Shown here: positions 1 to 64,000 of the stretch, in pieces
Layout of the letters: each line of letters begins with the position of its first letter
How positions within the stretch are numbered: the stretch's first letter is position 1
From: Parcubacteria group bacterium
GTDB lineage: Bacteria > Patescibacteriota > Minisyncoccia > Phycocordibacterales > 21-14-all-47-15
Length of the DNA: 64,000 nucleotides
Reading direction: 5' to 3'
Assembly (NCBI GenBank): GCA_016181845.1
Contig: JACOYO010000003.1
Coordinates: 16,185 to 80,184, forward strand
The notes under the pieces: model-generated
The model's database searches: none
What the model was told of the DNA's origin: nothing
What the model saw: the letters and a program-made list of their open reading frames with translations, nothing else
Translations under genes and position numbers: made by a program

Positions 1-444
1 GCTTTATCAGTTGAAAAGAATTATCCGCATCGGGCCGCGCTTTATGATAAACTCCTCTCTTCCGAGACAAAAAACGCCCAAAAAGAAACCGTTGACGCGG
101 TGACGTTTGCGGTGGTAAGCACGGCGTACACCGTGCACGCGCGCGCGATTGTGGCGCTTACTGAATCAGGCCTCACCGCGCGTATGCTCTCGCGATATCG
201 TCCGGAACAGCTGATCATCGTAATGAGCCCGCGCGAAGAAACCATCCGCCAGCTCTCGCTTTCTTTCGGATGTTCATCCGCGCATATTGATGCGTTCACC
301 GATATCACCGAGGTGATGAAAACAGTGCGAACTTTTGTACTGACAAACAAAATTGCAAAAAAGGGAGACCGCGTGGTTATCGCCGCGGGTATTCCATTTG
401 GCAAATCCGGTGGCACCAACCTGCTTTTGGTTCAAGTAGTGTAA
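1..444 (+). CDS. pyk: pyruvate kinase, C-terminal fragment (5' end outside window)
   Basis: Frame 1 is open from nt 1 and reads ...VALTESGLTARMLSRYRPEQLIIVMSP...KGDRVVIAAGIPFGKSGGTNLLLVQVV, which is the typical PK C-terminal regulatory domain; stop at 442-444. Confidence 0.75.
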   Translation, partial: ALSVEKNYPHRAALYDKLLSSETKNAQKETVDAVTFAVVSTAYTVHARAIVALTESGLTARMLSRYRPEQLIIVMSPREETIRQLSLSFGCSSAHIDAFTDITEVMKTVRTFVLTNKIAKKGDRVVIAAGIPFGKSGGTNLLLVQVV

Positions 445-455
445 AAACTATAAAC

Positions 456-782
456 ATGATATCAATTGATGATTTTGCAAAAGTGGATATGGCTGTCGGG
501 AAAATTTTGTCTGCAGGAAAAATGCCCGATGCTGACAAACTTTTAATACTAAAAGTGGACTTTGGAGAAGAAGCGCTACGACAAGTGATTTCAGGAATCG
601 CGCTTCACTTCCCCGCTCCTGAAACATTAATCGGGCGCAAATTTATTTTTGTAACCAATCTTGAGCCGCGCGTCATTCGCGGCTTTGAAAGCCACGCGAT
701 GATTTTGGCCGCAAACACACCAGACGCATTTTCTCTGCTTGAAGTAACCGATGCAATCCCCGCCGGCACAAAGTTGAAATAG
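456..782 (+). CDS. tRNA-binding (EMAP/CsaA/YgjH-like) domain protein
   Basis: 108 aa; ...GKILSAGKMPDADKLLILKVDFGEE...IGRKFIFVTNLEPRVIRGFESHAMILAA matches the OB-fold tRNA-binding domain found at MetRS C-termini and in CsaA. Confidence 0.65.
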   Translation: MISIDDFAKVDMAVGKILSAGKMPDADKLLILKVDFGEEALRQVISGIALHFPAPETLIGRKFIFVTNLEPRVIRGFESHAMILAANTPDAFSLLEVTDAIPAGTKLK

Positions 783-895
783 ACTTACTTGTGAGCTAAA
801 CTACTTGGGGGGGTTAACCTCCAAATATATTTTGATGGTAGTTTTATCCCCTTTCTTTGTTTGAGTTGCAATCTATTTATTATATAATTGATAAT

Positions 896-1024
896 ATGAT
901 GGGATATTATAGTGGCTGGGGTATGATGGGAGGCGCAGGCACGTTCGGCATTATCACATGGCTTGTGATATTTGTTGATTTCGTGCTACTCGGCATCTGG
1001 CTCTGGAAACAAATCAATAAATAA
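896..1024 (+). CDS. putative 42-aa hydrophobic micro-protein (MMGYYSGWGMMGGAGTFGIITWLVIFVDFVLLGIWLWKQINK)
   Basis: Absent from the ORF track because it is short. ATG at 896 sits directly after a TTGCAA-17-GATAAT-like promoter (about 870-895), so it may be leaderless. It encodes one predicted TM helix; stop at 1022-1024. Confidence 0.25.
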   Translation: MMGYYSGWGMMGGAGTFGIITWLVIFVDFVLLGIWLWKQINK

Positions 1025-1028
1025 GAGT

Positions 1029-1790
1029 ATGTTTAATTTATCGGGTAAAGTCGCATTGGTAACCGGTGGGAGACGCGGCATGGGTAAGTCACACGCGCTT
1101 TTTTTGGCGCGCCAAGGAGCTAAGGTTATCGTAACTGATATCAATGAAAATGAATGCGCGCCGGTAGTTGAAGAAATAAATGCGGCGGGCGGCGAAGCAA
1201 TGTGCGTCAAAATGGATGTTTCGGACAAAGCTGACGTAGATTCTGCTTTTGACCAAGCGATACGGAAATTCGGGCGTCTTGATATTTTGGTCAACAACGC
1301 AGGAATCTACATCCAAAAACCAGCGATGGAATTAAGCGAGGAAGAGTGGGATAAAACGATAACTGTTAATCTCAAGGGTCAGTTTCTCTGCGCCAAGCGT
1401 GCCGCAAAAGAAATGTCAAAAAATAAATGGGGGCGGATTATCAATATCGCTTCCGTTGCGTCCGGTCAGGTTGGTATCGGTATCGCCGGCGGCGCGCACT
1501 ACACGGCATCAAAAGGCGGCGTTATTGGAATGTCGGAAACACTTGCTATTGAATGGGCGCCTTTGGGCATCAATGTAAATGTTATCGCTCCCGGAGCAAT
1601 AGATACACCCATGGTACAAGCGGCGCAAATGCCGAAAGACGCGATGGACGCCATGCTTTCACGCGTTCCGCTAAAAAGAATCGGGAAACCGGAAGAAGTC
1701 TCCGCTATGATTGTCTTTCTTGCTTCAAATGAAGCAAGTTATATTACCGGAGCAACTTTCTATGTAGACGGCGGATGGCTTGCGGCTTGA
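1029..1790 (+). CDS. SDR-family oxidoreductase (3-oxoacyl-ACP reductase FabG-like)
   Basis: Start moved to M20 of the track ORF (MFNLSGKVALVTGGRRGMG...). Carries the TGGxxGxG Rossmann motif, NNAG, and S...YxxxK (YTASK). Confidence 0.85.
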   Translation: MFNLSGKVALVTGGRRGMGKSHALFLARQGAKVIVTDINENECAPVVEEINAAGGEAMCVKMDVSDKADVDSAFDQAIRKFGRLDILVNNAGIYIQKPAMELSEEEWDKTITVNLKGQFLCAKRAAKEMSKNKWGRIINIASVASGQVGIGIAGGAHYTASKGGVIGMSETLAIEWAPLGINVNVIAPGAIDTPMVQAAQMPKDAMDAMLSRVPLKRIGKPEEVSAMIVFLASNEASYITGATFYVDGGWLAA

Positions 1791-1791
1791 A

Positions 1792-1820
1792 TTGACATTT
1801 ATAACTCATTATAGTATACT
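1792..1820 (+). promoter_or_regulatory. sigma-70-like promoter TTGACA-17-TATACT upstream of the csp gene
   Basis: TTGACA 1792-1797, 17-nt spacer, TATACT 1815-1820; followed by an approximately 100-nt leader, as is typical for cold-shock genes. Confidence 0.5.
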
Positions 1821-1918
1821 CAACTAATCAAATCAGAACTGTAAGAGAAACGAAGTCGGGTTTTTTCATACAGCATTTTGTATTTGAATATTTACTCGAA
1901 TAAGTTTCTTTTATCGCA

Positions 1919-2119
1919 ATGAATCAAGGAACAATCGCGCGTCTCACTGATCGTGGATTCGGCTTCATTGCTCGTGAAGGTGAAGAGAAAGATCTTTTCT
2001 TCCATTCAAGCGGGCTTTCAGGCGTACAATTCAACGAACTTCAGGAAGGCGACAAGGTATCTTTTGAAGTTACCAACGGTCCGAAAGGTCCGAGCGCAAC
2101 AAACGTTACGCGAATCTAA
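1919..2119 (+). CDS. cspA: cold-shock protein (CspA family)
   Basis: 66 aa; GTIARLTDRGFGFIAREGEEKDLFFHSSG... carries the RNP1/RNP2 cold-shock-domain motifs. Confidence 0.9.
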   Translation: MNQGTIARLTDRGFGFIAREGEEKDLFFHSSGLSGVQFNELQEGDKVSFEVTNGPKGPSATNVTRI

Positions 2120-2126
2120 TGAAACA

Positions 2127-2158
2127 AAATCCCCCGACAGACCGTCGGGGGATTTTGT
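2127..2158. terminator. bidirectional intrinsic terminator hairpin (copy 1 of a repeated 32-bp palindrome)
   Basis: aaaatcccccgac-agacc-gtcgggggatttt: a 13-bp stem flanked by an A-run and a T-run. Confidence 0.6.
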
Positions 2159-2204
2159 TTCATAATCGGCATACACATCAGGCATACCGACATCCGGTCG
2201 CATT

Positions 2205-2238
2205 CAAAAAATCCCCCGACAGACCGTCGGGGGATTTT
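2205..2238. terminator. bidirectional intrinsic terminator hairpin (copy 2, identical to 2127-2158)
   Basis: Identical palindrome 78 bp downstream, between convergent csp (+) and gdh (-). Confidence 0.6.
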
Positions 2239-2245
2239 GTATTAG

Positions 2246-3499
2246 TCAGCCTCCGCGTATGTGCGAGGCTTCCAAAATGTTCTTCACTGATTTGGCATAC
2301 GCGCATACGCGCAAATTTTTGTCCGTCACGTATATGCTGTCTGCCACATCCGTTGTTTGTCTCTTTAGTTTTTGAAACACTTCTTCCGTGGTCCACCGAT
2401 ACCCATATAAATTCTGGACCCACTCAAAATAACTGACGATGACACCGCCGGCATTTGCCAGGATATCCGGGATAACATACACGCCGTTTTTGTATAATAG
2501 AGCATCAGCTTCGGCGGTAATCGGAGCGTTCGCAAGCTCCAATATAATCTGCGCTTTAATCCGCGGAGCGTTCTCAATGGTTATTTGTCCACCAAGCGCC
2601 GCGGGAATGAGCACATCACAAGGAATTTCAAGGAGCTCTTCATTGCTTATTTTTTGAGCGCTTCTCAAAGACCCATGCGAGATATCCGCTAACGCAGTCC
2701 CCGATTTCTTTGCTTGGGCAAGCACATGGATTGGCAAACCTTCTTTTTCAAAGAGCCCACCGCTTGAATCGCTCACCGCGATAATCTTGCATCCTTTTTC
2801 TGAAAGAATGTCAGCCGCGTTGAGACCAGCATTCCCAAACCCCTGAATCGCCACCGTACGATGCGGCAATTGCAATTTGTTGCGTCGCTGGAGAAGGTAT
2901 TCAAGAATATAAACACCACCAAGAGCCGTCGCGACATCGCGTCCGCGAGAACCTCCGAACATAAGTGGCTTTCCTGTGATAACGGCAGGCGCGCTGACTC
3001 CTGAAAGTTTCTCATACTCATCCCTCATCCACGCCATAATTTGAGGATTGGTATACACGTCCGGAGCCGGAATGTCTTTTTGCGGTCCAAGATTGGGATA
3101 GAGACCACGCACAAATCCGCGGCTCAATCGTTCAAGCTCCCAAATTGAAAGCATTTTTGGATCAACTTCCACTCCCCCCTTTGCTCCGCCGAAAGGTAAG
3201 CCCGACAAAGAAGTCTTTAGGCTCATAAGAAACGCGAGTGTACTGACTTCTTCCAAATCAATATCCGGATGGAAACGAATGCCTCCCTTGGTCGGACCAA
3301 GCGCGTCGTTATACTGCACACGATACGCGTTAAACCTTTTTATTTTTCCGGAATCCATCCGCACAGGTATCGTAAAAATATACACGCATGCCGGATGTGT
3401 CAGTAAAAATGTTTCTTCCGGAGAAAGCGGAAGTTCTCCGTCAAGTAGGGCTAAATATTCTTCGGCATGCGTACATGCCGTTTTATCTTTTGAATTCAT
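2246..3499 (-). CDS. gdhA: Glu/Leu/Phe/Val dehydrogenase family, glutamate dehydrogenase-like
   Basis: 417 aa; ...GGIRFHPDIDLEEVSTLAFLMSLKTSLSGLPFGGAKGGV... (catalytic Lys in GGAKGG) plus a C-terminal NAD(P) Rossmann domain (GFGNAG). Confidence 0.8.
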   Translation of the reverse strand: MNSKDKTACTHAEEYLALLDGELPLSPEETFLLTHPACVYIFTIPVRMDSGKIKRFNAYRVQYNDALGPTKGGIRFHPDIDLEEVSTLAFLMSLKTSLSGLPFGGAKGGVEVDPKMLSIWELERLSRGFVRGLYPNLGPQKDIPAPDVYTNPQIMAWMRDEYEKLSGVSAPAVITGKPLMFGGSRGRDVATALGGVYILEYLLQRRNKLQLPHRTVAIQGFGNAGLNAADILSEKGCKIIAVSDSSGGLFEKEGLPIHVLAQAKKSGTALADISHGSLRSAQKISNEELLEIPCDVLIPAALGGQITIENAPRIKAQIILELANAPITAEADALLYKNGVYVIPDILANAGGVIVSYFEWVQNLYGYRWTTEEVFQKLKRQTTDVADSIYVTDKNLRVCAYAKSVKNILEASHIRGG

Positions 3500-3528
3500 A
3501 CGCTTCTCCTTTCGGACGATGAGCAGTG

Positions 3529-4506
3529 TTAAGAAGAATGAGTATCCAGGTTTCGTTCAAACTCATGTAATCGTTTCCAGATACTCCGCAATTCGGTAAT
3601 CGTTGTCCAATTATGGATAAACAGCGCAAGGCTTCCGTGTACTTGGGAAAAAGCATTTGAGACTTGAATCAAGACTCCAAGCGTAATAACACCGGTAAAC
3701 AATCCGGGTGCCATGATAAGATACGGCACAATGACCATGCATTGGTCATAGGTATTCAACCAAATGTCAAAATACCCATAATGCAAAAAGAGACGCTGAT
3801 AATTAAACCGAATTCCGGCAAATAATTCTTTCAGAATCGGCAGAGAAGCATGTTCAATTTTATTGTCCTCGCCATACACCAATTCTTTGCGAAACGCCGC
3901 CTCCACTTTTTGATTATTGTATTCAAGCCCCGGCAATTTAATACCGACAAACCAAGAAATAATCATTCCACCAACACTCACCAGAAGCGCCGCCCAGACG
4001 AGCGACCCGGGGATGTCCTTGATAATCGGCAAATCGACGCCATGTCCCAATTTCCACAAAACCGGAAGAAAAGCGATGAGGGTCATGAGCGCTCGTATCA
4101 CTTGCAGACCGAGCGATTCCACAATGCGCGCAAACCGATAGGTGTCTTCTTGGATACGCTGACTCGCTCCTTCAATCTCTGCCGCCACATTTCGCCAACG
4201 CGGAATATAATCAAACGTTATTGCCTCGCGCCAACGCAATGAATAGAGACGGGTAAAATAAGCAGTTATGGTTGCTAGAAGGACATAGGGCATTGCAATA
4301 GAAAGAAACGTTCTTATACTTTTCCAAAATTCAGACAAAGAATGTTCCGTCGCTTTTTGCAACATGTCATAAAATCCACCGTACCAATCATTTATCAGCA
4401 CAGACATGTGCACTTGCGCGTAGAGAGAACAAAATAAAAATACGCCGCCACCATATGCCCAAAACATCCATTTTTTGTTTAGGAAAAAGGCTCGTATCAT
4501 GAGCAT
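3529..4506 (-). CDS. polytopic membrane protein, SbmA/BacA-like (putative peptide/antibiotic uptake permease)
   Basis: 325 aa with multiple TM segments. The ...RIQEDTYRFARIVE... and ...QVSNAFSQVHGSLALFIHNWTTITELRSIWKRL... regions resemble the SbmA_BacA family. Called from memory, not searched. Confidence 0.4.
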   Translation of the reverse strand: MLMIRAFFLNKKWMFWAYGGGVFLFCSLYAQVHMSVLINDWYGGFYDMLQKATEHSLSEFWKSIRTFLSIAMPYVLLATITAYFTRLYSLRWREAITFDYIPRWRNVAAEIEGASQRIQEDTYRFARIVESLGLQVIRALMTLIAFLPVLWKLGHGVDLPIIKDIPGSLVWAALLVSVGGMIISWFVGIKLPGLEYNNQKVEAAFRKELVYGEDNKIEHASLPILKELFAGIRFNYQRLFLHYGYFDIWLNTYDQCMVIVPYLIMAPGLFTGVITLGVLIQVSNAFSQVHGSLALFIHNWTTITELRSIWKRLHEFERNLDTHSS

Positions 4507-4637
4507 ACCCCACGTTTAATTTGTGTTTTGAGAACTTGTTTTGGGAACTTAGTTCCCAAGATGTCAAAGAAATAACTGCCCTAAAACTACTCCTCTCCGC
4601 CAATAAAAGCAATCAAACTCCATGAAGGACCGAGACT

Positions 4638-4669
4638 CCGTGAAGGACCGTCCTTCACGGGTGTTTTTG
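4638..4669 (+). repeat. palindromic hairpin plus T-tract (copy of the gtgaaggaccgtccttcac repeat family)
   Basis: ccgtgaaggaccgtccttcacgg then gtgtttttg. Related copies at 7551-7571 and 59039-59053. Confidence 0.5.
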
Positions 4670-4677
4670 ATTCAACA

Positions 4678-4749
4678 AATTCGGCTATCGCATAGCCGAA
4701 TTCGGCAACAAATTCGGCAACAAAAATTCGGCTATCGCATAGCCGAATT
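4678..4749. promoter_or_regulatory. two identical 25-bp palindromes (aattcggctat-cgc-atagccgaatt) bracketing two ttcggcaacaaa direct repeats; putative operator
   Basis: Palindromes at 4678-4702 and 4725-4749, about 140 bp upstream of typA. Confidence 0.4.
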
Positions 4750-4886
4750 TGAATGTTTTGGAAAAACTATACTTTTTCTTTTTGATATGGTATTATGTGG
4801 TTTACTCGCTTAAGGGTCGGTTCAAAATCTCCAAGCGCATGGGGATTTTTTCTTTCAGAAAAGCGCGCGTATTAAAATCTCTACTT

Positions 4887-6683
4887 ATGGACATCCGAAA
4901 CATCGCTATCATCGCCCACGTGGACCACGGGAAGACAACGCTCACCGACGCGATTCTTTCGCAGACCCACGCAGTCGACACCGGCATCAGCATGGACAGC
5001 AACGCGCTTGAGAAAGAGCGTGGCATTACGATTTACTCAAAAAACGCGTCGGTAATCTATAAAGGGACAAAAATAAATATTGTTGATACGCCAGGACACG
5101 CCGATTTCGGTTCCGAAGTGGAACGCGTGCTTCGCTCTATAGACTCGGTGCTTTTGGTGGTGGACGCGCAGGAAGGCCCGATGCCGCAGACACGATTCGT
5201 ATTGAAAAAATCCTTGGCGCTCGGATTGCGCCCAATTTTGGTTATCAATAAAATTGATAAGCCCGCCGCAAACCCCGACCATGTACACAACGAGGTTTTT
5301 GAACTTTTCTCGGAGCTCGGCGCTACGAACGAACAGCTTGATTTCCCGGTCATATACGCTATCGGCCGTGACGGTATCGCGAAAAAAAATCTCACGGACG
5401 ATTCAAAAGATATCACTCCACTTTTGGATATGGTGTTGAGCCATGTGCCAATCGCTTCGGGAAAAGAAAGCGAGCCTTTTTGCGCACAGCCGTTTAATCT
5501 CGCGTATGACAATTTTTTGGGACGGCTTGCTATCGTCCGCGTATATGGCGGCACTCTCGCGCAAGGCGCCGCGGCGTATGTCAAAAAACCGACCGGCCAG
5601 GTAATCAAAGGAAAAATCACAAAGCTTTTCACATTCTCCGGTATTTCACGCGTGGACACCGACACAATAACCGCTGGCGACATTGCAATTATCGCTGGGC
5701 TCCCCGATGCGTACATCGGCGACACAATCACCGATTCTCCGGACGTGCCGCATCTTGAGGCTATCGCCATAGACGAACCGACCATCGAACTGACCTTTTT
5801 AATAAATAATTCGCCTTTCGCTGGACGTGAAGGAAAATTCGTCACCAGCCGCCAGCTCCGCGAACGTCTTGAAAAAGAGCTTGAGGTCAACGTGGGCCTT
5901 AAAGTTGATTTTGATTCCGCAAGCGGAGGTGGCGAACAATTCACCGTCTACGGACGCGGCGAGCTACATATCGCTATTCTTATTGAAAATATGCGGCGTG
6001 AAGGGTACGAGCTTCAGGTTTCTCAGCCGCACGTCATCATGAAGACAATAGACGGCGTACGCCAAGAACCGTTTGAAGAAATTGTGGTTGATGTACCGGC
6101 CGAAATGCAGGGCGTCGTGATTGAAAAACTAAGCGCGCGTGGAGCGATGATGCAAAAAACGCACATGCACGAAAAGCGAATACTCCTTTCATTTGAAGGA
6201 CCGAGTCGCGGACTGTTCGGCTATCGAAACATGTTTATTATAGACACCAAAGGCGAAGGCATCCTTGCTACGCGCACAGTTGGCTATCGTCCGTACGCGG
6301 GAGAAATCGCCCACCGCGACACCGGCTCCATGATTTCACAGGCGGCCGGAAAAGCCGTCGCGTTTGCTTTGGACAACCTACAGAATCGCGGCACCCTCTA
6401 TATCAAAGAAAATACCGAGGTATACGAAGGCATGATTATCGGCAACACAACCAAAGGCGACGAGCTGACTGTCAATCCGCTCAAAGGCAAACAGCTCACT
6501 AACATGCGCGCGTCCGGTTCCGACGAAGCGATTCGTCTCGTGCCGCCGCACATCCTCTCCATTGAAAGCGGGCTTGAAATTATGGCTGATGATGAGTATT
6601 TGGAAGTTACACCCAAAAGCGTCCGCTTGCGAAAAAAATATCTCACCGAAAACGACCGCGCCAAAGCGCGCAGGAAAGAATAG
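4887..6683 (+). CDS. typA: translational GTPase TypA/BipA
   Basis: Start moved to MDIRNIAIIAHVDHGKTTLTD (G1 motif); DTPGHADF (G3), NKIDK (G4). 599 aa, EF-G-like domains. Confidence 0.9.
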   Translation: MDIRNIAIIAHVDHGKTTLTDAILSQTHAVDTGISMDSNALEKERGITIYSKNASVIYKGTKINIVDTPGHADFGSEVERVLRSIDSVLLVVDAQEGPMPQTRFVLKKSLALGLRPILVINKIDKPAANPDHVHNEVFELFSELGATNEQLDFPVIYAIGRDGIAKKNLTDDSKDITPLLDMVLSHVPIASGKESEPFCAQPFNLAYDNFLGRLAIVRVYGGTLAQGAAAYVKKPTGQVIKGKITKLFTFSGISRVDTDTITAGDIAIIAGLPDAYIGDTITDSPDVPHLEAIAIDEPTIELTFLINNSPFAGREGKFVTSRQLRERLEKELEVNVGLKVDFDSASGGGEQFTVYGRGELHIAILIENMRREGYELQVSQPHVIMKTIDGVRQEPFEEIVVDVPAEMQGVVIEKLSARGAMMQKTHMHEKRILLSFEGPSRGLFGYRNMFIIDTKGEGILATRTVGYRPYAGEIAHRDTGSMISQAAGKAVAFALDNLQNRGTLYIKENTEVYEGMIIGNTTKGDELTVNPLKGKQLTNMRASGSDEAIRLVPPHILSIESGLEIMADDEYLEVTPKSVRLRKKYLTENDRAKARRKE

Positions 6684-6785
6684 ACAGCACGACAAAAATT
6701 GACAAAATTATAATATATGTATAATTAAAAACGTAACTCGTTCTTTTCAACGCGGCTTGATTACAAAAGCAAGCCGTAAATACTA

Positions 6786-7472
6786 TTGGCGAAACCCTTA
6801 ATGAAAGGAAAAACCGCCATGGATAAACAAACCGGTAAATTAATTGCAAAGATAGCGGAGAACCTCCCCGACTTAAACAAGGACACTATGCAGTGGTGGA
6901 TAGAGAATCCGGATGCTCTTAAAAGAACGATCCAAGAATCTTTGCGCCCGCCTGGACAAAATCGTAAATGGCGCGAAAAAAACGGCGTCATCTACTTCTC
7001 GGTCACCAGCGACGGCACGGATGGCCCGGGGTGGATCAAGCGTCTAGAAGATCCGGAAGGCAACGGTTCCAGCCACGTTGATGACAATGCCAGGTGGGTA
7101 CTCCGTTCGCCGGACTTCAAACCGACAAGTGGTGTGACGACCAAGTGCGCTATTCTCAAGGGCACACTCTTCAAGGGCGACCACCGGATCACGAAGAATG
7201 TTCGCGCCGAGGCTGACAAGCGCAAGCTCTCGAAGCCCGACGCCGAACTGGCCTGCCTCATCCGTGAGAAGTTCACGAACAAGGAGATCGAAGCGATGGG
7301 CTTGATGTACATTGTTGCCATGCACGAACCCATCAACGACTCTGGCGGCAATCCGAGCTTGCTGTTCGCACTCTGTGAATACAATGATTGCTGGTTCGGC
7401 GCGCTCAACGACAAGTCTGACAGGTTGTGGCATCGTGAAGGTGGATTCGCCTTCGCCGTGTCGCAGTATTAA
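6786..7472 (+). CDS. hypothetical protein (no recognisable domain); compositionally chimeric
   Basis: 228 aa. Codon usage switches near nt 7030 from AT-rich (AAA Lys) to GC-rich (AAG Lys, GGC, CTC), unlike the neighbouring genes. Confidence 0.45.
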   Translation: MAKPLMKGKTAMDKQTGKLIAKIAENLPDLNKDTMQWWIENPDALKRTIQESLRPPGQNRKWREKNGVIYFSVTSDGTDGPGWIKRLEDPEGNGSSHVDDNARWVLRSPDFKPTSGVTTKCAILKGTLFKGDHRITKNVRAEADKRKLSKPDAELACLIREKFTNKEIEAMGLMYIVAMHEPINDSGGNPSLLFALCEYNDCWFGALNDKSDRLWHREGGFAFAVSQY

Positions 7473-7479
7473 TATACAA

Positions 7480-7528
7480 GCCCCGTTGCTTTTTGTTTCC
7501 AAACAAAATCAACGGGGCTATTTTTTTT
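7480..7528 (+). terminator. intrinsic terminator after the hypothetical gene
   Basis: gccccgttg...caacggggc stem followed by T8. Confidence 0.6.
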
Positions 7529-7581
7529 AAACACCTCTGTGAAGAGCCGTTTGTGAAGGACCGTCCTTCACAGAGGTGTTT
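7528..7581. repeat. nested palindrome containing the gtgaaggaccgtccttcac repeat, with alternative pairings
   Basis: aaacacctctgtgaag...tgtgaaggaccgtccttcacagaggtgtttt. Either tgtgaag copy can pair with the single cttcaca, so the two hairpins are mutually exclusive. Confidence 0.45.
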
Positions 7582-7594
7582 TGGTTAGAAAGCA

Positions 7595-7623
7595 TTGACG
7601 AAAAAAAGATTTGCTAGTATTAT
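7595..7623 (+). promoter_or_regulatory. sigma-70-like promoter TTGACG-17-TATTAT for the second csp gene
   Basis: TTGACG 7595-7600, 17-nt spacer, TATTAT 7618-7623. Confidence 0.5.
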
Positions 7624-7727
7624 GCTCCGTATCAAAACAGCAGGGCTAGAAATAGAATGGGAGTTGAGTTTTATTTCGTTAAAGACCGAGTTTTGAAGAA
7701 TTACTCAATTTTATTTTATTTGTAGTT

Positions 7728-7928
7728 ATGCAACAAGGCACTATCGCCAGACTGACAGACAAAGGCTACGGATTCATTTCGCGCGAAGGAGAAGCAAAAG
7801 ACCTTTTCTTTCACGCAAACGAACTCCGAGACGTCAGATACGACGAACTCAAAGAGGGAGACAGCGTTTCCTTTGAAATCGCCGAAAGCCACAAAGGCAT
7901 GCACGCAGTAAATGTGTCGCGCGTCTAA
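7728..7928 (+). CDS. cold-shock protein (CspA family), second copy
   Basis: 66 aa; GTIARLTDKGYGFISREGEAKDLFFHAN... Confidence 0.9.
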   Translation: MQQGTIARLTDKGYGFISREGEAKDLFFHANELRDVRYDELKEGDSVSFEIAESHKGMHAVNVSRV

Positions 7929-7945
7929 ATAGACTTTCCGTCGAT

Positions 7946-7995
7946 AAAAATAGCCCTTATTATTGCTTTTTTAGGCAATATAGGGGCTATTTTTT
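7946..7995 (+). terminator. intrinsic terminator
   Basis: aaaaatagccc...ggggctatttttt. Confidence 0.55.
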
Positions 7996-8112
7996 ATACA
8001 GAATCCAAGCCTTATTTTTTTACGAAAAAATTGACAAAAATATATAAACGTGCTAGAGTATTCAAATACGGCTAAAGAGAGCCGTTTTTAATTGGCTTAA
8101 AATATTCAAATT

Positions 8113-8673
8113 ATGGGTAATATCATTGGCTTATTTTTACTTGGAAATGTCATAACAAACGGCACTTTTGGCATAAGCATACTTCCTGCGCCCATCGTTG
8201 CCCAAAAAGAAGCGCCTGCAACTCCGGTCGCTCCATTGGACGAAAAAGAAATCCTCTGGCTCGCGCGCGGTGTTTATTCGGAAACTAAAAACGAAGAAGA
8301 AATGCGCCTTATCGCATGGGTCATCCGCAATCGTGTTGAGACAAAATACCGCGGCACCACTTATCAGGAAGTGGTAACAAGCGAGAAGCAATTTTCAGGA
8401 TTCCATGTATCAAGTTCGGAATACAAAAACAATCGCTCGCTTGATTATAGCGACATCAAAAACAAAGATTGGCGCGCGGCGCTTGCTATCGCAAAAAAAG
8501 TTTATACTGCAGATGAATCGGAGCGGCCATTTCCAAAAACGGTTCGCCACTTCTACTCTCCTGCATTGATAGACACTGCTCCGGAATGGGCGCGCGAAGA
8601 AAACCCGTATCAAAATATCGCATATTCGGAAATACCAAACCCTAATTTCGTTTTCTACAACGCAATTCAGTAA
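8113..8673 (+). CDS. SleB-like cell-wall hydrolase (Hydrolase_2 family)
   Basis: 186 aa, N-terminal hydrophobic segment. ...ILWLARGVYSETKNEEEMRLIAWVIRNRVETKYRGTTYQEVVTSEKQFSGF... matches the SleB/CwlJ catalytic domain pattern. Confidence 0.65.
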   Translation: MGNIIGLFLLGNVITNGTFGISILPAPIVAQKEAPATPVAPLDEKEILWLARGVYSETKNEEEMRLIAWVIRNRVETKYRGTTYQEVVTSEKQFSGFHVSSSEYKNNRSLDYSDIKNKDWRAALAIAKKVYTADESERPFPKTVRHFYSPALIDTAPEWAREENPYQNIAYSEIPNPNFVFYNAIQ

Positions 8674-8711
8674 AAAAACCGCTATTCCAATATACTGGAA
8701 TAGCGGTTTTT
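8672..8711 (+). terminator. intrinsic terminator (bidirectional)
   Basis: aaaaaaaccgctattccaatatactggaatagcggttttt. Confidence 0.6.
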
Positions 8712-8727
8712 AATTTGTTTGAAAACA

Positions 8728-9441
8728 TCAAAATTGTTTTTGAACCGTAAAACCTGATGTTTTCAAATAATCAGGACATGGGAAATGCGCTCTAACGGTT
8801 ACTAGAGCTGTGTTTATATTTCCTTCCTGAATAATAAAATACGACCTTTCAACTTGTGTGGATTTAAGCATCATTGACAATTTCATTTCCATCATACTTT
8901 TTGTAGGTACGCTGATTTCAATAAATCCGGATTTTTTCGGCACAACAGAAAACATCGGCTTTCCGTTCAATAATTTTTGAAACTCGCTTAAAACACTGAC
9001 TCCCGGGGAAAACACGTGTTCAAACTTGGCAACAGATCCAACGCACATATTAATTAAAAACTGTTCTCGCGCTTGGAAAGCTTGCACATAATAGGCGAGC
9101 ATTTTTATTTCTGAACGGTTTAAATCTCCTTCAAATGACGGCATAACACCCGACTTCCCGTGGCGAATCACATCTTCTATGGCTCCTTGGTCGCCAAGCA
9201 GGTGTCTCATTTCATTATAATCGGTAAAATTACGCGGCTTCACAGCCAAACTTTTTGCAATCTCACCGTTTCCGTCTCCATATACCCCGTGGCAAAACAT
9301 ACACCGTTCTTGATAAAGACGCCCGACTTGTCTCATCGCTTCGTCGTCAAGATTCGTTGATTCAACCAACGCAGTTTGCAAAGAAATTAAGACGAAAACA
9401 CTTATAGCAACGATGCCACACAACACCACGCGATACTTCAT
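8728..9441 (-). CDS. secreted mono-haem c-type cytochrome (class I) with a C-terminal domain of unknown function
   Basis: Start moved to MKYRVVLCGIVAISVFVL (GGAGG 5 nt upstream). CMFCHG is a CxxCH haem-binding motif; a Met ligand candidate sits in GVMPSF. Confidence 0.65.
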   Translation of the reverse strand: MKYRVVLCGIVAISVFVLISLQTALVESTNLDDEAMRQVGRLYQERCMFCHGVYGDGNGEIAKSLAVKPRNFTDYNEMRHLLGDQGAIEDVIRHGKSGVMPSFEGDLNRSEIKMLAYYVQAFQAREQFLINMCVGSVAKFEHVFSPGVSVLSEFQKLLNGKPMFSVVPKKSGFIEISVPTKSMMEMKLSMMLKSTQVERSYFIIQEGNINTALVTVRAHFPCPDYLKTSGFTVQKQF

Positions 9442-9573
9442 ATAACTCCTCCAATGTAAGATATAATTGACAAGGTACAAAACACGAATTTAAAAAAGTA
9501 TACATGACATACTTCAAAAATCAACTGTTTGTTCTTTGGAATTTGGAATTAGAAAATGAGATTTTGTAAAATT

Positions 9574-9592
9574 ATGGACATCCGATGTCCAT
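9574..9592. repeat. palindrome atggacat-ccg-atgtccat overlapping the UDG stop codon
   Basis: Core ggacatcNgatgtcc is shared with 63635-63661. Confidence 0.5.
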
Positions 9593-10227
9593 CATTTTAA
9601 TGTATGGTTATTATTTGTGATTGATACAAGAATCTTTTTTATGATCTTAAAATCGTTTTTGAGCGTGCCGCGCATACTGCCGTTGTAGAGCGCAACTGCC
9701 GGATGATAGAGCGGGATGAGTGTTACCGCGCCGTAAGCAGTTTTTCCTTCAAACGACGCGCCGTGCAAAACACTGATCGGCTTCAACGCCGAAGCAAGCC
9801 CTAAATGTTCAAAAATATATTTCATTGAATAACGCCCGAGGGTCGCGATAACGCGCGGTCGTATAATTTCTATTTGCCGATTTAAAAAAGGAGCATACAG
9901 GGCGATTTCTTCAGGAATCGGGTCACGATTGTCTTGCGGTCTATCTTTCACGATGTTGGTGATATAAACATCTGCCCGCAAAAGTCCGATACTTTCAAGA
10001 AGCGTGTCAAGCATTTTCCCAGCCGCGCCGCAAAACGGCCGCCCAGAAAGCGCTTCTTTTTCTCCTGGCGCTTCGCCGATAAACATAATTTTTGCGTCGT
10101 GGCTTCCATCTCCAAGCACTGGGTAATAGTTGTTTTGTTTCCGATATTTATACAGCGAAGAATCGGTGAGATTCCACACCTCGTCGCGTATTGCTCGAAG
10201 TTGTTCTGTCTTACTTTCTTGTTGCAT
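9592..10227 (-). CDS. uracil-DNA glycosylase, family 4
   Basis: Start moved to MQQESK... Family-4 motifs IGEAPGEKE and GRPFCGAAG are present, plus a C-terminal HPAV/HPSP-like segment. Confidence 0.8.
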   Translation of the reverse strand: MQQESKTEQLRAIRDEVWNLTDSSLYKYRKQNNYYPVLGDGSHDAKIMFIGEAPGEKEALSGRPFCGAAGKMLDTLLESIGLLRADVYITNIVKDRPQDNRDPIPEEIALYAPFLNRQIEIIRPRVIATLGRYSMKYIFEHLGLASALKPISVLHGASFEGKTAYGAVTLIPLYHPAVALYNGSMRGTLKNDFKIIKKILVSITNNNHTLK

Positions 10228-10260
10228 ATTTGTATCGTAGCACAAACCAAACATGAATAA

Positions 10261-10309
10261 CTTGGAGGTCGAGACTTGGAGGCTCAACCTCCAAGTCTCG
10301 ACCTCCAAG
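10261..10309. repeat. 49-bp perfect palindrome (22-bp arms) in a divergent promoter region
   Basis: cttggaggtcgagacttggagg-ctcaa-cctccaagtctcgacctccaag. Confidence 0.6.
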
Positions 10310-10396
10310 TGATTGCTCCACATAAAAAGCTGTGCTACACTGCCGGTTTAGATAGAAAGTCTTTTGTCATTATCAACAACAAGATGGAGGAGTGTG

Positions 10397-11227
10397 ATGA
10401 CACCGGTGTCCGATTTGATTGAACCAAAAGAATTTGATTTTGCAATTGAACAATTGCGCGTGTTTTTTAGGGGAAAAGGATTTATAGAGGTGCCTACGCA
10501 ACATCGTCAGAGCATTCTCGCCGCCTGCGAAGACCCGAGCACCATAGCGACATACACCTACGCAGGACAAACCTGGCCGCTTCCTCAAACTGGACAAATG
10601 TGGCTTGAATATGAATTATTAAAAAATCCTAAAACCCCCGGCTTTTATTGCGTAAGTTACAGTTTCCGCCAAGAGCCAAACCCGATACCCGGCCGTCACG
10701 ACCTCACTTTCCCGATGTTTGAATTTGAACTGAAGGGCGATATGAATAACCTGCTTTCGCTCGAACAAGAACTGATTATTTTTTTGGGAATGAATCGCGG
10801 CATAGAAATAGAGTACAGAGACATAGCCGAAAAATATGGCGTTTCAGAACTCAAGGCAGAACACGAGACGCGCATGGAGAAAGAATTCGGTCCTGTTATT
10901 TTTTTGAAACACTTCCCCATGCGTACGTCGCCTTTTTGGAACATGAAAAATGACGGGGTTGTGGCAAACAAAATTGACGTCATTCTCTACGGCATAGAAA
11001 CCATCGGCTCGGCAGAGCGGAGCGCAGACCCGGAAGAAATGCGGCGGCAATTTTACACCATCAGCGACGGAATGTATGCAAAAATTCTTTTTTCTCATTT
11101 CGTGAAAGAACGGGTTCAAACAGAACTGGGAGTCTTCCTTTCGTCGTTTAAATTTTTCCCGCGATGCGGCGGCGGTATCGGCATGACACGCTTTATCCGC
11201 GCCCTAAAATTGGCGGGCAAATTATAA
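10397..11227 (+). CDS. class-II aminoacyl-tRNA-synthetase catalytic-core paralog lacking an anticodon-binding domain (AsnA/EpmA-like)
   Basis: Start moved to MTPVSD (GGAGG upstream). Motif 2-like FRQEPNPIPGRHDLTFPMFEFE and motif 3-like CGGGIGMTRF. About 276 aa, which is the size of archaeal-type AsnA. Confidence 0.5.
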   Translation: MTPVSDLIEPKEFDFAIEQLRVFFRGKGFIEVPTQHRQSILAACEDPSTIATYTYAGQTWPLPQTGQMWLEYELLKNPKTPGFYCVSYSFRQEPNPIPGRHDLTFPMFEFELKGDMNNLLSLEQELIIFLGMNRGIEIEYRDIAEKYGVSELKAEHETRMEKEFGPVIFLKHFPMRTSPFWNMKNDGVVANKIDVILYGIETIGSAERSADPEEMRRQFYTISDGMYAKILFSHFVKERVQTELGVFLSSFKFFPRCGGGIGMTRFIRALKLAGKL

Positions 11228-11233
11228 AAACAA

Positions 11234-11268
11234 ACGGCTCATTCGCATAAAGCGATGAGCCGTTTTTT
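11234..11268. terminator. bidirectional intrinsic terminator
   Basis: acggctcat-tcgcataaagcg-atgagccgttttt. Confidence 0.55.
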
Positions 11269-11278
11269 AATTTGGATA

Positions 11279-11938
11279 TCAAAATATTTTGTACTTATCT
11301 CCTTCCGCGATTTCGTCAATAAATCCTTTTTCAAGGGCTTCTTCCGCAGAGAAGATGGTGCCGTTTCCGTCATTTGCAAAGGAAAGTTTTTCTATTTCTG
11401 ACAGAGACAATTTGGAATGTTTTTCTAAAATCCTATTCCCGTATTGCTCGTCTTCAGCAAGATATTTTTCTATTTTTCTTATGCGGTTTTTCATACTCGG
11501 ATGATAAACAACCGTAATATCCTTTTCTGACGGGTGTATCAAGAAAAAACTATGCGGCGCCGCGACACGCTTCGTACACCCCTGAAGAACTATCAACGCC
11601 ATGGAAAGACATTTTCGTTCGACAATCCCGACCACTGGCGCTTTCAGGAAAATAGTCAAAAAATCATAAAACGACATTCCGGCATTCACACTTCCTCCGT
11701 CATTATTAATGATAAGAAAAATATCTTTGTCCGGAGAATCTAAGCTCAACTCTATTAAATCGCCCTTGATGCCGCCGGTTTTTTTCTCTGTAATTTCTCC
11801 CGTTAGTAAGACGATTCTTTTTTTCAATAAAACGTGCTTAAATTCCTCATCATCGTCTAGCGATTGAAAATCACCGTCAGAAGTTGCCTCATCCTCATCC
11901 AAATCACCTTCACATAATCTGCGATTTTTCTTTCGCAT
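11279..11938 (-). CDS. ClpP-family serine protease-like protein with an acidic N-terminal extension
   Basis: ...RIVLLTGEI..., ...LIINNDGGSVNAGMSFYDFL..., CLSMALIV (Ser) and FLIHPS (His) line up with the ClpP core. The N-terminus is unusually rich in D/E. Confidence 0.55.
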   Translation of the reverse strand: MRKKNRRLCEGDLDEDEATSDGDFQSLDDDEEFKHVLLKKRIVLLTGEITEKKTGGIKGDLIELSLDSPDKDIFLIINNDGGSVNAGMSFYDFLTIFLKAPVVGIVERKCLSMALIVLQGCTKRVAAPHSFFLIHPSEKDITVVYHPSMKNRIRKIEKYLAEDEQYGNRILEKHSKLSLSEIEKLSFANDGNGTIFSAEEALEKGFIDEIAEGDKYKIF

Positions 11939-12150
11939 ATACCCCCCTGCGTAAGGTTTTACAATGTCCCCTCTTCTCTCTATTTATACCCTACGCCCAG
12001 TTTGAGATAAAGTAAAAGCTCGTCATATAAATAAGCCGTTGCTTTGAAAGATTGTCTAGATTGACAAAATCGTTGTATTGCTTGATTCTTTTAAGTAGTA
12101 CCGTGCTTTTTGACAGCTTTTTACTAACGGAATAATGCGGAGGCAAAAAA

Positions 12151-13455
12151 ATGAGACCATGTTATCGGGTCAAAAGCGGAGTGCTTGATAACGGCCTTCG
12201 TTTTTATACCCAATACGATGATAGTTCTTCAAGAGAAATGGCAGTCCTTGCCGTAAACGTAGGCTCTATCCATGACCCAGACGATAAAAAGGGGCTTGCG
12301 CATACGTTAGAACATGTGATATGCGCAAAAACAAAAAACTTGAGCGCCAAAAGTATTGATGCTTTGTTTGCAAGAAGGATGGGTGGACCGGATGATAATT
12401 TCTTTATTACTACGAGCCGCACCTGCACAACATACGGTCCGGCAGATTACTTAAAAAAATCTCACAGCCAGGAGCTTTTTAAAATTTTTGCCGAGATGAT
12501 ACGAAATCCGATACTCTCAACCGACATCAAAAAAATCGAGCAAGCGGCAATCAATCAGGAACATTATCTGCGCGGGGAAGATATCGCGGAAATTTATATC
12601 GTGGATATCTTGTATGGCATACTCTTCTCCAAAAGCCCTGTCGGCTACCCTGTGGACGGTGTCATGCCTGACGTGCGAAATATTCGCATAAAAGACTTGA
12701 GAAACCACGCCGAAAGATTTTATAGGCCGTCAAACACATTCGTTGTATACTTGGGGCCAAAACACACCGAGGCCCGAAAAATAATAAACGATGCTCTTGG
12801 AGATTGGGGGTTGAAGCATGCGCCAGACACACCAGGGTTAGACGACTTGTTCATGCAACCATTCGCTCCGCTGGCGAAGTCAATGCTCACGACCATCAAG
12901 TGTCGCGGCATCCGTCAATGGCATGTTTGCATCGGGCTTCCGACTGAACCATATAGGAATGACGCCACGGCGCTTGATATTCTTGCGCGAATTCTTTCTG
13001 ACCGCCTCTACCATCGGCTTCGCACAGAAAATATACGCTGGAAACAAGGCGTGTATCGCGCTCCAGTATGGACTGAACACACATTTGCTCATGGGCTTTT
13101 CGCATCGCACTTTGCGACGCTAGATGGAGATTTCGTGCCGCGCATCATTGATACATTTCAAAAGGAATGTATGCGCTTGGGCGAAACACTCATCAGCCGC
13201 GAGGAGATTGAGACATGGGTCGGTTTTATGTACGATTACGAGTTTATGGATTGTTTTCAGAGGTCCCCGGGTAATTTGACCGACATGATTATTGACGCGG
13301 TGTCAAACGGCGACACCGACCTTGCGGAATTACACCAGCGCGGTGAAAAGCTTCTTAGTTTCCGCACGCAAGGAGGGAGAAAAATGCTCCGTGATATATC
13401 TCGGAAATATCTCGGCAATACCGCGACAGTAATCATGAAACCGGAGCCAGCATAA
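12151..13455 (+). CDS. M16-family (insulinase/pitrilysin-like) zinc peptidase
   Basis: The inverted zinc motif HxxEH appears as GLAHTLEHVIC. 434 aa. Confidence 0.8.
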   Translation: MRPCYRVKSGVLDNGLRFYTQYDDSSSREMAVLAVNVGSIHDPDDKKGLAHTLEHVICAKTKNLSAKSIDALFARRMGGPDDNFFITTSRTCTTYGPADYLKKSHSQELFKIFAEMIRNPILSTDIKKIEQAAINQEHYLRGEDIAEIYIVDILYGILFSKSPVGYPVDGVMPDVRNIRIKDLRNHAERFYRPSNTFVVYLGPKHTEARKIINDALGDWGLKHAPDTPGLDDLFMQPFAPLAKSMLTTIKCRGIRQWHVCIGLPTEPYRNDATALDILARILSDRLYHRLRTENIRWKQGVYRAPVWTEHTFAHGLFASHFATLDGDFVPRIIDTFQKECMRLGETLISREEIETWVGFMYDYEFMDCFQRSPGNLTDMIIDAVSNGDTDLAELHQRGEKLLSFRTQGGRKMLRDISRKYLGNTATVIMKPEPA

Positions 13456-13464
13456 CGCCACCAC

Positions 13465-13504
13465 CCCGCCTAAGGCATTTCTTTTCTGCCTTGGGCGGGT
13501 TTTG
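13465..13504 (+). terminator. intrinsic terminator
   Basis: cccgcctaaggca...tgccttgggcgggtttt. Confidence 0.55.
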
Positions 13505-13589
13505 TTTACCCTGAATTCCAGAATTAATTGCAACACTCATGCGGCAAAACACAGCGTCTTTACAAAGCTTACAAAGGGCTGCTTGGTTT

Positions 13590-13639
13590 ACTTAGTGGTT
13601 GAACCTCTCAGTGAAAGACTATGCCAGTATACTGGCATA
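13590..13639. repeat. composite dispersed repeat: acttagtggttgaacc... palindrome (R2) next to the tatgccagtatactggcata palindrome (R1)
   Basis: The same R2+R1 juxtaposition recurs at 46704-46785. Confidence 0.6.
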
Positions 13640-13822
13640 CCATCTGACCTCTATGATATTCCGCTCGCGAAGCGGAAACGGATTGCCGTCTTTATGGTTT
13701 TTCTTCTTGCGCGTACTTGCATACTTGGTAGCTCAACTGCTAAATCAAGTGTTGCGATTAATTCTGGAATTCACCTACCATGTCATTGATAATTATCACC
13801 TTTTGGCTTACACTTGATATAT

Positions 13823-14596
13823 ATGATGAATATTAAAATAAAAAATTATCTCGGCATCGCAGGCATTATCGTATTGCTTGCGATTACATACTGGGCTGTC
13901 AGTGTTGCCAACAATATTGAACCGCCGATAACCAGAAGCTTCAGTGTGAGCGGCGAAGGAAAAGTTACGGCCATCCCTGATGTCGCTGTATTTTCATTCG
14001 GTGTTCTGACAGAGGGAAACACTGACCTCGCTTCATTGCAGGAAAAAAACACTGAAGCATCAAACAAAGCGATTGCTTTTGTAAAAGAAAACGGCGTGGA
14101 ACAAAAAGATATTGGAACGCAAGGATACTCAATAAATCCGCGATATCAATATTCAAACTGCAACGGCCTGCTCTCAAGCGGCTCAAACATCTGCCCTCCT
14201 CCTGAAATTGTCGGATATACAATTTCACAAACCATACAAGTAAAAATGCGCGATTTCAAAAAAATAGGAACAATCATGCGCGGAGTTGTTTCAAACGGAG
14301 CCAATACCGTTTCAGGATTATCGTTTGATATTGATAACCGGACAACACTTGAAAATGAAGCGCGTGCAAAAGCGATTGCTACCGCTGAAGCGCGTGCAAA
14401 AACAATGGCAAAAGCAGGCCATTTCAAAATTGGAAAAATGATTTCAGTTAGCGATGGGGGCATATACGTCCCAACTGTATATCGCGCCTTCGGCGCATCG
14501 GATATAAGCTCCATTGAAGCAAAAGCGGCTCAATTGATAGAGCCCGGCTCACAAGATATTAGCGCAAACGTTACGCTTATATACGCTATAAAATAA
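13823..14596 (+). CDS. SIMPL/DUF541-family periplasmic protein (YggE-like)
   Basis: N-terminal TM/signal segment; ...SGEGKVTAIPDVAVFSFGV... and the overall pattern are typical of DUF541. Confidence 0.7.
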   Translation: MMNIKIKNYLGIAGIIVLLAITYWAVSVANNIEPPITRSFSVSGEGKVTAIPDVAVFSFGVLTEGNTDLASLQEKNTEASNKAIAFVKENGVEQKDIGTQGYSINPRYQYSNCNGLLSSGSNICPPPEIVGYTISQTIQVKMRDFKKIGTIMRGVVSNGANTVSGLSFDIDNRTTLENEARAKAIATAEARAKTMAKAGHFKIGKMISVSDGGIYVPTVYRAFGASDISSIEAKAAQLIEPGSQDISANVTLIYAIK

Positions 14597-14673
14597 CGCG
14601 TGAGGTGAATCCAAACCCAACACAAAAGAACATTCTAAAGCAACATGATTGCCCTTTTTGGCAATTTCTGTAG

Positions 14674-14704
14674 CCTATAAAAAGAGTCTTTTTATAGGTT
14701 TTTT
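14674..14704 (+). terminator. intrinsic terminator
   Basis: cctataaaaagagtctttttataggtttttt. Confidence 0.55.
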
Positions 14705-14751
14705 GACTATAAATATAGTTACGTATATTTTCTCAATAGAGGAGGTCTAGC

Positions 14752-16353
14752 GTGAAAAATCTGAAAGATACGTACAAGGATTGGATGGGAATACATCCGT
14801 GGGATTGCAATAATATCTCCTACAAACCATGTCTTGAAAATTTTGTAGACGGAATATGGAGAGAGGTGGCAAATACAAGATATGTTGACAACCCATTGGA
14901 TGGAACGCCAATGTTTCGCATGCCTGACACAAGCTTGGATGAAATTGCTCCGTTTGTTTCTTTCTTAAAAACATGTCCCGAAGGCGGGTTGCATAATCCG
15001 TTCAGGAACACGGAGCGGTATCGGGAATATGGAGCGGTTTTTGGCAAAGCGGCGAATATGCTTTCCGATGCTTTTATTGCCGATTATTTTACACGCTTGA
15101 TACAATGCGTAATGCCAAAAAGCTACGCGCAAGCGTATGGAGAGGTCGCTGTCACGCGAGACGCGCTTTATAATTTGAGCGGAGACGGAGTCCGCTCTTG
15201 CGCCGAATGGAAAGGCATCCCAGGCGATAGAATGGGCCAGCGGGCGGAAGAACATAGATTCCCACACGGACCCGTGGCAATTATCGCCCCGTTTAATTTC
15301 CCGCTGGAAATCCCGGCGCTTCAGCTTGCAGGTGCGCTTGCCATGGGTAATAAAGTGCTTATCAAAGGCGCGAGCACGGTTGACGTCGTTATTGAAGCAT
15401 TCATTCGCATGCTCCTCTCCTGCGGCATGCCGAAAAATGATGTCGCGCTTATTCATTGCGGTGGCGCAGTGATGGAAGAAATTATCAGACAAGCAGAGCC
15501 GTCAATGACGCAATTTACCGGCAGTTCTGAAGTGGCGCAAAAATTGATCGCGCTTACCAACGGAAAAATAAAAATTGAAGACTCCGGATTTAATTGGAAA
15601 ATATTGGGGTCGGATTGTCCTTATTATGAACAGCGTTTGCTTGATTATGTAGCGTGGCAATGCGACCAGGACGCGTATGCCGCGTCTGGTCAAAAATGTT
15701 CGGCGCAATCGCTTCTTTTTGTTCACTCCAACTGGAAAGAAGCAGGTATCATAGAAAAAATCGCCAAGTATGCCATGCAAAGAAATCTTGAAAACTTGAC
15801 CATCGGCCCGCTTCTGTCTGTCGGGACAAAAGATATTTTGCTTCATATTGAAGCGTTGTCGCACATTCCCGGATTTGACCTTCTTTTCGGCGGGGAGCCG
15901 CTTGGTGGACATACAATTCCGGAACAATACGGCGCAATGGAGCCCACCGCGGTATCCCTTTCACTGAAAGCATTTCTTGAAAAAAAGAGTTTTTCTATTG
16001 CGACAAAAGAAATATTCGGCCCGTTTCAGATTATTGTAGATTACAAAGAAAGCGAACTGTCAACGGTACTTGAGATTGTCGGCAACATACAACACAAACT
16101 CACAGCGGCGGTGGTGTCTGACGATATTTCATTTATCAATCAGATTGTCGGTGCCACCGCAAACGGGACGACATATGCAGGATTGCGCGCGCGTACGACC
16201 GGTGCTCCAGAGTGGCATGGATTTCACCCGGCGGGTGTGCTTGCCGCAAACATCGGCACCATAGAAGCCGTGCGCGAAGTATGGTCGTATGGAAGAACTG
16301 TCGTGTTTGACAATGGTTCTGTGCCGAACGGCTGGGAACCGATACAAACATAA
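14752..16353 (+). CDS. aldehyde dehydrogenase superfamily, ALDH4/1-pyrroline-5-carboxylate-dehydrogenase-like
   Basis: GTG start with GGAGG upstream. NAD motif QFTGSSEVAQ, Glu-region IEDSGFN, catalytic Cys in SGQKCSAQS. 533 aa. Confidence 0.65.
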   Translation: MKNLKDTYKDWMGIHPWDCNNISYKPCLENFVDGIWREVANTRYVDNPLDGTPMFRMPDTSLDEIAPFVSFLKTCPEGGLHNPFRNTERYREYGAVFGKAANMLSDAFIADYFTRLIQCVMPKSYAQAYGEVAVTRDALYNLSGDGVRSCAEWKGIPGDRMGQRAEEHRFPHGPVAIIAPFNFPLEIPALQLAGALAMGNKVLIKGASTVDVVIEAFIRMLLSCGMPKNDVALIHCGGAVMEEIIRQAEPSMTQFTGSSEVAQKLIALTNGKIKIEDSGFNWKILGSDCPYYEQRLLDYVAWQCDQDAYAASGQKCSAQSLLFVHSNWKEAGIIEKIAKYAMQRNLENLTIGPLLSVGTKDILLHIEALSHIPGFDLLFGGEPLGGHTIPEQYGAMEPTAVSLSLKAFLEKKSFSIATKEIFGPFQIIVDYKESELSTVLEIVGNIQHKLTAAVVSDDISFINQIVGATANGTTYAGLRARTTGAPEWHGFHPAGVLAANIGTIEAVREVWSYGRTVVFDNGSVPNGWEPIQT

Positions 16354-16363
16354 CATTCTATTT

Positions 16364-16392
16364 GGGGAGCAGTTTCAACTGCTCCCTTTTTT
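16364..16392 (+). terminator. intrinsic terminator
   Basis: ggggagcagtt-tca-aactgctccctttttt. Confidence 0.6.
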
Positions 16393-16502
16393 GAATCTGT
16401 TGAAGTAAAACTTCAGCAGGCGGGGCTTGCTTTCTTTTTTTGTGAGGGCTATCTTACAATTAGATTCTTTTCTTTTATAAATCGTTGTTGTGCGGAGGGT
16501 TT

Positions 16503-16970
16503 ATGACAGATCTCGGGCACAGAAAAGAAATATTGGTTGCAAAAATCATCAGGAGCCTCAAGTGTGACCATACATGGATTCTAAACGCTGCGCAGTCAAA
16601 CCACACGGAAGACGCCGAGGGCAAGGATGTCATCGTTTACACAAAACAGGGAGAATTTTATATTCAAATAAAAAGCTCGTTAAAAAAAGCGGAAGATTTT
16701 GTACAAGATAAAAAATACCGCAAACGTTATAAAAAAATGTATGTGGTGACGCACCATGACAAAGAAAAAACCACCTGTCACACCATGCCGGCACCAAACG
16801 AAAACGCATATCCTTTTATTATCGTTTTGGTAATATTCCAAAAACAAAAGGGATATCAAAATCAAAATGTTGATATAATGAAGGCGATAGAAGATATTTC
16901 TCTCGTCTTAAAAAAAATAAAGATAACACTCAACATTATCAAGCAACATATTGACGAGTTGGAACAGTAA
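16503..16970 (+). CDS. small PD-(D/E)xK-fold nuclease-like protein (Mrr-cat/Hjc-like), very AT-rich
   Basis: Start at MTDLGHRK (GGAGGG upstream). ...EDAEGKDVIVYTKQGEFYIQIKSS... fits the D...(E/Q)xK restriction-endonuclease-like core. Confidence 0.4.
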   Translation: MTDLGHRKEILVAKIIRSLKCDHTWILNAAQSNHTEDAEGKDVIVYTKQGEFYIQIKSSLKKAEDFVQDKKYRKRYKKMYVVTHHDKEKTTCHTMPAPNENAYPFIIVLVIFQKQKGYQNQNVDIMKAIEDISLVLKKIKITLNIIKQHIDELEQ

Positions 16971-16993
16971 AATAAAGAGCGAGCCTATAAAAA

Positions 16994-17032
16994 ATCCGCC
17001 CGGGTATCTTGCCGATACGCCGGGCGGTTTAA
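16994..17032. terminator. bidirectional terminator shared by convergent genes
   Basis: ccgcccgggtatc...gatacgccgggcggttt. Confidence 0.55.
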
Positions 17033-17042
17033 TGCAAAAAAC

Positions 17043-18632
17043 TTAAAAATATTTTCTGCTTCTTCGTAACGATTTTCTTGGCAGACAATAACGGCCATTG
17101 ATGATAAAAATAATGGCCCTTTTTCCATTCGCATATTGTACAACGTGCGAGTTGGAATGACTGCTTGGACCGCCTGCCTCATACTCAAGCATGCCTGTGC
17201 TTTTGCCAGCGCTATAACAACCGTCAATGATTCCAGCAGTATGATTGTGCCCTTTGGTAACCTTTATACCAATGGTTGAAAGATTTTTGGTTGTCCCGCG
17301 TGAACCATTCGGTCCATTATCGCCATGGAGACTGTACTCAACACCGGATAATACGAAACTTTCATCCGGTTTCAAAAACCGCACACGTTTCGCGGCAATT
17401 TTTTTGGCATATAATATGAAGGGGTCATCATACTCAATCCCCCTTTCTGTCATCCGAATGCTTTCCTTAGCCGTTATCGACATTTTAAGATAAAAGTCTG
17501 CATTCACGGGGTCAGTTTTGAAATTGGCTTCTTTCATCCATCTCGTCAAAGCGCGGTCATGATTGCTTGAAACAACTACTGATTTGCAGTTGCGCGGTGT
17601 ATGTTGATTTACAAAACGAACAGCATCTTCAACTTCTGTGCGAACGCATTCCTTGCCGGCTTTCCATTTGCCATAGCCGGTAAGCCAATCGTCTTTGTGA
17701 TGATGATTGCGGGTGTGGAAATCTAGAAGGTCGTGCCAAATCAAATGTCTCGGATTCAAGAGGGTTAGCAAACTGTTTTTCGCGGTAAAAGTCGCTTTCA
17801 CTACATGGGATGAAATAAATCGCTGATGCACGTCGCCCATGCTTATAGAAAGCGCCGGTTTTGCGCGCTTTATTCCTTCAGGAGTAAATTCCATATCAAG
17901 GTCAATAAAAGCGCCTTTTCTATCGGCATTCAGCTCCCGCACATAAAACACATCGCCGTCAATCTCCACAATCAACGCGCCGAAACAATGATTAAACGCG
18001 GCGATGACGCCTTGTTTGGTATCCGTGTAATTCGGCAATGTACAAGCACCAGTGGTAAGCATTAGTTTTGGGTGTTTGTGTTGCGGAGTCGCGATTGAAG
18101 AGAGCGCCCGATTCCCGTGTCCGACAATACCGCTCATGTTTTTGGTGAGCGTATCCATACGCGACAGCGGCATTCCCGCGGCCCATTGTATTTTTACGTC
18201 TCCCAAAATCATAATGCGGTCATTCAACGCGATTCTCCCACGGCAAAGATACGGAAGCACTTCCTTGCACCACCACTCATGCTCAATATTTTTTTGAGTC
18301 CATTGGCTCGTTGGATTTTTGTACCTTCCCGGAATAACCACGAGCTCGGCATTGTAAAATTTGGTTGCTTGTTGCAAAGATTGCCAAAATTTTGGATGAA
18401 TCGGCGTCGCGTTTTGAGCCGCCGTGATAATATATATTTTTGCCTTTGGCAGATTACTGCGCATCAATACCGGCTTAGACGGCAATCGCGGAGTGGTCGT
18501 CCGATGCCCGCATCCGGTGCAAAGATAGCGTGGATTAGAGGTCTGATTTGTGGTATGGCCAGCTTTCACCAAATTGGTGTCGCCACATTTCGGACAAGAC
18601 TTAGACTCTGATTGGTTTGGTTTTTTAGCCAT
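17043..18632 (-). CDS. large hypothetical protein: N-terminal 4-Cys zinc ribbon (InsA/IS1595-type), then an unknown domain, then a calcineurin-like metallophosphoesterase-like C-terminal half
   Basis: CPKCGDTNLVKAGHTTNQTSNPRYLCTGCGH resembles the IS1/IS1595 transposase zinc ribbon. Downstream, the order of motifs SMGDVHQ, SNHD and KGHNHT resembles phosphoesterase motifs I, III and V. No DDE domain was recognised. Confidence 0.4.
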   Translation of the reverse strand: MAKKPNQSESKSCPKCGDTNLVKAGHTTNQTSNPRYLCTGCGHRTTTPRLPSKPVLMRSNLPKAKIYIITAAQNATPIHPKFWQSLQQATKFYNAELVVIPGRYKNPTSQWTQKNIEHEWWCKEVLPYLCRGRIALNDRIMILGDVKIQWAAGMPLSRMDTLTKNMSGIVGHGNRALSSIATPQHKHPKLMLTTGACTLPNYTDTKQGVIAAFNHCFGALIVEIDGDVFYVRELNADRKGAFIDLDMEFTPEGIKRAKPALSISMGDVHQRFISSHVVKATFTAKNSLLTLLNPRHLIWHDLLDFHTRNHHHKDDWLTGYGKWKAGKECVRTEVEDAVRFVNQHTPRNCKSVVVSSNHDRALTRWMKEANFKTDPVNADFYLKMSITAKESIRMTERGIEYDDPFILYAKKIAAKRVRFLKPDESFVLSGVEYSLHGDNGPNGSRGTTKNLSTIGIKVTKGHNHTAGIIDGCYSAGKSTGMLEYEAGGPSSHSNSHVVQYANGKRAIIFIINGRYCLPRKSLRRSRKYF

Positions 18633-18775
18633 CGTCTCCTCCTTTTTCTAAGTTTTCAAAGAAAATCTACTGTCTGAAGCGTAACAAAAAAGCGCCTCTT
18701 TGGATGCGTGACGCGCTGTGGATAAGTGGCCGTGCAACAATTTTTTCTTTCTTGCAAGAAGAAAAATTGCCGTTT

Positions 18776-19060
18776 CTATACCCCCAATATATCCCGCAGT
18801 CCTTTCGGAGCAGTCCACGGCGGGTCAAAGGTGATGTCCACCTTGACTGCATCGGGTTTTAGTTCGTAAATTTTTTCTTCAACTTTTTCAACTATTTCAT
18901 TGCCAAATGGGCAAAATGGTGTCGTGAGCGTCATAAGCACTCCCACTTCCCCATTCTCTATGGAGATATCGTAAATGAGCCCGAGAGTATACACATCAAT
19001 ATCAAGCTCCGGGTCTTTTACTTCTTTCAATTTTTCTATCACGAGTTCTTTGGTAATCAT
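18776..19060 (-). CDS. sufT: Fe-S assembly protein SufT (DUF59/MIP18 family)
   Basis: 94 aa; ...VKDPELDIDVYTLGLIYDI... DUF59 signature. It overlaps the sufC stop by 4 nt. Confidence 0.7.
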   Translation of the reverse strand: MITKELVIEKLKEVKDPELDIDVYTLGLIYDISIENGEVGVLMTLTTPFCPFGNEIVEKVEEKIYELKPDAVKVDITFDPPWTAPKGLRDILGV

Positions 19061-19821
19061 ACGGATGTGTTTTTATCATTTTTATCGGCACAAAGCAATT
19101 TCGTATACCCTTTTTCTTCAATCTCTTTTGCGAGTTCTGTGCCGCCGGAGCGAACTATTTTTCCTCCATACATAATATGCACCACATCAGGCGAGAGACG
19201 TTTCAAAATCGCGTCATAGTGCGTAATGAGTAGAAAGCCGGTGCCATTTTCTTTGGCAAGCGTTTGTATAGCCGAATAAATCCGCACGATAGCGTCTTTA
19301 TCAACTCCGGAATCTATTTCATCTAAAAAAGCGAACGCCGGTTTTAGGACTGCAAGCTGAATAATCTCGGATTGTTTTTTTTCACCACCCGACATGCCAA
19401 CATTCACTTGCCGTTTCAAGAGTGAAACATCAAATCCTAATTTTTCGGTAATTTTTTCCGCGTACGAATAAAAATCAAGCACCGGCATTTTTGCGCCGGC
19501 AATATGCTGATGCGCTTTATGCAAAAAAGAGATAAGCGTAACCCCATGTATTTCAGGCAGTTGCTGAAGTGACAAAAACAATCCGGCCCGCCCTTTTTCA
19601 TCAGGAGACATACCGATGATATTTCTTCCGCCCAAAAGCATTTCGCCCGACACAAGCGTATACCGCGGATGCCCCATTACCGCATTCACCAAACTGCTTT
19701 TTCCGGAACCGTTTTGCCCCATGAGAATATGGATTTCCCCGGGCTTAATTTCCATATTCACTCCAGACACAACACTCTTTCCACTAGCCGATACGGTAAT
19801 ATTTTTTAATAATACGGTCAT
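19057..19821 (-). CDS. sufC: Fe-S cluster assembly ATPase SufC
   Basis: Walker [14 protein letters not shown] signature LSGGEKK, Walker B FLDEIDSG. Confidence 0.9.
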   Translation of the reverse strand: MTVLLKNITVSASGKSVVSGVNMEIKPGEIHILMGQNGSGKSSLVNAVMGHPRYTLVSGEMLLGGRNIIGMSPDEKGRAGLFLSLQQLPEIHGVTLISFLHKAHQHIAGAKMPVLDFYSYAEKITEKLGFDVSLLKRQVNVGMSGGEKKQSEIIQLAVLKPAFAFLDEIDSGVDKDAIVRIYSAIQTLAKENGTGFLLITHYDAILKRLSPDVVHIMYGGKIVRSGGTELAKEIEEKGYTKLLCADKNDKNTSV

Positions 19822-20213
19822 ATTTTTTTAGAATTATGGTTTTGATATTGCTCCAGACCTTTTTCTAGAGCGCGGTACGCGAGAAGAGCGCACGGCTCAC
19901 GCGCAGGATTTATTGAAGAAATACCGAGCAACATATATATGTCTTTTGGTGTTATTTTTTGGAGTTCTTTTTTGGTCATCCCTTTTATTTTTTCAGTAAG
20001 AAGCGACGCTCCGGCTTGGCTGATAGCGCATCCGCTCCCATCAAATGAAACCTCTTTAGCACGCCCGCTCGCGTCAAAAAGTATATAGAGCACGAGCGTA
20101 TCGCCACACGACGGATTTGAACCGTCTTGTTTGATATCAAACAAAAGAAGCGCGCCTTTGTTCCGCGGATTTCTATAATGGTCTAAAATATGTTCTTTGT
20201 ATAATTCTTCCAT
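19818..20213 (-). CDS. sufU: SufU/IscU-type Fe-S scaffold (NifU N-terminal-like)
   Basis: NPSCGD...GSGCAISQA... provides the cysteine ligands of the SufU type. Confidence 0.8.
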   Translation of the reverse strand: MEELYKEHILDHYRNPRNKGALLLFDIKQDGSNPSCGDTLVLYILFDASGRAKEVSFDGSGCAISQAGASLLTEKIKGMTKKELQKITPKDIYMLLGISSINPAREPCALLAYRALEKGLEQYQNHNSKKI

Positions 20214-20413
20214 AACTACAGTATACTGATTTTCCGCGCTTTTTCTTCAATCAGAATGCTTCGCGTCTAAAAAATGATATTCGTTTTGCTTTACGAAAAA
20301 TGAAAAACTCCTCGCAAGACTCGTCAAACAATTTCATTTTTCTACAAAACTCGTTCATTTTTAAAGCCGCTACGCAATGATTTCAGAAAAAGCGCGGAAA
20401 ATTTGTTTTTTTA

Positions 20414-21748
20414 TCATACACTCATCTCTATCAGCTTGTTCATCTCAACAGCATATTCAAGTGGCAGTGCTTTCACAATCGGCTCAATGAATCCGCCCAC
20501 CGCGAGCCGCACCGCATTTTCTTCGCTGAAGCCGCGGCTTTTGATATAAAAAAGTTCATCGTCGCCCAATCTCCCGACGCGCGCCTCGTGTGAAATATCC
20601 GCGGTTTGACTTTCGTCTTTGATAGATGGGTAGGTATCGGCCGATGACTCATTATCTAAAATAAGCGAATCGCACGACACCGATGAGCGCGCATTTTCTG
20701 TTTTCGGCAACACACGCACCAATCCGCGATAAACCGCCGTCCCGCCTTTGGTTGAAATTGATTTTGAACGAATCGTGGAAACCGTATCGGAAGCCACGTG
20801 TACCGCTTTCGCCCCAGTATCTTGGATTTGCCCTGAAGCGGCGAGCACAATGCTTAAACTGTCTGATTTCGCACGCTTTCCCAAAAGTACGGATGACGGA
20901 TAAAGCATGGTCACCGCGCCTCCCATATTACCGTTTATCCACTGTATTTCAGCGTCTTCAAACACCAGCGCGCGTTTTGTATTCAGATTGTACGTATTTT
21001 TTGACCAATTTTCAACGCTGATGTATTTCATTTTTGCGCCCTTTTTTACAAAAAGCTCAACACAGCCTGCGTGGAGAGACGAGCGCGTGTACGACGGCGC
21101 CGAACATCCTTCTATGTACGACACTTCCGAACCTTCATCTGCAATAATGAGCGTATGCTCAAATTGCGCCGACGCTTCTTTGTTCATTCGAAAATACGCC
21201 TGGAGCGGAAGCTCCACTTTCACTCCATGCGGCACATAGATAAACGTGCCACCGCTCCAGAGCGCCGCGTGAAGCATGGTAAATTTATGGTCGTGCGCCG
21301 GCACACATGTGGTCATGAAATATTCTTTCACCATTTCCGGATATTTTTCAAGCGCCGTGTCCATATTTTCAAAAATCACTCCCTGTGCCTTGAGTGATTC
21401 TTTGAGATGGTGATAGACAACCCCAGAATCATACTGCGCGCCGGCACCGCTTAATGCGTGCTTTTCCGCTTCCGGAATACCGAGCTTTTCAAACGTCTCT
21501 CTGATTTCAGACGGCACTTCATCCCACGACGTTGTCTCTTTTGAGCCCGGAGCCGTAAAATAGCTCATGTTTTCAAAATCAAGCCCGCTTAAATCGGGCC
21601 CCCACGTTGGCAATGTGGTTTTTTGATATAACTCGTACGCTGTAAGCCGTTTTTCAAGCATCCATTTCGGCTCTTTTTTGAGCGCGGAAATATGCCGAAT
21701 CAATTCTGGAGAGAGCTTTTTGCTTTGGTCTTTCGTCATTATTGACAC
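20414..21748 (-). CDS. sufB: Fe-S cluster assembly protein SufB
   Basis: 444 aa; the SufB/SufD beta-helix region is conserved (…ENARSSVSCDSLILD…). Confidence 0.85.
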   Translation of the reverse strand: MSIMTKDQSKKLSPELIRHISALKKEPKWMLEKRLTAYELYQKTTLPTWGPDLSGLDFENMSYFTAPGSKETTSWDEVPSEIRETFEKLGIPEAEKHALSGAGAQYDSGVVYHHLKESLKAQGVIFENMDTALEKYPEMVKEYFMTTCVPAHDHKFTMLHAALWSGGTFIYVPHGVKVELPLQAYFRMNKEASAQFEHTLIIADEGSEVSYIEGCSAPSYTRSSLHAGCVELFVKKGAKMKYISVENWSKNTYNLNTKRALVFEDAEIQWINGNMGGAVTMLYPSSVLLGKRAKSDSLSIVLAASGQIQDTGAKAVHVASDTVSTIRSKSISTKGGTAVYRGLVRVLPKTENARSSVSCDSLILDNESSADTYPSIKDESQTADISHEARVGRLGDDELFYIKSRGFSEENAVRLAVGGFIEPIVKALPLEYAVEMNKLIEMSV

Positions 21749-21819
21749 TATACCTAAAATATGACGAATTGTAAATAAACTACACTAAAATTATTAACAT
21801 ATCTTGTCTACTATGCCAG

Positions 21820-21843
21820 TATACTGGCATAGTGAAGATAAGA
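21820..21843. repeat. R1 palindrome copy (actatgccagtatactggcatagt)
   Basis: 24-bp perfect palindrome between sufB and rpoD. Confidence 0.6.
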
Positions 21844-21881
21844 ATATATTATTAAGAAATATGTTCTTTTAGATACGCGTG

Positions 21882-23156
21882 TTAGTAATTCCGCAGACGG
21901 TTTGATTTTTGATGCTGGCGGATTTTGTCGTGGGCTTTGGCTTCAATCTGGCGGATGCGTTCACGAGTAACGCCGAATTCTTTGCCCACTTCTTCAAGCG
22001 TATGCACAATACCATCGGTTAAACCATGCCGCATTTCAAGAATTTTTCGCTCTTTCGGAGTCAGGTCGTCAAGAATTTCTTTGACCTGGTCGGATAAAAT
22101 TCTACGCGATGCTTCCTGGTCTGGAGACAAAATTTTTTCATCGGGGATAAAATCGCCGAGCGTAGATTTTTCATCCTCGTCATCAACCGGTTTCTCAAGC
22201 GAAATCGTGTCTTGGTCAATCTGCTGAATGGTATGGATTTTTTCCACCTCTATGCCCATTTCGGTCGCCACTTCTTCTGGCAGTGGGTCGCGCCCTAGGT
22301 CTTGCGCGAGCCGTCGCGCCACTTTTTTGTATTTTGCAATCGTTTCAACCATGTGCACCGGAATACGGATAGTGCGCGATTGGTCCGCGAGCGCCCGAGT
22401 AATCGCCTGCCGTATCCACCACGTCGCATACGTTGAAAATTTATACCCCTTGGTCCAATCAAATTTTTCAACCGCTTTGAAAAGCCCGAGATTCCCTTCT
22501 TGAATCAAGTCAAGCAATGTCATGTCATGGCTCCTGCCGATATATTTTTTTGCAATGGAAACAACCAAACGCAGGTTTGCTTTCGCAAGCATCGCGCGCG
22601 CTTCTTCATCTCCTTTTTCTATCCGCTTGGCGAGCTCTTTTTCTTCAGCTCCAGACAACAGCGTATACCGTCCGATTTCTTTCAAATACATCTGAACGGA
22701 ATCATACGAGCCGTCTTTTGTGTATTCATATCTCCCCAGCGGCTTTTCTTTTTTAGCGTCTTCGAGCAAATCCCCGCCATCAACAACGCCGATTCCCACC
22801 TCTGCAAAACGGTCATAAAGACGGTCAAGAAACGAGATGTCGTCTTCTATGTATGGAAACGCTTTCAGCAATTCCGCGTACGTGATAAATTTCCGCTCTT
22901 TTCCTTTTGAAATCAATTCAGCAACCTTTTCTTCAACAGAACGCTTATCACGCGTCTTTTTTTTGTGCCCCACTCCGGATGAAACGGTTGTCCGCGCTTT
23001 AAGCAAAAGAGCTTTTTGTTTTTTTCTGCTAGACGCGCGCAGAGCCTTGCGCGCGGCATTCTCGGTCTTCTTCTTTTGTCTTATGCCATCTGCTTTGCGG
23101 ACAAGACGAGCGCCGCGGCGCGTTTTTTTTTCGATTATAGATTGTTTTGTCGGCAT
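21882..23156 (-). CDS. rpoD: RNA polymerase sigma-70 factor RpoD (Lys/Arg-rich N-terminus)
   Basis: Start moved to MPTKQS. Region 2.4 motif [13 protein letters not shown], regions 3 and 4.2 present. The N-terminal 80 aa is highly basic. Confidence 0.9.
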
Positions 23157-23163
23157 AATTATA

Positions 23164-24882
23164 TTATTTATCAAAAACCATGAGCAACTCAATGGCGGCG
23201 GTTAATCTTTGATATTCTTTGAGAAAATCCTCTGCTTGCTCCGTGTTGTGTTCGCGTTCAGCGCGGCGAAGCAGGAGCGCGACGCGTTCCCGCGCGTCAA
23301 TCGTATAGGCAATTTCCAGATTAATAAGCAATTCTTCAACTTCTTTTTGTAATACATCGCGGTCTCGCGATATTTGTTCAGCTTCAAAAATATATTCATT
23401 TTTTTCTGCCGTATCAAGCGCCAGCGCGCCGGCGTAGCGGTCTTCTCCGACAATACGCCTATAGGCGTCTTTTATTTTCGCTACCTCTATCATAGCGTTA
23501 TCTTGGCTTTCTTGCCAGAACATAATCCCCAAAAGATTTCGCTCTATCTTTTCTTTGCGCGGCATGTTGACTTCCGTCATCCGTTTTTCTGCCATGACTG
23601 CTGACGATTCTTTTTTTTGTAGAGCCGCGCGGCGCATTTCTTCCCACACTGGCTCTTCCCCAACCCCCAAAAATCGGGCAATTTTTGTCACAAATTGCGC
23701 GCGAGCTATACTGCTTTTTATTTTGGCGACATACGGTATCACTTTTTGTTCAATGCCTGAACGCAACAACCGCTCGTCGGTATATGTACTGCGCAAAAAG
23801 GTCAAGTAAAAATCAACCACATGCTCCGACTCTTTCACTAAAGCGCTCCAGCGCGACGCATCGCTACCGATAATATCCGCCGGGTCGGCGCCCGATGGAA
23901 GCGCCGCCACCTTGCTATCCATACCGCATTCCAACGTATGCATCATTCCGCGGTCAAGCGCACCTATGCCAGCCGCGTCACCGTCAAAAGCAAAAATAAT
24001 CGTATTGGCAAAACGGCGGATTGCCTGTACGTGATGCTCGGTAAGCGCGGTGCCGGAAACCGCCACCGTATTTGAGAATCCCGCCTGGTGCGACAAAATA
24101 AGGTCTACCTGCCCCTCCACTAAGATACAAGTATTTGTTTTTTTCATCGCCGCTTTTGCTTTATCATATCCGTATAAGGCGTGTGATTTATCATACAAAA
24201 CCGTTGCCGGTGAATTGACATATTTGCCGGCATGCTCTGCTTCCGCGCCAAATATCCTGCCGGAAAAAGCAATAATTTTCCCAGAATAATCAAAAATCGG
24301 AAACATAATTCTGCCCCTAAACCTGTCATAGTATCCTTTTGGGTTTGAAATCGTAAGTCCCGCTTTTTCAATCATCACGTCGGAAAATCCGCGCTCTTTC
24401 AGGTGCGCGTATAATTGCCGCCAATCATCCGGAGCATAGCCGATTCTAAAAAGAGCTACTGTCTCTCTCGCAACTTTTCGCGACAAGAGATATTCAATTG
24501 CGTGAGAATTCTGCGCGAGTTTCTTTTCAAAAAAAAGCGCCGCGGCTTCCAAAACGCCATAGAGCGCCTCTTTTTCTGAATATTCTTTTTTATCATACGG
24601 AGCGAGCTCAACGCCTGCGCGTTCAGCCAAAAGTTTAAGAGCGCCGGAAAAATCAAGCCCTTCTATTTCCTGGACGAACGTGAATATGTCGCCTCCCTTG
24701 CCGCATCCGAAACAATGAAAAGTCCCTCGTGCTTGAGAAACGATGAAAGACGGGGTTTTTTCGGAATGAAACGGACAAAGAGCTTTGATACTGTTTCCGG
24801 CTCGCCCAAGCTTTACATACGATTCCACAACATCCGTAATGCTTAACCGTTCTTTGATTTGTTCAACGGTTGATGATGACAT
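23164..24882 (-). CDS. dnaG: DNA primase DnaG
   Basis: CHC2 zinc finger [11 protein letters not shown]...[10 protein letters not shown]; Toprim domain (EGQVDLIL...DGDAAG). Confidence 0.9.
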
Positions 24883-24933
24883 AAACGTTCAAACTAATTG
24901 ATGTTACAAAGGTTACAAAGGAGAAGCCTTTGT

Positions 24934-24966
24934 AAGTTATCCACAACGAAGGAGGAACCTTTGTAA
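24934..24966. repeat. 30-bp dispersed repeat carrying a perfect DnaA-box sequence (TTATCCACA) in the dnaG/rpoC intergenic region
   Basis: aagttatccacaacgaaggaggaacctttgtaa is identical to the 3' end of uvrB (36822-36852, inverted). A degenerate copy lies at 46799-46828. Confidence 0.55.
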
Positions 24967-24974
24967 AAACCTAT

Positions 24975-27900
24975 TTATTCTGCCGGTGAAATTTCTTCTT
25001 CTTTTGCTATCTCGTCTTGATGATGCGCCTTACTGCGAAATCCGGTGCCCGCCGGTATCAATCTCCCGATAATAACATTTTCTTTCAGGCCGCGCAGATG
25101 GTCACTGCCTCCCCTGATTGCGGTATTGATAAGCGTGCGCGAAGTGTACTGAAATGACGCGGCAGACAAAAAACTTTGCGTGGTGAGAGACACTTCGGAA
25201 ATGCCGAGTAGCACGGGTTCGGCTTTTGCTCCTTCTCCGCCTGATTGCGCGACTTCCTTATTTTCTTTTGTGAGCTCAACACCGCCGACAATCTCTCCCG
25301 CTCCGAATTTGGTATCACCCGGGTCTTTCACGCGTTTGCGTGAAAACATCTGGCGGATAATCACTTCAATATGTTTTCTTGAAATGGATGCTCCCTGCAA
25401 TTCGTATACTTTGTTTATTTCATGAATAATATAATTTTCAGCGCGCTCTTTCCCTCCATATTTGAAAATTTCTGAAATATCCGCCTGCCCGTCGGTCAAC
25501 AAATCACCTTTCTTGATTTTATCACCCGCCGCGACAATGGGCATACGACGAAACGGTATGGCGTATTCTATCGTACCGGCTTTTTTGTCAGTCTTTTTGA
25601 CCGGAGCATCGGAAAGCACTGCGATGGTGTGTTCTTTTCCTTTAGTAACGACTTCCATCACTTCGCCATCCGAAGTGCTGACCACCGCCGGAATTTTCGG
25701 GCTTCGCCGTTCAAAAATTTCTTCAACACGCGGGAGACCCATAGTGATGTCGCCACCAACAGATGCAATGCCTCCAGAGTGGAAGGTACGCATTGTGAGT
25801 TGTGTGCCCGGCTCGCCGATTGCCTGCGCGGCGATAATGCCGACCGCTTCACCAAGAGCGACGAGGTGATTTCTTCCAAGGTCAAGACCGTAACACTGCC
25901 TGCATATTCCGGTATCTGAAGTGCAACGCAATGGAGAGCGCACCTCTGCTGAAACAATTTGACGTTTTTCAATTTCCTGCGCCATTTCTTTGGTCACCAG
26001 CGAACCGTGCTTATAAAGAATGGTGTCGTTTTCATCTTTGATGTCCGAGGCGAGCACCCTTCCACGCACATTGCGCGAAAGCGGCACGTGAATTCCCGAC
26101 ACATCTTCGGCGGTAATCGTGATTGATTCCTTTGTGCCGCAATCCTCTTCCGCGATAACCACATCCTGCGACACATCCACCAAACGGCGTGTAAGATATC
26201 CTGCTTTCGCGGTGTTTAAGGCCGTATCGGCAAGTCCTTTTCGCGAACCGTGCGTCGTGATGAAATATTCAAGCGGCGACAACCCTTCTTTATTGGAAGG
26301 AATAACAGGAAAATCAATCGCTTCTCCTGCCGTATTGACGATGATGCCTTTCATGCCGCTCATCTGCACGATTTGTTTCAAAGAACCGCGCGCTCCGGAC
26401 GAAACCATGTCGCTCACCGAGCCATCTGTCTCAAGCGTTCCTGGAATAATTTTTTCAATTTCGCTTACAACCTGTTGCCAGACTTCAATCACTTTTCTCC
26501 GTCGTTCCTCGTTAGAAAGAAGGCCCTCGTTGTATTGTTTCCAAATTTCATTTTCTTTCTCGCGCGCCGCGGCGATAATTTCTTTTTTTTCTTTCGGCAC
26601 CTTCACGTCATCAATACCCCACGTAATGCCCGATTTGGTCACATAGCGATATCCGAACGCTTTAATTTTATCAAGCACCGGTGGCGTGGCATCAATACCA
26701 TAACGAGCGATGAGATCCTCAATAATGTTCCCCATCTCTTTTTTATCAACGGCTTTGTTTATATATGGAAAATCTTTCGGAAGTACGCTGTTGAAGAGCA
26801 GGCGTCCGACGGATGTTTCAAAGACCCCCCCTTCAAACGCTTGGTATTTGGGGCTGTCGGTACTCATCACTTTCATTTTTGCGCGAAAACCAACGCGTCC
26901 AAAATCATACGCGCTAATCGCATCGTTCGGGCTTGCAAAAAATAATCCTTCTCCTTTATCTCCCGAAACTATTTTGGTCATCCAGTAGCATCCGAGCACC
27001 ATATCAAGCTGTGGATTTACAATCGGATTGCCGTTGCCAGGCTTGAGAAGATTTTTTGCCGCGGACATAAGCTCTCGCGCCTCGCGCTGTGCATGTTCCG
27101 ACAATGGCACGTGCACAGCCATTTGGTCGCCGTCAAAGTCTGCGTTGAATGCCGTACACACAAGCGGGTGCACCTGAATTGCGTTGCCTTCAATAAGCAC
27201 AGGCTGAAACGCTTGGATACCAAGACGGTGCAAGGTCGGCGCGCGATTCAAAAGCACATATTTGTCGCGGATGACCTCTTCAAGCATTGCCCACACTTCA
27301 GGAATACCTTCATCTATCAAACGTCCTGCTCCGCGGATGTTAAATGCCAATTCATTTTTGAGCAGTTTTGCAATAACAAATGGTCTGAATAATTCAAGCG
27401 CCATGTGTTTTGGCAAGCCGCATTGGTGCAGTTTCAAATCAGGTCCAACAACAATCACCGAGCGCCCTGAATAGTCAACGCGCTTGCCGAGTAGGTTTTG
27501 TCTGAAAAGACCGTGTTTGCCTTTCAGCGAATCGGAAAGAGACTTGAGAGCGCGCTTTTGCGACGCGCTGATTGCCGCTCCGCCGCTCCCGACGCCATGC
27601 CGTATTGAGTTGTCTATAAGCGCGTCAACTGCTTCCTGCAAAATACGTTTTTCATTGCGCAAAATTACATCAGGCGCGCCGATTTCTTTTAATTTTTTCA
27701 GGCGATTATTGCGATTGATAACACGGCGATAGAGGTCGTTCACGTCAGAGGTCGCGTGACGGCCTCCTTCAAGCGCCACCATCGGGCGGAGCGCTGGCGG
27801 AGTGACTGGAATTGCCGTCAAAAACATCCATTCAGGACGCACCCCTGAATGAAGCATCGCCTTAACGAGCGAAAGCTTTTTATGAAGACGCTGACGGTCT

Positions 27901-28634
27901 GCGGCACCTGCATTTTCAATCGCCTCTTCTATATTTTCTTTGAGCGTCGTGAGATTCAGGTTTTTGAAAATTTGATACACCGCTTCCGCGCCAATCCCCG
28001 CCTCAAACGAGTGCCCGTATTTCAGCACGTATTTATGGTAGAGACCTTCTTCAATGACTTTGCCTGGCGCAAGCATTTCCACTTCTTTTTTCGCAGAAGA
28101 GAGCATGTCTTTGAGCGCCGCCTTATCATCTTCTTTCGTAATTTGTTTTACCTTTGTGCGATATTCATTATCAAGCGCTTTGACTATTTTTGCTTTCTCG
28201 TCTTCGTTAACACTCGTAATAATGTAGCCGGCGAAATAAATAACTTTCTCAAGATCGGCGATAGAAAGATCAAGGAGCGTGCCCATTTTGGAAGGAATCC
28301 CGCGCAAAAACCAAATATGCGCCACCGGAAAAGCGAGTTCAATATGTCCCATGCGCTCGCGGCGAACAATAGACCGCGTTACTTCCACTCCGCATTTTTC
28401 GCAGATGATATCTTTGTAGCGTATGCGGCGATATTTCCCGCAGTAACATTCATAATCTTTTTCCGGACCAAAAATCCGCTCGTCAAACAGACCGCCGCGC
28501 TCGCTTCTGCCGGTGCGGTAGTTTATGGTTTCCGGCTTCGTTACCTCTCCGTATGACCATTCTTTGATACGTTCCGGCGATGCAAGCACAAGCGTAATGT
28601 GGTTAAAATCTTTTGTATTGTTGAAAGTTTTCAT
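24975..28634 (-). CDS. rpoC: DNA-directed RNA polymerase subunit beta'
   Basis: 1219 aa; the zinc-binding CxxC...CxxC N-terminus and the NADFDGD catalytic motif are present. Confidence 0.95.
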   Translation of the reverse strand: MKTFNNTKDFNHITLVLASPERIKEWSYGEVTKPETINYRTGRSERGGLFDERIFGPEKDYECYCGKYRRIRYKDIICEKCGVEVTRSIVRRERMGHIELAFPVAHIWFLRGIPSKMGTLLDLSIADLEKVIYFAGYIITSVNEDEKAKIVKALDNEYRTKVKQITKEDDKAALKDMLSSAKKEVEMLAPGKVIEEGLYHKYVLKYGHSFEAGIGAEAVYQIFKNLNLTTLKENIEEAIENAGAADRQRLHKKLSLVKAMLHSGVRPEWMFLTAIPVTPPALRPMVALEGGRHATSDVNDLYRRVINRNNRLKKLKEIGAPDVILRNEKRILQEAVDALIDNSIRHGVGSGGAAISASQKRALKSLSDSLKGKHGLFRQNLLGKRVDYSGRSVIVVGPDLKLHQCGLPKHMALELFRPFVIAKLLKNELAFNIRGAGRLIDEGIPEVWAMLEEVIRDKYVLLNRAPTLHRLGIQAFQPVLIEGNAIQVHPLVCTAFNADFDGDQMAVHVPLSEHAQREARELMSAAKNLLKPGNGNPIVNPQLDMVLGCYWMTKIVSGDKGEGLFFASPNDAISAYDFGRVGFRAKMKVMSTDSPKYQAFEGGVFETSVGRLLFNSVLPKDFPYINKAVDKKEMGNIIEDLIARYGIDATPPVLDKIKAFGYRYVTKSGITWGIDDVKVPKEKKEIIAAAREKENEIWKQYNEGLLSNEERRRKVIEVWQQVVSEIEKIIPGTLETDGSVSDMVSSGARGSLKQIVQMSGMKGIIVNTAGEAIDFPVIPSNKEGLSPLEYFITTHGSRKGLADTALNTAKAGYLTRRLVDVSQDVVIAEEDCGTKESITITAEDVSGIHVPLSRNVRGRVLASDIKDENDTILYKHGSLVTKEMAQEIEKRQIVSAEVRSPLRCTSDTGICRQCYGLDLGRNHLVALGEAVGIIAAQAIGEPGTQLTMRTFHSGGIASVGGDITMGLPRVEEIFERRSPKIPAVVSTSDGEVMEVVTKGKEHTIAVLSDAPVKKTDKKAGTIEYAIPFRRMPIVAAGDKIKKGDLLTDGQADISEIFKYGGKERAENYIIHEINKVYELQGASISRKHIEVIIRQMFSRKRVKDPGDTKFGAGEIVGGVELTKENKEVAQSGGEGAKAEPVLLGISEVSLTTQSFLSAASFQYTSRTLINTAIRGGSDHLRGLKENVIIGRLIPAGTGFRSKAHHQDEIAKEEEISPAE

Positions 28635-28721
28635 AAAATTAGCGAATTAGGTTTTAGTTTATTTTCCAGAGAAAATTATGCGCGTTCTGCGAATAATACA
28701 GGTTCGTAATTCATGACTTGA

Positions 28722-31700
28722 TTAAGTAAGCGGACCTTTATTTTTCTGCAATTCCACATCAAGCGCCAGTCCGCGCAACGTATTGAGGAGCACATTAAAC
28801 GACGCCGGAATGTTGGTTTGTTTAATTGATTCTCCTTTAACGATTGCGTCAAACGCCGCAGACCGACCGACAATATCATCCGATTTTATCGTGAGCATTT
28901 CACGAAGCGTGTGCGCCGCTCCGTATCCTTCCAAAGCCCAGACTTCCATTTCTCCAAACCGCTGGCCTCCTCCCTGCGCCTTTCCGCCGAGCGGCTGTTG
29001 TGTGATGAGCGAATACGGTCCGATAGAACGCATGTGTATTTTGTCTTCAACCATGTGGTGTAATTTCATGATGTACATATACCCGATGGCGATATCCTGC
29101 TCAAAAGGTTCTCCAGTGCGCCCATCAAAGAGCGGCACTTTTCCGTTTTCAGAAAATCCTGCTTTGACCAATTCTTCTTTTATTTCTTTGTCCGTCGCGC
29201 CCAAAAATGTCGGGGTAATTGCCTGATAATTGAGAGTGTGCGCGGCAAGCCCCAAATGCAGTTCAAGAATCTGCCCCAAGTTCATACGGGAAGGCACACC
29301 GAGCGGCGTCAGGATGACATCAATCGGGTCGCCATCCGCGGTATATGGCATATCTTCTACCGGAAGAATTTTTGAAATAACTCCTTTGTTGCCGTGGCGT
29401 CCGGCAAGTTTGTCGCCGACCGACACGTTTCGTAGCTGTGCCACTTCAATATGGATGCGCTTGATGATGCCTGATTCCAGCTGGTCTCCGCGCTCGCGTG
29501 AAAATACTTTCACACCGACTACTCTGCCCTGTTTGCCGTGTTCCATCCGAAGCGAAGTGTCTTTTACATCACGCGCTTTTTCTCCGAAAATAGACCGGAG
29601 GAGGCGTTCTTCGGGAGTGAGTTCTGTCTCGCCTTTCGGCGTAATTTTGCCGACTAAAATATCATTCGGACGCACTTCAGCTCCAATGCGGACGATGCCG
29701 TCTTCATCCAAATCTTTCAGTTTTGATTCCCCGACATTCGGGATGTCGTGCGTTGTCACTTCCGGACCCAGTTTCGTATCGCGGACATTCACCACAAATT
29801 CATCCATGTGGATACTGGTAAATTTGCTGTTTTTTACCAATCGTTCCGAAAGAATAATTGCGTCTTCGTAGTTTGCTCCGCTCCATGACATAAACGCGAC
29901 ACGGACATTTTGTCCAAGCGCTATCTGCCCGCGGTCAGACGACGATGTGTCTGCAAGAATCGCTCCCTTTTTTATTTTCTGTCCGACATCAACCGACGGA
30001 CGCTGATGAAACGCGGTGAATCCGTTGGTACGCGAGAAATTCACGAGCGTATAGATATGCTCTTTCCCTTTGCTATTTTGAACCACAATTTTTCGCGCGT
30101 CAGCGGAATGCACCGTGCCGTCTTCTTCGGCGATAATTATTCTTCCGCTGTCTTTTGCCGCCATTTCTTCCACTCCTGTCGCCACAATCGGCGCTTCCGG
30201 CAACACGCATGGCGTCGCCTGTTTCTGCATGTTAGAACCCATGAGTGCCCTGTTTGCGTCATTGTGTTCCAAGAAAGGAATGGTTGATGCCGCGATAGAA
30301 AACGCCTGATTTGGAGCAACATCAATGTAATGTACTTCTTTTTTTGGAACTAACTTCGGACGCCCTCCGGAACGAACTTCAACCATATCTTCGCGAATCA
30401 TATTATCTTCATACGGAACAGCGGCGTGCGCGATATTAAAACCCTCTTCTTCAAGTGCGTTCATATATTCAACCTTGCCAGTAATATGCCCGTTCTCAAC
30501 TTTGACATACGGCGTTTCAATAATACCGAAATCGTTGACACGAGCGTATGAGGAAAGTGTCAAAATAAGACCGATGTTCGGACCTTCTGGCGTCTGGATA
30601 GGACACACGCGGCCATAGTGAGACGGGTGCACGTCACGCACCTCAAAACCGGCACGCTCGCGCGTCAGCCCCCCAGGACCAAGCGCGGAAAGTCTGCGCA
30701 AGTGCTCAATTTCGTAGAGAATATTTTCCTGCATCATAAATTGAGACAGCTGGTTTGTCGTAAAAAATTCTTTCATGCGCGCCTGAAGCGGGCGTGCGTT
30801 GATGAAATGTATCGGCAGGGTGGAATCCTGGTCAATGGTTGACATTCGGTCTTGAATTTGCCTTTTTATTTGCGACAATCCGACGCGGAGTTTCTGTTGC
30901 ATCATTTCCCCCACCGCGCGAATGCGCCGCGAACCTAAGTGGTCTATATCGTCTTCTTGCGCGCCTGGCGTATTATTGAGAGTAACAATATGCGCAATAA
31001 TGGTCGCGATATCGTCCACCGAAATAGTCGTCCTCTCCATATCGCTTTGGGACATGCCTTTTGTAAAACGTTTATTAAAACGAAACCGCCCAACGCGCGA
31101 CAGGTCATAGCGTTCCGCGCTGAAAATATTTTTGAAAAAATCACGCGCGTTTGCAACCGAAGCAAGCTCTCCGTCGCGCAATTTTTTATAAATATCAATA
31201 TATGCTTCATCGGCTGTTTTCGCCGAATCCTTGTGAAGGGTTGTTTTTATCGCTTCTTGCGCGCGTGCATTGCCGTTAAATAACTTGAGCACATCTTCGT
31301 CGGAATCAATATTGCCAAAGGCGCGAATAAGAGCGGTGGCGGTAAATTTTCTTTTTCGGTCAATGCGCACGTAGAGCGCGCCGTCAACTTCCGATTCAAC
31401 TTCAATCCACGCCCCGCGGGCAGGGATAATTTTTGCGCCAAAAAATGGCCTTCCTTTCAATTCCTGAAGCGTAAAAAAGGCGCCAAAACTGCGCGCCAAC
31501 TGCGGCACAACCACACGCTCAACACCATTGATGACAAACGTGCCGTGTTTTGTCATGAGCGGAAAATCAGCTAAAAACATTTCTTGTTCTTTGGTTGTAT
31601 GTAAGTGCTTATTAGTCAGGCGTACCATGACACGAAGCGGCGCTTCATACGACATTTTATTTTCTTTTGCGTAAAATTCATCGTGCTTCGGTTCTCCCAC

Positions 31701-31883
31701 TTCCACCGACAAAAATTCAAGAGTGAATTTGTCTCCGGTGTAATCGTTGAGCGGCGAAAACTCCATGAACAGTTCTTTCAAACCGGCAAGAAGAAGCCAC
31801 TTATATGAATCAACCTGTGTTTGCACAAGATTGGGCAACGTAACAAGCGGCGGACGATACTTTGAAAAAAATTTTTTTTCCAT
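28722..31883 (-). CDS. rpoB: DNA-directed RNA polymerase subunit beta
   Basis: 1053 aa; conserved rifampicin-cluster and catalytic regions (...GEMEVWALEGYGAA...). Confidence 0.95.
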   Translation of the reverse strand: MEKKFFSKYRPPLVTLPNLVQTQVDSYKWLLLAGLKELFMEFSPLNDYTGDKFTLEFLSVEVGEPKHDEFYAKENKMSYEAPLRVMVRLTNKHLHTTKEQEMFLADFPLMTKHGTFVINGVERVVVPQLARSFGAFFTLQELKGRPFFGAKIIPARGAWIEVESEVDGALYVRIDRKRKFTATALIRAFGNIDSDEDVLKLFNGNARAQEAIKTTLHKDSAKTADEAYIDIYKKLRDGELASVANARDFFKNIFSAERYDLSRVGRFRFNKRFTKGMSQSDMERTTISVDDIATIIAHIVTLNNTPGAQEDDIDHLGSRRIRAVGEMMQQKLRVGLSQIKRQIQDRMSTIDQDSTLPIHFINARPLQARMKEFFTTNQLSQFMMQENILYEIEHLRRLSALGPGGLTRERAGFEVRDVHPSHYGRVCPIQTPEGPNIGLILTLSSYARVNDFGIIETPYVKVENGHITGKVEYMNALEEEGFNIAHAAVPYEDNMIREDMVEVRSGGRPKLVPKKEVHYIDVAPNQAFSIAASTIPFLEHNDANRALMGSNMQKQATPCVLPEAPIVATGVEEMAAKDSGRIIIAEEDGTVHSADARKIVVQNSKGKEHIYTLVNFSRTNGFTAFHQRPSVDVGQKIKKGAILADTSSSDRGQIALGQNVRVAFMSWSGANYEDAIILSERLVKNSKFTSIHMDEFVVNVRDTKLGPEVTTHDIPNVGESKLKDLDEDGIVRIGAEVRPNDILVGKITPKGETELTPEERLLRSIFGEKARDVKDTSLRMEHGKQGRVVGVKVFSRERGDQLESGIIKRIHIEVAQLRNVSVGDKLAGRHGNKGVISKILPVEDMPYTADGDPIDVILTPLGVPSRMNLGQILELHLGLAAHTLNYQAITPTFLGATDKEIKEELVKAGFSENGKVPLFDGRTGEPFEQDIAIGYMYIMKLHHMVEDKIHMRSIGPYSLITQQPLGGKAQGGGQRFGEMEVWALEGYGAAHTLREMLTIKSDDIVGRSAAFDAIVKGESIKQTNIPASFNVLLNTLRGLALDVELQKNKGPLT

Positions 31884-32204
31884 ATACTCTCTTACTCAAT
31901 TATTATTGATAATGCCTCCCGCAATACATCAAAAAAAGAAAGCCGCCTTTTTTCAAAAGGCCTTCGTACAAAAAATATAAAAATTATTTGAGTATATTGG
32001 GTAACAAAATGCTTTTGCTTTTTGAACACACAAGAAACCTCCCATTTCTCTGTGCCAGTAAGCGCATTTACTACTTGCCCTATCAATCCACTCCCAAAAC
32101 TCAATCCTTATTGATATGCACACAGTGTAGCGTATGAGCTGTTTCTTGTCAAATTTTCATTTGTCAATTCAATTGTGGATAACTTTAGCGATTTTATATT
32201 CGCT

Positions 32205-32237
32205 AAAAAAGTCCGATCAATATTGATCGGACTTTTA
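32205..32237. terminator. bidirectional intrinsic terminator
   Basis: aaaaaagtccgatcaatattgatcggactttt. Confidence 0.55.
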
Positions 32238-32354
32238 CTTTTTACGGCGATATTTTTTTACAGTAAACAAAGGGCTACCATTTATAACTTTGTTAGTAAA
32301 CAACTATAATATTTTTAATAAATTACCCTGTGACAAAGACCGCATGGAAACGAG

Positions 32355-33599
32355 TTATATATTTTTATTTTGCATTCTTCGCTTTCGATGAAAACTTATG
32401 GCAAACCGATGGGCTTCGGCATTTGCAAAGAGGATATCAGCTTCGTGCCGTATCGCGAGCACGCGGTCGCCGATGATTTTTTTCGGGCGATGACGCTCGT
32501 CTTTGACCACGCCGACCACAGGGATTGCCACGCCAGCCGAAACAAGCGCGTGCTTCGCCGCATTCACTTGCGCGGTTCCGCCGTCAACAACAATCAAACG
32601 TGGCAGTGGCCACTCGGCATGCGCAAGCCGTCGCGAAAGAATTTCTGACAGCGCGCGCGTATCATTCACCCCTTCAAAACTCTTTATATTAAATTTCCGA
32701 TACTCATTTTTTTGTGCCTCGCCGCCCTCAACAACTGTCATCACGCCAACAGACGCTGAACCTGAAAAATGCGCCACGTCATACGCTTCTATTTTGAAAG
32801 TAGAATATGAAAAGTTGAGAGTCGGCGTATTTTTGATAAGAGAAACATCTTGAATATGTTTCAGCGCAAAAATAGTTTTTTTAATTTCATGCGCGCGTTC
32901 AAATGCGCGGTGTTTTGCCGCTTCTCGCATCTCCCGCTCCAATTTTTTAATAAGCATGCCTTTTTTTCCTTCAAAAAAAAGTTTCAGATTTTGTATGATT
33001 TTTGCGTATTCTTTTTTTGAAATCGCTCCAGTGCATACGCCAGGGCATAACCCTATTTGAGTATTAAAACAGGGCTTTTCTTGCCTAAGACGGCATACAT
33101 CGCGAAATGGAAAAATTTTTCTCACAATTTTCAACGCTTCTCGAAGCTGGTTGCCATATGTAAAAGGACCGAATACGTCTTTGACTTGGACGTCGGGTTT
33201 CCAAGTTAACTTGGAAACCCGACGTCCAAGTAGTTCACGTTCCCGCGCCAGAAGCACTCGCGGAAAATCTTCGTCGGTAATGACGACATAATTAAAGCTT
33301 TTGTCGCTCTTTTCTTTTGAATTGTATTTCGGTTGGTGTTTTTTTATCAGCGCCGCTTCAAGAATGAGCGCTTCAAGCACTGAATCGGTTTCTACCACGC
33401 GCACATCACGCGCTTGTTCGAGCATCTCCGCAATAATTGGCCCGCGGGCGCTCATGAGATCCGACGAAAAATAACTTCTTATCCTATCACGAAGCGATGT
33501 CGCCTTACCGATATACAAAATATCTTTTCGCGCGCCCAAAAACTGATACACTCCAGGCGTATCCGGCAAATTTATTTTATTTAGTCGATTTTTTTGCAT
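32355..33599 (-). CDS. uvrC: excinuclease ABC subunit C, short form (GIY-YIG plus RNase-H-like endonuclease domain, no C-terminal (HhH)2)
   Basis: N-terminal GIY-YIG (PGVYQFLG...ILYIGKA) and a C-terminal VVDGGTAQVNAA... domain. 414 aa. Overlaps the uvrA stop. Confidence 0.8.
   Translation of the reverse strand: MQKNRLNKINLPDTPGVYQFLGARKDILYIGKATSLRDRIRSYFSSDLMSARGPIIAEMLEQARDVRVVETDSVLEALILEAALIKKHQPKYNSKEKSDKSFNYVVITDEDFPRVLLARERELLGRRVSKLTWKPDVQVKDVFGPFTYGNQLREALKIVRKIFPFRDVCRLRQEKPCFNTQIGLCPGVCTGAISKKEYAKIIQNLKLFFEGKKGMLIKKLEREMREAAKHRAFERAHEIKKTIFALKHIQDVSLIKNTPTLNFSYSTFKIEAYDVAHFSGSASVGVMTVVEGGEAQKNEYRKFNIKSFEGVNDTRALSEILSRRLAHAEWPLPRLIVVDGGTAQVNAAKHALVSAGVAIPVVGVVKDERHRPKKIIGDRVLAIRHEADILFANAEAHRFAISFHRKRRMQNKNI
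33185..33230. repeat. 46-bp perfect palindrome inside the uvrC coding sequence, in frame
   Basis: cttggacgtcgggtttccaagtt|aacttggaaacccgacgtccaag encodes LGRRVSKLTWKPDVQ. The cttgga(g/c)gtcg...ccaag theme is shared with 10261-10309. Confidence 0.6.
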
Positions 33600-36225
33600 G
33601 GTTGTTCAATGCCCTCTTGAGATACACTCCGGTATGAGAACCATCTTTCTCCGCCACTTCTTCGGGAGTGCCTTTGGCGACAATCTTTCCGCCGCACGCG
33701 CCTCCCTCGGGCCCGATGTCAATCATGTAGTCGGCATTTTTTATAATCTCCATATTGTGCTCTATCAGCACCACCGTATTGCCGCGGTCTACAAGACTCT
33801 GTAATATCTCAATCAATTTTCGCACATCTTCATAGTGCAGACCCACCGTCGGTTCATCAAGCAGATAAATGGTGCGCTCTGTAAACGGGCGATATAATTC
33901 CGAAGAAATTTTTACCCGCTGAGCTTCACCGCCTGAAAGTGTCGTCGCAGATTGTCCAAGCTCAAGGTATCCAAGCCCAACTTCATTCAAAGACTTGAGC
34001 CGGTCGGAAATTGCCGGAATATCTTCAAAAAAAGCGAGCGCTTCTTCAACCGTCATTTTGAGCACTTCATAAATATTTTTATGCTTGTATTTCACTTCAA
34101 GCGTTTCTTTTTCAAATCGTTTTCCGCCGCACACATCGCACGGCACGTACACCGTCGGCAAAAAGTGCATTTCAACCGCTATTTCTCCGTTGCCTTGGCA
34201 CGTTTCGCACCGTCCTCCTTTTACATTGAAACTGAAGCGTCCTGATTTCCACCCGCGCAAGCGCGCTTCTTCGGTAGAAGCAAAGAGGTCACGAATATGT
34301 GTCCATGCCCCTGTATACGTGGCGGGGTTAGAGCGCGGCGTACGTCCGATTGGCGATTGGTCAATCATCACAGCGCGTCCGGCATATTCCGTCCCATCAA
34401 ATGAAGCGCAGTTAAATACTTCATTGCTTCTATAGCGCCGATCAAACCTCGCCTGCAGATTTTTATAAATAATTTCATACAAAAGAGAAGATTTGCCCGA
34501 ACCTGATACTCCGGTAATCGCTACAAGTTTCCCCAGTGGAACGTCTACATTTATATTTTTAATATTGAATATGTTTGCCCCGCGGATTTTGAGCGAACCC
34601 TTATCGTTCGTGCGCCGCTTTTCCGGAATGGGAATTTCTTTTTCTCCGCGCAGGTACGCAAGAGTGAGCGATTCGCCAGCGCCATTTTCGGGCAATTTTT
34701 TTGCCGTCAATAATTTTTCTAAATGGTCGGCGACGACCACATGTCCGCCGTGCACGCCGGCGCCCGGGCCGATGTCAACGATATAATCGGACGCAAAGAT
34801 AGTATCTTCATCGTGTTCAACTACAATCATTGTATTACCGAGGTCGCGCAAACGTTCAAGTGTTTTGATAAGCCGCGCATTATCACGCTGATGGAGCCCG
34901 ATAGTCGGCTCATCAAGCACATAGAGCGCCCCAACGAGACCGGAACCAAGCTGGCTTGCAAGACGAATGCGCTGGGCCTCGCCTCCGGAAAGCGTATTGG
35001 CGCGGCGGTCAAGCGTGAGGTATTCAATGCCAACATTCACCATAAACGAAAGCCGGTCCATAATTTCACGCACCACAACCGCGGATATTTTCTTTTCCCG
35101 CGCAGAAAGTTTGAACCTGTTGAAAAATTCATCAGCTTCTTCAATAGACATGCCGGTTACCTCCACAATGTTTTTACCGCCCACTCGCACCGCGAGAGCT
35201 TCAGGACGCAGACGCGCGCCATGGCAGGTGTCGCAGAGGTCTTCGCCGAAGAAATGTTTCGTGCCGAGTCCGTTGCATGCCGGGCACGCGCCATACGGAG
35301 AATTAAACGAGAACAACCGCGGCTCAATTTCCGGATATGAAAAACCGTCGTTGGGGCACGCAAATTTTGACGACATTAAAAATTCGCTCGTTTCACGTGA
35401 CTGGTTTTTTGCCGATGTTTGTTTTTTTGAATTGGCAGTATTGAGATTGAAAACAACGCGCACCAATCCTTCCGTTTCATTCATCGTGCGTTCCAATGCT
35501 TCGGCAAGCCGTTCACGCGCGGCTTTTTCGTCATCGTGAAACTCGGAAAAATAGAGTGTGTCTACGAGCACGTCTATATCATGTTTTTTTTGTTTTGAAA
35601 GTTCTATGCGGTCACGCAGATTGTGCATGTTTCCATCTATTCGCACCTTGCTATATCCTTTGCCAAGCAAATCATACAGAAGCTGATAGTATTCCCCTTT
35701 CCGTCCGCGCACCACCGGCGCCATAATGGCGACAGTCGCCGTATCAATAGCCACCTCCATCACTTTTTCTGAAGGCGCGTCTCTAAATTCACGCACTTTT
35801 TCCAGTGTAAAATTCAAAATCTCTTCATTGGAAAGTTTTTTTATTTCTTCTCCGCAAATGAGGCAATACGGTTTTCCGATACGCGCAAAAAGCACCCGCA
35901 GATAATCATAAATCTCGGTGATAGTCGCCACCGTTGAACGCGGATTGTTGGAACGGCTTTTTTGGTCAATAGAAATAGCGGGTGACAAACCGACAATCTC
36001 ATCAACATCTGGCTTTTGAAACTGGCGCAAAAATTGCCGCGCGTACGAAGAGAGCGACTCCACGTACCGCCGTTGCCCTTCGGCAAAAATCGTATCAAAA
36101 GCGAGCGAAGACTTGCCGGAACCGGAAAGCCCCGTGAATACGATCATTTTATTTCGCGGCATCTCAACCGTAATATTTTTCAGATTGTTCGTCCGCGCGC
36201 CTTTTACGATAATTTTGTTGTCCAT
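33577..36225 (-). CDS. uvrA: excinuclease ABC subunit A
   Basis: Two ABC ATPase modules ([10 protein letters not shown] / [10 protein letters not shown]) with LSGGEAQR signatures and zinc-finger Cys clusters. Confidence 0.95.
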
Positions 36226-36244
36226 ACTGATTTATTATCATCTC

Positions 36245-36296
36245 TAATTTTTCCTGCGACTATGCCAGTATACTGGCATAGTCGCAGGAAAAATTA
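36245..36296. repeat. 52-bp perfect palindrome carrying the R1 core (tatgccagtatactggcata)
   Basis: taatttttcctgcgactatgccagta|tactggcatagtcgcaggaaaaatta. It makes the track ORFs 36016..36297(+) and 36244..36432(-) end in the same peptide. Confidence 0.7.
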
Positions 36297-36513
36297 AGAA
36301 ATTAAACAAAAAGCTAAATCCCCCGCTCTTTGCCGTAGAGGGGGTATACCGCGCTTTATATATTGATAACGTATCATCTTTCGACAAAAAAGCAACAGCA
36401 ACAGATGGAGTCATTGTCTGATTTGTCCACACCTTTATTTTTATTTATGCCGGAAAATTGATAGAATAAAAAGACAATCGTAATATACATTCGGTCGAAT
36501 ATTATAAAATTAA

Positions 36514-36723
36514 ATGAGTTCTTTAATAATCAGCATGGATAAAGATAATTACTATACGCTCTCGGCATTCTCATATCTTATTATCGCCGTCGTGTTCGCT
36601 TTTACCATCTTCAACAACGGCAGTGTCGTGATAAATAATTGGCTCTTTCCTGTATGGCTCAATTGGGTAGTCATTCTGCTTTCCGGCTATCTTTCATACG
36701 AGTCGTTCCAAATGAAAAAGTAA
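36514..36723 (+). CDS. small membrane protein (2 TM), hypothetical
   Basis: 69 aa, hydrophobic. Confidence 0.3.
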   Translation: MSSLIISMDKDNYYTLSAFSYLIIAVVFAFTIFNNGSVVINNWLFPVWLNWVVILLSGYLSYESFQMKK

Positions 36724-36821
36724 TCCGCTTTTTTCTATATTAAAAATCGCCTCCTGGCCATGCGCCGCGGGGGCGTTTTTTAATTCTATCTCCCACTCTT
36801 CACATCAAAAAACCTTTATAT

Positions 36822-38861
36822 TTACAAAGGTTCCTCCTTCGTTGTGGATAACTTCTGCAATATCAAAAGTTCATCGCGCAAAAGCGCCGCGGTTTCAAAA
36901 TCAAGGATTTTTGCCGCCGCGTTCATTTGTTTTTCTTTTTCGGTGATTATTTTTTGAAGTTTTTTTGGATTCGCCGCGAATTTTTCTTTATCAATTACAA
37001 GCACCGCATTCACGGCTTTCGCGTGTTCGCTTTGCAATGCTTCGGTAATATCGTGGATCTTTTTCTCTATGGTTTTTGGAGTAATTCCATGTTTTTTATT
37101 ATAAGCAATCTGCAATGCTCTACGGCGATTGGTTTCGCTTATCGCCCGCTCCATGGAGCCAGTAGTAGTATCGGCATAGAGAATAACCCGCCCGAAAACA
37201 TTGCGCGCCGCGCGCCCGATAATCTGGACAAGCGATGTTTCGCTCCTCAAAAACCCCTCTTTGTCTGCATCCAAAATACCGATAAGCGACACCTCCGGCA
37301 AATCAAGCCCTTCCCGCAAGAGATTCACACCGACAATCACGTCAAATTTTCCTTTTCTAAAATCGGTGAGAATTCCGATGCGTTCCATGGTTTTAATTTC
37401 ACTGTGCAAGTATTCGGCTTTGATTTTTTTCTCTTTGAGATACGCACTCAAATCTTCAGCCATTTTTTTGGTGAGCGTCGTCGCAATCGCACGGTATCCT
37501 TTTTTAATTTCTTTTTCCGCTTCGGTAATAAAGTCGGCAATCTGTCCTCGATACTTCCCTTTTTCTATCACTCCGCGCACTTCCACTTCGGGGTCTGTTA
37601 ATCCGGTCGGGCGGATAATTTGTTCAACCACTTGCTTACTTTTCTCGCGTTCATAATTTGCCGGCGTCGCCGAAGTAAAAATTACTTGCCCGATGCGCTT
37701 TTCAAATTCATGAAATTTAAGCGGGCGATTATCCTGCGCCGAGGGCAGACGAAATCCATATTCAACGAGCGTTTTTTTGCGCGCGGCATCTCCTTCATAC
37801 ATGCCGCCGATTTGCGGCACGGTTACGTGCGATTCATCTATGATGATGAGAAAGTCTGGCGTTCCGTCTTTGTGATGCGGGAAATAAGAGAGTAGCGTGT
37901 CGGGCGGTTCTCCAGGCGCTTTGCCAGAAAAATGCCGCGAATAATTTTCAATGCCATTGCAATATCCGACTTCTCTGATAAGGGCGATATCATGATTAGT
38001 ACGACGCTTGAGTCGTTCGGCATCGAGCATCTTGCCCGCCGCTTCAAGTTCTTTCAGCCGCTCTTTTAATTCCGCTTGAATGCTTTTCACCGCGATAGCC
38101 CGGCGTTTTTCATCGGTCACAAAGTGTTTCGCCGGAAAAAGAAAAATCTCCCGCGGCTCACTAATAATACTTCGCGAGATAGCATCTAATTGAATTATGT
38201 TTGTTATCCGCCCGTCCGAAAGTTCCAGACGATAGAGCACTTTCTCATGCGGCGGCATCACCTCAACGACATTGCCAATAGCGCGAAAAGTGCCGGTGGT
38301 TACATCGGCATTAGTGCGTTCATAATAAATCTTGATAAGTTTACGCATCAAGTCGGCGCGGCTTATCCGCGTCTCGCGCGCAATCTGAAGATGTTCTTCT
38401 TTGTATTCTTCCGGGCTTCCTAAGCCATAAATACAAGATACCGAAGCGACAATAACCACATCGCGGCGTGTCAAAAGCGCCTGCGTGGACGCGTGGCGAA
38501 GCCGGTCAATCTCTTTGTTGATTTGCGCGTCTTTTTCAATATAGGTATCGCTTATCGGCATGTACGCTTCCGGCTGATAATAATCGTAGTAAGAAACAAA
38601 ATAATGCACCGCGTTATTGGGGAAAAATTCTTTATACTCTTGTGCGAGCTGTGCCGCTAGTGTTTTATTATGCGCGATAACGAGCGTCGGCTTCCCTATC
38701 GCCGCAATAACATTTGCCGCCGTAAACGTCTTCCCCGAGCCGGTCACGCCCAAAAGCGTCTGGTGGCTCATCCCTTTTTTCAAACCTTCTACGAGCGACA
38801 AAATTGCCTTCGGCTGGTCTCCTGCTGGCTTATATTCACTTCGTAATTTAAACGATTGCAT
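36822..38861 (-). CDS. uvrB: excinuclease ABC subunit B
   Basis: Helicase motifs (GVTGSGKT, DESH), a C-terminal UvrC-interacting coiled coil (…LRDELLILQKL…) and the typical 679 aa. Confidence 0.95.
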   Translation of the reverse strand: MQSFKLRSEYKPAGDQPKAILSLVEGLKKGMSHQTLLGVTGSGKTFTAANVIAAIGKPTLVIAHNKTLAAQLAQEYKEFFPNNAVHYFVSYYDYYQPEAYMPISDTYIEKDAQINKEIDRLRHASTQALLTRRDVVIVASVSCIYGLGSPEEYKEEHLQIARETRISRADLMRKLIKIYYERTNADVTTGTFRAIGNVVEVMPPHEKVLYRLELSDGRITNIIQLDAISRSIISEPREIFLFPAKHFVTDEKRRAIAVKSIQAELKERLKELEAAGKMLDAERLKRRTNHDIALIREVGYCNGIENYSRHFSGKAPGEPPDTLLSYFPHHKDGTPDFLIIIDESHVTVPQIGGMYEGDAARKKTLVEYGFRLPSAQDNRPLKFHEFEKRIGQVIFTSATPANYEREKSKQVVEQIIRPTGLTDPEVEVRGVIEKGKYRGQIADFITEAEKEIKKGYRAIATTLTKKMAEDLSAYLKEKKIKAEYLHSEIKTMERIGILTDFRKGKFDVIVGVNLLREGLDLPEVSLIGILDADKEGFLRSETSLVQIIGRAARNVFGRVILYADTTTGSMERAISETNRRRALQIAYNKKHGITPKTIEKKIHDITEALQSEHAKAVNAVLVIDKEKFAANPKKLQKIITEKEKQMNAAAKILDFETAALLRDELLILQKLSTTKEEPL

Positions 38862-40101
38862 CTGTTTTATAGTAATTATTCAAAAAATTTTTTTTATATA
38901 ATTCAAAATTATTGTCTACAATACTACGGCGAATTTTTTTCACCAAATTCACGATAAAAAAGAGATTATGAATTGACGCAAGTGTCGCCGCAAACATTTC
39001 TTTTGCGCGAAAAAGATGTGCCACATACGCGCGAGTATAATGCGCGCATGTATAGCATCGGCATTCTTTTTCTATCGGTGAAAAATCTTCCCGATATTGC
39101 GCGTTCAGAATGTTCATTCGCCCATCGTGTGTGTAGAGCGTGCCGTTTCGCGCCATACGTGTCGGCGCCACACAATCAAACAAATCTATCCCGTTTTCAA
39201 TTCCGCCAAATAAATCGGAGGGCTCGCCGATGCCAAGCAAATGCCGCGGCTTATCCTTCGGCAAGAGCGCATTGACCCAGCCCACGGCGGTGTTCATGTC
39301 TTCTTTGTCAAACGAGCCGCCGATGCCAAACCCATCAAACCCTCGGTCGCCAGATTTCATTTGAGAAATAATTCTCGCGCTCTCTTCGCGCAAATCTCTA
39401 AATCGCCCTCCCTGCACAATACCAAAAAGCGCCTGCTTTCTCCCACTTGGTGGTTGAGCCTCCAGGTGAAAATCAAGACAGCGCTTTGCCCAGCGGTGCG
39501 TGCGCTCCGTCGCTTCTTCTTGGTACGCGCGCGGCGCTTTGGGCGATGTGCATTCATCAAACGCGAAAATGATATCAGCGCCGATGTTGTGCTGAATCTC
39601 AATGGAACGCTCAGGCGTAAAACGATGTTCACTGCCATCCAAATGTGAACGAAACGTGACTCCGTCTTCATCAATTTTTGCCAGCGCAATATCTTCTCCA
39701 TTTTCTTCGCTGAAGCTCTCTCCGTTTTTTTCTCCTTTGGCAATCTTACTCACATTAGTACCAAATGCCGCGCCAAGAGAAAATGCCTGAAATCCGCCAG
39801 AGTCAGTCATTGTCGGTCCATGCCAATTCATGAAGTTATGCAGACCACCCGCTTTTTTCACGCGCAAGTCGCCCGGTTCAAGATACAAATGATATGTATT
39901 CGCGAGCACCACTTGCGCGCCGAGAGATGCAACCTGCTCCGGCGACAATGCTTTTACCGATGCTTTCGTGCCGACAACAACAAACGCCGGCGTTTCAATA
40001 CTGCCATGCGGCGTCGTTAATATACCGGCGCGGCCAAGCGCATTCGGTATCTTTTTTTGTATGGAAAAATTTATTGGCGACATGGCGAAACTATACCACA
40101 C
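38848..40101 (-). CDS. tgt: queuine tRNA-ribosyltransferase
   Basis: ...VVGTKASVKAL... and the C-terminal zinc site CRCYTC...H. 417 aa; the real start may be M6. Confidence 0.9.
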   Translation of the reverse strand: MWYSFAMSPINFSIQKKIPNALGRAGILTTPHGSIETPAFVVVGTKASVKALSPEQVASLGAQVVLANTYHLYLEPGDLRVKKAGGLHNFMNWHGPTMTDSGGFQAFSLGAAFGTNVSKIAKGEKNGESFSEENGEDIALAKIDEDGVTFRSHLDGSEHRFTPERSIEIQHNIGADIIFAFDECTSPKAPRAYQEEATERTHRWAKRCLDFHLEAQPPSGRKQALFGIVQGGRFRDLREESARIISQMKSGDRGFDGFGIGGSFDKEDMNTAVGWVNALLPKDKPRHLLGIGEPSDLFGGIENGIDLFDCVAPTRMARNGTLYTHDGRMNILNAQYREDFSPIEKECRCYTCAHYTRAYVAHLFRAKEMFAATLASIHNLFFIVNLVKKIRRSIVDNNFELYKKNFLNNYYKTDAIV

Positions 40102-40188
40102 AATACAAGAAAATATATAATGGCTACTGAAAATATGTTGTAAAATAACGTTTTTTCTAGAACTTGCGCCCGCATAATATAAAAATAC

Positions 40189-40217
40189 TTGACAAATAAT
40201 TTGAATAGTGTATATTA
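40189..40217 (+). promoter_or_regulatory. sigma-70-like promoter (TTGACA-16/17-TATATT) reading into the ORF-poor region
   Basis: TTGACA at 40189-40194. Confidence 0.4.
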
Positions 40218-40229
40218 TAAAAGTAATTA

Positions 40230-40900
40230 TTTATCATGGTTGACGAATTTTGTCGGCGTGTGATAAGATGATTGAGTTCTTTTCAACGGCAGGTCAATCT
40301 TAAATCTAAGATTGATTTGCTAAATATCAAGAGAGTCAAAAGTAAAGGAGACCCCACGATGGCACGAGCATCCCCGTTGACGTGCATGTACGCCAACAAA
40401 ATAAAGACAATTGTGAACGACGATACAACCATCCCCTGATCCCTGGTCGACGGCGCCCGATAGTTGTTGGGATGCTATACCATGGGGGTATAGATTATTC
40501 TCAACGCTAAACGGGATAGCCACCCGAAAAGGAAAAGGAGAAAAAAATGGTCCCTCGAGCCCCGACCTAGGGAGGTTTCCTCCCTAAAAAAATAAAGATG
40601 GAGTGGTGGGAAGCGATACTTTACTTTACTAAAAAATAACAAGTGATAATAAAAGTCTATAAAAAAAGTATTGTTTCCCAATTATCCCCCATGACCTCAC
40701 TGCCGCTCTCGCCTACTCTCCCTATGGGAGAATAATAGTAGACGGAAGAGCGACCGGAGAACCGGTACTGCGCTATGCCGGCAGTACCTAAGGAGGATCC
40801 AATGGACCGACTAGGTCGGCCACCCTAGTGAAGGTGGCCACATTAAAATCCAGCCCGCAGTAAGTTTACGTTTTGCGTAAACCCTGCGGGCTTTTTAGTT
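40230..40900 (+). other. ORF-poor, hairpin-rich locus with several SD-led micro-ORFs; candidate structured RNA or micropeptide locus
   Basis: No ORF of 60 aa or more. Hairpins: ggccacc...ggtggcc, ggtactgc...gcagtacc, gggagg...cctccc. Micro-ORFs behind AAGGAG(G): 40359-40439 (MARASPLTCMYANKIKTIVNDDTTIP), MVPRAPT, MEWWEAILYFTKK, MDRLGRPP. The locus ends in a strong terminator. Confidence 0.3.
40852..40896 (+). terminator. strong intrinsic terminator ending the ORF-poor locus
   Basis: agcccgcag-taagtttacgttttgcgtaaac-cctgcgggctttttt. Confidence 0.6.
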
Positions 40901-40960
40901 TGTATATTTCTAAAAAACGACGAGCATGCTAGAGTATGGAAAGAAGATGTTTTACATATA

Positions 40961-40989
40961 TTCACTTAGTGGTTGAACCACTAAGTGAA
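40961..40989. repeat. R2 palindrome copy (ttcacttagtgg-ttgaa-ccactaagtgaa)
   Basis: 29 bp; related copies at 13590-13616, 46733-46755 and 49951-49976. Confidence 0.6.
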
Positions 40990-41008
40990 CATAACAAAGG
41001 AGCCGCGT

Positions 41009-41860
41009 ATGAATGAGCCCGTTTCAAAAAAAGACCCTTCTTTTGAAATTACGTTATTTACAGCAATGGACCAAACCGGAAGAATGAGAAACTCGCAAGA
41101 GTCGGACCGACCACTTTGGGATAATAACCCGGAGATTATTAAGGAGCTCAATCGGATTGCTTTTAGAAAAATCATATTGATGGGAAGAAAAACATACGAA
41201 CTCCTCCTGCACGACGCGACCAAGCATGTTTTTTTAAATGACGCGGCGATTATTTTCGTTCTCACAAAAAAGCGCGGCGATGAACTTATTAAAAAAGAGC
41301 ACACCTCACACGTGTATGCTATTAATGCGCTTGAAGGTATAAGAAATTTTTGGTGGTTATTGGAAGAAGCATTTGAGGAAAAAAGGAGACAAAAAATAAC
41401 AGCGTGCCGCAAAGTACAAAATGACTGGAGAAAGAAACCGGAAACGACTGGCACAAAAGAAAACTCCGAATCGCCGATGTCTAATCCAAAAGATAAAGAA
41501 CTGGTTGAACAACTAGAAAAAACAATAGATAGTATAGAGCAAGAAAAAATCCCAATCCAACCGGAAATTGTGGTGCTTGGAGGCGTTAGTTTGTATCAAG
41601 AAATGATTGATTATGCCACTGCTATCTATGCATTTCTGATTCATGCTGAATTTACCGGCGAAGAAAAATTCCCTCTCTTTTTCAATGAGCAAGACTGGGA
41701 AATTAAAGGGGAGATGGACTCTAAAGAAAAAGATTCCAACGGATATCCCCTTTTTACGTCAATAACATATCGGCGAAAAGCCCAGCCAGAAAAACATCTG
41801 CCTTTTTTCAGGCCGGATTTGCCTCCTTTGCCTGTGGAAAAAGAAAAATCAAAAAAATGA
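41009..41860 (+). CDS. dihydrofolate-reductase-fold protein with an approximately 80-aa Lys/Glu-rich insertion
   Basis: Start at MNEPVSKK (AAAGGAG upstream). The N-terminal half has ...LFTAMDQTGRMRN...PLW...ILMGRKTYELL...; the C-terminal half has ...IVVLGGVSLYQEMIDYATAIYAFLIHAEFTGEEKFP...DWE, which matches the DHFR pattern. Confidence 0.55.
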   Translation: MNEPVSKKDPSFEITLFTAMDQTGRMRNSQESDRPLWDNNPEIIKELNRIAFRKIILMGRKTYELLLHDATKHVFLNDAAIIFVLTKKRGDELIKKEHTSHVYAINALEGIRNFWWLLEEAFEEKRRQKITACRKVQNDWRKKPETTGTKENSESPMSNPKDKELVEQLEKTIDSIEQEKIPIQPEIVVLGGVSLYQEMIDYATAIYAFLIHAEFTGEEKFPLFFNEQDWEIKGEMDSKEKDSNGYPLFTSITYRRKAQPEKHLPFFRPDLPPLPVEKEKSKK

Positions 41861-42052
41861 GTATACTGATTGCCTCGCGGCTTGTGTCGCGGGGCAATTT
41901 TTATTCTAGAAAAACAGCGCGAAAGATTACCGATACAGTATCGTTACTACGATACTCGTTATGTTTGCAAAAATACCAAGCATCATAAAAAACATTGCGA
42001 GGTCGTCTTTGAGCACGCTTCTTTTTATATGGATAGGCATAAGCGAATATGA

Positions 42053-42268
42053 TTAGGCAAACAACCAAAAGACATAGCCAGCGACCAAAAAGAATACTCC
42101 TAGACCGCCCAAAAACTGCTCTCGTTTCATTTCAGCAAAAACACGGCTGTCTATTTTATGCTCATACAAAAAACGATGGTGCACCATGAGCGCCATGAAA
42201 CCAATGAGTATCGCGCCGAGCGTTTGCAGGGTATAACTGATAAAAATAAACGATATATTGAAAAACAT
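42053..42268 (-). CDS. small membrane protein, hypothetical
   Basis: 71 aa, two hydrophobic helices. Confidence 0.3.
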   Translation of the reverse strand: MFFNISFIFISYTLQTLGAILIGFMALMVHHRFLYEHKIDSRVFAEMKREQFLGGLGVFFLVAGYVFWLFA

Positions 42269-42372
42269 AGTATTGTTCTGTTAGGAATAAAGCCGCATCA
42301 AAAAAGCGACGACGGCAACCAGTATAAAAAGCGATAGGGTGATAAAAAACTCGCGCATACGGTAACAAAACA

Positions 42373-42822
42373 TTAGCGTCTCCCATAAAGGCCGACATAT
42401 TCCGCTTCTTCTATTATACTTTCTCGCATCGCTTCTTTCAATTGCCCGACTTGCGCTCCAGCCGGAATACAGAGTGGCTTGTCTAACGCGTAGAGTTTGA
42501 AAAAATAACGATGCGGAGCGACTCCTTTCGGCGGACACGGACCGCCGTAACCAACAACGCCAAAATCAGTCTCCCCCTCCACCGCGCCGTTTGGCGCGCT
42601 CTGTTCCGCTATTTCTTTTGTATCGGGAGAAATATTCCACATGGTCCAATGCGTAAAAATCTTTCCGTCGGTTGCATCCGGGTCATCCATAATAAGCGCG
42701 AGCGTTTTTGCTTCTTTGGGGACATCTTCAAATAACAGACGCGGGTTGATATTGCTACCATCGCATGTATATTTTGCAGGGATTATTTCTTTTTCCTGAA
42801 ATATGTCGCTCGTAATTTTCAT
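42373..42822 (-). CDS. YbhB/YbcL-family phosphatidylethanolamine-binding protein (PEBP)
   Basis: ...DPDAT....HW...GYGGPCPPKG..HRYFFKLYALD matches PEBP signatures. Confidence 0.8.
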   Translation of the reverse strand: MKITSDIFQEKEIIPAKYTCDGSNINPRLLFEDVPKEAKTLALIMDDPDATDGKIFTHWTMWNISPDTKEIAEQSAPNGAVEGETDFGVVGYGGPCPPKGVAPHRYFFKLYALDKPLCIPAGAQVGQLKEAMRESIIEEAEYVGLYGRR

Positions 42823-42828
42823 AGTATG

Positions 42829-43158
42829 TTACCGATTGTCTCCGCTTCCGCCAATGGTGCCGCGCGCTTTGCGTGATTGCAGTTTTTCCAAATTGTGCGC
42901 CGCGATATCTTTCAGCGACAAATCAAACTCGGTGGCAATTTGCGCAAGATACCACAGCACATCGCCCAATTCTTTTTTTATATCTTCTCTTTTTTCTTCC
43001 GTCACGACGCCTTCTTCATCGCGAAAAATTTTTTTCACTTTGCCCGCCACTTCACCCGCTTCGTTCACGAGTCCCAACGCCGGGTACACATATCGTTCGC
43101 CAATTTTTGGATATATTGCCGTGTCTCTGCTTTGTTTTTGATAGTCATCAAATGTCAT
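42829..43158 (-). CDS. MazG-like nucleotide pyrophosphohydrolase
   Basis: ...LGLVNEAGEVAGKVKK......EELGDVLWYLAQIA... shows the EExxE/D...D pattern of the all-alpha NTP-PPase fold. Confidence 0.7.
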   Translation of the reverse strand: MTFDDYQKQSRDTAIYPKIGERYVYPALGLVNEAGEVAGKVKKIFRDEEGVVTEEKREDIKKELGDVLWYLAQIATEFDLSLKDIAAHNLEKLQSRKARGTIGGSGDNR

Positions 43159-43207
43159 GTTTGATTGGTATTTAGTATAAGTATAGTATATACGAAACTA
43201 AAATGCG

Positions 43208-44032
43208 TTAAAACAAGGTCTCTTTTTTTATGTCATCCTTTTTTTCTTTTGTCTGATTGGCTATTTTTTGGCGCGCGTCAAGCTGGGCATCACGCGCCGC
43301 TTCACGATACCTGCAATAATCGCAGTCTGCGCTCTGCGCTGGGACCGCGCCATCGTCAAGCGCTTTTTTTGCATGCGTAAGCGTTTTTTCAATCCACCCG
43401 TCGTCGCCGGTATAAGGGATAAGCTTCACGTCAAACTCAAGCTTCCCGTCAAAAGCTTCTTTGTCTGTACTGCCATTGCAATATACAAAATAGCCCGTGC
43501 TTGAAACTTGGAAGCCATTGCGCCGAAGAAGCCATTGATAAAATTCCATTTGTCTTTTATATCCGATTTGCCAATCTGCGTCTAAACTTACCTCGCCGTC
43601 TTTTGATGTCGCTTTGTAATCAACGACGATGAGCTCGCCCTCTGGATTAACCCAAATATCATCAACGCCTCCTGTCACCAAAAAATTGGTCGGCTCGTGC
43701 AGATAGGTTACCCCGCCGCGAAGCGAATCGCGCCATTCATTCATTTTTGAGTGCTGGAAAGGAACAGCGTCAACACCATATTGCTTCATCAGCGGATGAG
43801 CGCTTCCTTTCGCGCGGTGCGCGTCAAATTCTTTTTTCAAAAGCGCGTCAACGGCGGAATTGAGTGAAAATGGAAATCCTGGCGGCCGCGCCACGCCAAG
43901 ACGGCGGTCAAGATAAAAACATTTCGGACATTCCAAAAATAAATCAACTTTTGAACGTGAGAGACGAAACGGCTCTTTTGATTCCGGAATATACAGATTT
44001 CTTATCCGTTTTGGATTGTAATATTGAGACAT
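43208..44032 (-). CDS. stand-alone PD-(D/E)XK nuclease with Cas4/RecB-like cysteine cluster
   Basis: N-terminal CPKCF and C-terminal CDYCRY give four Cys, as for the Cas4-type Fe-S cluster. Core D...EL.VVDYK (D/ExK). Confidence 0.6.
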   Translation of the reverse strand: MSQYYNPKRIRNLYIPESKEPFRLSRSKVDLFLECPKCFYLDRRLGVARPPGFPFSLNSAVDALLKKEFDAHRAKGSAHPLMKQYGVDAVPFQHSKMNEWRDSLRGGVTYLHEPTNFLVTGGVDDIWVNPEGELIVVDYKATSKDGEVSLDADWQIGYKRQMEFYQWLLRRNGFQVSSTGYFVYCNGSTDKEAFDGKLEFDVKLIPYTGDDGWIEKTLTHAKKALDDGAVPAQSADCDYCRYREAARDAQLDARQKIANQTKEKKDDIKKETLF

Positions 44033-44105
44033 ACGCGAAGTATACCGTATTTAGCATACGGTATCCAGTACGACACGAGGAAAACCCAAAGACGATTGTG
44101 TTTGC

Positions 44106-46037
44106 TTAATGCGCAATCAGCTGGTTGGCAATCATGAATATATTGCCGAGCAATGACGCGCTTTTGGCATTTGATTGCGGCGCTTCGGATGGAGGTGGCG
44201 GAGCAATACTGCCGTCTAAAGGAGCGGTAAATCCTGTTGGTTCCGTTTGTGGCGGAGGTGGCGCTATCTGTTGCTGTTCTTGCTGGAGCATCATTCCGCT
44301 ATCTATTGGTTGTATGATTGGCATTATTGAAGTGCGCTCTCCTTCCTGAAAACCTTGTTCTGTTTGCGGCATTTGCGGTATAAATTTTTCCCCTTCTATT
44401 CTCATCATATTGTCGTCTCCCATCATCGGTCTTTCAAAAGATTGCCGGTCGTCAAATTTCTGCTCGCCTTCAAAAATCCGCTGTTGTACATCGCGCTGAA
44501 ATTCTTCAGGATTCTTAAAATGTTCCAATGACGGCATCCCTTCGCGCACGCATCGCTCAATCGTCCCGCCGATGTCAGACGGCGCGCGACTGCTATCAAG
44601 CGCCCCTTTCACGCAATCACGCGCGGATTCCGGCACAGCATTGAGATTAAAATGTTCTTGAAATCCTTTTTTGATTTCGCGCTCGCGAATATTCCTCTCA
44701 TCATCTTTTCCTTTCATCATTCCATTCTCTCCATGCTCAAAGCCGCCATTAAAATCTTCCAGCATATTGCCTTGCATGTCTCTGAAATCGCCTCGCGGTT
44801 GCTCGCCGCTGAATTGTTCAAAACATCCGCGTATTTCTGACTCCGCTTTTTGGCGTTCTTCTTGAGACATCTTGCCCATATTTTGCAATCCTTCTTTGCC
44901 GATGCGTTCAGTAACGCAAGATTCCACCTCCGGAGGCATGTTTCCCATAAACCCGCCTTCACCATTTTCAGGTCCTCCCATTCCGCCGAATTGTTCAAAA
45001 CATTTTTGCGCGGTGTCGCCAATATTTTTTCCTGGCATCTTGGTGCCGGCGCGAATGCCTTCAATCACGTCAGACCCGAGAGCGTCTTTTAAGCATTGCG
45101 ACACTGGAGCAGGCGCTTCATCAAGCATTTTTCTAAATTCTCCGACATGGCGGTTAATATTTTCAAGCTCATCTGGAGGTATCAGCCCATGCTCTTGCGC
45201 AAACGCAAAACAGGCATCCTGATGCGCGGGGTCTTCGCAATATGTTTGACATTCTTCGCGCTTACAGCCACCGGGGCCTTTGCCACCCGTTTTCCTAGCC
45301 ATTTCAGCGTCTTTTGCAGAAACAAATCCCGCTTTTTCACCAAAAGCAAGACATTCTTCAAAATGAGAGTCGTCGTTGCAGTATGCTTCACATTCTTTTT
45401 TGCCTTTGCATCCGCCCGGCATTTGTCCGCTCTTCATAAGGGGGGCGATACGCCTTGCTTCCGCAAGTTCTTCGGGAGGAATAAATCCGGCTTTTTCAGC
45501 AAACGCCAAACACTCATCTATGTGCGCGCCGTCTTCACAATATGCCTGACATTCTTTTTTCCCCTTACAACCCCCGGGCGGCACCGCGCCGTCTTTCAGC
45601 GCTTTTGCCACTTGTTTTGCTTCTTTTAATTCATCGGGCGGAATAAGACCGTGTTTTTCTCCAAACGCGACGCACTCTTCAATATGCGCCACATCTTCGC
45701 AATACGTATCGCAAGCCCCCTTTGAAGCACAGCCGCCAGGCCCGCTTGTTTCTCCAAGTTGCGCGAATTTCTTTGCCTCCCGTAATTCATCTGGCGGAAT
45801 TAAATTATATTTTTCTGCAAAAGAAAGACATGCATTGACATGCGACAAATCGTCACAATACGCACGGCACGCTTTTTCGTCCTTACAATCCCCCAATTCT
45901 GAAACCGGAAATACGATGTCTTGTGCCGTAAGCGCCTGCGCGGAAGAAACGCCAACTGCTCCGATGCCGACAATAACCGCTATAAAAAAAATCGCGTATC
46001 TCGTAAAAAGAAAAATATTTTTGTGCCGCATAAACAA
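44106..46037 (-). CDS. secreted protein with five tandem 4-Cys modules (about 49 aa each) and a long acidic, Gly/Met/Gln-rich, Pro-terminated tail
   Basis: Signal peptide ...GAVGVSSAQA. The repeat consensus is approximately GGCKGKKEC.AYCEDxxHI.EC.AFAEK.G.IPPDEL.EA, with C-x5-6-C-x3-C-x8-C spacing. Confidence 0.55.
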   Translation of the reverse strand: MFMRHKNIFLFTRYAIFFIAVIVGIGAVGVSSAQALTAQDIVFPVSELGDCKDEKACRAYCDDLSHVNACLSFAEKYNLIPPDELREAKKFAQLGETSGPGGCASKGACDTYCEDVAHIEECVAFGEKHGLIPPDELKEAKQVAKALKDGAVPPGGCKGKKECQAYCEDGAHIDECLAFAEKAGFIPPEELAEARRIAPLMKSGQMPGGCKGKKECEAYCNDDSHFEECLAFGEKAGFVSAKDAEMARKTGGKGPGGCKREECQTYCEDPAHQDACFAFAQEHGLIPPDELENINRHVGEFRKMLDEAPAPVSQCLKDALGSDVIEGIRAGTKMPGKNIGDTAQKCFEQFGGMGGPENGEGGFMGNMPPEVESCVTERIGKEGLQNMGKMSQEERQKAESEIRGCFEQFSGEQPRGDFRDMQGNMLEDFNGGFEHGENGMMKGKDDERNIREREIKKGFQEHFNLNAVPESARDCVKGALDSSRAPSDIGGTIERCVREGMPSLEHFKNPEEFQRDVQQRIFEGEQKFDDRQSFERPMMGDDNMMRIEGEKFIPQMPQTEQGFQEGERTSIMPIIQPIDSGMMLQQEQQQIAPPPPQTEPTGFTAPLDGSIAPPPPSEAPQSNAKSASLLGNIFMIANQLIAH

Positions 46038-46081
46038 AATAAAAAACTGTTAAAAAAGCGAAGATGTATTCTTCGCCGCTG

Positions 46082-46351
46082 TTAATTGCCGAAAGGATTT
46101 TTATATCCCTTAAACGGGTTGGTCGTGTTCCCTGCTCCGAAAGGGTTGGTATCCGGAATTTTACCACCAACATCTTCAGCCGGATTTGAAACGTTTGACA
46201 CATTCTCCAGCGCTTTCCCAACATCAACCACATCGCTTTCTGTCGCCGGAGCAATGCTCTTTTTGTTCCAAAGAAACCATCCTGCAAGTATGATAATAAT
46301 GACCGCAACCACTATGACCAATGGTGAATATATATTTTGTTTCTCTTCCAT
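46082..46351 (-). CDS. small N-terminally anchored protein with NPF repeats
   Basis: 89 aa; TM helix LVIVVAVIIIILAGWFLW followed by ...NPFGAGNTTNPFKGYKNPFGN. Confidence 0.35.
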   Translation of the reverse strand: MEEKQNIYSPLVIVVAVIIIILAGWFLWNKKSIAPATESDVVDVGKALENVSNVSNPAEDVGGKIPDTNPFGAGNTTNPFKGYKNPFGN

Positions 46352-46703
46352 ATTATATTTAGTATAGCAAGACGGTTTTTCTATTCAAGAAAAAGTTATG
46401 CACATGAGCCACACTCAAAACTCCAATTGCAAAAAAGCCCCGCGAAAGGGCTTTAGAATGTGTCTGTCTATGATACCTGTCACCAGCAGAAAGCGTGGGG
46501 ATTTTAATCCTGTGTACGCAGAGAATTATCCCCGCTTTCTGCCGGTGAATGTCCGGCAAAAAATAACCTTATTCTTTATTCTTATTTGGGAACACCAGTT
46601 TTATATTGTATCATAACTCATTCACTCCACAAGTGCATAACTTGTAAATTCAAGAATACATGACTCTTACAAAGTCATACAAATGGTAGCGCTTTGTAGA
46701 TGG

Positions 46704-46785
46704 TATGCCAGTATACTGGCATAGTCTTTGTCACTTAGTGGCTCAACCACTAAGTTGATACTGAGAGGTTGAGCCACTAAGTTTG
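46704..46785. repeat. composite dispersed repeat: R1 palindrome (46704-46723), then R2 palindrome (46733-46755), then a partial R2
   Basis: tatgccagtatactggcata ... acttagtggctcaaccactaagt ... ttgagccactaagt. Confidence 0.6.
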
Positions 46786-46910
46786 TCAAAACAAAGAAAA
46801 CAAAGGTTAGCCCTTTGTTGGAGATAACTTTTTGACGACGCGGAAGCAAAAACATCTTTTATAAGCGGCGCGCGACAATACGCCACGCCGCAAAAAAAGA
46901 AATTTTAATT

Positions 46911-47162
46911 CTATTGTTTGCCCATTTTCGGAGCAACGAAGATAAGATAGATAGCCGACAAACCGACTAAATCGTAGATAATGCGGGAGAGAACGGAGGC
47001 GCTGCCAAAAAGAGTGGCCACGAGATCAAAATTGAAAAACCCGACAAGGCCCCAATTAATGCCGCCGATAATCACCAAGACGAGAGCAATCCAGTCAATA
47101 GCACTAAGTTTATTCATCATAACGTTATGATTGTTATGTTTATAGATTAGTAAAACGACCAA
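46911..47162 (-). CDS. DUF378-family small membrane protein
   Basis: ...IDWIALVLVIIGGINWGLVGFFNFDLVATLFG...LSRIIYDLVGLSAIY... is typical of DUF378. The true start may be the internal MMNKLS. Confidence 0.65.
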   Translation of the reverse strand: MVVLLIYKHNNHNVMMNKLSAIDWIALVLVIIGGINWGLVGFFNFDLVATLFGSASVLSRIIYDLVGLSAIYLIFVAPKMGKQ

Positions 47163-47260
47163 TATATATTATACCAAAACGCACACTTAAACGGTCAAAA
47201 GTTATCCACCTATGAAAAAACAGCCGCGGTTGTATATATCGCGGCTGTTATCATTGCTGA

Positions 47261-47980
47261 TTAAAACAAGCTTTTGGGAGGCGAGTTTTTCCTTTCCCAT
47301 GTAACCCGCAAAAGGTCATATTTATTTTCTTTATTCGCGGGATATTCCTGATAGTTATTTGGATTCTGCTTCCAGTGGACGCTGTCAATCGGCGGCAAAA
47401 TCGTATCCCCGGAAAAATTCTCACAAATTAAAAACATATATATTCTATCGGCATAATCAAGAATCCGTCGATAGAGAAGGCGGCCTCCTATAGCCACTAT
47501 TTCTTTTTCAAGACGCGGTTCTGTCTCCACTTTATATAGTTGTTTTGGGGACAATTTTTTCTCCTTAATCAGCTTTTGTCTTTGCAACTCAATATTTTTC
47601 TCGTCATTCTCATGTTTTGCTTCCTCCAACCGGTGCGTAGAGTGCCATATATTCCTCACTTTGCCGAGCGACCGCACAACTTGAACGGGATAATTTTCTG
47701 GCGGGCTGAAATTTTTATTCTTCGTCAGAATAAAACACGAGTGTCTTTTTTTGTCTGTAAGAATGTATCTGCCGTAATCGTAATTGCTAAATGCCTGAAA
47801 TGTGGTTGGTCCCATAACAACACATTTATCTCGCGTGAGAGATTCTAATTGTCTGAATACTTCCGGCATATCCTCTGCCCAAGGATACCTGTCTCCACTC
47901 CTCGTATGCCCGCCCATTTCTTGAAATATGCAAAAGCTGACTTTGAATGGATCTGTGCGCGAAGCATCGCTTGTTTGCAT
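47261..47980 (-). CDS. second dihydrofolate-reductase-fold paralog with a Lys/Glu-rich coiled-coil-like insertion
   Basis: Start moved to MQTSDAS (GGAGG upstream). ...KVSFCIFQEMGGHTRSGDRYPW...VVMGPTTFQAF... and ...IVAIGGRLLYRRILDYADRIYMFLI...FSGDTILPP..D...W. Confidence 0.55.
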   Translation of the reverse strand: MQTSDASRTDPFKVSFCIFQEMGGHTRSGDRYPWAEDMPEVFRQLESLTRDKCVVMGPTTFQAFSNYDYGRYILTDKKRHSCFILTKNKNFSPPENYPVQVVRSLGKVRNIWHSTHRLEEAKHENDEKNIELQRQKLIKEKKLSPKQLYKVETEPRLEKEIVAIGGRLLYRRILDYADRIYMFLICENFSGDTILPPIDSVHWKQNPNNYQEYPANKENKYDLLRVTWERKNSPPKSLF

Positions 47981-48210
47981 GACAAAACCTCCGCAGATAA
48001 TGATTGGAATGTGTGCGTATGTCAACGTACTTCCCTTTTTATGCACTATACGCCTCCATGAGACATTTATAAAGGTTCTTAAAGGTTCCTCTTGGCAAAC
48101 CCGCGAAGAACATAATGCGCGCCGTAACCGTACTTTACAAACAGCATAGGAAAGCACAACATAAAAGACAGAAAGCATTATTTGATAATTATATAATGGA
48201 GGATTTTGCC

Positions 48211-49245
48211 ATGAGCAACAGTGACCGCCAGATCGGCCTCACCTTAACGCAACATATTCGTTTTGAGCAGACGAATCACAGAATGGCCACGGGAAAATTA
48301 TCCGGCCTCCTCAATGAAATTCTTGTGGCGGCAAAAATCATCTCGCAAGAGGTGAACACCGCTGGCTTAAAAGCAGAATTGCTTCTTGGTATGACGGGTA
48401 CCGTCAACGTTCACGGCGAAGACCGTCAGAAATTAGACGAGTATTCCAACAATACTTTCATTCACATTCTTGAGCGTTCCGGATATCTTGCCGTTATGGG
48501 TTCCGAAGAAAATGATTCGCCGATACCTATTCCGGAAACATACAAAAGCGGAAAATATGTGCTTCTTATGGACCCATTGGATGGGTCATCCAACATAGAT
48601 GTCGGTGTAAGCATCGGCACCATTTTTTCAATTTATGAACGAGTGAGCCAGAGCGGCGCCGGCACGCTCAAAGACCTGCTTCAGCCGGGGCATCGGCAGA
48701 TAGCCGCTGGATATATCTTATATGGATCAAGCACCATCTTTGTGTACACTACCCGCGGCGGAGACGTGCATGGTTTTACTCTTGACCCGCATACCGGTGA
48801 ATTTCTTCTGTCGCATCCCAACATTGTCATTCCTAAAAAAGGGACGATTTACAGCATCAACGAAGGAAATTCCAATTCATGGAGCCGCGGTCAGAGAAAA
48901 TACATTAACTATCTGAAAGCATCCGACCAAAACACCGGACGTCCATACAAAAGCCGCTATGTCGGTTCGTTTGTTTCTGACTTCCATCGCACACTGCTAA
49001 AAGGCGGCATATTCATGTATCCGTCCGACCAAAAATCTCCCAACGGAAAACTGCGGTTGGGATATGAATGCAATCCGATGGCGTTCATTGTTGAAAAAGC
49101 CGGAGGTAAAGCAAACAACGGAAGTCGCCGTATTCTTGATATCATCCCGACGACACTTCATGAAAGGACTCCGCTCTATATCGGAAGTCCCGAGGATGTA
49201 GAGATGGCGGAAAAATATTTGGCGGAAGATGCAAAAAATCGATAA
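48211..49245 (+). CDS. fbp: fructose-1,6-bisphosphatase, class 1
   Basis: Start at MSNSDRQ (GGAGGA upstream). ...LLMDPLDGSSNID... metal-binding motif; 344 aa. Confidence 0.9.
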   Translation: MSNSDRQIGLTLTQHIRFEQTNHRMATGKLSGLLNEILVAAKIISQEVNTAGLKAELLLGMTGTVNVHGEDRQKLDEYSNNTFIHILERSGYLAVMGSEENDSPIPIPETYKSGKYVLLMDPLDGSSNIDVGVSIGTIFSIYERVSQSGAGTLKDLLQPGHRQIAAGYILYGSSTIFVYTTRGGDVHGFTLDPHTGEFLLSHPNIVIPKKGTIYSINEGNSNSWSRGQRKYINYLKASDQNTGRPYKSRYVGSFVSDFHRTLLKGGIFMYPSDQKSPNGKLRLGYECNPMAFIVEKAGGKANNGSRRILDIIPTTLHERTPLYIGSPEDVEMAEKYLAEDAKNR

Positions 49246-49270
49246 CCAATTCTCACTCGGGAGTTCACTA

Positions 49271-49903
49271 ATGCCATTCTTTCTTCGGCAATATGAAAAA
49301 ATAACACTCGTATGCGTCTCCGTAATCGTCTGGTATTCTTTTTACGAAATATGGGGATTGCATCACTGGACAAAAGTAATCTTGTTTGACAACGGCTGGT
49401 GGCTTGATACTCTCGGACATTTTATCGCCGGAATCCTCGGCGCTATAAATTTGCTTTGCATGTATCAAGTGTTTGATTCAAAACGAATTTTTTGTTTTGC
49501 TGGAAGCGGACATTTGGTCACCACCATCACCGGCAAAATGCTTTTCTTTGCGTTTGTGTGGGAGGTGGGAGAAATGCTCTATGACATGCAAATTGAGGCA
49601 AGCGCTCCGAATGGCACTTATCTCATTCGCGCGCAACTAAATTCGCTTGATACCGTTCTTGATATCGGCGCCACTTGGAGCGCGGCTTTCTTCACTTCTC
49701 TCGTGTATGTGGGATACAACGCGCTTCGCGAAAAAGTGTATCCTGACGAATACAAAAAAGAAGAATTGAAAGAATTTTTCAGAATGGCTTCTTACATCGC
49801 GGAAAAAACCGCCGCGTACAGAAAAGAACACCGGAAAGTTCTTCGTATGTGGTTCCGCAAAGCGCTAAAAAAACATTTTGCGGAAAAGGAAAAGAACAGA
49901 TAA
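49271..49903 (+). CDS. polytopic membrane protein, hypothetical
   Basis: About 210 aa with several TM helices and a basic C-terminal tail. Confidence 0.4.
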   Translation: MPFFLRQYEKITLVCVSVIVWYSFYEIWGLHHWTKVILFDNGWWLDTLGHFIAGILGAINLLCMYQVFDSKRIFCFAGSGHLVTTITGKMLFFAFVWEVGEMLYDMQIEASAPNGTYLIRAQLNSLDTVLDIGATWSAAFFTSLVYVGYNALREKVYPDEYKKEELKEFFRMASYIAEKTAAYRKEHRKVLRMWFRKALKKHFAEKEKNR

Positions 49904-49920
49904 CCATACCAAACTAAAAG

Positions 49921-49946
49921 CTCGCGTATCACATCGCGAGCTTTTT
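49921..49946 (+). terminator. intrinsic terminator
   Basis: ctcgcg-tatcacat-cgcgagctttttt. Confidence 0.55.
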
Positions 49947-49950
49947 TGTT

Positions 49951-49976
49951 ACTTGGTGGTTAAACCCCCAAGTGAA
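49951..49976. repeat. R2-variant palindrome (acttggtggttaaacccccaagtgaa)
   Basis: Degenerate relative of acttagtggttgaaccactaagtgaa. Confidence 0.45.
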
Positions 49977-49989
49977 ATGTTTTTGGAAT

Positions 49990-50487
49990 TCATTGTGTTT
50001 TTTCAGCAAAACGAAAAGCAAGAAAAGCGACTGCGAGCGAAAGCAAGAAAAGCGACGCGCCGTAAAAACACGGAGTGGCAAATGGGTTGGTGATGAGGAC
50101 GCCGGAGCAATTCACTCCTTCGCCGGGCGCGGCAAGATAAAATCGCACTATTTGAGATATCGCGTTTGTCCACGCAAAAAGATTGCCCGCGACTAAAAAC
50201 CACACCAGATATTTTTGTTGTTCACGCTTGCGCGATTCATCGCGGTCATACAAAATCAACAGCGACCAAACGAAGCCGGCAAGAAACGCAAACGCGCCGT
50301 AAAAGCATGGCGTCGTAGCCGGATGCGGATACATTGTTCCTGAAAATTGGAACCACGAACCGCCGTACGTAAAAAAACGCGCAAAGTCGGTGTATGTGGT
50401 ATACCACGCAAATATGGTACCCAAAAAAAGTACGAAACTCGCAAGCGCGGGCAAATGAACCCGCCATGATTGCATATTATGATTCAT
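49990..50487 (-). CDS. membrane protein with internally duplicated halves (TPCFYGA...FL repeated)
   Basis: 165 aa; ...TPCFYGAFAFLAGFVWSL... and ...TPCFYGASLFLLSLAVAFL.... Confidence 0.4.
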   Translation of the reverse strand: MNHNMQSWRVHLPALASFVLFLGTIFAWYTTYTDFARFFTYGGSWFQFSGTMYPHPATTPCFYGAFAFLAGFVWSLLILYDRDESRKREQQKYLVWFLVAGNLFAWTNAISQIVRFYLAAPGEGVNCSGVLITNPFATPCFYGASLFLLSLAVAFLAFRFAEKTQ

Positions 50488-50538
50488 AGATTTATATTAT
50501 AACAAACGATAAGGATTTTGCTCGTTGTTATGATAGGA

Positions 50539-50680
50539 CTTGCTTTTTAAGACGTCCGACTTCTGCAATGGTAAAATATCTGCACTTGCCACAAATAAAG
50601 TAATTACCACATCAGAAGTCGGACGTCTAAACGGCCAATGTCGATGTGTTACCATTGCAGAGGTCGGGCGTCTAAAGAGG
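50539..50680. promoter_or_regulatory. inverted-repeat triplet allowing alternative pairings, in a divergent intergenic region
   Basis: agacgtccgacttctg-caatggtaa ... cagaagtcggacgtct ... ttaccattg-cagaggtcgggcgtct. Confidence 0.35.
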
Positions 50681-50720
50681 TAATTTCTTTCCATCACAAA
50701 ACAAAAAGGAGGTGATAACC

Positions 50721-50990
50721 TTGAAAAAAACGCAAATACTTTTTAACGCAGTGGCGGGGCTCATGCTCACGGCAGGGGTAATTGCAGGATGCGGAGAAGG
50801 CCCGAATGGGCAACCACGAGACCCATTCTCACCATCGGTAAGTGACATCACTCAACCAACAACGAATCCGTCTTCTTCTTCCTCTTCCACGACGGCGGTC
50901 AGTACTTCATCGTCGCCCACCCAAAATATCTCAGGAGCCACGACTTCAACGTCTGGCGCGGCTTCTGGAGCCACCTTCATCGGCGGGTGA
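50721..50990 (+). CDS. Ser/Thr-rich lipoprotein
   Basis: TTG start 8 nt after AAAGGAGG. MKKTQILFNAVAGLMLTAGVIAGC ends in a lipobox, and the mature part is a Ser/Thr-rich low-complexity linker. Confidence 0.45.
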   Translation: MKKTQILFNAVAGLMLTAGVIAGCGEGPNGQPRDPFSPSVSDITQPTTNPSSSSSSTTAVSTSSSPTQNISGATTSTSGAASGATFIGG

Positions 50991-51255
50991 CCCGCCCCCT
51001 TCCTTATGCCCTCGGCAAAACATTGGTTTCTGTCGGGGGCATTCTTTATTTCGTCTAGCGAGGAGCGAAATGAGAATCGCAATTCTCATTTCGTCCGAGC
51101 GAAGACGAAACACAGGTTAATACATCGCAGCTAGGCTAGCGAGATTGTACTAGCAAAGCGAGTTCCTGAAATACCTCGGAGCTTTGCTCCGAGGAACCTT
51201 TATATTTGTGCTATTTTTTATACAGTCTTCACAAAAAGAAAAACCTGTGCTATAA

Positions 51256-52092
51256 TTGTTAAAAATCATTATGCAGAAAAAATATCTCCCATCCAAACAC
51301 CGGCCGAAACAAGCGCGCGCGACAAATCAGAAAAAAACATCGTGGGGTCCGGTCGCATCATGGTATGACACTATGCTCGCGGACACGGAATCATATCAAC
51401 GGAAAGTCATCCTCCCAAACTTGCTCCGTCTTTTGGATATTAAAAAGGGAACGCGCATGATTGATATCGCCTGCGGACAAGGTTTTTTTACCAATGAGTT
51501 CGCGCGAAACGGGGCGCGTATCACCGGCACCGACATTTCTCCGGAACTTATCGCCATTGCAAAAAAAGATTCACCAAAAGAAGCTGGCTTTGCCGTCTCC
51601 CCCGCCGACACGCTTTCTTTTGCAAAAAACGATAGCGTTGACGCCGTCACTATTATTTTGGCAATACAAAACATCAACCCAATTCATACAGTCTTTCGCG
51701 AATGTTTCCGCGTCTTGCGCGCTGGCGGCACTCTCAATATGGTAATGAACCATCCGTCGTTTCGTATTCCAAAATCAAGCGATTGGCAATTTGACGCCGG
51801 CGCAAACACGCAATACCGCCGCATCAGCCGCTATCTTTCGGAATCACGGGCAGAGATTGAAATGCACCCTGGCGACAAAAAGAATGCCGCCAAAACTATT
51901 TCATTTCACCGCCCGCTTCAAGTTTATATAAAAAATCTTACCAACGCGGGCTTCCTAATTGACCGCCTGGAAGAATGGGCGTCGCACAAAAAAAGCGGGC
52001 GCGGTCCGCGGCAAACCGCAGAAGACACCGCGCGAAAAGAGATTCCACTTTTTTTATTTCTCCGCGCAAGAAAAAATACGCTGTCTAAATAA
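51256..52092 (+). CDS. class I SAM-dependent methyltransferase
   Basis: Motif I IDIACGQGFF, then ARITGTDIS.... Confidence 0.8.
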   Translation: MLKIIMQKKYLPSKHRPKQARATNQKKTSWGPVASWYDTMLADTESYQRKVILPNLLRLLDIKKGTRMIDIACGQGFFTNEFARNGARITGTDISPELIAIAKKDSPKEAGFAVSPADTLSFAKNDSVDAVTIILAIQNINPIHTVFRECFRVLRAGGTLNMVMNHPSFRIPKSSDWQFDAGANTQYRRISRYLSESRAEIEMHPGDKKNAAKTISFHRPLQVYIKNLTNAGFLIDRLEEWASHKKSGRGPRQTAEDTARKEIPLFLFLRARKNTLSK

Positions 52093-52151
52093 TCATAGAT
52101 AATCACTCATAATAACTCTTATACTTTTCTTATATTTTATACTCTTAATAT

Positions 52152-52191
52152 ATTCGCGGTCGCGAATATATTAAGAGTATGTTAAAGTCAA
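52152..52191. repeat. AT-rich 18-bp-arm inverted repeat (actcttaatatattcgcg / cgcgaatatattaagagt)
   Basis: Lies between the methyltransferase and the pseudouridine-synthase genes. Confidence 0.45.
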
Positions 52192-52253
52192 TAAATTCAT
52201 AAATTTACATAAATTCAAAATAATAAAAATAAAATAAATTTAAACTTACGTTT

Positions 52254-52973
52254 ATGCGCATTCAAAAATATCTTTCAGGAAAAGGCATCCTCTCACGACG
52301 CGAAGCGGAGCGAGCGCTTGTGGCTGGGCGTATCCGTGTTAATGGCGTTGTGGTGAAAACGCTCGGCACGAGTGTCAATCCGGATATCGACCGCGTTGAA
52401 TTCACGGAAGGAAAAACGAAGCACGGAAAGTCAGCGCAAAAAACATTCGCTGTATACAAACCGCGCGGTATCGTTTGCTCACAAAACAGCGCGGAAGGAA
52501 AAACTATTTTTGACCTTTTGCCGGCGTTAAAAAAATTTAATCTCAATACAGTCGGGCGGCTTGATAAAGAAAGCGAGGGGCTCTTGCTTCTTTCAAACGA
52601 TGGCGTAATCGCCAGCGCCATTACCGGAGACAAGCATCTGGTTGAAAAAGAATACGAGGTAACCGTGCGCGAGCGCGTCACTCCGTCTGCGCTGAAAAAA
52701 ATGGAGAGTGGCATTAAACTGGAAGACGGCATGACGCTTCCAGCAAAAACAAAAAAAATAAAAGAGCACGTGTTTCGCATTATTCTTGTTGAGGGCAGAA
52801 ATCATCAAATACGCCGCATGACAAACGCACTGCGCCTCACGATAAGCTCACTCAAGCGCGTGCGTATCGGCAACATAACGCTTAATAATATCCCGTCCGG
52901 AACATACCGAGAATTAACCAACAAAGAAGCCCTGGATTTAAAGGATATCGCGTTTCAAAAGACAAAAAAATAA
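52254..52973 (+). CDS. rluB: RsuA/RluB-family 23S/16S rRNA pseudouridine synthase (S4 domain plus catalytic domain)
   Basis: S4 RNA-binding N-terminus and a GRLDKESEGLLLLSNDG catalytic-Asp motif. Confidence 0.8.
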   Translation: MRIQKYLSGKGILSRREAERALVAGRIRVNGVVVKTLGTSVNPDIDRVEFTEGKTKHGKSAQKTFAVYKPRGIVCSQNSAEGKTIFDLLPALKKFNLNTVGRLDKESEGLLLLSNDGVIASAITGDKHLVEKEYEVTVRERVTPSALKKMESGIKLEDGMTLPAKTKKIKEHVFRIILVEGRNHQIRRMTNALRLTISSLKRVRIGNITLNNIPSGTYRELTNKEALDLKDIAFQKTKK

Positions 52974-52978
52974 AGTGC

Positions 52979-53007
52979 TTGACAAATATATTGAAAGGTG
53001 CTATACT
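52979..53007 (+). promoter_or_regulatory. consensus sigma-70 promoter TTGACA-17-TATACT
   Basis: TTGACA 52979-52984, 17-nt spacer, TATACT 53002-53007. It starts a 5' leader of about 220 nt. Confidence 0.55.
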
Positions 53008-53090
53008 TGCAACAGTATTGAAAATGACTCTTGGATAACGTAGATTAAAAATAGGTTATCATAGAAAGGAAAGGGCAAAACTTCGTACGA

Positions 53091-53169
53091 AATCTCGGAC
53101 AAGTTGCCGACTCTATCCCTAGTGAAAGGGATTTTGACGTCGTCAATTTATCCGAGATTTTGTTTTTTG
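53091..53169 (+). terminator. leader-embedded branched hairpin plus T-tract (attenuator or riboswitch-like expression platform)
   Basis: aatctcggacaa...(atccctagtgaaagggat)...(ttgacgtcgtcaa)...ttatccgagattttgttttttg. Confidence 0.4.
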
Positions 53170-53232
53170 AAACATTTTTCTCTAAAAATCGGAGAAAAAT
53201 CATAAACCACCATCTCTAGAAAGGAGACGGTC

Positions 53233-53793
53233 ATGAAAACAAATCGCTCGAGCTTTCTATCAGTAATTTTCCTTTGCGCGGCGATGATTGTGTTCACCGC
53301 CGCCTCCAACGCTTCTGCCATTACTCCGGATGAGTGGCAGGAGTTAATCAACCGTTTGGAGTATTTTGATCTTATTCCGGACGGAGAAGTCGCGGTGCTT
53401 AATGACTGTGGCGTAAGAACTGAGAAATACAAAATCTTGTTCGGCGCGCTTCATGGTGTGCGCGTCAGCGGTCCGAATATGCCGCGATTTGATGAAAATC
53501 TTCCCGATAAACCGAGAATAAGGGGGAACAATTTTGTGGTAACACTCGGCGCCGGGGAAAATGGATACACCGGTCCATGGGGATATGAAATATTCACAAT
53601 CCCCAGAGACGATACCCTTTTTGCCATTATTTTGGGAAAAATGGAATCGGTGAGACCGATATGGTTTTTGAGATGGTATCCAATTTCTGCAAAAGAATTT
53701 AAAAAATTTTGCGGAAATTATGTACCATACGACCCGCTTGGAATCGGGAAAACATGGGCTCCGGATGGTAGTGGCCCATTAACATTAAAATAA
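53233..53793 (+). CDS. secreted hypothetical protein
   Basis: Signal peptide MKTNRSSFLSVIFLCAAMIVFTAASNASA (AAAGGAG upstream). No recognisable domain. Confidence 0.5.
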   Translation: MKTNRSSFLSVIFLCAAMIVFTAASNASAITPDEWQELINRLEYFDLIPDGEVAVLNDCGVRTEKYKILFGALHGVRVSGPNMPRFDENLPDKPRIRGNNFVVTLGAGENGYTGPWGYEIFTIPRDDTLFAIILGKMESVRPIWFLRWYPISAKEFKKFCGNYVPYDPLGIGKTWAPDGSGPLTLK

Positions 53794-53845
53794 GCATTAT
53801 TTTGCGGGCTTTGCTAACGCAAAGCCCGCTTCACGATTATTTTTG

Positions 53846-53882
53846 CAAAACAAAAGGCAGTCTGAATGCTAGACTGCCTTTT
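53846..53882 (-). terminator. intrinsic terminator of the minus-strand His-rich gene
   Basis: aaggcagtct-gaatgct-agactgcctt, with a T-tract on the minus strand. Confidence 0.5.
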
Positions 53883-53899
53883 AACGTACTCTGGGGCTC

Positions 53900-54241
53900 T
53901 TATTTATGGTGCGGACATTGATGCCCGTCGCCGTGGCCGCCGCCATGTTCTTCACCGCCGGCTTGGTGATGCGGACATACATGCCCGTCTTTCTGCATGT
54001 GTTCATGATTCATGCCGGGGTCAGACGGTGCTGGCGCGGGGGCAGGAGCGGCTTCAGGAGTAGCTTTTTCTCCATCCGCTTTGTGCATCGGACAACCGGC
54101 CATATGACCGCCTTCAGGGGTCATCATTTCATGACCGCCCATCCCCTTGCCTTCATCGTGACCGCCGCAGGCAAACACACTGCCCAAGCCGAAAAATAAT
54201 CCAAAAACCACTGCCAACAAAACCACAGTTGCCTTTTTCAT
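53900..54241 (-). CDS. His/Met/Cys-rich putative metal-binding (lipo)protein
   Basis: Signal and lipobox-like ...LGSVFAC. The mature part is packed with H, M, C, G: GGHEMM, GCPMH, HEHM, HVCPHH, HGGGHGDGHQCPHH. Confidence 0.55.
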   Translation of the reverse strand: MKKATVVLLAVVFGLFFGLGSVFACGGHDEGKGMGGHEMMTPEGGHMAGCPMHKADGEKATPEAAPAPAPAPSDPGMNHEHMQKDGHVCPHHQAGGEEHGGGHGDGHQCPHHK

Positions 54242-54477
54242 GCATATTCCTCCTAAATGAAGGATTTATAATAGCCGTTTCGGAGGCAACATCTGCCGCA
54301 CGGCACCGTACTTCTATTACTGATTTAACGCTAGGCTTCAGCAATCCTTTTGTCAAGCCATACGTATATGAACTTGTTCAGCAATTTGTCAAATCGGTAT
54401 CCATCTTTAAAAACATCGCCGTAGTGATACACTAAAAAGCAGTTGTTCATTGTATAACATTATTCAAGGAGGCTCCA

Positions 54478-56211
54478 TTGCGAAAAATTTTTAACGCCGT
54501 TGCTTTGTATTGCTATATTCTTTTTCTATCGTCAGAAGCTCAAGCCTTCATTAAACAAAAAGAAATAGCGCTCACGTTTGATGACGAGATACGCTCTGCC
54601 CTCTTTTTTGGCAATGGCGGCCTATCGGAAACCTTAAAAGAAAATGACGCGCATGCGACTTTTTTTGTTTTGGGCTATCAGGTAAAGTCTTCTCCGGAAC
54701 TTTTCAAAACTCTCACGGCCCAAGGACATGAGATTGAAAATCACACATGGGGGCATGAAAATCTTTCCAAACTGGTAACACAGGGGGGTGTTGAAGTCGC
54801 GTTAAAAAACATTGAGAAGACGTCGTCTGAAATTCTATCTGTAACAGGACGCCGGCCAACTTTTTTACGCCCGCCGTATTGGGCGATGCCGAAAGATTTG
54901 AAAGTGGCTCTCGAAAAAACCGGCTATCGGGTGATGATGATTGGAAGTCCTGATATCAATACGCTCGATTATGAAGATGCCGACAAGAAGCGCCCGTCAT
55001 CAGTGCTTGCATCGCGAGTGATAAAAATAATAACCAAACGAGAAACGCACGGCACCTATCGGCATGTCTTGGTATTTCACCAGACGCCACAAACGAGAGA
55101 TACGTTAAGAGAAATTCTTCCGATACTTCGGCGGCAAGGATACAGTTTTGTCACGCTTCAAAAGTTTTTTACTCTTCCCGAAAAAGCGGCACAAGAAATA
55201 GATATTTTTGTTCAATATGTTTCTCTCGCAAAACCTCCACTCATTTCAGAAATACCGGTGCGCGCGCTTTATTTGAGCATTGATAACCTCTCGAACAAAA
55301 AGAAAATCGCTTCCATTGAGCGTATTCTTGAAACAACCGATGCGAATGCCTTGGTTATTGATTTCAAAATTGACGCGATTGCACCTGAAAAAATAATTCG
55401 TGGACTCTTAGCGCAATTCAAAAAATCAAAGATGTATCTGATCGCAAGAATCAGTGTCATGCAAGATTCCCGCTTCGCGCGACGCAATCCAGGCGTAGCG
55501 TTACATCGGCCGGATGGCAGCCTTTGGTGGAGCGGACGAAAAGAATGGGGGCGATACTGGGTAGACCCGGCAAGTCCAGAAGTTTTGGCCTACGCCATTG
55601 AGGTCGCGAAGCGCGCGGTAGACCTTGGATTTGATGAAATCAATTTTGATTACATCCGCTTCCCCACTGACGGCGACCTCCGTTCAATCGTGTATCCGAT
55701 TTATAATCCGAACACGGCAACAAAATCGTCAGTCATGAATCGTTTTTCGAGCGAACTCACGAAGGCATTGAGGTCCTACCGCCCGCATATCAAACTTTCC
55801 ATTGACCTTTTCGGCGAAGTAGTCGCGTTTGGTCATGAAAAAGAAATCGGACAAGAACTTTCTGGAGCCGCGACATATTTTGACGTCGTCGCTCCGATGG
55901 CATATCCGTCTCATTATCGCTGTGGCGAGTTCGGATTAAAAGACCCGACCGCGCACCCGTACCTGGTGTATATAAAAACGCTTGCTCCGGCAAAAAAATT
56001 TCTTGCAAAAAACTATCCAAAGGTAATTATTCGTCCTTGGATTCAGGCGTTTAGCATACCGAGCATTTATCGGTGCGGCCCTTACGTACCCTACGGACCT
56101 GAAAAGATACGAGAGCAAATTCAAGCAGGCATGGACCTTGATATTTCCTCCTTTATGCTCTGGAATGCCGGAAGTATTTACTCACCGCAATACTTTCTGG
56201 CAAAACAATAA
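54478..56211 (+). CDS. PgaB/IcaB-like polysaccharide deacetylase (CE4 NodB domain) with a C-terminal glycoside-hydrolase-like domain
   Basis: TTG start behind AAGGAGG. CE4 motifs LTFDDE and NHTWGHE; the C-terminal ~300 aa resemble the PgaB C-terminal (GH-like/DUF4015-type) domain. Confidence 0.6.
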   Translation: MRKIFNAVALYCYILFLSSEAQAFIKQKEIALTFDDEIRSALFFGNGGLSETLKENDAHATFFVLGYQVKSSPELFKTLTAQGHEIENHTWGHENLSKLVTQGGVEVALKNIEKTSSEILSVTGRRPTFLRPPYWAMPKDLKVALEKTGYRVMMIGSPDINTLDYEDADKKRPSSVLASRVIKIITKRETHGTYRHVLVFHQTPQTRDTLREILPILRRQGYSFVTLQKFFTLPEKAAQEIDIFVQYVSLAKPPLISEIPVRALYLSIDNLSNKKKIASIERILETTDANALVIDFKIDAIAPEKIIRGLLAQFKKSKMYLIARISVMQDSRFARRNPGVALHRPDGSLWWSGRKEWGRYWVDPASPEVLAYAIEVAKRAVDLGFDEINFDYIRFPTDGDLRSIVYPIYNPNTATKSSVMNRFSSELTKALRSYRPHIKLSIDLFGEVVAFGHEKEIGQELSGAATYFDVVAPMAYPSHYRCGEFGLKDPTAHPYLVYIKTLAPAKKFLAKNYPKVIIRPWIQAFSIPSIYRCGPYVPYGPEKIREQIQAGMDLDISSFMLWNAGSIYSPQYFLAKQ

Positions 56212-56218
56212 CTGATCC

Positions 56219-56262
56219 AAAAACCCCGCGCGCCAGAATACTACGCGGGGTTTCTTTTTTTA
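56219..56262 (+). terminator. intrinsic terminator
   Basis: aaaaccccgcg...cgcggggtttcttttttt. Confidence 0.6.
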
Positions 56263-56286
56263 TATTTTTAGAAAAACTTTTACAAA

Positions 56287-56520
56287 TCGTGAATTACGAA
56301 ACTCTCTTTTTGACACGGCCGCAGGGTTGAAAAGCGAAGAAGCTTTTCAAAACCTTTTGAGATATATTGCGAGTTTGAGAAGCAATATATCCAAAAGGTG
56401 TACTGCTCATGTAATGAGAGGAGCTTGGTTTTTGCGAAGCAAAATACGAGCCCGAGGACAAGCGAGGCCGCCGCTGGAAGCGGCCGAGCGGTGTCAAAAA
56501 GAGAGTTTCGTAATTCACAG
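56287..56520. mobile_element. MITE-like element: 28-bp perfect terminal inverted repeats flanked by a 7-bp direct repeat TTACAAA
   Basis: TIR-L gtgaattacgaaactctctttttgacac (56290-56317). TIR-R gtgtcaaaaagagagtttcgtaattcac (56491-56518). TTACAAA at 56280-56286 and 56521-56527. The GC-richer core of about 170 bp has no ORF. Confidence 0.5.
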
Positions 56521-56547
56521 TTACAAACAGACGGATTATATGCAATA

Positions 56548-57813
56548 ATGCTCTTATCTATGGATTCAGTTCGCGACATTGCAACCCTAACCGCTCTTTT
56601 TTTCTCGCTTTATTTTGAGATTTTTATGCTGATTACCTATTTGGAACGCAGAAAAATCTTGCATGAACGAGTGCGCTTGCCAACAGATACACACGCTGGT
56701 CTTCCAGGGGTAACCATCATTGTGCCCTGCTACAACGAAGAAAACACGCTCACAAAGACAGTGGAGTCATTGCTAAATGTAGACTACCCGAAAGACAAAC
56801 TGCATATATTGGCAATCAACGATGGCTCCACCGATGATACCGCGCTCGTACTTAAAAAATATATCGGTCATCCGCAAATAAAAGTTATCAATAAAGAAAA
56901 CGGGGGCAAACACACGGTTCTCAACCTCGGCATCGCGCGCGCCACGACCGATTTTGTCGGCTGTCTTGATGCTGATTCATACGCCAAACCAGACGCACTT
57001 ATTCGTCTTATGCGGCGTTTTGAAAATCCTCTCGTCATGGCGGTAGTGCCGTCGCTCCACGTCTCAAGCGCGGAAACACTTATCCAAAAAATGCAGTTAG
57101 TGGAATATGTTATCGGCACCTTTTTGCGAAGCATTCTTGGCGAATTAAACGCGCTATACGTCACCCCGGGACCGTTTTCTATTTTCAGAAAAAGCGTATT
57201 TGAAACTATCGGCTATTACAAACAAGCGCACAACACCGAGGATATGGAAATGGCGCTCCGCATGCAATCGCACGGTCTCATGATTGCAAGCGCCCATGAT
57301 GCCGTCGTCTACACCTCATCGCCGCGCACTCCGAAAACGCTCTACCGCCAGCGCGTGCGGTGGGTGTCGGGCTTTCTAAATAATGTGCGGGATTACCGCC
57401 ACATGCTCTTTCGCTTTCGTTATGGACATATCGGCGGTTTTATTCTGCCAATGATGCTTCTTTCAACGGCAACGGTGTTGTTTGTTGTGTCTATGTTTGC
57501 TTATGATATTTTTCTGATAACAAAGGAGACCGTATTCCGTTTTGAAGCGCTCAATACGAAAATATTTGAATTGTCGCATCCAATATGGAACTGGTTTTTC
57601 TTTTACACCTCTCCCGCGCTATTCGCCGGAGCCGCCGTCTTTTTTGTACTGCTTTGTTTTATTATCATCGGAGCCACGCTATCAAAGAGCAATTACCGCC
57701 TTACGACATTTGACATCGCCTGCTACGCCTTCCTCTACTCGCTCATCGCGCCATTTTGGATTATTCGCTCGCTTGCAAATGTCGCCTTGCGCAAACAATC
57801 CGCGTGGCGATAA
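56548..57813 (+). CDS. family-2 glycosyltransferase, PgaC/IcaA-like processive beta-glycan synthase
   Basis: Start moved to MLLSMDS, downstream of the MITE. GT2 motifs INDGSTDDT, CLDADS (DxD) and QRVRWVSG (QxxRW); TM helices at both ends. Confidence 0.7.
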   Translation: MLLSMDSVRDIATLTALFFSLYFEIFMLITYLERRKILHERVRLPTDTHAGLPGVTIIVPCYNEENTLTKTVESLLNVDYPKDKLHILAINDGSTDDTALVLKKYIGHPQIKVINKENGGKHTVLNLGIARATTDFVGCLDADSYAKPDALIRLMRRFENPLVMAVVPSLHVSSAETLIQKMQLVEYVIGTFLRSILGELNALYVTPGPFSIFRKSVFETIGYYKQAHNTEDMEMALRMQSHGLMIASAHDAVVYTSSPRTPKTLYRQRVRWVSGFLNNVRDYRHMLFRFRYGHIGGFILPMMLLSTATVLFVVSMFAYDIFLITKETVFRFEALNTKIFELSHPIWNWFFFYTSPALFAGAAVFFVLLCFIIIGATLSKSNYRLTTFDIACYAFLYSLIAPFWIIRSLANVALRKQSAWR

Positions 57814-57825
57814 CCCTCTCATCAT

Positions 57826-58482
57826 ATGCAAAAAGATTGGAAAAAATACGCGCTCGCTCTCGCTATCACTGCCGCCATTTTTATCACCGCGATAAGCATC
57901 AGCTCGTTGATAGACAACAAACGAGTAGACGAAATCCGCTCAATGCAAGATTCTATCTCTTTGAGCATTCTTTCTTCTGAAACGCAATTCAATTTACTGA
58001 AACAGGCTTCGTGCGACGACCTTTTCAGCTCCGAGCTCGGAAAAGAATTGGGGGATATGTCCGACCGCCTTTCATACATGGAATCAGCGGGCCGCGGCGA
58101 AGACCCCGACATTATAATACTGAAGCAATATTATTCACTGCTTGAAATAAAAGATTATATTTTGATAAGCTCCGCAAATAAATGTAAACATCCGCCGACC
58201 ATCGTGCTCTATTTCTACCGTGCTGATTGCCCCGACTGCGACAAGCAGGGCGATGTGCTTACCTACATCCGCCAGCATTACCCCGACAATATCCGCATCT
58301 ATTCGTTTGATTATGATTTGAATGTTTCAGCAATAAAAACGCTCGCCACTCTTTATAAAATAAAAGAGCCGCTCCCGGCATTTGTCGTAAGCGGCAAAAC
58401 ATATAACGGCTTCCATTCCGTAGAAGACATGCAAACGCTCGTACCGCAACTCGCCACGACTAGTGTAGAAAAAGTGAAATAA
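57826..58482 (+). CDS. membrane-anchored thioredoxin-fold thiol:disulfide oxidoreductase
   Basis: N-terminal TM anchor; CxxC active site in YFYRADCPDCDKQ. Confidence 0.65.
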   Translation: MQKDWKKYALALAITAAIFITAISISSLIDNKRVDEIRSMQDSISLSILSSETQFNLLKQASCDDLFSSELGKELGDMSDRLSYMESAGRGEDPDIIILKQYYSLLEIKDYILISSANKCKHPPTIVLYFYRADCPDCDKQGDVLTYIRQHYPDNIRIYSFDYDLNVSAIKTLATLYKIKEPLPAFVVSGKTYNGFHSVEDMQTLVPQLATTSVEKVK

Positions 58483-58484
58483 TT

Positions 58485-58994
58485 TTACCGCCCTGCTTTC
58501 TGCTGTTGTTTATACACAAAAAACCACAGATAGAGCGTAATGAGCAAAACGATATCGGGAATAAAAATTATCGGTTCCGACCAGGGAATGCCGTTGACTT
58601 CAAAATGAGAAACTGGCCAGAGGAACGGCGTCGGAAAAAAGGCGTATGAATGCGTGCCGATATCAAAAAGAATGTGGAGACCCCACGCGTACATCGGCAA
58701 AAACGGTTTGCCGAGCAATTTCCACACAATTAAAAATACAACGGCAAAAATAATAATACTGTGCGTGACATTATATAATTGCACTATATACTCGGGAATC
58801 ACTACGGTGCTCGGCGGCTCAACACCATTATTGAAATGCGGGAAGACCGCAAAACCAAAAAGCGCTACAACAAAAAATATCCCGAATGAAAATAAATCTG
58901 GCGCAATACCGAAGAAAAATGACTGCCAAAACTGGCGGCGTGTTCGCCTGCCAAACGCAAGCGACCCCCATAACCCGTGAGAAAGAATGTCCAT
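58485..58994 (-). CDS. YdjM-like membrane-bound metal-dependent hydrolase (DUF457)
   Basis: MDILSHGLWGSL... N-terminus and His-rich TM segments are typical of DUF457. Confidence 0.5.
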   Translation of the reverse strand: MDILSHGLWGSLAFGRRTRRQFWQSFFFGIAPDLFSFGIFFVVALFGFAVFPHFNNGVEPPSTVVIPEYIVQLYNVTHSIIIFAVVFLIVWKLLGKPFLPMYAWGLHILFDIGTHSYAFFPTPFLWPVSHFEVNGIPWSEPIIFIPDIVLLITLYLWFFVYKQQQKAGR

Positions 58995-59059
58995 GGTTTA
59001 ATTATATCCTATTTTAGTCCACCAATCATAACTCCTGCGAAGGACGGTCCTTCACGGAT

Positions 59060-59099
59060 TTCGGAGCCTAAGTTGTTCTAACTGCCCGACAGGGATTCG
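59060..59099. repeat. 40-bp direct repeat copy 1 containing a 19-bp copy of the tRNA-Gln 3' end
   Basis: tcggagcctaagttgttctaactgcccgacagggattcg; identical copy at 59250-59289. Confidence 0.6.
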
Positions 59100-59249
59100 G
59101 TCACAAATAATTTTTTTACAAAAAATTTTCGCGACCCCGGCTCGGCCTCGACTTCTCCGCTTCGCTACGAAGTCGGCTTCGCGGCCTGCGCCTTTCTCAT
59201 CCCTGCGGCGCAGAGAACACCGAGAACACCCAAGTCTCCAATGCTCCGC

Positions 59250-59289
59250 ATCGGAGCCTAAGTTGTTCTAACTGCCCGACAGGGATTCG
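59250..59289. repeat. 40-bp direct repeat copy 2 (tRNA-Gln 3'-end fragment)
   Basis: Identical to 59060-59099. An inverted TTCGAATCCCTG fragment also lies at 59369-59380. Confidence 0.6.
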
Positions 59290-59430
59290 AACATTACATG
59301 TTCAGTACAGGTTTCCCATTTTTTCGCCATGCTTGCGAGCATGCCTCAAAAATATGGGAGAACCTTTTCGAATCCCTGACGAAAGTGCCATCGGGCACTT
59401 TCTTCCGTCATTTCTTCGCTTCGCTCCGAA

Positions 59431-59501
59431 CTGCCCGACAGGGATTCGAACCCCAATTAACGGCTTCAAAGGCCGCTGTCCTACCATTAGACGATCGGGC
59501 A
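59431..59501 (-). tRNA. tRNA-Gln (anticodon UUG)
   Basis: Manual fold of the reverse complement. Acceptor UGCCCGA/UCGGGCA has U1:A72, as in bacterial tRNA-Gln. D-stem GUCU/GGAC; anticodon stem GCGGC/GCCGU with loop CUUUGAA; T-arm UGGGG-UUCGAAU-CCCUG; discriminator G; CCA not encoded. Confidence 0.7.
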
Positions 59502-59506
59502 ACAAA

Positions 59507-60559
59507 TTATTTTTCTTCTTTTTCTTCGCCTGCTATACGTATGAGTGCCAACTCAAGCGGCAATTCCGGAATGACAAATTTTCCGACCGACTGATACGCG
59601 GTGATAAGCTCCGAGAGCACTGCTGAATTGAGCGCCGCGGTCTTGTCTTTCGCCAAGCTCTCCGCAAACGCAAAGTCTTCGGCGGTCAATTCTTCTATAA
59701 TCGCCTCTTTCATATCCGTCGCGAAACGAAGCAAAAGCGCCGCGCGGAGCTTCTGCAAGATTAAATAAAGATAGAGCTTCATGTCAATACCGGCGCTTGC
59801 CGCCTTGCGCGCCGAGGCAATCCCCATACTTGCGTCTTTCCCCGCCACGGCTTTCACAAAATCATTCACTAATTCCGACGACGGCGCGCCGGTTATCATT
59901 TCAACATGCGCGTGCGGGATTTTTTTGCCTTCAGCCGAGCCAAGCACTTTTTGCAAAACGCCCTGCGCGTCGCGGAACGACCCTTCGCCCAAAAGCGCTA
60001 TCAGATCGGCCGACGCGCTCTCAAGCTTCACCCCTTCCTCTTCCGCCACTTTCGCAATCATTTTTTTCAAGATTGATTGTGTCGGCTTTTTGAAATGGTA
60101 GGTCTGACAGCGCGACACGATAGTTTCTGGCAGTTTGTGTAGTTCGGTCGTTGCCAAGATAAACACGGCGTGTGCCGGCGGCTCTTCTAGCGTCTTCAAC
60201 AGCGCGTTGAACGCTTCTTTGGTGAGCATATGTACTTCGTCAATAATGTAGACTTTGTATGGCGACTCAAACGGAAACGTACGCACTGATTCGCGCAATT
60301 CGCGGATATCATCAATCCCGCGGGTAGACGCCGCATCCATCTCATAGCAATCTTTGTCGGTGCACCCGATAGTCCGTGCCACAATCCGCGCGATGCTCGT
60401 CTTGCCCGTGCCTCGGGGCCCAGCAAAAAGATAAGCGTGGGCAATCTTGCCGGAAGCAAGCGCCCGCTCAAGGCCAGCGACCACATGTTCCTGCCCCAGC
60501 ACTTCTTTGAAGTTTTCTGGGCGATATTTGCGATATAATGCCAGTGCTATGTCAGCCAT
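59507..60559 (-). CDS. dnaX: DNA polymerase III subunit gamma/tau, short form (domains I-III)
   Basis: Start moved to MADIALALYRKYRP. Contains ...GQEHV...GKIAHAYLFAGPRGTGKTS (Walker A), DEVHML (Walker B) and the SRCQ box. About 350 aa. Confidence 0.85.
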   Translation of the reverse strand: MADIALALYRKYRPENFKEVLGQEHVVAGLERALASGKIAHAYLFAGPRGTGKTSIARIVARTIGCTDKDCYEMDAASTRGIDDIRELRESVRTFPFESPYKVYIIDEVHMLTKEAFNALLKTLEEPPAHAVFILATTELHKLPETIVSRCQTYHFKKPTQSILKKMIAKVAEEEGVKLESASADLIALLGEGSFRDAQGVLQKVLGSAEGKKIPHAHVEMITGAPSSELVNDFVKAVAGKDASMGIASARKAASAGIDMKLYLYLILQKLRAALLLRFATDMKEAIIEELTAEDFAFAESLAKDKTAALNSAVLSELITAYQSVGKFVIPELPLELALIRIAGEEKEEK

Positions 60560-60632
60560 AACCGCCAGTATAACAAAAAAAACCGCACTTTTGAATGGTG
60601 CTGGGAGCGCCATTCAAAAGTGCGGCGTGTCT

Positions 60633-60932
60633 CTATTCGTGAAGGTAAATAATTTTCCATCCACGCGGAAGAGTAAGTTGATTCCTTGAAGCTTGATAGC
60701 AGGTATTGCATTGCAGAGAGTGCTTGATAACCTCATTGCTTTTCACAACGTTTTTGAAAAGGATTTTCCGCCCGCACTTCGTTACAAAAACGGTCTCCGG
60801 GTCATAATCTTTTGACCCATCTATCAAAACAATCGCATGAATGCGTGTTTGTTCCTCCGGATATTTCTTCATTTTTTTCCACCATTTTCTTTTTCGTATT
60901 GGTAAAAAAATTAAATATTCAGGGTCATACAA
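60633..60932 (-). CDS. hypothetical small basic protein
   Basis: 99 aa; overlaps the 3' end of the upstream gene by 22 nt. No motif recognised. Confidence 0.2.
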   Translation of the reverse strand: MYDPEYLIFLPIRKRKWWKKMKKYPEEQTRIHAIVLIDGSKDYDPETVFVTKCGRKILFKNVVKSNEVIKHSLQCNTCYQASRNQLTLPRGWKIIYLHE

Positions 60933-61771
60933 TAAACCGACCCTCCGCCTTTTTTTATTTCTGCCATATCTGCTTCATACACGATAAACCCACGCGCTTT
61001 TAATTCATGGGAAAGTTTTCTCGTCCCCTTCGCCATGATGATATTATTTCCAATCGCGAGGAGATTACACCCAAACGCGCACGCGTCCGCTTCCGTCACT
61101 TCTATTTTATTTATCGGGAGCGCCGAGATAACGGTGAGAGATTCTTTATCAAAGGCCCCCGGATAATATACGAGCGCATCCTTTGTATCTACACCATCTC
61201 CTGATATCGGCATAAACGCCGTGTCAAGATGATAGAATCGCTCATCTACCAGTTTGAGCGGGATGATATCCGCTTCCATGCGTGCTTCATCAAGCGCGTA
61301 TTGAAGATGCGTCAACGTATCTTTCGGCGCACGAAATCCATGCCCAAAAAATAACTGATTGCCACAAAATATAGCTTCGCCGCCGCCCTCAAACGTCACT
61401 CCCATGGGCAACACGATTACCTCAAATCCGTTTTGCTCAAACCATTGCCGATAAAACTTCTGCTCATCCTGCCTCTCTCTGTGTTTGAATGAAGCAAGAA
61501 TGACCTGTTTCTTTTCGGAATCGCCATGCGATGGAAGCACAAGACCGGCGTTTCTGACAAAAAACATATCGGGCAAATCGGCTTGATGGTTAATGCAGGA
61601 AATGTGGGCATTACAAAATTCAATATACTTACACACTCCTTCCAATTCCATTTGGACCAGAGCATAATCAATAGTGTGTTTTTCTTTCATCCACACATTG
61701 ATATTTCTATAATCCTTAGGATACTGCAATAAATTACCCGGACACATGAGGATATTCGTTGCTTTTTCCAT
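60911..61771 (-). CDS. amidinotransferase-superfamily protein (DDAH / arginine-deiminase-like)
   Basis: C-terminal GGGSVYCMTL places a catalytic Cys in the superfamily-typical GGGxxxCMT context. 286 aa. Confidence 0.6.
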   Translation of the reverse strand: MEKATNILMCPGNLLQYPKDYRNINVWMKEKHTIDYALVQMELEGVCKYIEFCNAHISCINHQADLPDMFFVRNAGLVLPSHGDSEKKQVILASFKHRERQDEQKFYRQWFEQNGFEVIVLPMGVTFEGGGEAIFCGNQLFFGHGFRAPKDTLTHLQYALDEARMEADIIPLKLVDERFYHLDTAFMPISGDGVDTKDALVYYPGAFDKESLTVISALPINKIEVTEADACAFGCNLLAIGNNIIMAKGTRKLSHELKARGFIVYEADMAEIKKGGGSVYCMTLNI

Positions 61772-61854
61772 AAGATGGCACCTCCATTGCTGTACAATTA
61801 TTCATTGTTATCAAACATCACCTTTCTTGTACGCTACAAGAAATAGATTATCGT

Positions 61855-61889
61855 GTCAAAAAAACCAGCGCTACACAATGTAGCGCTGG
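61855..61889 (-). terminator. intrinsic terminator of the lyase gene
   Basis: ccagcgctaca-caa-tgtagcgctgg, with a T-tract on the minus strand. Confidence 0.55.
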
Positions 61890-61911
61890 GAGGCATAAGA
61901 AAAAAATTAAA

Positions 61912-63288
61912 TTAGAGTATTTCCTTAAATCTTGCTTGGAAAAATCGGAGCGTTTGGGGCGCGTAAATCATCTTGAGTCCGCGAATTGCTCTGCGTTTTT
62001 TATACAGCGCGATAATACTATCGGCAACGTAATCCAGATGCTCGCGCGTATAAACACGACGCGGAATAGTTAGGCGCACAAGCTCCAAACCGTCGTATGG
62101 TTCATCACCATGCTGACCTGAAACGATCCCACGTTCCATACTGCGCACTCCTGATTCAGCGTATATCGCCGCGGCAAGCGCCTGCGCCGGAAATGCTTTT
62201 TGAGGAATGTGCGGCACAAATCGCTTCGCATCCAAAAATACCGCGTGCCCGCCGACAGGGGTCACAATCGGCACGCCAGATTTTTCCAGCCGCTCGCCCA
62301 GTGCTTCCACCTGCCCGACCCGATGCGCGATATAATCATCGTCGGTCATTTCTTGAATACCGCGCGCCATCGCCTCAAGGTCGCGCCCGGCAAGCCCGCC
62401 GTAAGTATGCAGGCCTTCCCAGATGACCACAAGCTCGCGCATTTTTTGAAACACTTTTTTGTCGCGCAATGCGATGAAGCCGCCGATGTTCACAAGCGCG
62501 TCTTTTTTTGCCGACACCGTCACCCCATCCGCAAACGAACAGATTTTTCGGACAATCTTTTTTACCGATGTGCACCGATATCCTTTTTCACGCTGTTGTA
62601 TGAAATACGCATTCTCCACCAGACGTGTTGCGTCAATATAGAGCGGAATATTATATTTTTTTGAAATCGCGCGCACGGATTGCAAATTTTTTATTGAGAA
62701 CGGCTGACCGCCAGCCATATTCACGCACGCTTCCATACTGATGTACGGGATTTTCACTCCTTCTTTTTTTGCTTTGAGAATAAGCGCGAGTAATTTTTTG
62801 GTATCAATGTTTCCTTTGAAAAGAGAGCTATTTCTTGGGTCAATCGCCTGCGCAACAGACACATCGTGCCATACCCCACCCGCGAGTTCTTGATGCGCGC
62901 GGCGTGTCGTGAAATAGAGATTATTTGGAATCCAGTCGCCTTTTCCGATAAGCGCTTTTGACATGATGTGCTCGGCGCCGCGGCCTTGATGCGTCGGCAC
63001 CGTATATGGAAATCCATACACTTCTGCGATTACTTCTTTCAAATGCGTGAAATTTTTACTCCCCGCATACGCTTCATCACCAAGCATCATACCCGCCCAT
63101 TGATTGTCCGACATGGCGCTCGTGCCTGAATCGGTGAGGAGGTCAATAAACACATCTTCAGATTGAAGTTCAAATGTGTTAAACCACGCTTCTTGTATCG
63201 CATGCTTACGTGCTTCGTGAGAAATGAGGCGAATCGGCTCTATTGATTTGATCTTAAACGGCGGCGGTAAGATAATCTTTTTGCCCAT
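61912..63288 (-). CDS. beta-eliminating lyase (tryptophanase / tyrosine phenol-lyase family), PLP-dependent
   Basis: 458 aa. The PLP-Lys sits in ...VTVSAKKDALVNIGG...; the N-terminal ...FKIKSIEPIRLISHEARKHAIQEAWFNTF... is typical of TnaA/TPL. Confidence 0.8.
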   Translation of the reverse strand: MGKKIILPPPFKIKSIEPIRLISHEARKHAIQEAWFNTFELQSEDVFIDLLTDSGTSAMSDNQWAGMMLGDEAYAGSKNFTHLKEVIAEVYGFPYTVPTHQGRGAEHIMSKALIGKGDWIPNNLYFTTRRAHQELAGGVWHDVSVAQAIDPRNSSLFKGNIDTKKLLALILKAKKEGVKIPYISMEACVNMAGGQPFSIKNLQSVRAISKKYNIPLYIDATRLVENAYFIQQREKGYRCTSVKKIVRKICSFADGVTVSAKKDALVNIGGFIALRDKKVFQKMRELVVIWEGLHTYGGLAGRDLEAMARGIQEMTDDDYIAHRVGQVEALGERLEKSGVPIVTPVGGHAVFLDAKRFVPHIPQKAFPAQALAAAIYAESGVRSMERGIVSGQHGDEPYDGLELVRLTIPRRVYTREHLDYVADSIIALYKKRRAIRGLKMIYAPQTLRFFQARFKEIL

Positions 63289-63322
63289 AAGACACCTCCT
63301 TTGTCAAATAACGCTTTTGTCT

Positions 63323-64000
63323 TCAAACTATCTCTTTCATATCGTTTGTCAAATGAGCGCGGACTATCGTTTCTACCTCACGAGCGTCTTTTGCTTCCAT
63401 CAATTTCGTGCGCAATTCTTTTGCCCCATCAAACCCATTCACATACGCTTTGTAATGTTTTTTCATAATGGCAAAATTTTTATGCGCGCCGAGTTCTTTT
63501 TCAAAAAGTTTTGTATGCTCAACCATCACACGAAGTTTTTCTTCAATTGTAATCTCTTTTTGAATTTCCTTTTGTTTCGATAAACCTTGCGATATATCGC
63601 AAGGTTTTGATTTTGATTTTTTATCATCAGTCAGAATGTTGGACATCGGATGTCCAACATTTGCGAAAAGCCACGGGTTGCCGAATATTGCGCGTCCAAA
63701 CATAACACCGTCGGCGCCAGTCGCGCGCGCTTTTTCTTTAGCGTCTGCCATGTCTTTCACGTCGCCGTTTCCGATGATGAGCGCGCCAGTTCCCTTCGCA
63801 AGATCCACCGCACGCGCAACCCGATCCCACTGCGCCGGCGCTTTTGACATTTCTTTTCTCGTGCGCGCGTGAATCGTAAGCGCGGCGATACCGGTTTCCA
63901 AAAGTGCCGGAATCCACGCTTCCGTTTCGTCTTTGTTGTAGCCCACGCGCGTCTTAACCGACACCGGCAAATCACCGGCGCCCTCTTTTGCGGCATAAAT
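63323..64000 (-). CDS. dus: tRNA-dihydrouridine synthase, C-terminal part (5' end beyond window)
   Basis: ...VKTRVGYNKDETEAWIPALLETGIAALTIHARTRKE... is the Dus TIM-barrel and FMN region. Frame is open to the window edge. Confidence 0.75.
   Translation of the reverse strand: MYAAKEGAGDLPVSVKTRVGYNKDETEAWIPALLETGIAALTIHARTRKEMSKAPAQWDRVARAVDLAKGTGALIIGNGDVKDMADAKEKARATGADGVMFGRAIFGNPWLFANVGHPMSNILTDDKKSKSKPCDISQGLSKQKEIQKEITIEEKLRVMVEHTKLFEKELGAHKNFAIMKKHYKAYVNGFDGAKELRTKLMEAKDAREVETIVRAHLTNDMKEIV
63635..63661. repeat. 27-bp palindrome inside the dus coding sequence, in frame
   Basis: aatgttggacat-cgg-atgtccaacatt encodes NVGHPMSNI. Its core ggacatcNgatgtcc is shared with 9574-9592. Confidence 0.55.

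Follow-up and report, generated by a model that had tools for sequence, protein, structure and literature searches.

The 64,000-nt stretch of DNA analyzed here, which we call the window, belongs to a Parcubacteria (CPR) MAG; among named relatives, a Candidatus Lloydbacteria MAG is the nearest (83-91% protein identity). At the locus of interest, a plus-strand gene at 54478-56211 (identical to P0121) encodes a PgaB-like protein with Polysacc_deac_1 and DUF4015 domains and a weak GHL13 match. It is followed, at about 56219-56263 on the same strand, by a terminator-like hairpin consisting of a 10-bp G+C-rich stem, a 13-nt loop and a T-run. The promoter/terminator scan did not call this hairpin because its loop exceeds 8 nt, and an equivalent hairpin and T-run follow the deacetylase gene in three related contigs (L014, L015 and L016). 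The next gene, at 56560-57813 (+), encodes a 417-aa GT2 of the PgaC/cellulose-synthase type (identical to P0001), and after it comes a gene for a conserved 218-aa protein with no significant Pfam match. The rest of the window carries housekeeping genes, such as rpoB, rpoC, sigma-70, dnaG, uvrABC, tgt and dnaX.

The space between the deacetylase and GT2 genes is occupied by a repeat-bounded segment. The 28-mer GTGAATTACGAAACTCTCTTTTTGACAC has exactly two occurrences in the window, at 56289-56316 (+) and 56491-56518 (-), and was found in 0 of 100 dinucleotide-preserving shuffles of the window, which bears out the perfect 28-bp inverted repeats described in the first-pass annotation. With one mismatch the arms reach 31 nt (56289-56319 on the plus strand and 56488-56518 on the minus strand; 97% complementarity), and they are spaced 168 nt apart. 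Within each arm lies a subterminal 15-mer, TGAATTACGAAACTC, at 56290-56304 (+) with its mirror copy at 56503-56517 (-), which is a candidate transposase-binding site. Outside the arms, the heptamer TTACAAA is present as a direct repeat at 56280-56286 and 56521-56527, leaving 234 bp (56287-56520) between the copies.

This heptamer had been proposed as a 7-bp target-site duplication. It is indeed duplicated on both sides, but each copy is set off from its inverted-repeat arm by 2 nt (TC at the left end, AG at the right). Because these dinucleotides are mutually non-complementary, the exact tips of the element are uncertain. When the same span was placed at every window position, a shared 7-mer occurred within the 12-nt flanks at 0.38% of positions, and at 0.10% when symmetric offsets were required. 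The chance of the TTACAAA arrangement is p of about 0.001-0.004, with the symmetric offsets corresponding to about 0.001.

Two further descriptions of the core hold in part. It was said to be GC-richer, and its G+C content of 47.6-49.4% does exceed that of the local intergenic flanks (34-37%), but it lies near the whole-window mean of 45.4%. It was also said to be free of open reading frames, whereas frame +0 runs without a stop through the whole element and mechanical ORFs of 73-99 aa can be drawn. Pfam gave no match to any of these ORFs, and searches of 5.8 billion and 1.84 billion proteins turned up no credible homologue. The 99-aa frame, used as a protein query for spurious ORFs in other copies, found no match, and the 90-aa frame found one marginal match, an unrelated repetitive protein. 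The suspicion that a 471-aa GT2 ORF starting at 56398, inside the element, was an artefact proved correct: P0001 starts at 56560 and its homologues are 416-417 aa long. For annotation, the 471-aa ORF is therefore an over-extension into the element.

The interior of the element consists of five hairpins with perfect or nearly perfect stems. Hairpin 1 (56327-56350) has 8 predicted pairs (9 are possible by eye) and the loop GCGAAGAAGC, hairpin 2 (56353-56398) has 17 pairs and one bulge, and hairpin 3 (56406-56418) has 5 pairs. Hairpin 4 (56423-56451) includes TTTTGC-GAA-GCAAAA, and hairpin 5 forms, with the inner part of the right repeat, a 42-nt stretch at 56460-56501. As RNA, the element is predicted to fold with -119.6 kcal/mol on the plus strand and -109.4 kcal/mol on the minus strand, with z of about -14 for both. 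The plus strand, which is the GT2 sense strand, thus folds better by 10 kcal/mol. The whole element is jointly spanned by L117 (window 51094-56489) and L001 (56472-59090), two independent Logan contigs of the same sample that are 100% identical to the window. Therefore, it is not an assembly artefact.

To ask what the site looks like without the segment, we turned to orthologous GT2 loci, all of them in other species than the window host. Upstream of the GT2 orthologues that are 77-79% identical (L007 and L008, ENA; L009, Logan) the segment is absent, and the upstream regions of more distant orthologues (L010-12 and L118/119) measure 57-100 nt and are likewise free of the element. It was missing upstream of every orthologous GT2 gene examined (six related contigs); no empty site was seen at the strain level. 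We then aligned the window, trimmed of 56287-56527 (the element and one TTACAAA), with the three closest loci, L007, L008 and L009 (alignment A2). The trimmed window is colinear with them and is 2 nt longer than the relatives. Invariant blocks lie directly left of the site (AAAAACTTTT) and to its right (CGG..TATGnAATAATGC..TATCTATG), and the reconstructed empty junction reads ...GAAAAACTTTTACAAACAGACGGATT....

On its left side, the empty site is anchored by only about 11 nt of A+T-rich homology. Since at least about 11 nt of GT2-type upstream sequence lies to the left of the element, the element inserted there and did not create the junction. A rearrangement through recombination between two copies was considered and rejected, as the same 7-mer stands on both flanks and the left flank is still homologous to the sequence upstream of the relatives' GT2 genes. 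The first-pass annotation had proposed a search for an empty site in related genomes and had held that the same 234 bp in distant relatives, together with a lack of any other copies of the inverted repeat, would refute an insertion; the empty site is there, and the segment is absent between and upstream of these genes in the relatives. We conclude that 56287-56520 is a real, fairly recent insertion.

The neighborhood into which it inserted has a history of its own. In relatives with 76-83% identity, the deacetylase-DUF4015 gene has its own terminator and is followed by PAP2/VTT/GT4 or peptidase genes; it retains its upstream synteny, with a pseudouridine synthase gene upstream in L015. The relatives' GT2 and 218-aa cassette adjoins greA, clpB or a trypsin-like protease gene instead. 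Only in the window genome do the deacetylase-DUF4015 gene and the GT2 cassette adjoin, as compared with L014-L016, L006-L012 and L118. These different contexts indicate that a rearrangement or acquisition placed the cassette between the deacetylase terminator and tRNA-Gln. Given this terminator and the different synteny in relatives, the two genes are separate transcription units that were joined in this lineage, and the apparent pgaB-pgaC operon is a lineage-specific juxtaposition. The earlier view that the insertion separates a pgaB-pgaC unit must consequently be given up.

Two other observations were made next to the cassette. The last 19 nt of contig L005 (SRR12113385; 1481-1499, corresponding to window 57952-57970 within the 218-aa gene) diverge from the window with 14 mismatches, and reflect either a strain variant or a chimeric contig end. 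Farther along, tRNA-Gln(ttg) lies at 59430-59502 (-), and after it the 3' portion of the tRNA recurs as two partial copies (59270-59298 and 59080-59108); there is also a 39-nt perfect direct repeat at 59061-59099 and 59251-59289. The partial copies and the direct repeat look like att-type integration scars beside the GT2 cassette.

The position of the insertion relative to the GT2 promoter bears on its likely consequences. A putative sigma-70-like promoter at 56520-56549 (+) combines GTTACA (56520-56525), an 18-nt spacer and AATAAT (56544-56549) with a TG before the -10, so that the -35 straddles the junction between element and duplication. It is the only sigma-70-like site in 56100-56700, but one such site is also the expectation from shuffled sequence, so the scan alone proves nothing. 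TGnAATAAT is nevertheless invariant among L007, L008 and L009, none of which has the element, and its position in the window is outside the element. The -10 motif stands 10 nt before the ATG at 56560, which is the NCBI start and agrees with the 416-417-aa homologues. From this spacing, we infer that the GT2 mRNA is leaderless or nearly so. GT2 genes of the window (56540-56562) and of L007, L009 and L010 lack a Shine-Dalgarno sequence and have a TG-extended -10 roughly 10 nt ahead of the ATG, a layout that suggests that these Parcubacteria make leaderless mRNAs.

Read back to the empty site, the sequence suggests a pre-insertion -35 of TTTACA, which would overlap the left TTACAAA copy (56279-56284). 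The insertion appears to have split this hexamer after its first T, and the duplication would then have given back TTACA after the element's last G. With 5/6 bases restored (GTTACA) at the same distance from the conserved -10, the core promoter would survive. The element had been credited with possibly supplying the GT2 gene with a new promoter. This does not stand, as the sole sigma-70-like -10 is not part of the element and is conserved in the relatives without the insertion; the element is probably not the source of the GT2 promoter and probably changes it little. Because the conserved -10 is downstream, the element would not belong to the GT2 mRNA.

Related ends are found in other genomes. 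Three other metagenome contigs (L004, L009 and L016) have element ends with the same subterminal 15-mer, TGAATTRCGAAACTC (R at position 7), and unrelated interiors. An alignment of eight element ends (A3) has this 15-mer in common among six, which diverge further inward. In one of the three contigs, L004, a complete element spans 1006-1146 (about 140 nt): its right end agrees with the window inverted repeat at 24/25 positions, its left arm is degenerate, its core is unrelated, and it has a fold z of -7.9. The other two contigs break inside the repeat. L009, the contig with the 79%-identical GT2, starts within an element end (...GAAAAAGAGTTTCGCAATTCA) at another locus, and L016, from a relative with a 76%-identical deacetylase, terminates exactly 30 nt after TGAATTACGAAACTC....

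These contig ends are themselves informative. Logan contigs, for which the assembly k is presumably 31, appear to stop k-1 = 30 nt into repeats; for instance, the end of L001 at 59090 is 30 nt into the 39-nt direct repeat at 59061. By this rule, the end of L016 places a repeat boundary at TGAATT. In the sample from which the window comes, L117 stops at 56489 and both L001 and L005 begin at 56472, each end lying 30 nt into 56460-56501. It follows that another sequence in this sample has exactly these 42 nt (56460-56501) in common with the element and diverges from it to either side. Inversion of the core between the inverted repeats was rejected as a cause of these breaks, for L117 is unbranched through the inner edge of the left repeat. 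As L117 and L001 are also unbroken through the outer ends, no other copy in the sample shares at least 30 nt of either terminus. The outer termini are thus unique at k = 31 in the sample, which means that the copy number in the genome is low or that the copies have diverged. A MITE family of this sort would account for short-read assembly breaks at such sites in these organisms.

The first-pass annotation had called for a search for other copies of the inverted repeat; related ends exist in L004, L009 and L016, but no second full copy is present in the window, and an exact scan of species-representative genomes with the inverted-repeat 21-mer AATTACGAAACTCTCTTTTTG found no second copy, its sole match being a chance one in L002 (same sequence in L003) within a Flavobacteriaceae coding region. 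The same scan of metagenome contigs returned one real relative, L004, plus the chance match. Viral contigs had no match to the two-arm gapped pattern of the element ends. Their one 18-mer match and 101 15-mer matches were set aside as chance, being single, without an inverted partner and in coding sequence where inspected. The element had no blastn match in plasmid and phage collections, and a weak single match in the window, TGAATTACGAACCTGT at 28698-28713, was taken as chance. No transposase domain was detected in the roughly 44 window ORFs scanned, and no autonomous element with the same ends was found in the window, the viral scans, the species-representative genomes or the metagenome contigs. 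Rfam models at gathering score recovered only tRNA in the window; with E up to 10 there were sub-threshold matches, and these are centred on the adjacent terminator.

Termini that are conserved around interiors that vary have the look of a transposase-recognised family and not of a structured RNA. Judged by its TGAATTRCGAAACTC ends, the element is probably a member of a small Parcubacteria/Paceibacteria (CPR) family. It has the small size, inverted repeats, target duplication, lack of coding capacity and empty site expected of a MITE, so the proposal of a MITE-like, non-autonomous insertion is upheld. We are accordingly fairly confident in the fuller reading that 56287-56520 is a non-autonomous terminal-inverted-repeat transposon (MITE) of a CPR family with shared 15-mer ends, and that it made a near-neutral insertion into a promoter. 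A transposase acting in trans, presumably a DDE enzyme, would have bound the element ends, and staggered cuts 7 bp apart would have produced both the insertion and the TTACAAA duplication. The insertion would have hit the promoter of the GT2 (PgaC-like) gene, probably leaderless or nearly so, within its -35 hexamer. The insertion was probably near-neutral. Its main effects would be to move the upstream A-tract about 240 bp off and to separate the deacetylase terminator from the GT2 promoter by a very stable palindrome.

The same MITE could have been co-opted after it landed, as an insulator or RNase III processing site (a 29-bp stem, as in Correia elements) or as a -35 or upstream activating sequence, with a change in GT2 expression. 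Such effects are documented for Correia elements and other MITEs (PMC10969869). Here, the present -35-like hexamer begins with the element's last base, and read-through RNA would form a 28-29-bp perfect duplex. However, the deacetylase gene already has a strong terminator-like hairpin and T-run that is conserved in relatives, and the pre-insertion TTTACA was, if anything, nearer to consensus than the present GTTACA. On balance, we regard co-option as rather unlikely.

A different origin altogether is less probable again. The segment might be a palindromic repeat that was moved or made in another way, either REP/BIME-like via Y1/HUH enzymes (RAYT or IS200/IS605-type) or by nested-hairpin foldback, with TTACAAA being incidental. 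The core, which consists wholly of perfect hairpins, gives this idea its appeal; two of them have GC-GAA-GC motifs, and such motifs form very stable DNA mini-hairpins. The window is also rich in dispersed short palindromes (families D1 and D2, 5 copies each), copies of which sit in the core of a second TGAATT...AATTCA-bounded element at 13512-13773, and no DDE transposase was found among the window ORFs scanned. Nevertheless, a 7-bp direct repeat at symmetric offsets is seldom met by chance and suits a staggered-cut insertion. Across the family it is the termini that are conserved and not the hairpins, none of the core hairpins was found again elsewhere in the window or in related loci, and no Y1/HUH gene was seen in the window. 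We therefore consider this origin improbable.

Least credible, and very improbable in our estimate, is the idea of a native structured RNA whose closing stem is an RNA helix, whether it serves the GT2 gene as a 5' leader or riboswitch or represents a small RNA gene; this idea would draw on the very stable multi-branched fold (z = -14), the better folding of the sense strand and a position directly upstream of a polysaccharide-synthase gene, a class often riboswitch-controlled, but is opposed by the absence of the element upstream of every orthologous GT2 gene examined, by the absence of any Rfam match on the element even at E = 10 (the listed matches sit on the neighboring terminator), by stems that are perfect at the DNA level on both strands, by relatives that have the termini in common and different interiors, and by the conserved -10 downstream, which would leave the element outside the GT2 mRNA.

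Other repeats in the window are worth recording. The element at 13512-13773 has TGAATT...AATTCA ends, 26-nt inverted repeats at 96%, a length of 262 bp and an RNA fold z of -6.5. It is placed much like 56287-56520, just past a terminator-like hairpin and ahead of the next plus-strand gene. Its flanks carry the imperfect direct repeat TTACC / CTACC, its core holds copies of two dispersed palindromes, and it may belong to the same superfamily as the 56287-56520 element. One palindrome family, ACTATGCCAGTATACTGGCATAGT, has five copies at 8681, 13618, 21810, 36259 and 46702; another, CACTTAGTGGTTGAACCACTAAGTG, has five at 13587, 39442, 40961, 46730 and 49948. Members of both are 24-29 nt long, perfect or near-perfect, intergenic and sometimes side by side. 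Further duplicated hairpins lie at 2126/2208, 4677/4724 and 4640/7553/59037. Taken together, they resemble a load of REP-like repeats, which is unusual in a small CPR genome. Long imperfect inverted repeats also occupy intergenic positions at 50532-50691 (59-nt arms, 75%) and 20229-20402 (25-nt arms, 92%, 124 nt apart).

CPR/Patescibacteria genomes are about 1 Mb in size, streamlined and usually thought poor in mobile DNA. A perfect-ended MITE family would mean that transposition still shapes their intergenic regions and promoters, and it would provide a marker of strain-level variation. A bolder extension of the MITE reading, which we offer as doubtful speculation, is that the TGAATTRCGAAACTC-ended elements, possibly with 13512-13773, are the first recognised CPR MITE family. 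They would be moved by a transposase of these very small genomes, would have been recently active (as the perfect 28-nt ends hint), and would land in and rebuild -35 boxes, re-wiring surface-polysaccharide genes; the hairpin-only GC-GAA-GC cores might even mean a single-stranded-DNA step. Our full-text literature search found nothing on MITEs in CPR/Patescibacteria, and a 2024 review of prokaryotic MITEs makes no mention of CPR or Patescibacteria (PMC10969869). The element seems to be a MITE of an ordinary kind, in a lineage from which such elements are apparently unreported.

Among known systems, the intergenic palindromic repeats REP/BIME, ERIC, RUP, BOX and SPRITE resemble the window element in often lying beside terminators and in being very stable as RNA. 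As with REP-type repeats, the window genome also has dispersed palindromes of 24-29 nt. A REP element, however, is one hairpin (an imperfect palindrome) of 20-40 nt, lacks a target duplication and is associated with RAYT genes. An element of 234 bp whose terminal repeats are 28 nt long, with five hairpins inside and a duplication at its flanks, does not belong with REP/BIME. Assignment to an Rfam RNA family (riboswitch, leader, sRNA or HEARO/omega-RNA) was likewise rejected, with no covariance-model match at gathering score.

The closest architectural match is QMITE2 of Coxiella burnetii, whose direct repeats measure 7-9 bp, its inverted repeats 23-29 bp and its core 113-145 bp, and whose transcript has a predicted fold of about -113 kcal/mol (PMC10969869). 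Like QMITE2, the window element is short and non-coding, with inverted repeats of 28 bp, direct repeats of 7 bp and a fold of -119.6 kcal/mol, a core of one to two hundred bp and an intergenic A+T-rich target. Unlike QMITE2, it has a CPR host, an apparently low copy number and no known parent insertion sequence; the likeness shown is one of architecture.

Correia elements are characterized by a TA duplication, their own inverted-repeat sequence, an IHF site and hundreds of copies. The window element differs in its 7-bp duplication, in ends that are unrelated by eye and in its five-hairpin core, and membership was rejected on the TA duplication, which here is replaced by TTACAAA. Nevertheless, Correia elements (CREE/NEMIS) of Neisseria are about 100-160 bp long, bounded by inverted repeats and located just upstream of genes; promoter hexamers can come from their ends, and RNase III acts on their inverted-repeat stem in co-transcripts (PMC10969869). 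By analogy, they may offer the best functional model for the window element.

Follow-up and report, generated by a model that had tools for sequence, protein, structure and literature searches.

The tRNA-Gln locus and the repeated tRNA 3' end

The DNA analysed here (the window) is a stretch of 64 kb. Its sole tRNA gene is tRNA-Gln(UUG), which lies on the minus strand at 59431-59501, is intact and has no encoded CCA. The gene was detected by ARAGORN and by the Rfam tRNA model (61.7 bits), and the ends given by the two methods ran from 59430/31 to 59501/02. On the same strand, the stop codon of a short dnaX gene (59507-60613, assigned by Pfam) lies 5 nt before tRNA-Gln. The dnaX product was 100% identical to a protein of a Parcubacteria-group MAG and 87-95% identical to proteins named Candidatus Lloydbacteria, and the dnaX-tRNA-Gln linkage was kept in the relatives L005, L006, L007 and L154. 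The first-pass annotation, which was made from the sequence alone, had envisaged an interrupted dnaX-tRNA-Gln junction; the junction is intact here and in the relatives, and the insertions lie on the other side of the tRNA. The downstream neighbour on that side, also on the minus strand (58485-58994), encodes a YbcI/DUF457-like membrane protein of 169 aa and is outside the element.

The last 18 nt of tRNA-Gln, C56-G73 (CGAATCCCTGTCGGGCAG; 59431-59448, minus strand), begin midway in the T-loop and end with the discriminator base G73. An exact-match search revealed that this core, counted as core copy 1, recurs without change on the minus strand at 59272-59289 (core copy 2) and 59082-59099 (core copy 3), and all three copies are free of mutations. 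A 20-mer composed of the 18 nt of the tRNA and 2 flanking nt (AACTGCCCGACAGGGATTCG) was found exactly three times, at 59080, 59270 and 59429, always in the same orientation. The expectation for this 20-mer was 0 (100 shuffles, up to 3 mismatches), and no fourth copy was found in the 64-kb window even when 3 mismatches were allowed. These results confirmed the earlier report of three copies of the tRNA 3' end in one orientation and corrected its description of the repeated string as 19 nt of the tRNA. The copies had also been described as preceding the tRNA. The tRNA is on the minus strand, so that in its sense they lie downstream (3'), between tRNA-Gln and the gene at 58485-58994.

Core copies 2 and 3 are embedded in a longer direct repeat on the minus strand (59061-59099 and 59251-59289), which flanks the 151-nt insert of a unit termed B. 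Its two members are 100% identical, as had been noted at first; their length is 39 nt instead of the 40 nt then given. The 39-mer consists of the core C56-G73 and 21 nt of host-specific flank (TTAGAACAACTTAGGCTCCGA), and its non-tRNA 19-mer occurs only at those two places in the window. A second direct repeat of 22 nt (59270-59291 and 59429-59450, minus strand) flanks the insert of a unit termed A, and its tRNA-side partner is T54-G73 followed by TT. Core copy 2 and tRNA-Gln have these 22 nt in common, from T54 to two bases beyond G73. An inverted fragment of the tRNA end (TTCGAATCCCTGACG, 15 nt, one mismatch) is present as first reported, with its position refined from 59369 to 59367-59381. 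In an independent Logan assembly of the same organism, contig L003 starts inside core copy 3, which is consistent with the repeat being real. The Logan short-read contigs, from this organism and from related ones, were without exception interrupted within the tRNA or the repeat.

Two gene-less units in the window

The DNA between the copies was resolved into two units by means of homologous modules in other contigs and covariation. Unit A, a type-A module of 159 nt, occupies 59272-59430 on the minus strand and is proximal to tRNA-Gln. In the tRNA's sense, it starts with a short leader that begins CGGAGC, followed by hairpin Pa (59381-59402), a partial inverted core CGTCAGGGATTCGAA (59367-59381), the long hairpin Pb (59315-59358), the conserved motif CCTGTACTGAAC between Pb and Pc, and hairpin Pc with the sequence GAACAT-GTA-ATGTTC (59289-59303). 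The 3' end of the unit is core copy 2 (59272-59289), and the module has no 5' acceptor-like part. Homologues of unit A were found in L023, L051, L069, L102, L085, L021, L027 and L106.

Unit B, a type-B module of 190 nt (59082-59271, minus strand), is distal to the tRNA. It contains an imperfect hairpin (59223-59269), an inverted core CTGCGCCGCAGGGATGAGAAAG (59192-59213), a GC-rich hairpin, the motif GAGCCGGGGTCGCG around 59130-59143, an AT-rich hairpin (59105-59129) and GTGAC (59100-59104), and its 3' end is core copy 3 (59082-59099). The GC-rich hairpin lies between the inverted core and GAGCCGGGGTCGCG. Homologues were found in L020, L023, L051, L062, L063, L075, L081, L087, L103, L114, L117 and L121, and also behind tRNA-Asp in L111. 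The two units are mutually unrelated in sequence and neither contains an ORF. Both are bounded by att repeats and carry no recombination genes, which is the arrangement of a CIME. Both inserts of the window start with (T)GCGGAGC; this string also starts several units of other loci and is found near the junctions of the serine-recombinase elements described below in the Lloydbacteria-like group.

We searched for further occurrences of these sequences and for known features within them. The Rfam 15 covariance models (E up to 1) matched nothing but tRNA, both in the window region and in 11 loci that carry modules, and a scan of the window region for promoters and terminators returned nothing. The core and the module motifs had no further copy elsewhere in the 64 kb. 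A 27-mer of core plus flank specific to the window, with which an empty site or an attP was sought, had 0 matches in metagenome contigs. The 39-mer, the 20-mer and the 18-mer had 0 matches in viral contigs. The 15-mer of the inverted copy had 24 matches there, all of them chance occurrences inside unrelated phage genes. BLAST of the region against phages returned phage tRNA-Gln genes only, and these searches recovered neither a free nor a viral copy of the att sequence. We also considered whether the flank of the 39-mer was a REP-like palindrome of the kind around the Y1/RAYT-like transposase of L005. This candidate was rejected, as the two had a 10-mer alone in common, and the window contained no REP-like palindromes of the L005 kind.

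Module families behind tRNA-Gln in other Patescibacteria

Metagenome contigs were scanned with the last 20 nt of tRNA-Gln, which yielded 113 loci, and 95 loci with a full tRNA-Gln bearing this 3' end remained after de-duplication. An extra copy was defined as a match to the 18-mer with up to 3 mismatches within 5 kb of tRNA-Gln. At least one extra copy was present in 26 of the 95 loci (27%). The extra copies were located downstream in 30 cases versus upstream in 1, with similar lengths searched on the two sides (201 kb and 212 kb), and 22 of the 75 loci having at least 300 nt of downstream sequence had a copy within 300 nt downstream. The DNA between the copies was not arbitrary and fell into three families, A, B and C, which recurred in distant contigs behind both tRNA-Gln(UUG) and tRNA-Gln(CUG).

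Type A modules start with an inverted copy of the tRNA end, interrupted by a small hairpin (CTGCCCGACA-hairpin-GGGGGATTCGAA), and continue with AAAGC, a long variable hairpin, GGTGTACTGAAC, a hairpin GAACNN-GTA-NNGTTC and the direct copy. In type B modules the order is CGACAGGGAT(TC/GA)GAAAG, a hairpin, GAGnCGGGGTCGCG, an AT-rich hairpin, GTGAC and the direct copy. Type C modules are about 70-85 nt long and include TTCGAGGAA. The 3' end of every module is exactly the mature tRNA 3' end (G73), and complete modules open with the tRNA's own acceptor 5' strand. In the loci compared, strong intrinsic-terminator-like hairpins usually lie between the tRNA and the module.

Close relatives differed in the presence of whole units. 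Written from the tRNA (T) outwards, the arrangements in one set were T-B in L020, T-A-B in L023 and T-A-A in L104, where the tandem units are identical. In a second set they were T-B in L087, T-A-B in L051 and T-A followed by another element in L069. In one clade with a recognisable native flank, the site was empty in L118, held A in L102 and held B in L062. In the two occupied loci, homology to the native flank resumed at the first base after G73 of the last copy. Truncated and fused forms of the modules were observed in L085, L117 and L025, and such forms are typical of mobile DNA.

Some units carried cargo. In L075, a module B was preceded by 3.7 kb that included a kinase-like and an LD-carboxypeptidase gene, and in L076 an MFS transporter gene preceded a module C. 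A 207-aa ORF was carried in L028, and a GIY-YIG gene lay between copies in L089. None of the cargo units ending in the same modules (L075, L076) encoded a recombinase. The length of the repeat was variable (18, 20-22, 39 or 51 nt). Its outer end lay 0, 2 to 4, 21 (unit B of the window, the 39-mer) or 33 nt (L028) beyond G73, and some units carried 2-4 host-specific bases beyond G73 (CGAG, CAAC, CTCG or CAT). This variable outer end suggests that the elements carry a locally adapted flank, or that the duplication is partly made from the target.

Folded structure and covariation of the modules

In an alignment of nine type-A modules, 39 pairs were predicted and 90% of the cells were paired. Compensatory double changes occurred in 24 of the 39 pairs, and none of 500 shuffles reached any of the measures. 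When the structures were slid by 1-3 columns, just 34-54% pairing was obtained. For nine type-B modules, one of which lies behind tRNA-Asp, 13 pairs were predicted with 95.7% paired, and the covariation score was 0.459 versus 0.19 for shuffles. Type B has an invariant G.U pair in the helix GGUCG/UGACC, the last pair of which uses C56. The 370-nt interval of the window folded with z = -10 relative to shuffles.

We then compared the two strands. In 23 of 25 units (8 of 9 A, 15 of 16 B) the tRNA-sense strand gave the better fold of the two, and it was richer in G.U pairs. These results indicated that the structure is selected on one strand, which could be an RNA made in the direction of the tRNA or the matching single DNA strand. 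The inverted and the direct copy of the tRNA end stand about 100 nt apart and close this strand-specific, covarying fold.

Modules behind other tRNA genes

Modules resembling A or B were also found behind tRNA-Phe (L087), tRNA-Asp (L111) and tRNA-Thr (L079). Behind tRNA-Phe(GAA), a terminator hairpin is followed by TGCTTGGGA-hairpin-GTGCAGGCTCGAA, which is the inverted tRNA-Phe end; the B-like body then ends with TTTGTGACCGTCAGGAC and is followed by CGAGCCTGCTCCCAAGCA, which is C56-A73 of tRNA-Phe. Two B bodies follow tRNA-Asp(GTC), and the second opens with an inverted tRNA-Asp end split by a hairpin. The tail of this second body, CGCGAAAATTTTCGAAGAAAATTATTTGTGAC joined to CAAGTCC, is nearly identical to the tail of the window's unit B, CGCGAAAATTTTTTGTAAAAAAATTATTTGTGAC joined to CGAATCCC. 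The likeness runs to GTGAC and the following C, and the sequence is that of tRNA-Asp from C56 on. The module behind tRNA-Thr(GGU) is A-like, has an inverted tRNA-Thr end and is truncated in the T-loop. At all three tRNAs the junction lies again in the T-loop, at about C56.

The inverted copy matched the host tRNA in all three cases. Where not truncated, the direct copy matched it as well, over the full 18 nt for tRNA-Phe only, over 7 nt for tRNA-Asp and over 4 nt for tRNA-Thr. If the direct copy is the native tRNA end in displaced form, its match is to be expected. The inverted copy is not needed for repair of the tRNA, and its match to the host tRNA is therefore the most informative and least explained feature of the modules.

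Search for a recombinase and for a larger island

To look for an enzyme associated with the modules, we analysed the genes around the locus and those of the collected loci. The genes of the 51-63 kb region encode a methyltransferase, a pseudouridine synthase, a polysaccharide deacetylase with DUF4015, a GT2 glycosyltransferase, dnaX, a DDAH-like protein, a beta-eliminating lyase and unknown products; Pfam detected no recombinase domain among them. No tblastn match to a large serine recombinase was obtained in the 64-kb window. In a set of 150 ORFs from downstream of tRNA-Gln in these loci, tyrosine integrases were not enriched, and the sole enriched recombinase was a large serine recombinase. 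This family gave a tblastn match in 10 of 114 loci, has more than 2000 matches in Patescibacteria and is an integrase family dedicated to tRNA-Gln.

Elements encoding this serine recombinase were present at tRNA-Gln in L007, L035, L069, L083 and L154-L162. In all loci fetched by protein (L154, L155-L157 and L158-L162), the recombinase reading frame enters the convergent tRNA-Gln by 49-61 nt. The gene before the recombinase encodes a rolling-circle Rep (Pfam Phage_CRI or REP_ORF2-G2P; PHROG 702 and 3419), in place of which L035 has a primase-polymerase. In L069, a serine-recombinase element directly follows a type-A module. No second copy of the tRNA end was found within 10 kb in these elements, and none of them contains an A or B module. 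The large serine recombinase was thus rejected as a demonstrated mobiliser of the modules, and the elements are probably not the mobiliser because they leave no duplicated tRNA end. We treated them as a second, independent tenant of the tRNA-Gln site.

The gene next to the repeats was also compared with its homologues. The 169-aa YbcI/DUF457-like gene is found across the Patescibacteria phylum with 55-63% identity. In L151, the closest relative found for it, the protein is 85% identical, and nucleotide homology (82%) extends from window position about 59019 leftwards. In L151 this gene has a different upstream neighbour and no tRNA is located there; therefore, synteny breaks at 59020-59060. 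The first-pass annotation had proposed that the block at 53-59 kb might be a remnant island, and had suggested a search for a further att copy and an integrase gene. Neither is present within the 64-kb window, and the conservation of the 169-aa neighbour across the phylum likewise speaks against that proposal.

Origin and possible mobility of the modules

The observations on the repeat anatomy, the module families with their covarying structure, the polymorphism at exact boundaries, the cargo versions and the versions at other tRNAs are direct. As an explanation of them we favour, at somewhat better than even chances, that the interval 59061-59430 consists of two miniature, gene-less, non-autonomous mobile units that were inserted site-specifically at the T-loop of tRNA-Gln. 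The recombination junction would lie in the T-loop, at about C56. Each incoming unit would supply a replacement for the last 18 nt of the tRNA, by which the gene would stay intact. The earlier 3' end would be displaced downstream, and the newest unit would adjoin the tRNA. Every displaced 3' end would persist as a direct repeat. For the window, this order of events would mean that A and B were inserted successively, with A ending up nearest the tRNA, and an empty site at the locus would join tRNA-Gln directly to TTAGAACAACTTAGGCTCCGAAATCC. The folded module may act as a cis-acting recombination site, as single-stranded DNA or possibly as RNA, and the mobilising enzyme would act in trans and be encoded outside the window. 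The mobility of the modules, the order of insertion and the role of the fold are what we infer from the anatomy. Under this explanation the units would be a further variant among the tRNA-targeting integrative elements, and a literature search found no description of the A, B or C modules.

Several observations weigh against mobility of this kind. The modules have no linked recombinase. A variable outer repeat end with a host-specific flank is not what a fixed attP would produce, and double-stranded site-specific recombination would be difficult for circles as small as 160-200 bp. The strand-biased covariation would also fit a transcribed RNA with a host function, and the change of both ends upon a change of tRNA lacks an explanation. 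The strand-specific fold, the inverted copy, the variable end, the shared (T)GCGGAGC start and the poor circle substrates give a hairpin-substrate or guide-type mechanism a small probability.

The copies were initially interpreted as an att-type duplication and, further, as the scars of integration. The first part of this interpretation was well founded: an identity block from the T-loop to the 3' end, which is the classic att signature of tRNA genes, is accompanied by an intact tRNA at one end, copies downstream of it, and empty and occupied sites in relatives. The second part did not hold, as each copy ends a complete, conserved and structured module of 160-200 nt that recurs in distant lineages with covariation. 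We consider it quite improbable that the copies are passive attL/attR scars of integrase islands with a deleted interior, of which the 53-59 kb region might be the remainder. Tandem accretion with partial tRNAs has been documented for tycheposons (bioRxiv 10.1101/2020.12.28.424599), and the cargo-bearing units of relatives would suit such an origin. However, the interiors of 140-150 nt are those of conserved families, in which compensatory changes are seen between distant lineages and at different tRNAs. Moreover, none of the three copies carries a mutation, the neighbouring 169-aa gene is kept throughout the phylum, and 64 kb of sequence contain neither a fourth copy nor an integrase. Local tandem duplication without a mobile element, through slippage or unequal crossing-over, could produce identical 39-mers 190 nt apart and the tandem identical units of L104. 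It has been largely refuted and is hardly credible, since units A and B of the window are unrelated in sequence and the same modules occupy the same junction in unrelated genomes and also lie behind other tRNAs.

Two further explanations, both of which overlap partly with that of mobile units, take the fold as their starting point. One holds that the modules are structured ncRNA genes tied to tRNA genes and made on the tRNA-sense strand. The closing helix of inverted and direct copy would imitate the acceptor/T-arm stack, leading to excision by RNase P, RNase Z and the CCA-adding enzyme; the repeat would exist for RNA function with mobility secondary, which is compatible with a mobile element that encodes an RNA. 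The covarying helices argue for an RNA, as do the greater stability of the sense strand in 23 of 25 units, its excess of G.U pairs with one invariant G.U, module 3' ends that equal G73, the acceptor 5' strand at the 5' end of complete modules, and an inverted copy that tracks the identity of the host tRNA. On the other hand, intrinsic-terminator-like hairpins usually separate the tRNA from the module, no promoter-like site was found in the window region, no Rfam family matched, and the window's module A is without the 5' acceptor-like part. Moreover, modules accompany just 27% of tRNA-Gln loci, differ between close relatives and exist in tandem, truncated and fused forms, unlike a needed RNA gene. 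We regard this explanation as unlikely. The other holds that the modules are sites for structure-dependent recombination, either as a single-stranded hairpin attP, where base pairing between the inverted and the direct copy would mimic the duplex at the 3' end of the tRNA gene, comparable to CTX-phi at dif or to integron attC sites, or as a guide whose inverted copy pairs with the target. Either form would account for an inverted copy that tracks the target tRNA, which is retargeted at tRNA-Phe, tRNA-Asp and tRNA-Thr. The closure of a strand-specific covarying fold by copies about 100 nt apart, the cassette-like arrays of cargo followed by a module, and the rolling-circle Rep elements with their single-stranded stages at the same tRNA in relatives point in this direction. 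The idea is doubtful nonetheless: it rests purely on anatomy, no partner enzyme was found, there is neither an integron integrase nor an attC consensus, and the Rep elements carry no modules. In a more specific and equally tentative form, the modules would be the cis-sites of an undescribed retargetable insertion system, in which a folded single strand, of DNA or RNA, bears an inverted copy of roughly the last 18 nt of a given tRNA and thereby specifies insertion at the T-loop of that tRNA. A changed inverted copy would then shift an element from tRNA-Gln to tRNA-Phe, tRNA-Asp or tRNA-Thr. By analogy with attC and CTX-phi hairpins or with guide-RNA recombinases, this would be structure- or base-pair-guided integration.

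Comparison with known systems

Integration sites in tRNA genes, as used by islands, prophages and ICEs, were reportedly classed by sublocation by Williams in 2002, with a T-loop class among them. The units described here resemble that class in an identity block that spans the tRNA from the T-loop to its 3' end, in having the intact gene on one side and a displaced 3' fragment on the other, and in the downstream stacking of repeated insertions. They differ in having 160-200 nt, no gene, no integrase and a variable outer repeat end, and they add an inverted att copy and a conserved covarying fold.

Tycheposons, known with their remnants from Prochlorococcus islands, encode a tyrosine recombinase of their own, in rare cases a large serine recombinase instead, together with replication genes; their cargo likewise lies behind tRNA genes with partial tRNAs at the joints, newcomers push older elements outward, and degenerate remnants occur in streamlined genomes (bioRxiv 10.1101/2020.12.28.424599). 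Structured gene-less modules with inverted att copies have not been described for them.

CIMEs are att-bounded, integrase-less, kilobase-sized deletion derivatives of a recognisable ICE. The att repeats, the lack of an integrase, the presumed mobilisation in trans and the tandem arrays are common to both; here, however, the analysis recovered no autonomous parent, and a conserved structured module forms the interior. The large-serine-recombinase replicons share the tRNA-Gln 3' end as a landing site with the modules, but unlike these they encode a recombinase together with a rolling-circle Rep or a primase-polymerase. Attachment sites (attL/attR) of such recombinases are recognised by a recombinase abutting att and a very short attB/attP identity, as was observed for the elements of the relatives, whereas the units of the window have no large serine recombinase and repeats of 18-39 nt. 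Unlike MITEs, which combine terminal inverted repeats with a fixed target-site duplication and many dispersed copies, the units show no target-site duplication of fixed length and no dispersed copies in 64 kb.

Integron cassettes combine optional cargo with an attC, an imperfect inverted repeat of 60-150 nt that is conserved on one strand, in structure more than in sequence. In CTX-phi, a folded single-stranded stem reproduces the target duplex (dif, XerCD). The array at one fixed site and the strand-specific folded module at the 3' end of a cassette have their likeness here, as a resemblance only. In contrast to attC, no IntI is encoded nearby, the upstream neighbours being dnaX, the DDAH-like gene and the beta-eliminating lyase gene, and the core CGAATCCCTGTCGGGCAG is without R''(RYYYAAC)/R'(GTTRRRY) boxes. 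The units also have no dif/XerCD site and share 18 nt of identity with an essential tRNA gene, and the use of single-stranded DNA is hypothetical in their case.

Patescibacteria have tiny, streamlined genomes, and little is known of their DNA exchange. The present results point to tRNA 3' ends as insertion hot spots in this group, mainly at tRNA-Gln and also at tRNA-Phe, tRNA-Asp and tRNA-Thr. Two kinds of tenant use them, namely self-sufficient replicons with a serine recombinase and a rolling-circle Rep, and much smaller, highly structured gene-less modules, sometimes with cargo. The modules, if mobile, would be among the smallest integrative elements known, and their ends, which track the target tRNA, raise the testable question of how target specificity is encoded. 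On the practical side, the repeats interrupt short-read assemblies at tRNA-Gln itself, a point relevant to the quality of metagenome-assembled genomes.

Assembly Breaks at the tRNA-Gln Locus

The ends of four short-read Logan contigs from the organism and its relatives (L001, L002, L005, and L006) were found to fall inside tRNA-Gln. In addition, the start of a further short-read Logan contig (L003) fell inside the 39-mer, the direct repeat of the window that joins the last 18 nt of tRNA-Gln to a host-specific flank. The repeats systematically broke the assemblies at the tRNA-Gln locus.

Serine-Recombinase Replicons at tRNA-Gln

Serine-recombinase genes of a tRNA-Gln-linked family were located at L154 5567-7086, at L155/L156 10001-11520, and at L158 10001-11520. 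The family was Patescibacteria-wide, with more than 2000 matches, and the last 16-20 codons of its recombinase were supplied by the antisense strand of the tRNA-Gln gene. At these loci, a rolling-circle Rep gene (G2P/CRI-like) always preceded the recombinase gene. Together, the recombinase and the Rep constitute integrative replicons of small size that are dedicated to tRNA-Gln. The serine-recombinase element of L158 was adjoined by a defence island (DpnI, Mrr, ThsB-TIR, and BsaWI).

A large serine recombinase of 502 aa was also observed in Ca. Lloydbacteria JACROH010000008 (L007 11136-12837), whose dnaX was 89% identical to that of the window; the gene lay antisense, directly after tRNA-Gln. 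It was bounded by inverted repeats of ~110 bp (11190-11300 and 12720-12837), the left of which encoded residues 451-486 of the recombinase and the right of which contained the contig end.

Other Insertions and Duplications

In Ca. Lloydbacteria JACROG010000038 (L004 4829-5197; dnaX 95% identical), the first 21 nt of tRNA-Gln (TGCCCGATCGTCTAATGGTAG) led into unrelated sequence, in which a perfect hairpin accompanied a GIY-YIG ORF of 50 aa (Pfam 1.6e-14). ARAGORN called no tRNA at this break, which represents either a D-loop insertion or a chimeric contig. Its position coincided with the place where the longer partial tRNA copies (GTAGGAC...) begin in L101, L106, and L125. These copies belonged to a further type of unit (L101 2395-4307; also L106/L125), in which ~50 nt (CAATGnACA...CACTC...) preceded a partial tRNA-Gln copy that began within the D-arm and extended as far as the 3' end; the L101 unit was followed by a serine-recombinase gene in the sense orientation. 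In contrast to the 3' copies of the window and its relatives, the duplication in L154 was on the 5' side: 24 nt from the 5' part of tRNA-Gln were repeated exactly at 7210-7233, in the orientation of the gene and 124 nt upstream of it.

Compared with L006, L005 (4230-5070) carried an insertion comprising a 125-aa ORF and a Y1 (RAYT/IS200-like) transposase gene (226 aa) with REP-like palindromes (ACTTAGGGGTTCTACCCCTAAGT) on both sides. The overlap of this palindrome element with the 39-mer flank was confined to the 10-mer ACAACTTAGG.

In one clade, a conserved element (...ATTGCAyACCTGCTGAGAGCAGT..., then a strong terminator hairpin) was found 3' of tRNA-Gln (L118 ~4850-5068, minus strand; after the last core copy, that is, the last repeat of the tRNA 3' end, in L102, L062, L017, and L064). 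This element, which might be a small RNA gene, was taken as the native flank for the comparison of this clade.

Follow-up and report, generated by a model that had tools for sequence, protein, structure and literature searches.

The described systems closest to the one considered here are the REP and REPIN repeats and their RAYT enzymes (E. coli TnpA-REP, PDB 4ER8; Pseudomonas REPINs), in which a short dispersed hairpin repeat with an imperfect stem lies mostly just 3' of genes, occurs as singlets and as inverted doublets, is species-specific, and flanks a Y1/HUH transposase gene in the REPtron layout. The REP superfamilies described are defined by a tetranucleotide, GTAG or CGTC, at the foot of the hairpin, and intragenic REPs, notably in excision-repair genes, have been described in the same report, where the Rickettsia palindromic elements (RPE) are also cited (PMC3733652). 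In the IS200/IS605 elements a Y1/HUH enzyme also acts on single-stranded DNA hairpins, the left and right subterminal hairpins differing from each other and moving as a unit with the gene. RPE are selfish palindromes located in-frame in coding genes, essential ones included, where they add a surface peptide and leave the fold intact; the RPE-1 type is about 100-150 bp and restricted to Rickettsia, and we know of no transposase gene associated with RPE. The SDRs of cyanobacteria, as Elhai and colleagues reportedly described them in 2008, are hairpin repeats of 21-27 nt that show compensatory changes, nest within themselves and occur inside genes; to our knowledge, no dedicated transposase has been identified for them.

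The locus studied here lies in a 64-kb stretch of Patescibacteria DNA (the window), near one end of which the C-terminal 225 codons of dus, encoding tRNA-dihydrouridine synthase, occupy 63323..64000 on the minus strand and run past the window end. The ORF matches Pfam PF01207 (E 7.8e-35), and the full protein (P0001) has 357 aa. The preliminary description had pointed to an in-frame palindrome encoding NVGHPMSNI in this gene, and it was right to do so: AATGTTGGACATCGGATGTCCAACATT at 63635-63661, written as AATGTTGGACATC-G-GATGTCCAACATT, is a perfect 27-nt palindrome (13+1+13 nt) that is read in-frame on the minus strand to give this peptide, and it includes the core GGACATC-S-GATGTCC found Patescibacteria-wide. 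This palindrome (palindrome 1) is very probably an intragenic copy of a REP-like family spanning the Patescibacteria (CPR), the cognate repeat of a RAYT-type Y1/HUH transposase.

Palindrome 1 forms part of a lineage-specific in-frame insert of 31-32 codons (93-96 nt; 63569..63661, minus strand) in the interdomain linker of Dus, delimited by a codon alignment against L004-L007 and a protein alignment. In this insert an A-rich spacer separates palindrome 1 from palindrome 2, and a short duplicated tail completes it. The segment is not conserved in the Dus family, as the 8 closest orthologs (83-91% identity) have in its place a linker of 5 residues, e.g. N-AKKK, and outgroups with the same 5-aa linker also have no insert. 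Among the Dus orthologs aligned it is confined to P0001 and P0002 (lineage P0002/L003), and P0004, the sister of P0001, is without it. In the AlphaFold model of Dus, pLDDT falls below 50 solely at residues 247-279, with the remainder confident, and the insert is predicted to form a disordered loop. No target-site duplication could be defined in the codon alignment, since a tract rich in lysine codons and A occupies the empty site.

Palindrome 2 (AAACCTTGCGATATATCGCAAGGTTT, 63582..63607) is a perfect 26-nt palindrome, likewise in-frame in dus, that lies 27 nt from palindrome 1; the preliminary description had seen palindrome 1 and overlooked this one. It is a member of another family that recurs, AAAACCTT-N-CGATATATCG-N'-AAGGTTTT, with siblings at L001:456-483 and in L072, in which the N:N' pair covaries. 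The insert also holds duplicated A-rich sequence, and its second palindrome is unrelated to palindrome 1. A fixed composite element made up of both palindromes was considered and rejected, the two cores not being co-located at a set spacing in other loci.

The flank of the insert is mosaic: informative sites beside the insert divide 11:10, against 39:154 elsewhere (p = 0.002), in a test that, like the NJ tree, used few sequences and whose segments were picked after inspecting the data. That the insert is common to one non-sister lineage and has a mosaic flank suggests that it moved between related lineages by homologous recombination, and did not arise from two independent hits. In a metagenome scan with the 21-mer, none of the 80 loci was in dus, and the history of the insert therefore rests on two lineages. 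RAYT-like ORFs were found directly upstream of dus in L003 and L005 (partial in both, running off the contig end) and in L007 (complete).

Several features of the insert carry the marks of changes made in place. Palindrome 2 is only half formed in L003, and in the window 12 additional bases, flanked by direct repeats of TATCG, complete it, a pattern typical of template switching; the tail CAAAAGGAAATT/CAAAAAGAGATT resembles a local duplication; paired double changes (AAT..ATT vs ACT..AGT) keep the dus hairpin symmetric, as expected from hairpin-templated repair; and more distant Dus orthologs have unrelated inserts in the same linker. Local template-switch events clearly contributed to the dus insert. 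A purely local origin would go further and hold that a rapidly evolving linker acquired the palindromes in place through template switching within the strand (correction and extension of quasipalindromes), that no mobile element or dedicated enzyme took part, and that the match at the UDG gene described below is incidental. We consider this very unlikely, since the exact 27-mer recurs in unrelated genomes, beside and inside RAYT-like genes, the 17-nt core is found across Patescibacteria classes, and palindrome 2 has its siblings elsewhere too. Template switching may shape copies, but it cannot account for identical sequences at many loci, and as the sole explanation it is already contradicted by the dispersed identical copies.

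The preliminary description had also proposed that the dus core recurs at the end of a uracil-DNA glycosylase gene. The recurrence stood, and its extent had been underestimated: the dus and UDG sites have 17 positions in common, TGGACATC-N-GATGTCCA, and not just 15. The family-4 type UDG gene (PF03167, E 1.2e-33) lies at 9592..10230 on the minus strand; its start codon is uncertain, as the longest ORF reaches 10323 but takes in a palindrome. Abutting its stop is an extragenic copy of the core at 9574..9592, ATGGACATC-C-GATGTCCAT, where ATGGACATCCGATGTCCAT forms a perfect 9+1+9 palindrome that reaches 31 nt when extended with one mismatched pair, and whose final base doubles as the initial base of the UDG stop TGA (9592-9594, minus strand). 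On the plus strand the centre is G at one site and C at the other, and the dus and UDG elements are therefore oppositely oriented. The string GGACATCNGATGTCC matches the window 2 times, and none of 100 dinucleotide shuffles contains it.

Other palindromes of the window are of related kinds. The preliminary description had named uvrC as a parallel case, and the element there, with an ACTTGG...CCAAGT foot, is indeed related. It is a perfect 48-nt palindrome (33184..33231) built from an inverted pair of 23-nt units, ACTTGGACGTCGGGTTTCCAAGT plus its complement; it is in-frame and separates the GIY-YIG domain from the UVR domain, at about residues 123-139. Orthologs of uvrC carry differing repeat variants at one codon position, and the ortholog in L203 has the dus-type core at exactly the position of the uvrC palindrome. 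A 51-nt palindrome with ACTTGGAGG...CCTCCAAGT units lies between the UDG gene and the next gene (10260..10310), and further copies of the superfamily are ACTTAGTGGTTGAACCACTAAGT with extended arms (40961..40989), ACTTAGTGGCTCAACCACTAAGT (46733..46755) and the imperfect ACTTGGTGGTTAAACCCCCAAGT (49951..49973). The ACTTRG..CYAAGT superfamily has 6 copies in the window against 0.02 expected, and of perfect palindromes with arms no shorter than 9 and a gap no longer than 1 the window holds 15, where shuffles give 0.9.

The suspicion of a systematic phenomenon proved well founded, both checks set out in the preliminary description (of the Dus segment in orthologs and of the frequency of the core) having turned out in its favour. 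The core, TGGACATC[C/G]GATGTCCA, searched as TGGACATCNGATGTCCA in a genome collection, has two occurrences in the window where 0 are expected, is present at more than 115 loci of the collection, and, in a 21-nt form, at 80 metagenome loci. It is far commoner than chance, with at least 115 genome loci that are overwhelmingly of Patescibacteria and spread over many classes; these counts are lower bounds, and the sampling order of the matches listed is not known. Among the matches listed, 86 loci are labelled Patescibacteria, 14 are unlabelled and 15 are other; the centre base is C or G in 97/100 Patescibacteria sites vs 8/15 of the others; and at 67% of sites, where chance would give 1.6%, the symmetry reaches at least 3 nt past the core, which, like the paired double changes at dus, speaks for maintenance of the hairpin. 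The commonest full form of the family is ACTTGGACATCCGATGTCCAAGT, other variants having different feet. At the other Patescibacteria loci listed, crude ORF calls place 75/133 sites outside long ORFs and 58/133 in CDS. The core is without a stop codon in all six frames, and in other genomes it lies in-frame in UvrA, LigA, GluRS, LeuRS, ThrRS, GatB and ComEC, mostly at domain boundaries. Copies nested in copies were seen in a few loci (L023, L102, L045, L052) without a formal nesting analysis. CRISPR or TIGR arrays were considered and rejected, as clustered copies are irregularly spaced (19 to 730 nt) and bracket transposase genes.

A motif conserved over a phylum could in principle be the recognition sequence of a competence machinery, accumulating by uptake bias. 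Patescibacteria encode competence proteins, and in Neisseria and Haemophilus the uptake sequences (DUS/USS) form terminators as inverted pairs, have in-frame copies in variable protein segments and are biased to repair genes; the present family similarly has hairpin copies at gene ends and copies in the repair and competence genes UvrA, UvrC, LigA and ComEC. Known uptake sequences, however, have a non-palindromic core, strongly over-represented as single copies, at a density of about 1 per kb, against about 1 per 32 kb here. Neither half-site, TGGACAT or GGACATC, shows enrichment in the window (apart from the two palindromes, TGGACAT is found just 5 times over both strands, which is about chance), and this argues against an uptake-sequence or single-site reading. 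Nor does uptake bias predict a tight link to a transposase-like gene with copies at both ends. We regard this explanation as extremely improbable.

A function selected in place, whether as an element of the dus mRNA acting in translation, pausing or stability, as an antisense terminator, or as a site bound by a conserved Patescibacteria DNA- or RNA-binding protein, was also weighed and appears very unlikely. At dus, the predicted fold of either strand is much stronger than that of shuffled sequence (z -6.9 and -6.4), and palindrome 2, followed by TTTTGATTTTGATTTTTT, is terminator-like by score on the plus strand, antisense to dus, no other side of the dus elements being flagged. The UDG copy stands in the classical terminator position, with A/T runs on either side and a predicted hairpin of -11.8 kcal/mol, and is terminator-like on the plus strand only, the UDG sense strand not being flagged. 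However, the insert is missing from the nearest dus orthologs and is therefore not needed for dus, and the neighbouring genes are all co-directional, so that no antisense terminator is called for. An Rfam scan of the whole window at gathering thresholds returned tRNA only, and a permissive scan of 63400-63800 gave nothing significant. Conservation of the core over the whole phylum does imply a conserved trans-acting partner, but a protein operator needs no symmetric flanks that are unrelated in sequence, and the partner is most simply the RAYT-like protein encoded next to the repeat. Intrinsic (Rho-independent) terminators resemble the UDG copy and the many window palindromes that stand directly after stop codons and before T-runs, but they are not sequence families common to loci or genomes and need neither perfect central symmetry nor presence in ORFs. 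Selection in place is compatible with a secondary use of REP copies as terminators.

The REP-like reading also draws on the gene found with the core. A RAYT-like ORF is present at 15/115 genome loci among the matches listed and at 12/80 metagenome loci. In L034, L083, L026, L130 and L198 this ORF has a palindrome no more than 25 nt from each of its ends, and in L073, L114, L127, L168, L170, L195, L200 and L163 it has one as close to a single end. In L163 the exact dus 27-mer is found upstream of the start of the gene and again inside it, in-frame as NVGHPMSNI; identical copies are also present in L079 and L093, and the repeat flanking the L114 gene is the L003 dus variant. The proteins, of about 225 aa, match Pfam Y1_Tnp (PF01797, E down to 2.9e-10; above the cut-off in 7/9), and their alignment shows the HUH motif NHYHLL and YIHxNP. 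Their best NCBIfam match is REP_Tyr_transpos, at 36-41 bits vs a cut-off of 80, and a PDB sequence search gave no meaningful match, so that a fold comparison was needed. In Foldseek the top match was 4ER8_A, a RAYT bound to its REP hairpin (E 1.7e-5, probability 1.0), with TnpA of IS608 and ISDra2 ranking next. The protein is a Y1/HUH transposase of RAYT type, and, given its NCBIfam score and the lack of a PDB sequence match, a distant member. No RAYT-like gene or fragment was found in the window by tblastn and two HMMs (E up to 10), nor did the adjoining 4 kb (L001) show one.

Compared with the REP/RAYT systems, the Patescibacteria family shares the short dispersed hairpin repeat, apparently with most copies just 3' of genes, the singlets and inverted doublets, the repeat flanking a Y1/HUH transposase-like gene (here in other Patescibacteria genomes), and a protein whose best solved structural match is the E. 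coli enzyme itself. It is unlike them in that the palindromes are perfect, with 0-3 nt at the centre, one core is conserved over the classes of a phylum, copy density in the window is low, and the recurrent foot reads ACTTRG...CYAAGT or has some other symmetric sequence, neither GTAG nor CGTC being present at the foot of the dus, UDG and consensus copies. The protein, too, differs in its C-terminal extension and its score below the NCBIfam RAYT cut-off, and its gene bears the repeat in its own frame. With RPE the family has the in-frame location in coding genes in common, but its unit is of 19-31 nt, in another host and without sequence similarity; with SDRs it shares ultra-small hairpin repeats, compensatory changes, intragenic copies and, in few loci, nesting, in a different phylum and with different sequences. 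The likeness to IS200/IS605 would lie in an enzyme acting on single-stranded hairpins, by analogy, whereas the Patescibacteria palindrome is the same at both ends of the gene and has many solo copies. REP/RAYT systems and intragenic REPs are already known; the Patescibacteria-wide variant appears undescribed. A literature search with the motif string of the core gave no match, and one pairing RAYT with Patescibacteria gave nothing relevant, word coincidences only.

A mechanism may be outlined on the model of E. coli TnpA-REP and the IS200/IS605 TnpA proteins. With core copies within about 25 nt of both ends of its gene and inside its reading frame, the transposase would recognize the hairpin in its folded, single-stranded form, cutting DNA at the foot and joining it again. 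Copies would spread in this way, it seems preferentially into hairpins and copies already in place. The majority would land or persist just 3' of genes, the UDG copy among them, where the hairpin and its flanking T-runs could double as a terminator. An intragenic copy would survive only if the insert preserves the frame, has no stop, and sits where extra residues are harmless. All of this applies in dus, where the 31-32 codons fall in a linker of variable length that joins the TIM barrel to the helical domain, and are predicted to form a disordered loop. Besides the negative search for a RAYT-like gene in the window and the missing GTAG or CGTC tag, some observations speak against this outline. 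The source DNA has 2 core copies in 64 kb, far under classical REP density; the dus and UDG copies are without the commonest ACTTGG foot; and flanks in the family are variable yet symmetric, which simple cut-and-paste of a fixed unit does not predict.

A more far-reaching possibility, offered tentatively and rather doubtful at present, is that of an ancient phylum-wide hairpin-repeat system in which the transposase gene carries its own hairpin in-frame as a master copy or autoregulatory site, and in which copies home into hairpins and other copies, so that variants would replace one another at fixed positions, such as the one uvrC codon, with the repeats serving as a source of linker peptides. 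If this were true, the repeats would be a standing source of in-frame linker peptides in Dus, UvrA, UvrC, LigA, aminoacyl-tRNA synthetases and GatB.

Patescibacteria have tiny, streamlined genomes that are thought to hold few mobile elements, and a class-spanning pair of repeat and transposase inside essential genes is therefore unexpected. For annotation, the palindromes account for many unusual insertions and false N-terminal extensions in the genes of Patescibacteria, and they are not to be taken for protein motifs or assembly errors. The conserved 17-mer provides a simple marker of Patescibacteria DNA in metagenomes. The mode of REP spread remains unsettled, and for that field the system offers natural experiments on target choice and on the co-evolution of enzyme and repeat, in the form of repeats within the transposase frame, variants at the same codon position in orthologs, and nested copies.

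The dus gene, which encodes a tRNA-dihydrouridine synthase, lies on the minus strand; between 64000 and its stop at 63323, an ORF carries the C-terminal 225 residues of the protein (Pfam PF01207, E 7.8e-35). Within it lies a perfect 27-nt palindrome at 63635-63661 (palindrome 1), AATGTTGGACATC-G-GATGTCCAACATT, and translation of the minus strand confirmed that it is in frame and reads NVGHPMSNI, as the preliminary description had proposed. That description did not mention palindrome 2, a further perfect palindrome of dus located at 63582-63607 (AAACCTTGCGATATATCGCAAGGTTT); both hairpins are very stable by prediction (z -6.9). The related palindrome at 9574-9592, ATGGACATC-C-GATGTCCAT, does overlap the end of the uracil-DNA glycosylase (UDG) gene, its final base doubling as the first of the TGA stop (9592-9594, minus strand). 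This copy is flagged as terminator-like on one strand only, and its position is typical of both REPs and terminators. Common to the dus and UDG sites is TGGACATC-N-GATGTCCA; the 15-nt core has two matches in the window vs none in 100 shuffles. Counting perfect palindromes with arms no shorter than 9 and a gap no longer than 1, the window has 15 vs 0.9 in shuffles; several group into families, and the majority are intergenic. The longest UDG ORF (9592-10323) runs upstream across a 51-nt palindrome at 10260-10310, with the true start probably an internal Met (MQQESK...); because that palindrome is stop-free, automatic gene calls can acquire inflated N-termini in this way.

Alignment of 23 orthologs showed that the palindromic segment is not conserved Dus sequence. 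In the full protein (P0001, 357 aa; nearest named relatives in Candidatus Lloydbacteria) the linker between ...GNPWLF and EITxEEKL has 37 residues, vs 5 in the eight closest orthologs, which are without the insert and 83-91% identical outside the linker; the next outgroups likewise have a 5-residue linker. Codon alignment places the 31-32 additional codons at 63569-63661. By comparison with solved Dus structures, the insert residues map to the junction of the TIM barrel with the helical domain, and an AlphaFold model (mean pLDDT 84.7) has low confidence only at residues 1-4 and 247-279, the latter being the insert. Unrelated inserts at the same point in more distant Parcubacteria Dus proteins indicate that the linker tolerates length change.

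Among the aligned orthologs, the insert is common only to P0001 and P0002, the Dus of locus L003. The L003 version of palindrome 1, ACTGTTGGACATCCGATGTCCAACAGT, differs by two matching substitutions (AAT..ATT to ACT..AGT) and so remains perfectly symmetric, and of palindrome 2 the left half alone is present. In a neighbor-joining tree the sister of P0001 is not P0002, but P0004, which is without the insert. In the first 225 codons, sites discriminating L003 from L004 were 122:20 in favour of L004; over the 38 codons adjoining the insert they split 10:11 (Fisher p = 0.002, segments picked post hoc). These comparisons, covering the two lineages with the insert, tentatively suggest that it came in with flanking sequence via homologous recombination.

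The dus element belongs to a dispersed hairpin-repeat family. A scan for the core with TGGACATCNGATGTCCA, taking one genome per species, found at least 115 loci, far above chance and mainly in Patescibacteria, which bears out the proposed link between the dus and UDG sites. By record title, the matches listed comprise 86 Patescibacteria, 14 unlabelled "bacterium" and 15 other phyla. The Patescibacteria include Saccharibacteria, Paceibacterota/Parcubacteria, Moranbacteria, Nomura-, Kaiser- and Giovannonibacteria, Niyogi-, Nealson- and Falkowbacteria, and Minisyncoccia, among others. Again among the matches listed, 97 of 100 Patescibacteria sites have C or G at the centre, and the other phyla give A/C/G/T = 5/4/4/2, an even mix that is expected if only those sites are chance matches. 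Symmetry reaches at least 3 bases beyond the core in 67 of the 100 listed Patescibacteria sites vs 1.6% by chance, with the sequence outside the core varying from locus to locus (commonest form ACTTGGACATCSGATGTCCAAGT). The 21-nt form GTTGGACATCNGATGTCCAAC occurs at 80 metagenome loci (chance estimate about 1 or fewer), and the full dus 27-mer is found unchanged in L079, L093 and about 10 metagenome loci. A literature search found no occurrence of the core motif string.

This family shows physical linkage to a Y1/HUH transposase-like gene. In L034, L083, L026, L130 and L198, two copies spaced 690-750 nt enclose an ORF of about 225 aa, those of L034 lying 9 nt upstream of the ATG and 3 nt past the stop; elsewhere a copy is at one side only (L073, L114, L127, L168, L170, L195, L200 and L163 among others). 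An HMM built from these ORFs detected the gene in 15 of 115 listed genome loci and in 12 of the 80 from metagenomes. In Pfam, the encoded proteins match Y1_Tnp (IS200-like; E down to 2.9e-10); they have REP_Tyr_transpos as best NCBIfam match, under its cut-off, and carry an HUH motif (NHYHLL) and YIHxNP. The top solved match to a model of one of them (P0241, pLDDT 84.7) is 4ER8_A (E 1.7e-5, probability 1.0), the E. coli REP-associated tyrosine transposase (RAYT) with bound REP hairpin, followed by the ISDra2, IS608 and IS200 transposases. The protein family comprises more than 3000 clusters, which Parcubacteria and Patescibacteria records call "transposase". In three relatives of the source genome, the RAYT-like ORF lies directly upstream of dus (L003:1-345 and L005:3-224, both partial at a contig end, and L007:3300-3980), with a repeat variant of its own in each: ACTTGGAGATGCGATCTCCAAGT, ACTTGGGGATGCGATCCCCAAGT and ACTTAGGGGTTCNACCCCTAAGT. 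In the source genome the gene is absent upstream of dus (L001) and throughout the 64-kb window. The repeat beside the RAYT-like gene of L114 is the L003 dus variant, and in L163 the dus 27-mer stands unaltered both immediately ahead of the gene's start and in frame within it, where it encodes NVGHPMSNI.

Several RAYT-like genes hold their own cognate palindrome in frame (L163:480-780, L054:5488-6212, L007:3300-3980, L081:933-1586, L083, L034 and L119). Each copy is a near-perfect DNA palindrome and matches the variant beside its gene. A loop at about residue 50, ahead of the HUH motif, is the first site, with peptides LDIGCP, MDIRCP, NVGHPMSNI, LGHRMSK, LRGSTPK and LGGPTAK; one subgroup has a second site at about residue 155-160. 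The encoded peptide is intact in 25 of 120 top family members and decayed in many more, and the loop is the sole low-confidence segment of the RAYT-like model.

The classical case of in-frame palindromes is that of the Rickettsia RPEs. Repeat copies of the present family are mainly extragenic, yet they recur in frame at permissive sites. Crude ORF calling places 58 of 133 core sites inside ORFs of at least 80 aa, using all three frames (WTSDV(Q/H), xGH(P/R)MSx and xDI(R/G)CP); on inspection, the 17-mer core is stop-free in every frame. Eight of ten long ORFs checked proved to be genuine core genes (UvrA twice, LigA, ThrRS, GluRS, LeuRS, ComEC and GatB), as would be expected of the systematic phenomenon first suspected from recurrence, and the copy sits between Pfam domains in GluRS, LeuRS, GatB and both UvrA. 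One long ORF, L101:3811-5682, reads as a LeuRS editing-domain fragment, then NUDIX, then the LeuRS catalytic and anticodon-binding domains, which may reflect an inserted domain or an error in the ORF call.

The uvrC palindrome, cited in the preliminary description as a further in-gene case, is a 48-nt doublet of ACTTGGACGTCGGGTTTCCAAGT at 33184-33231, between the GIY-YIG and UVR domains. At the same codons, orthologs hold differing elements: CCCACTTGGAGGTTCAACCTCCAAGTGGG in L206, ACTTGGACATCGGATGcCCAAGT of the dus family in L203, ACTTAGGGGTTCTACCCCTAAGT in L204 and a decayed version in L205. The variants share the foot ACTT(G/A)G...C(C/T)AAGT, encoding LLG...SKL, and from their sequences look as if they replace one another in place. 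The pattern ACTTRG-N7-13-CYAAGT occurs 6 times in the window vs 0.02 expected, and in 31 variants among the compared loci. Shorter perfect palindromes lie inside a NifU-like gene (TTGTTTGATATCAAACAA, 20127-20144) and near the end of an SDR-family reductase gene (CTTGCTTCAAATGAAGCAAG, 1719-1738).

Other palindrome families are also present. That of palindrome 2 has the form AAAACCTT-N-CGATATATCG-N'-AAGGTTTT, the N:N' pair being G:C in dus, T:A in L001:456-483 and A:T in L072; 1.4 Mb of sequence contains 11 copies of its 10-nt core vs 1.3 expected. About 4 kb past the window end, beside dprA, the adjacent intergenic perfect palindromes TTTCATACGATATATCGTATGAAA and AAAACCTTTCGATATATCGAAAGGTTTT (L001:409-432 and 456-483) both have the CGATATATCG core. 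Over-representation in the window is strongest for (AC)TATGCCAGTATACTGGCATA(GT), a family that has four intergenic copies (13620-13639, 21810-21833, 36245-36296 and 46704-46723), one within a 52-nt perfect palindrome, and is nearly missing from the other compared loci, L172 alone having three core copies. Two-copy intergenic families are GTGAAGGACCGTCCTTCAC (4638-4660, 7552-7572) and, in tandem, AATTCGGCTATCGCATAGCCGAATT (4678-4702, 4724-4750), each with partial direct repeats alongside, and AAAATCCCCCGAC..GTCGGGGGATTTT (2119-2163, 2208-2238). Core copies are also nested in, adjoining or partly duplicated beside others (L023:~560-640, L102:~5500-5580, L045:3581-3616, L052:7515-7557, L054:6196-6250), for example nested TTTGGACATCC-[ATTTGGACATCCGATGTCCAAAT]-CACATCCGATGTCCAAA and tandem AGTATAGATGTCCA, suggesting insertion into existing copies or slippage.

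REP/RAYT systems and REPtrons (a RAYT gene with flanking REP copies) were already known, and REPs inside genes, notably those for excision repair, have been reported (2013, PMC3733652). A literature search yielded no account of either RAYT or REP elements from Patescibacteria. The Patescibacteria system differs in several respects: a GTAG or CGTC tag is missing from the repeats, copies form perfect palindromes, a single core is kept across classes of a phylum, the protein is a larger, more distant relative of RAYT, and the transposase reading frame itself holds repeat copies in the loop before the HUH motif.

By analogy with the established biochemistry of E. coli TnpA-REP and IS200/IS605 (PMC3733652), the enzyme would recognise a folded single strand and cut and rejoin it at the hairpin foot. 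Nested or adjacent copies (L023, L102, L045, L052), symmetric unrelated outer arms and the apparent replacement of uvrC variants suggest that existing hairpins and copies would be preferred targets. Template switching, as exemplified by palindrome 2 in the window vs L003, probably perfects and lengthens the palindromes.
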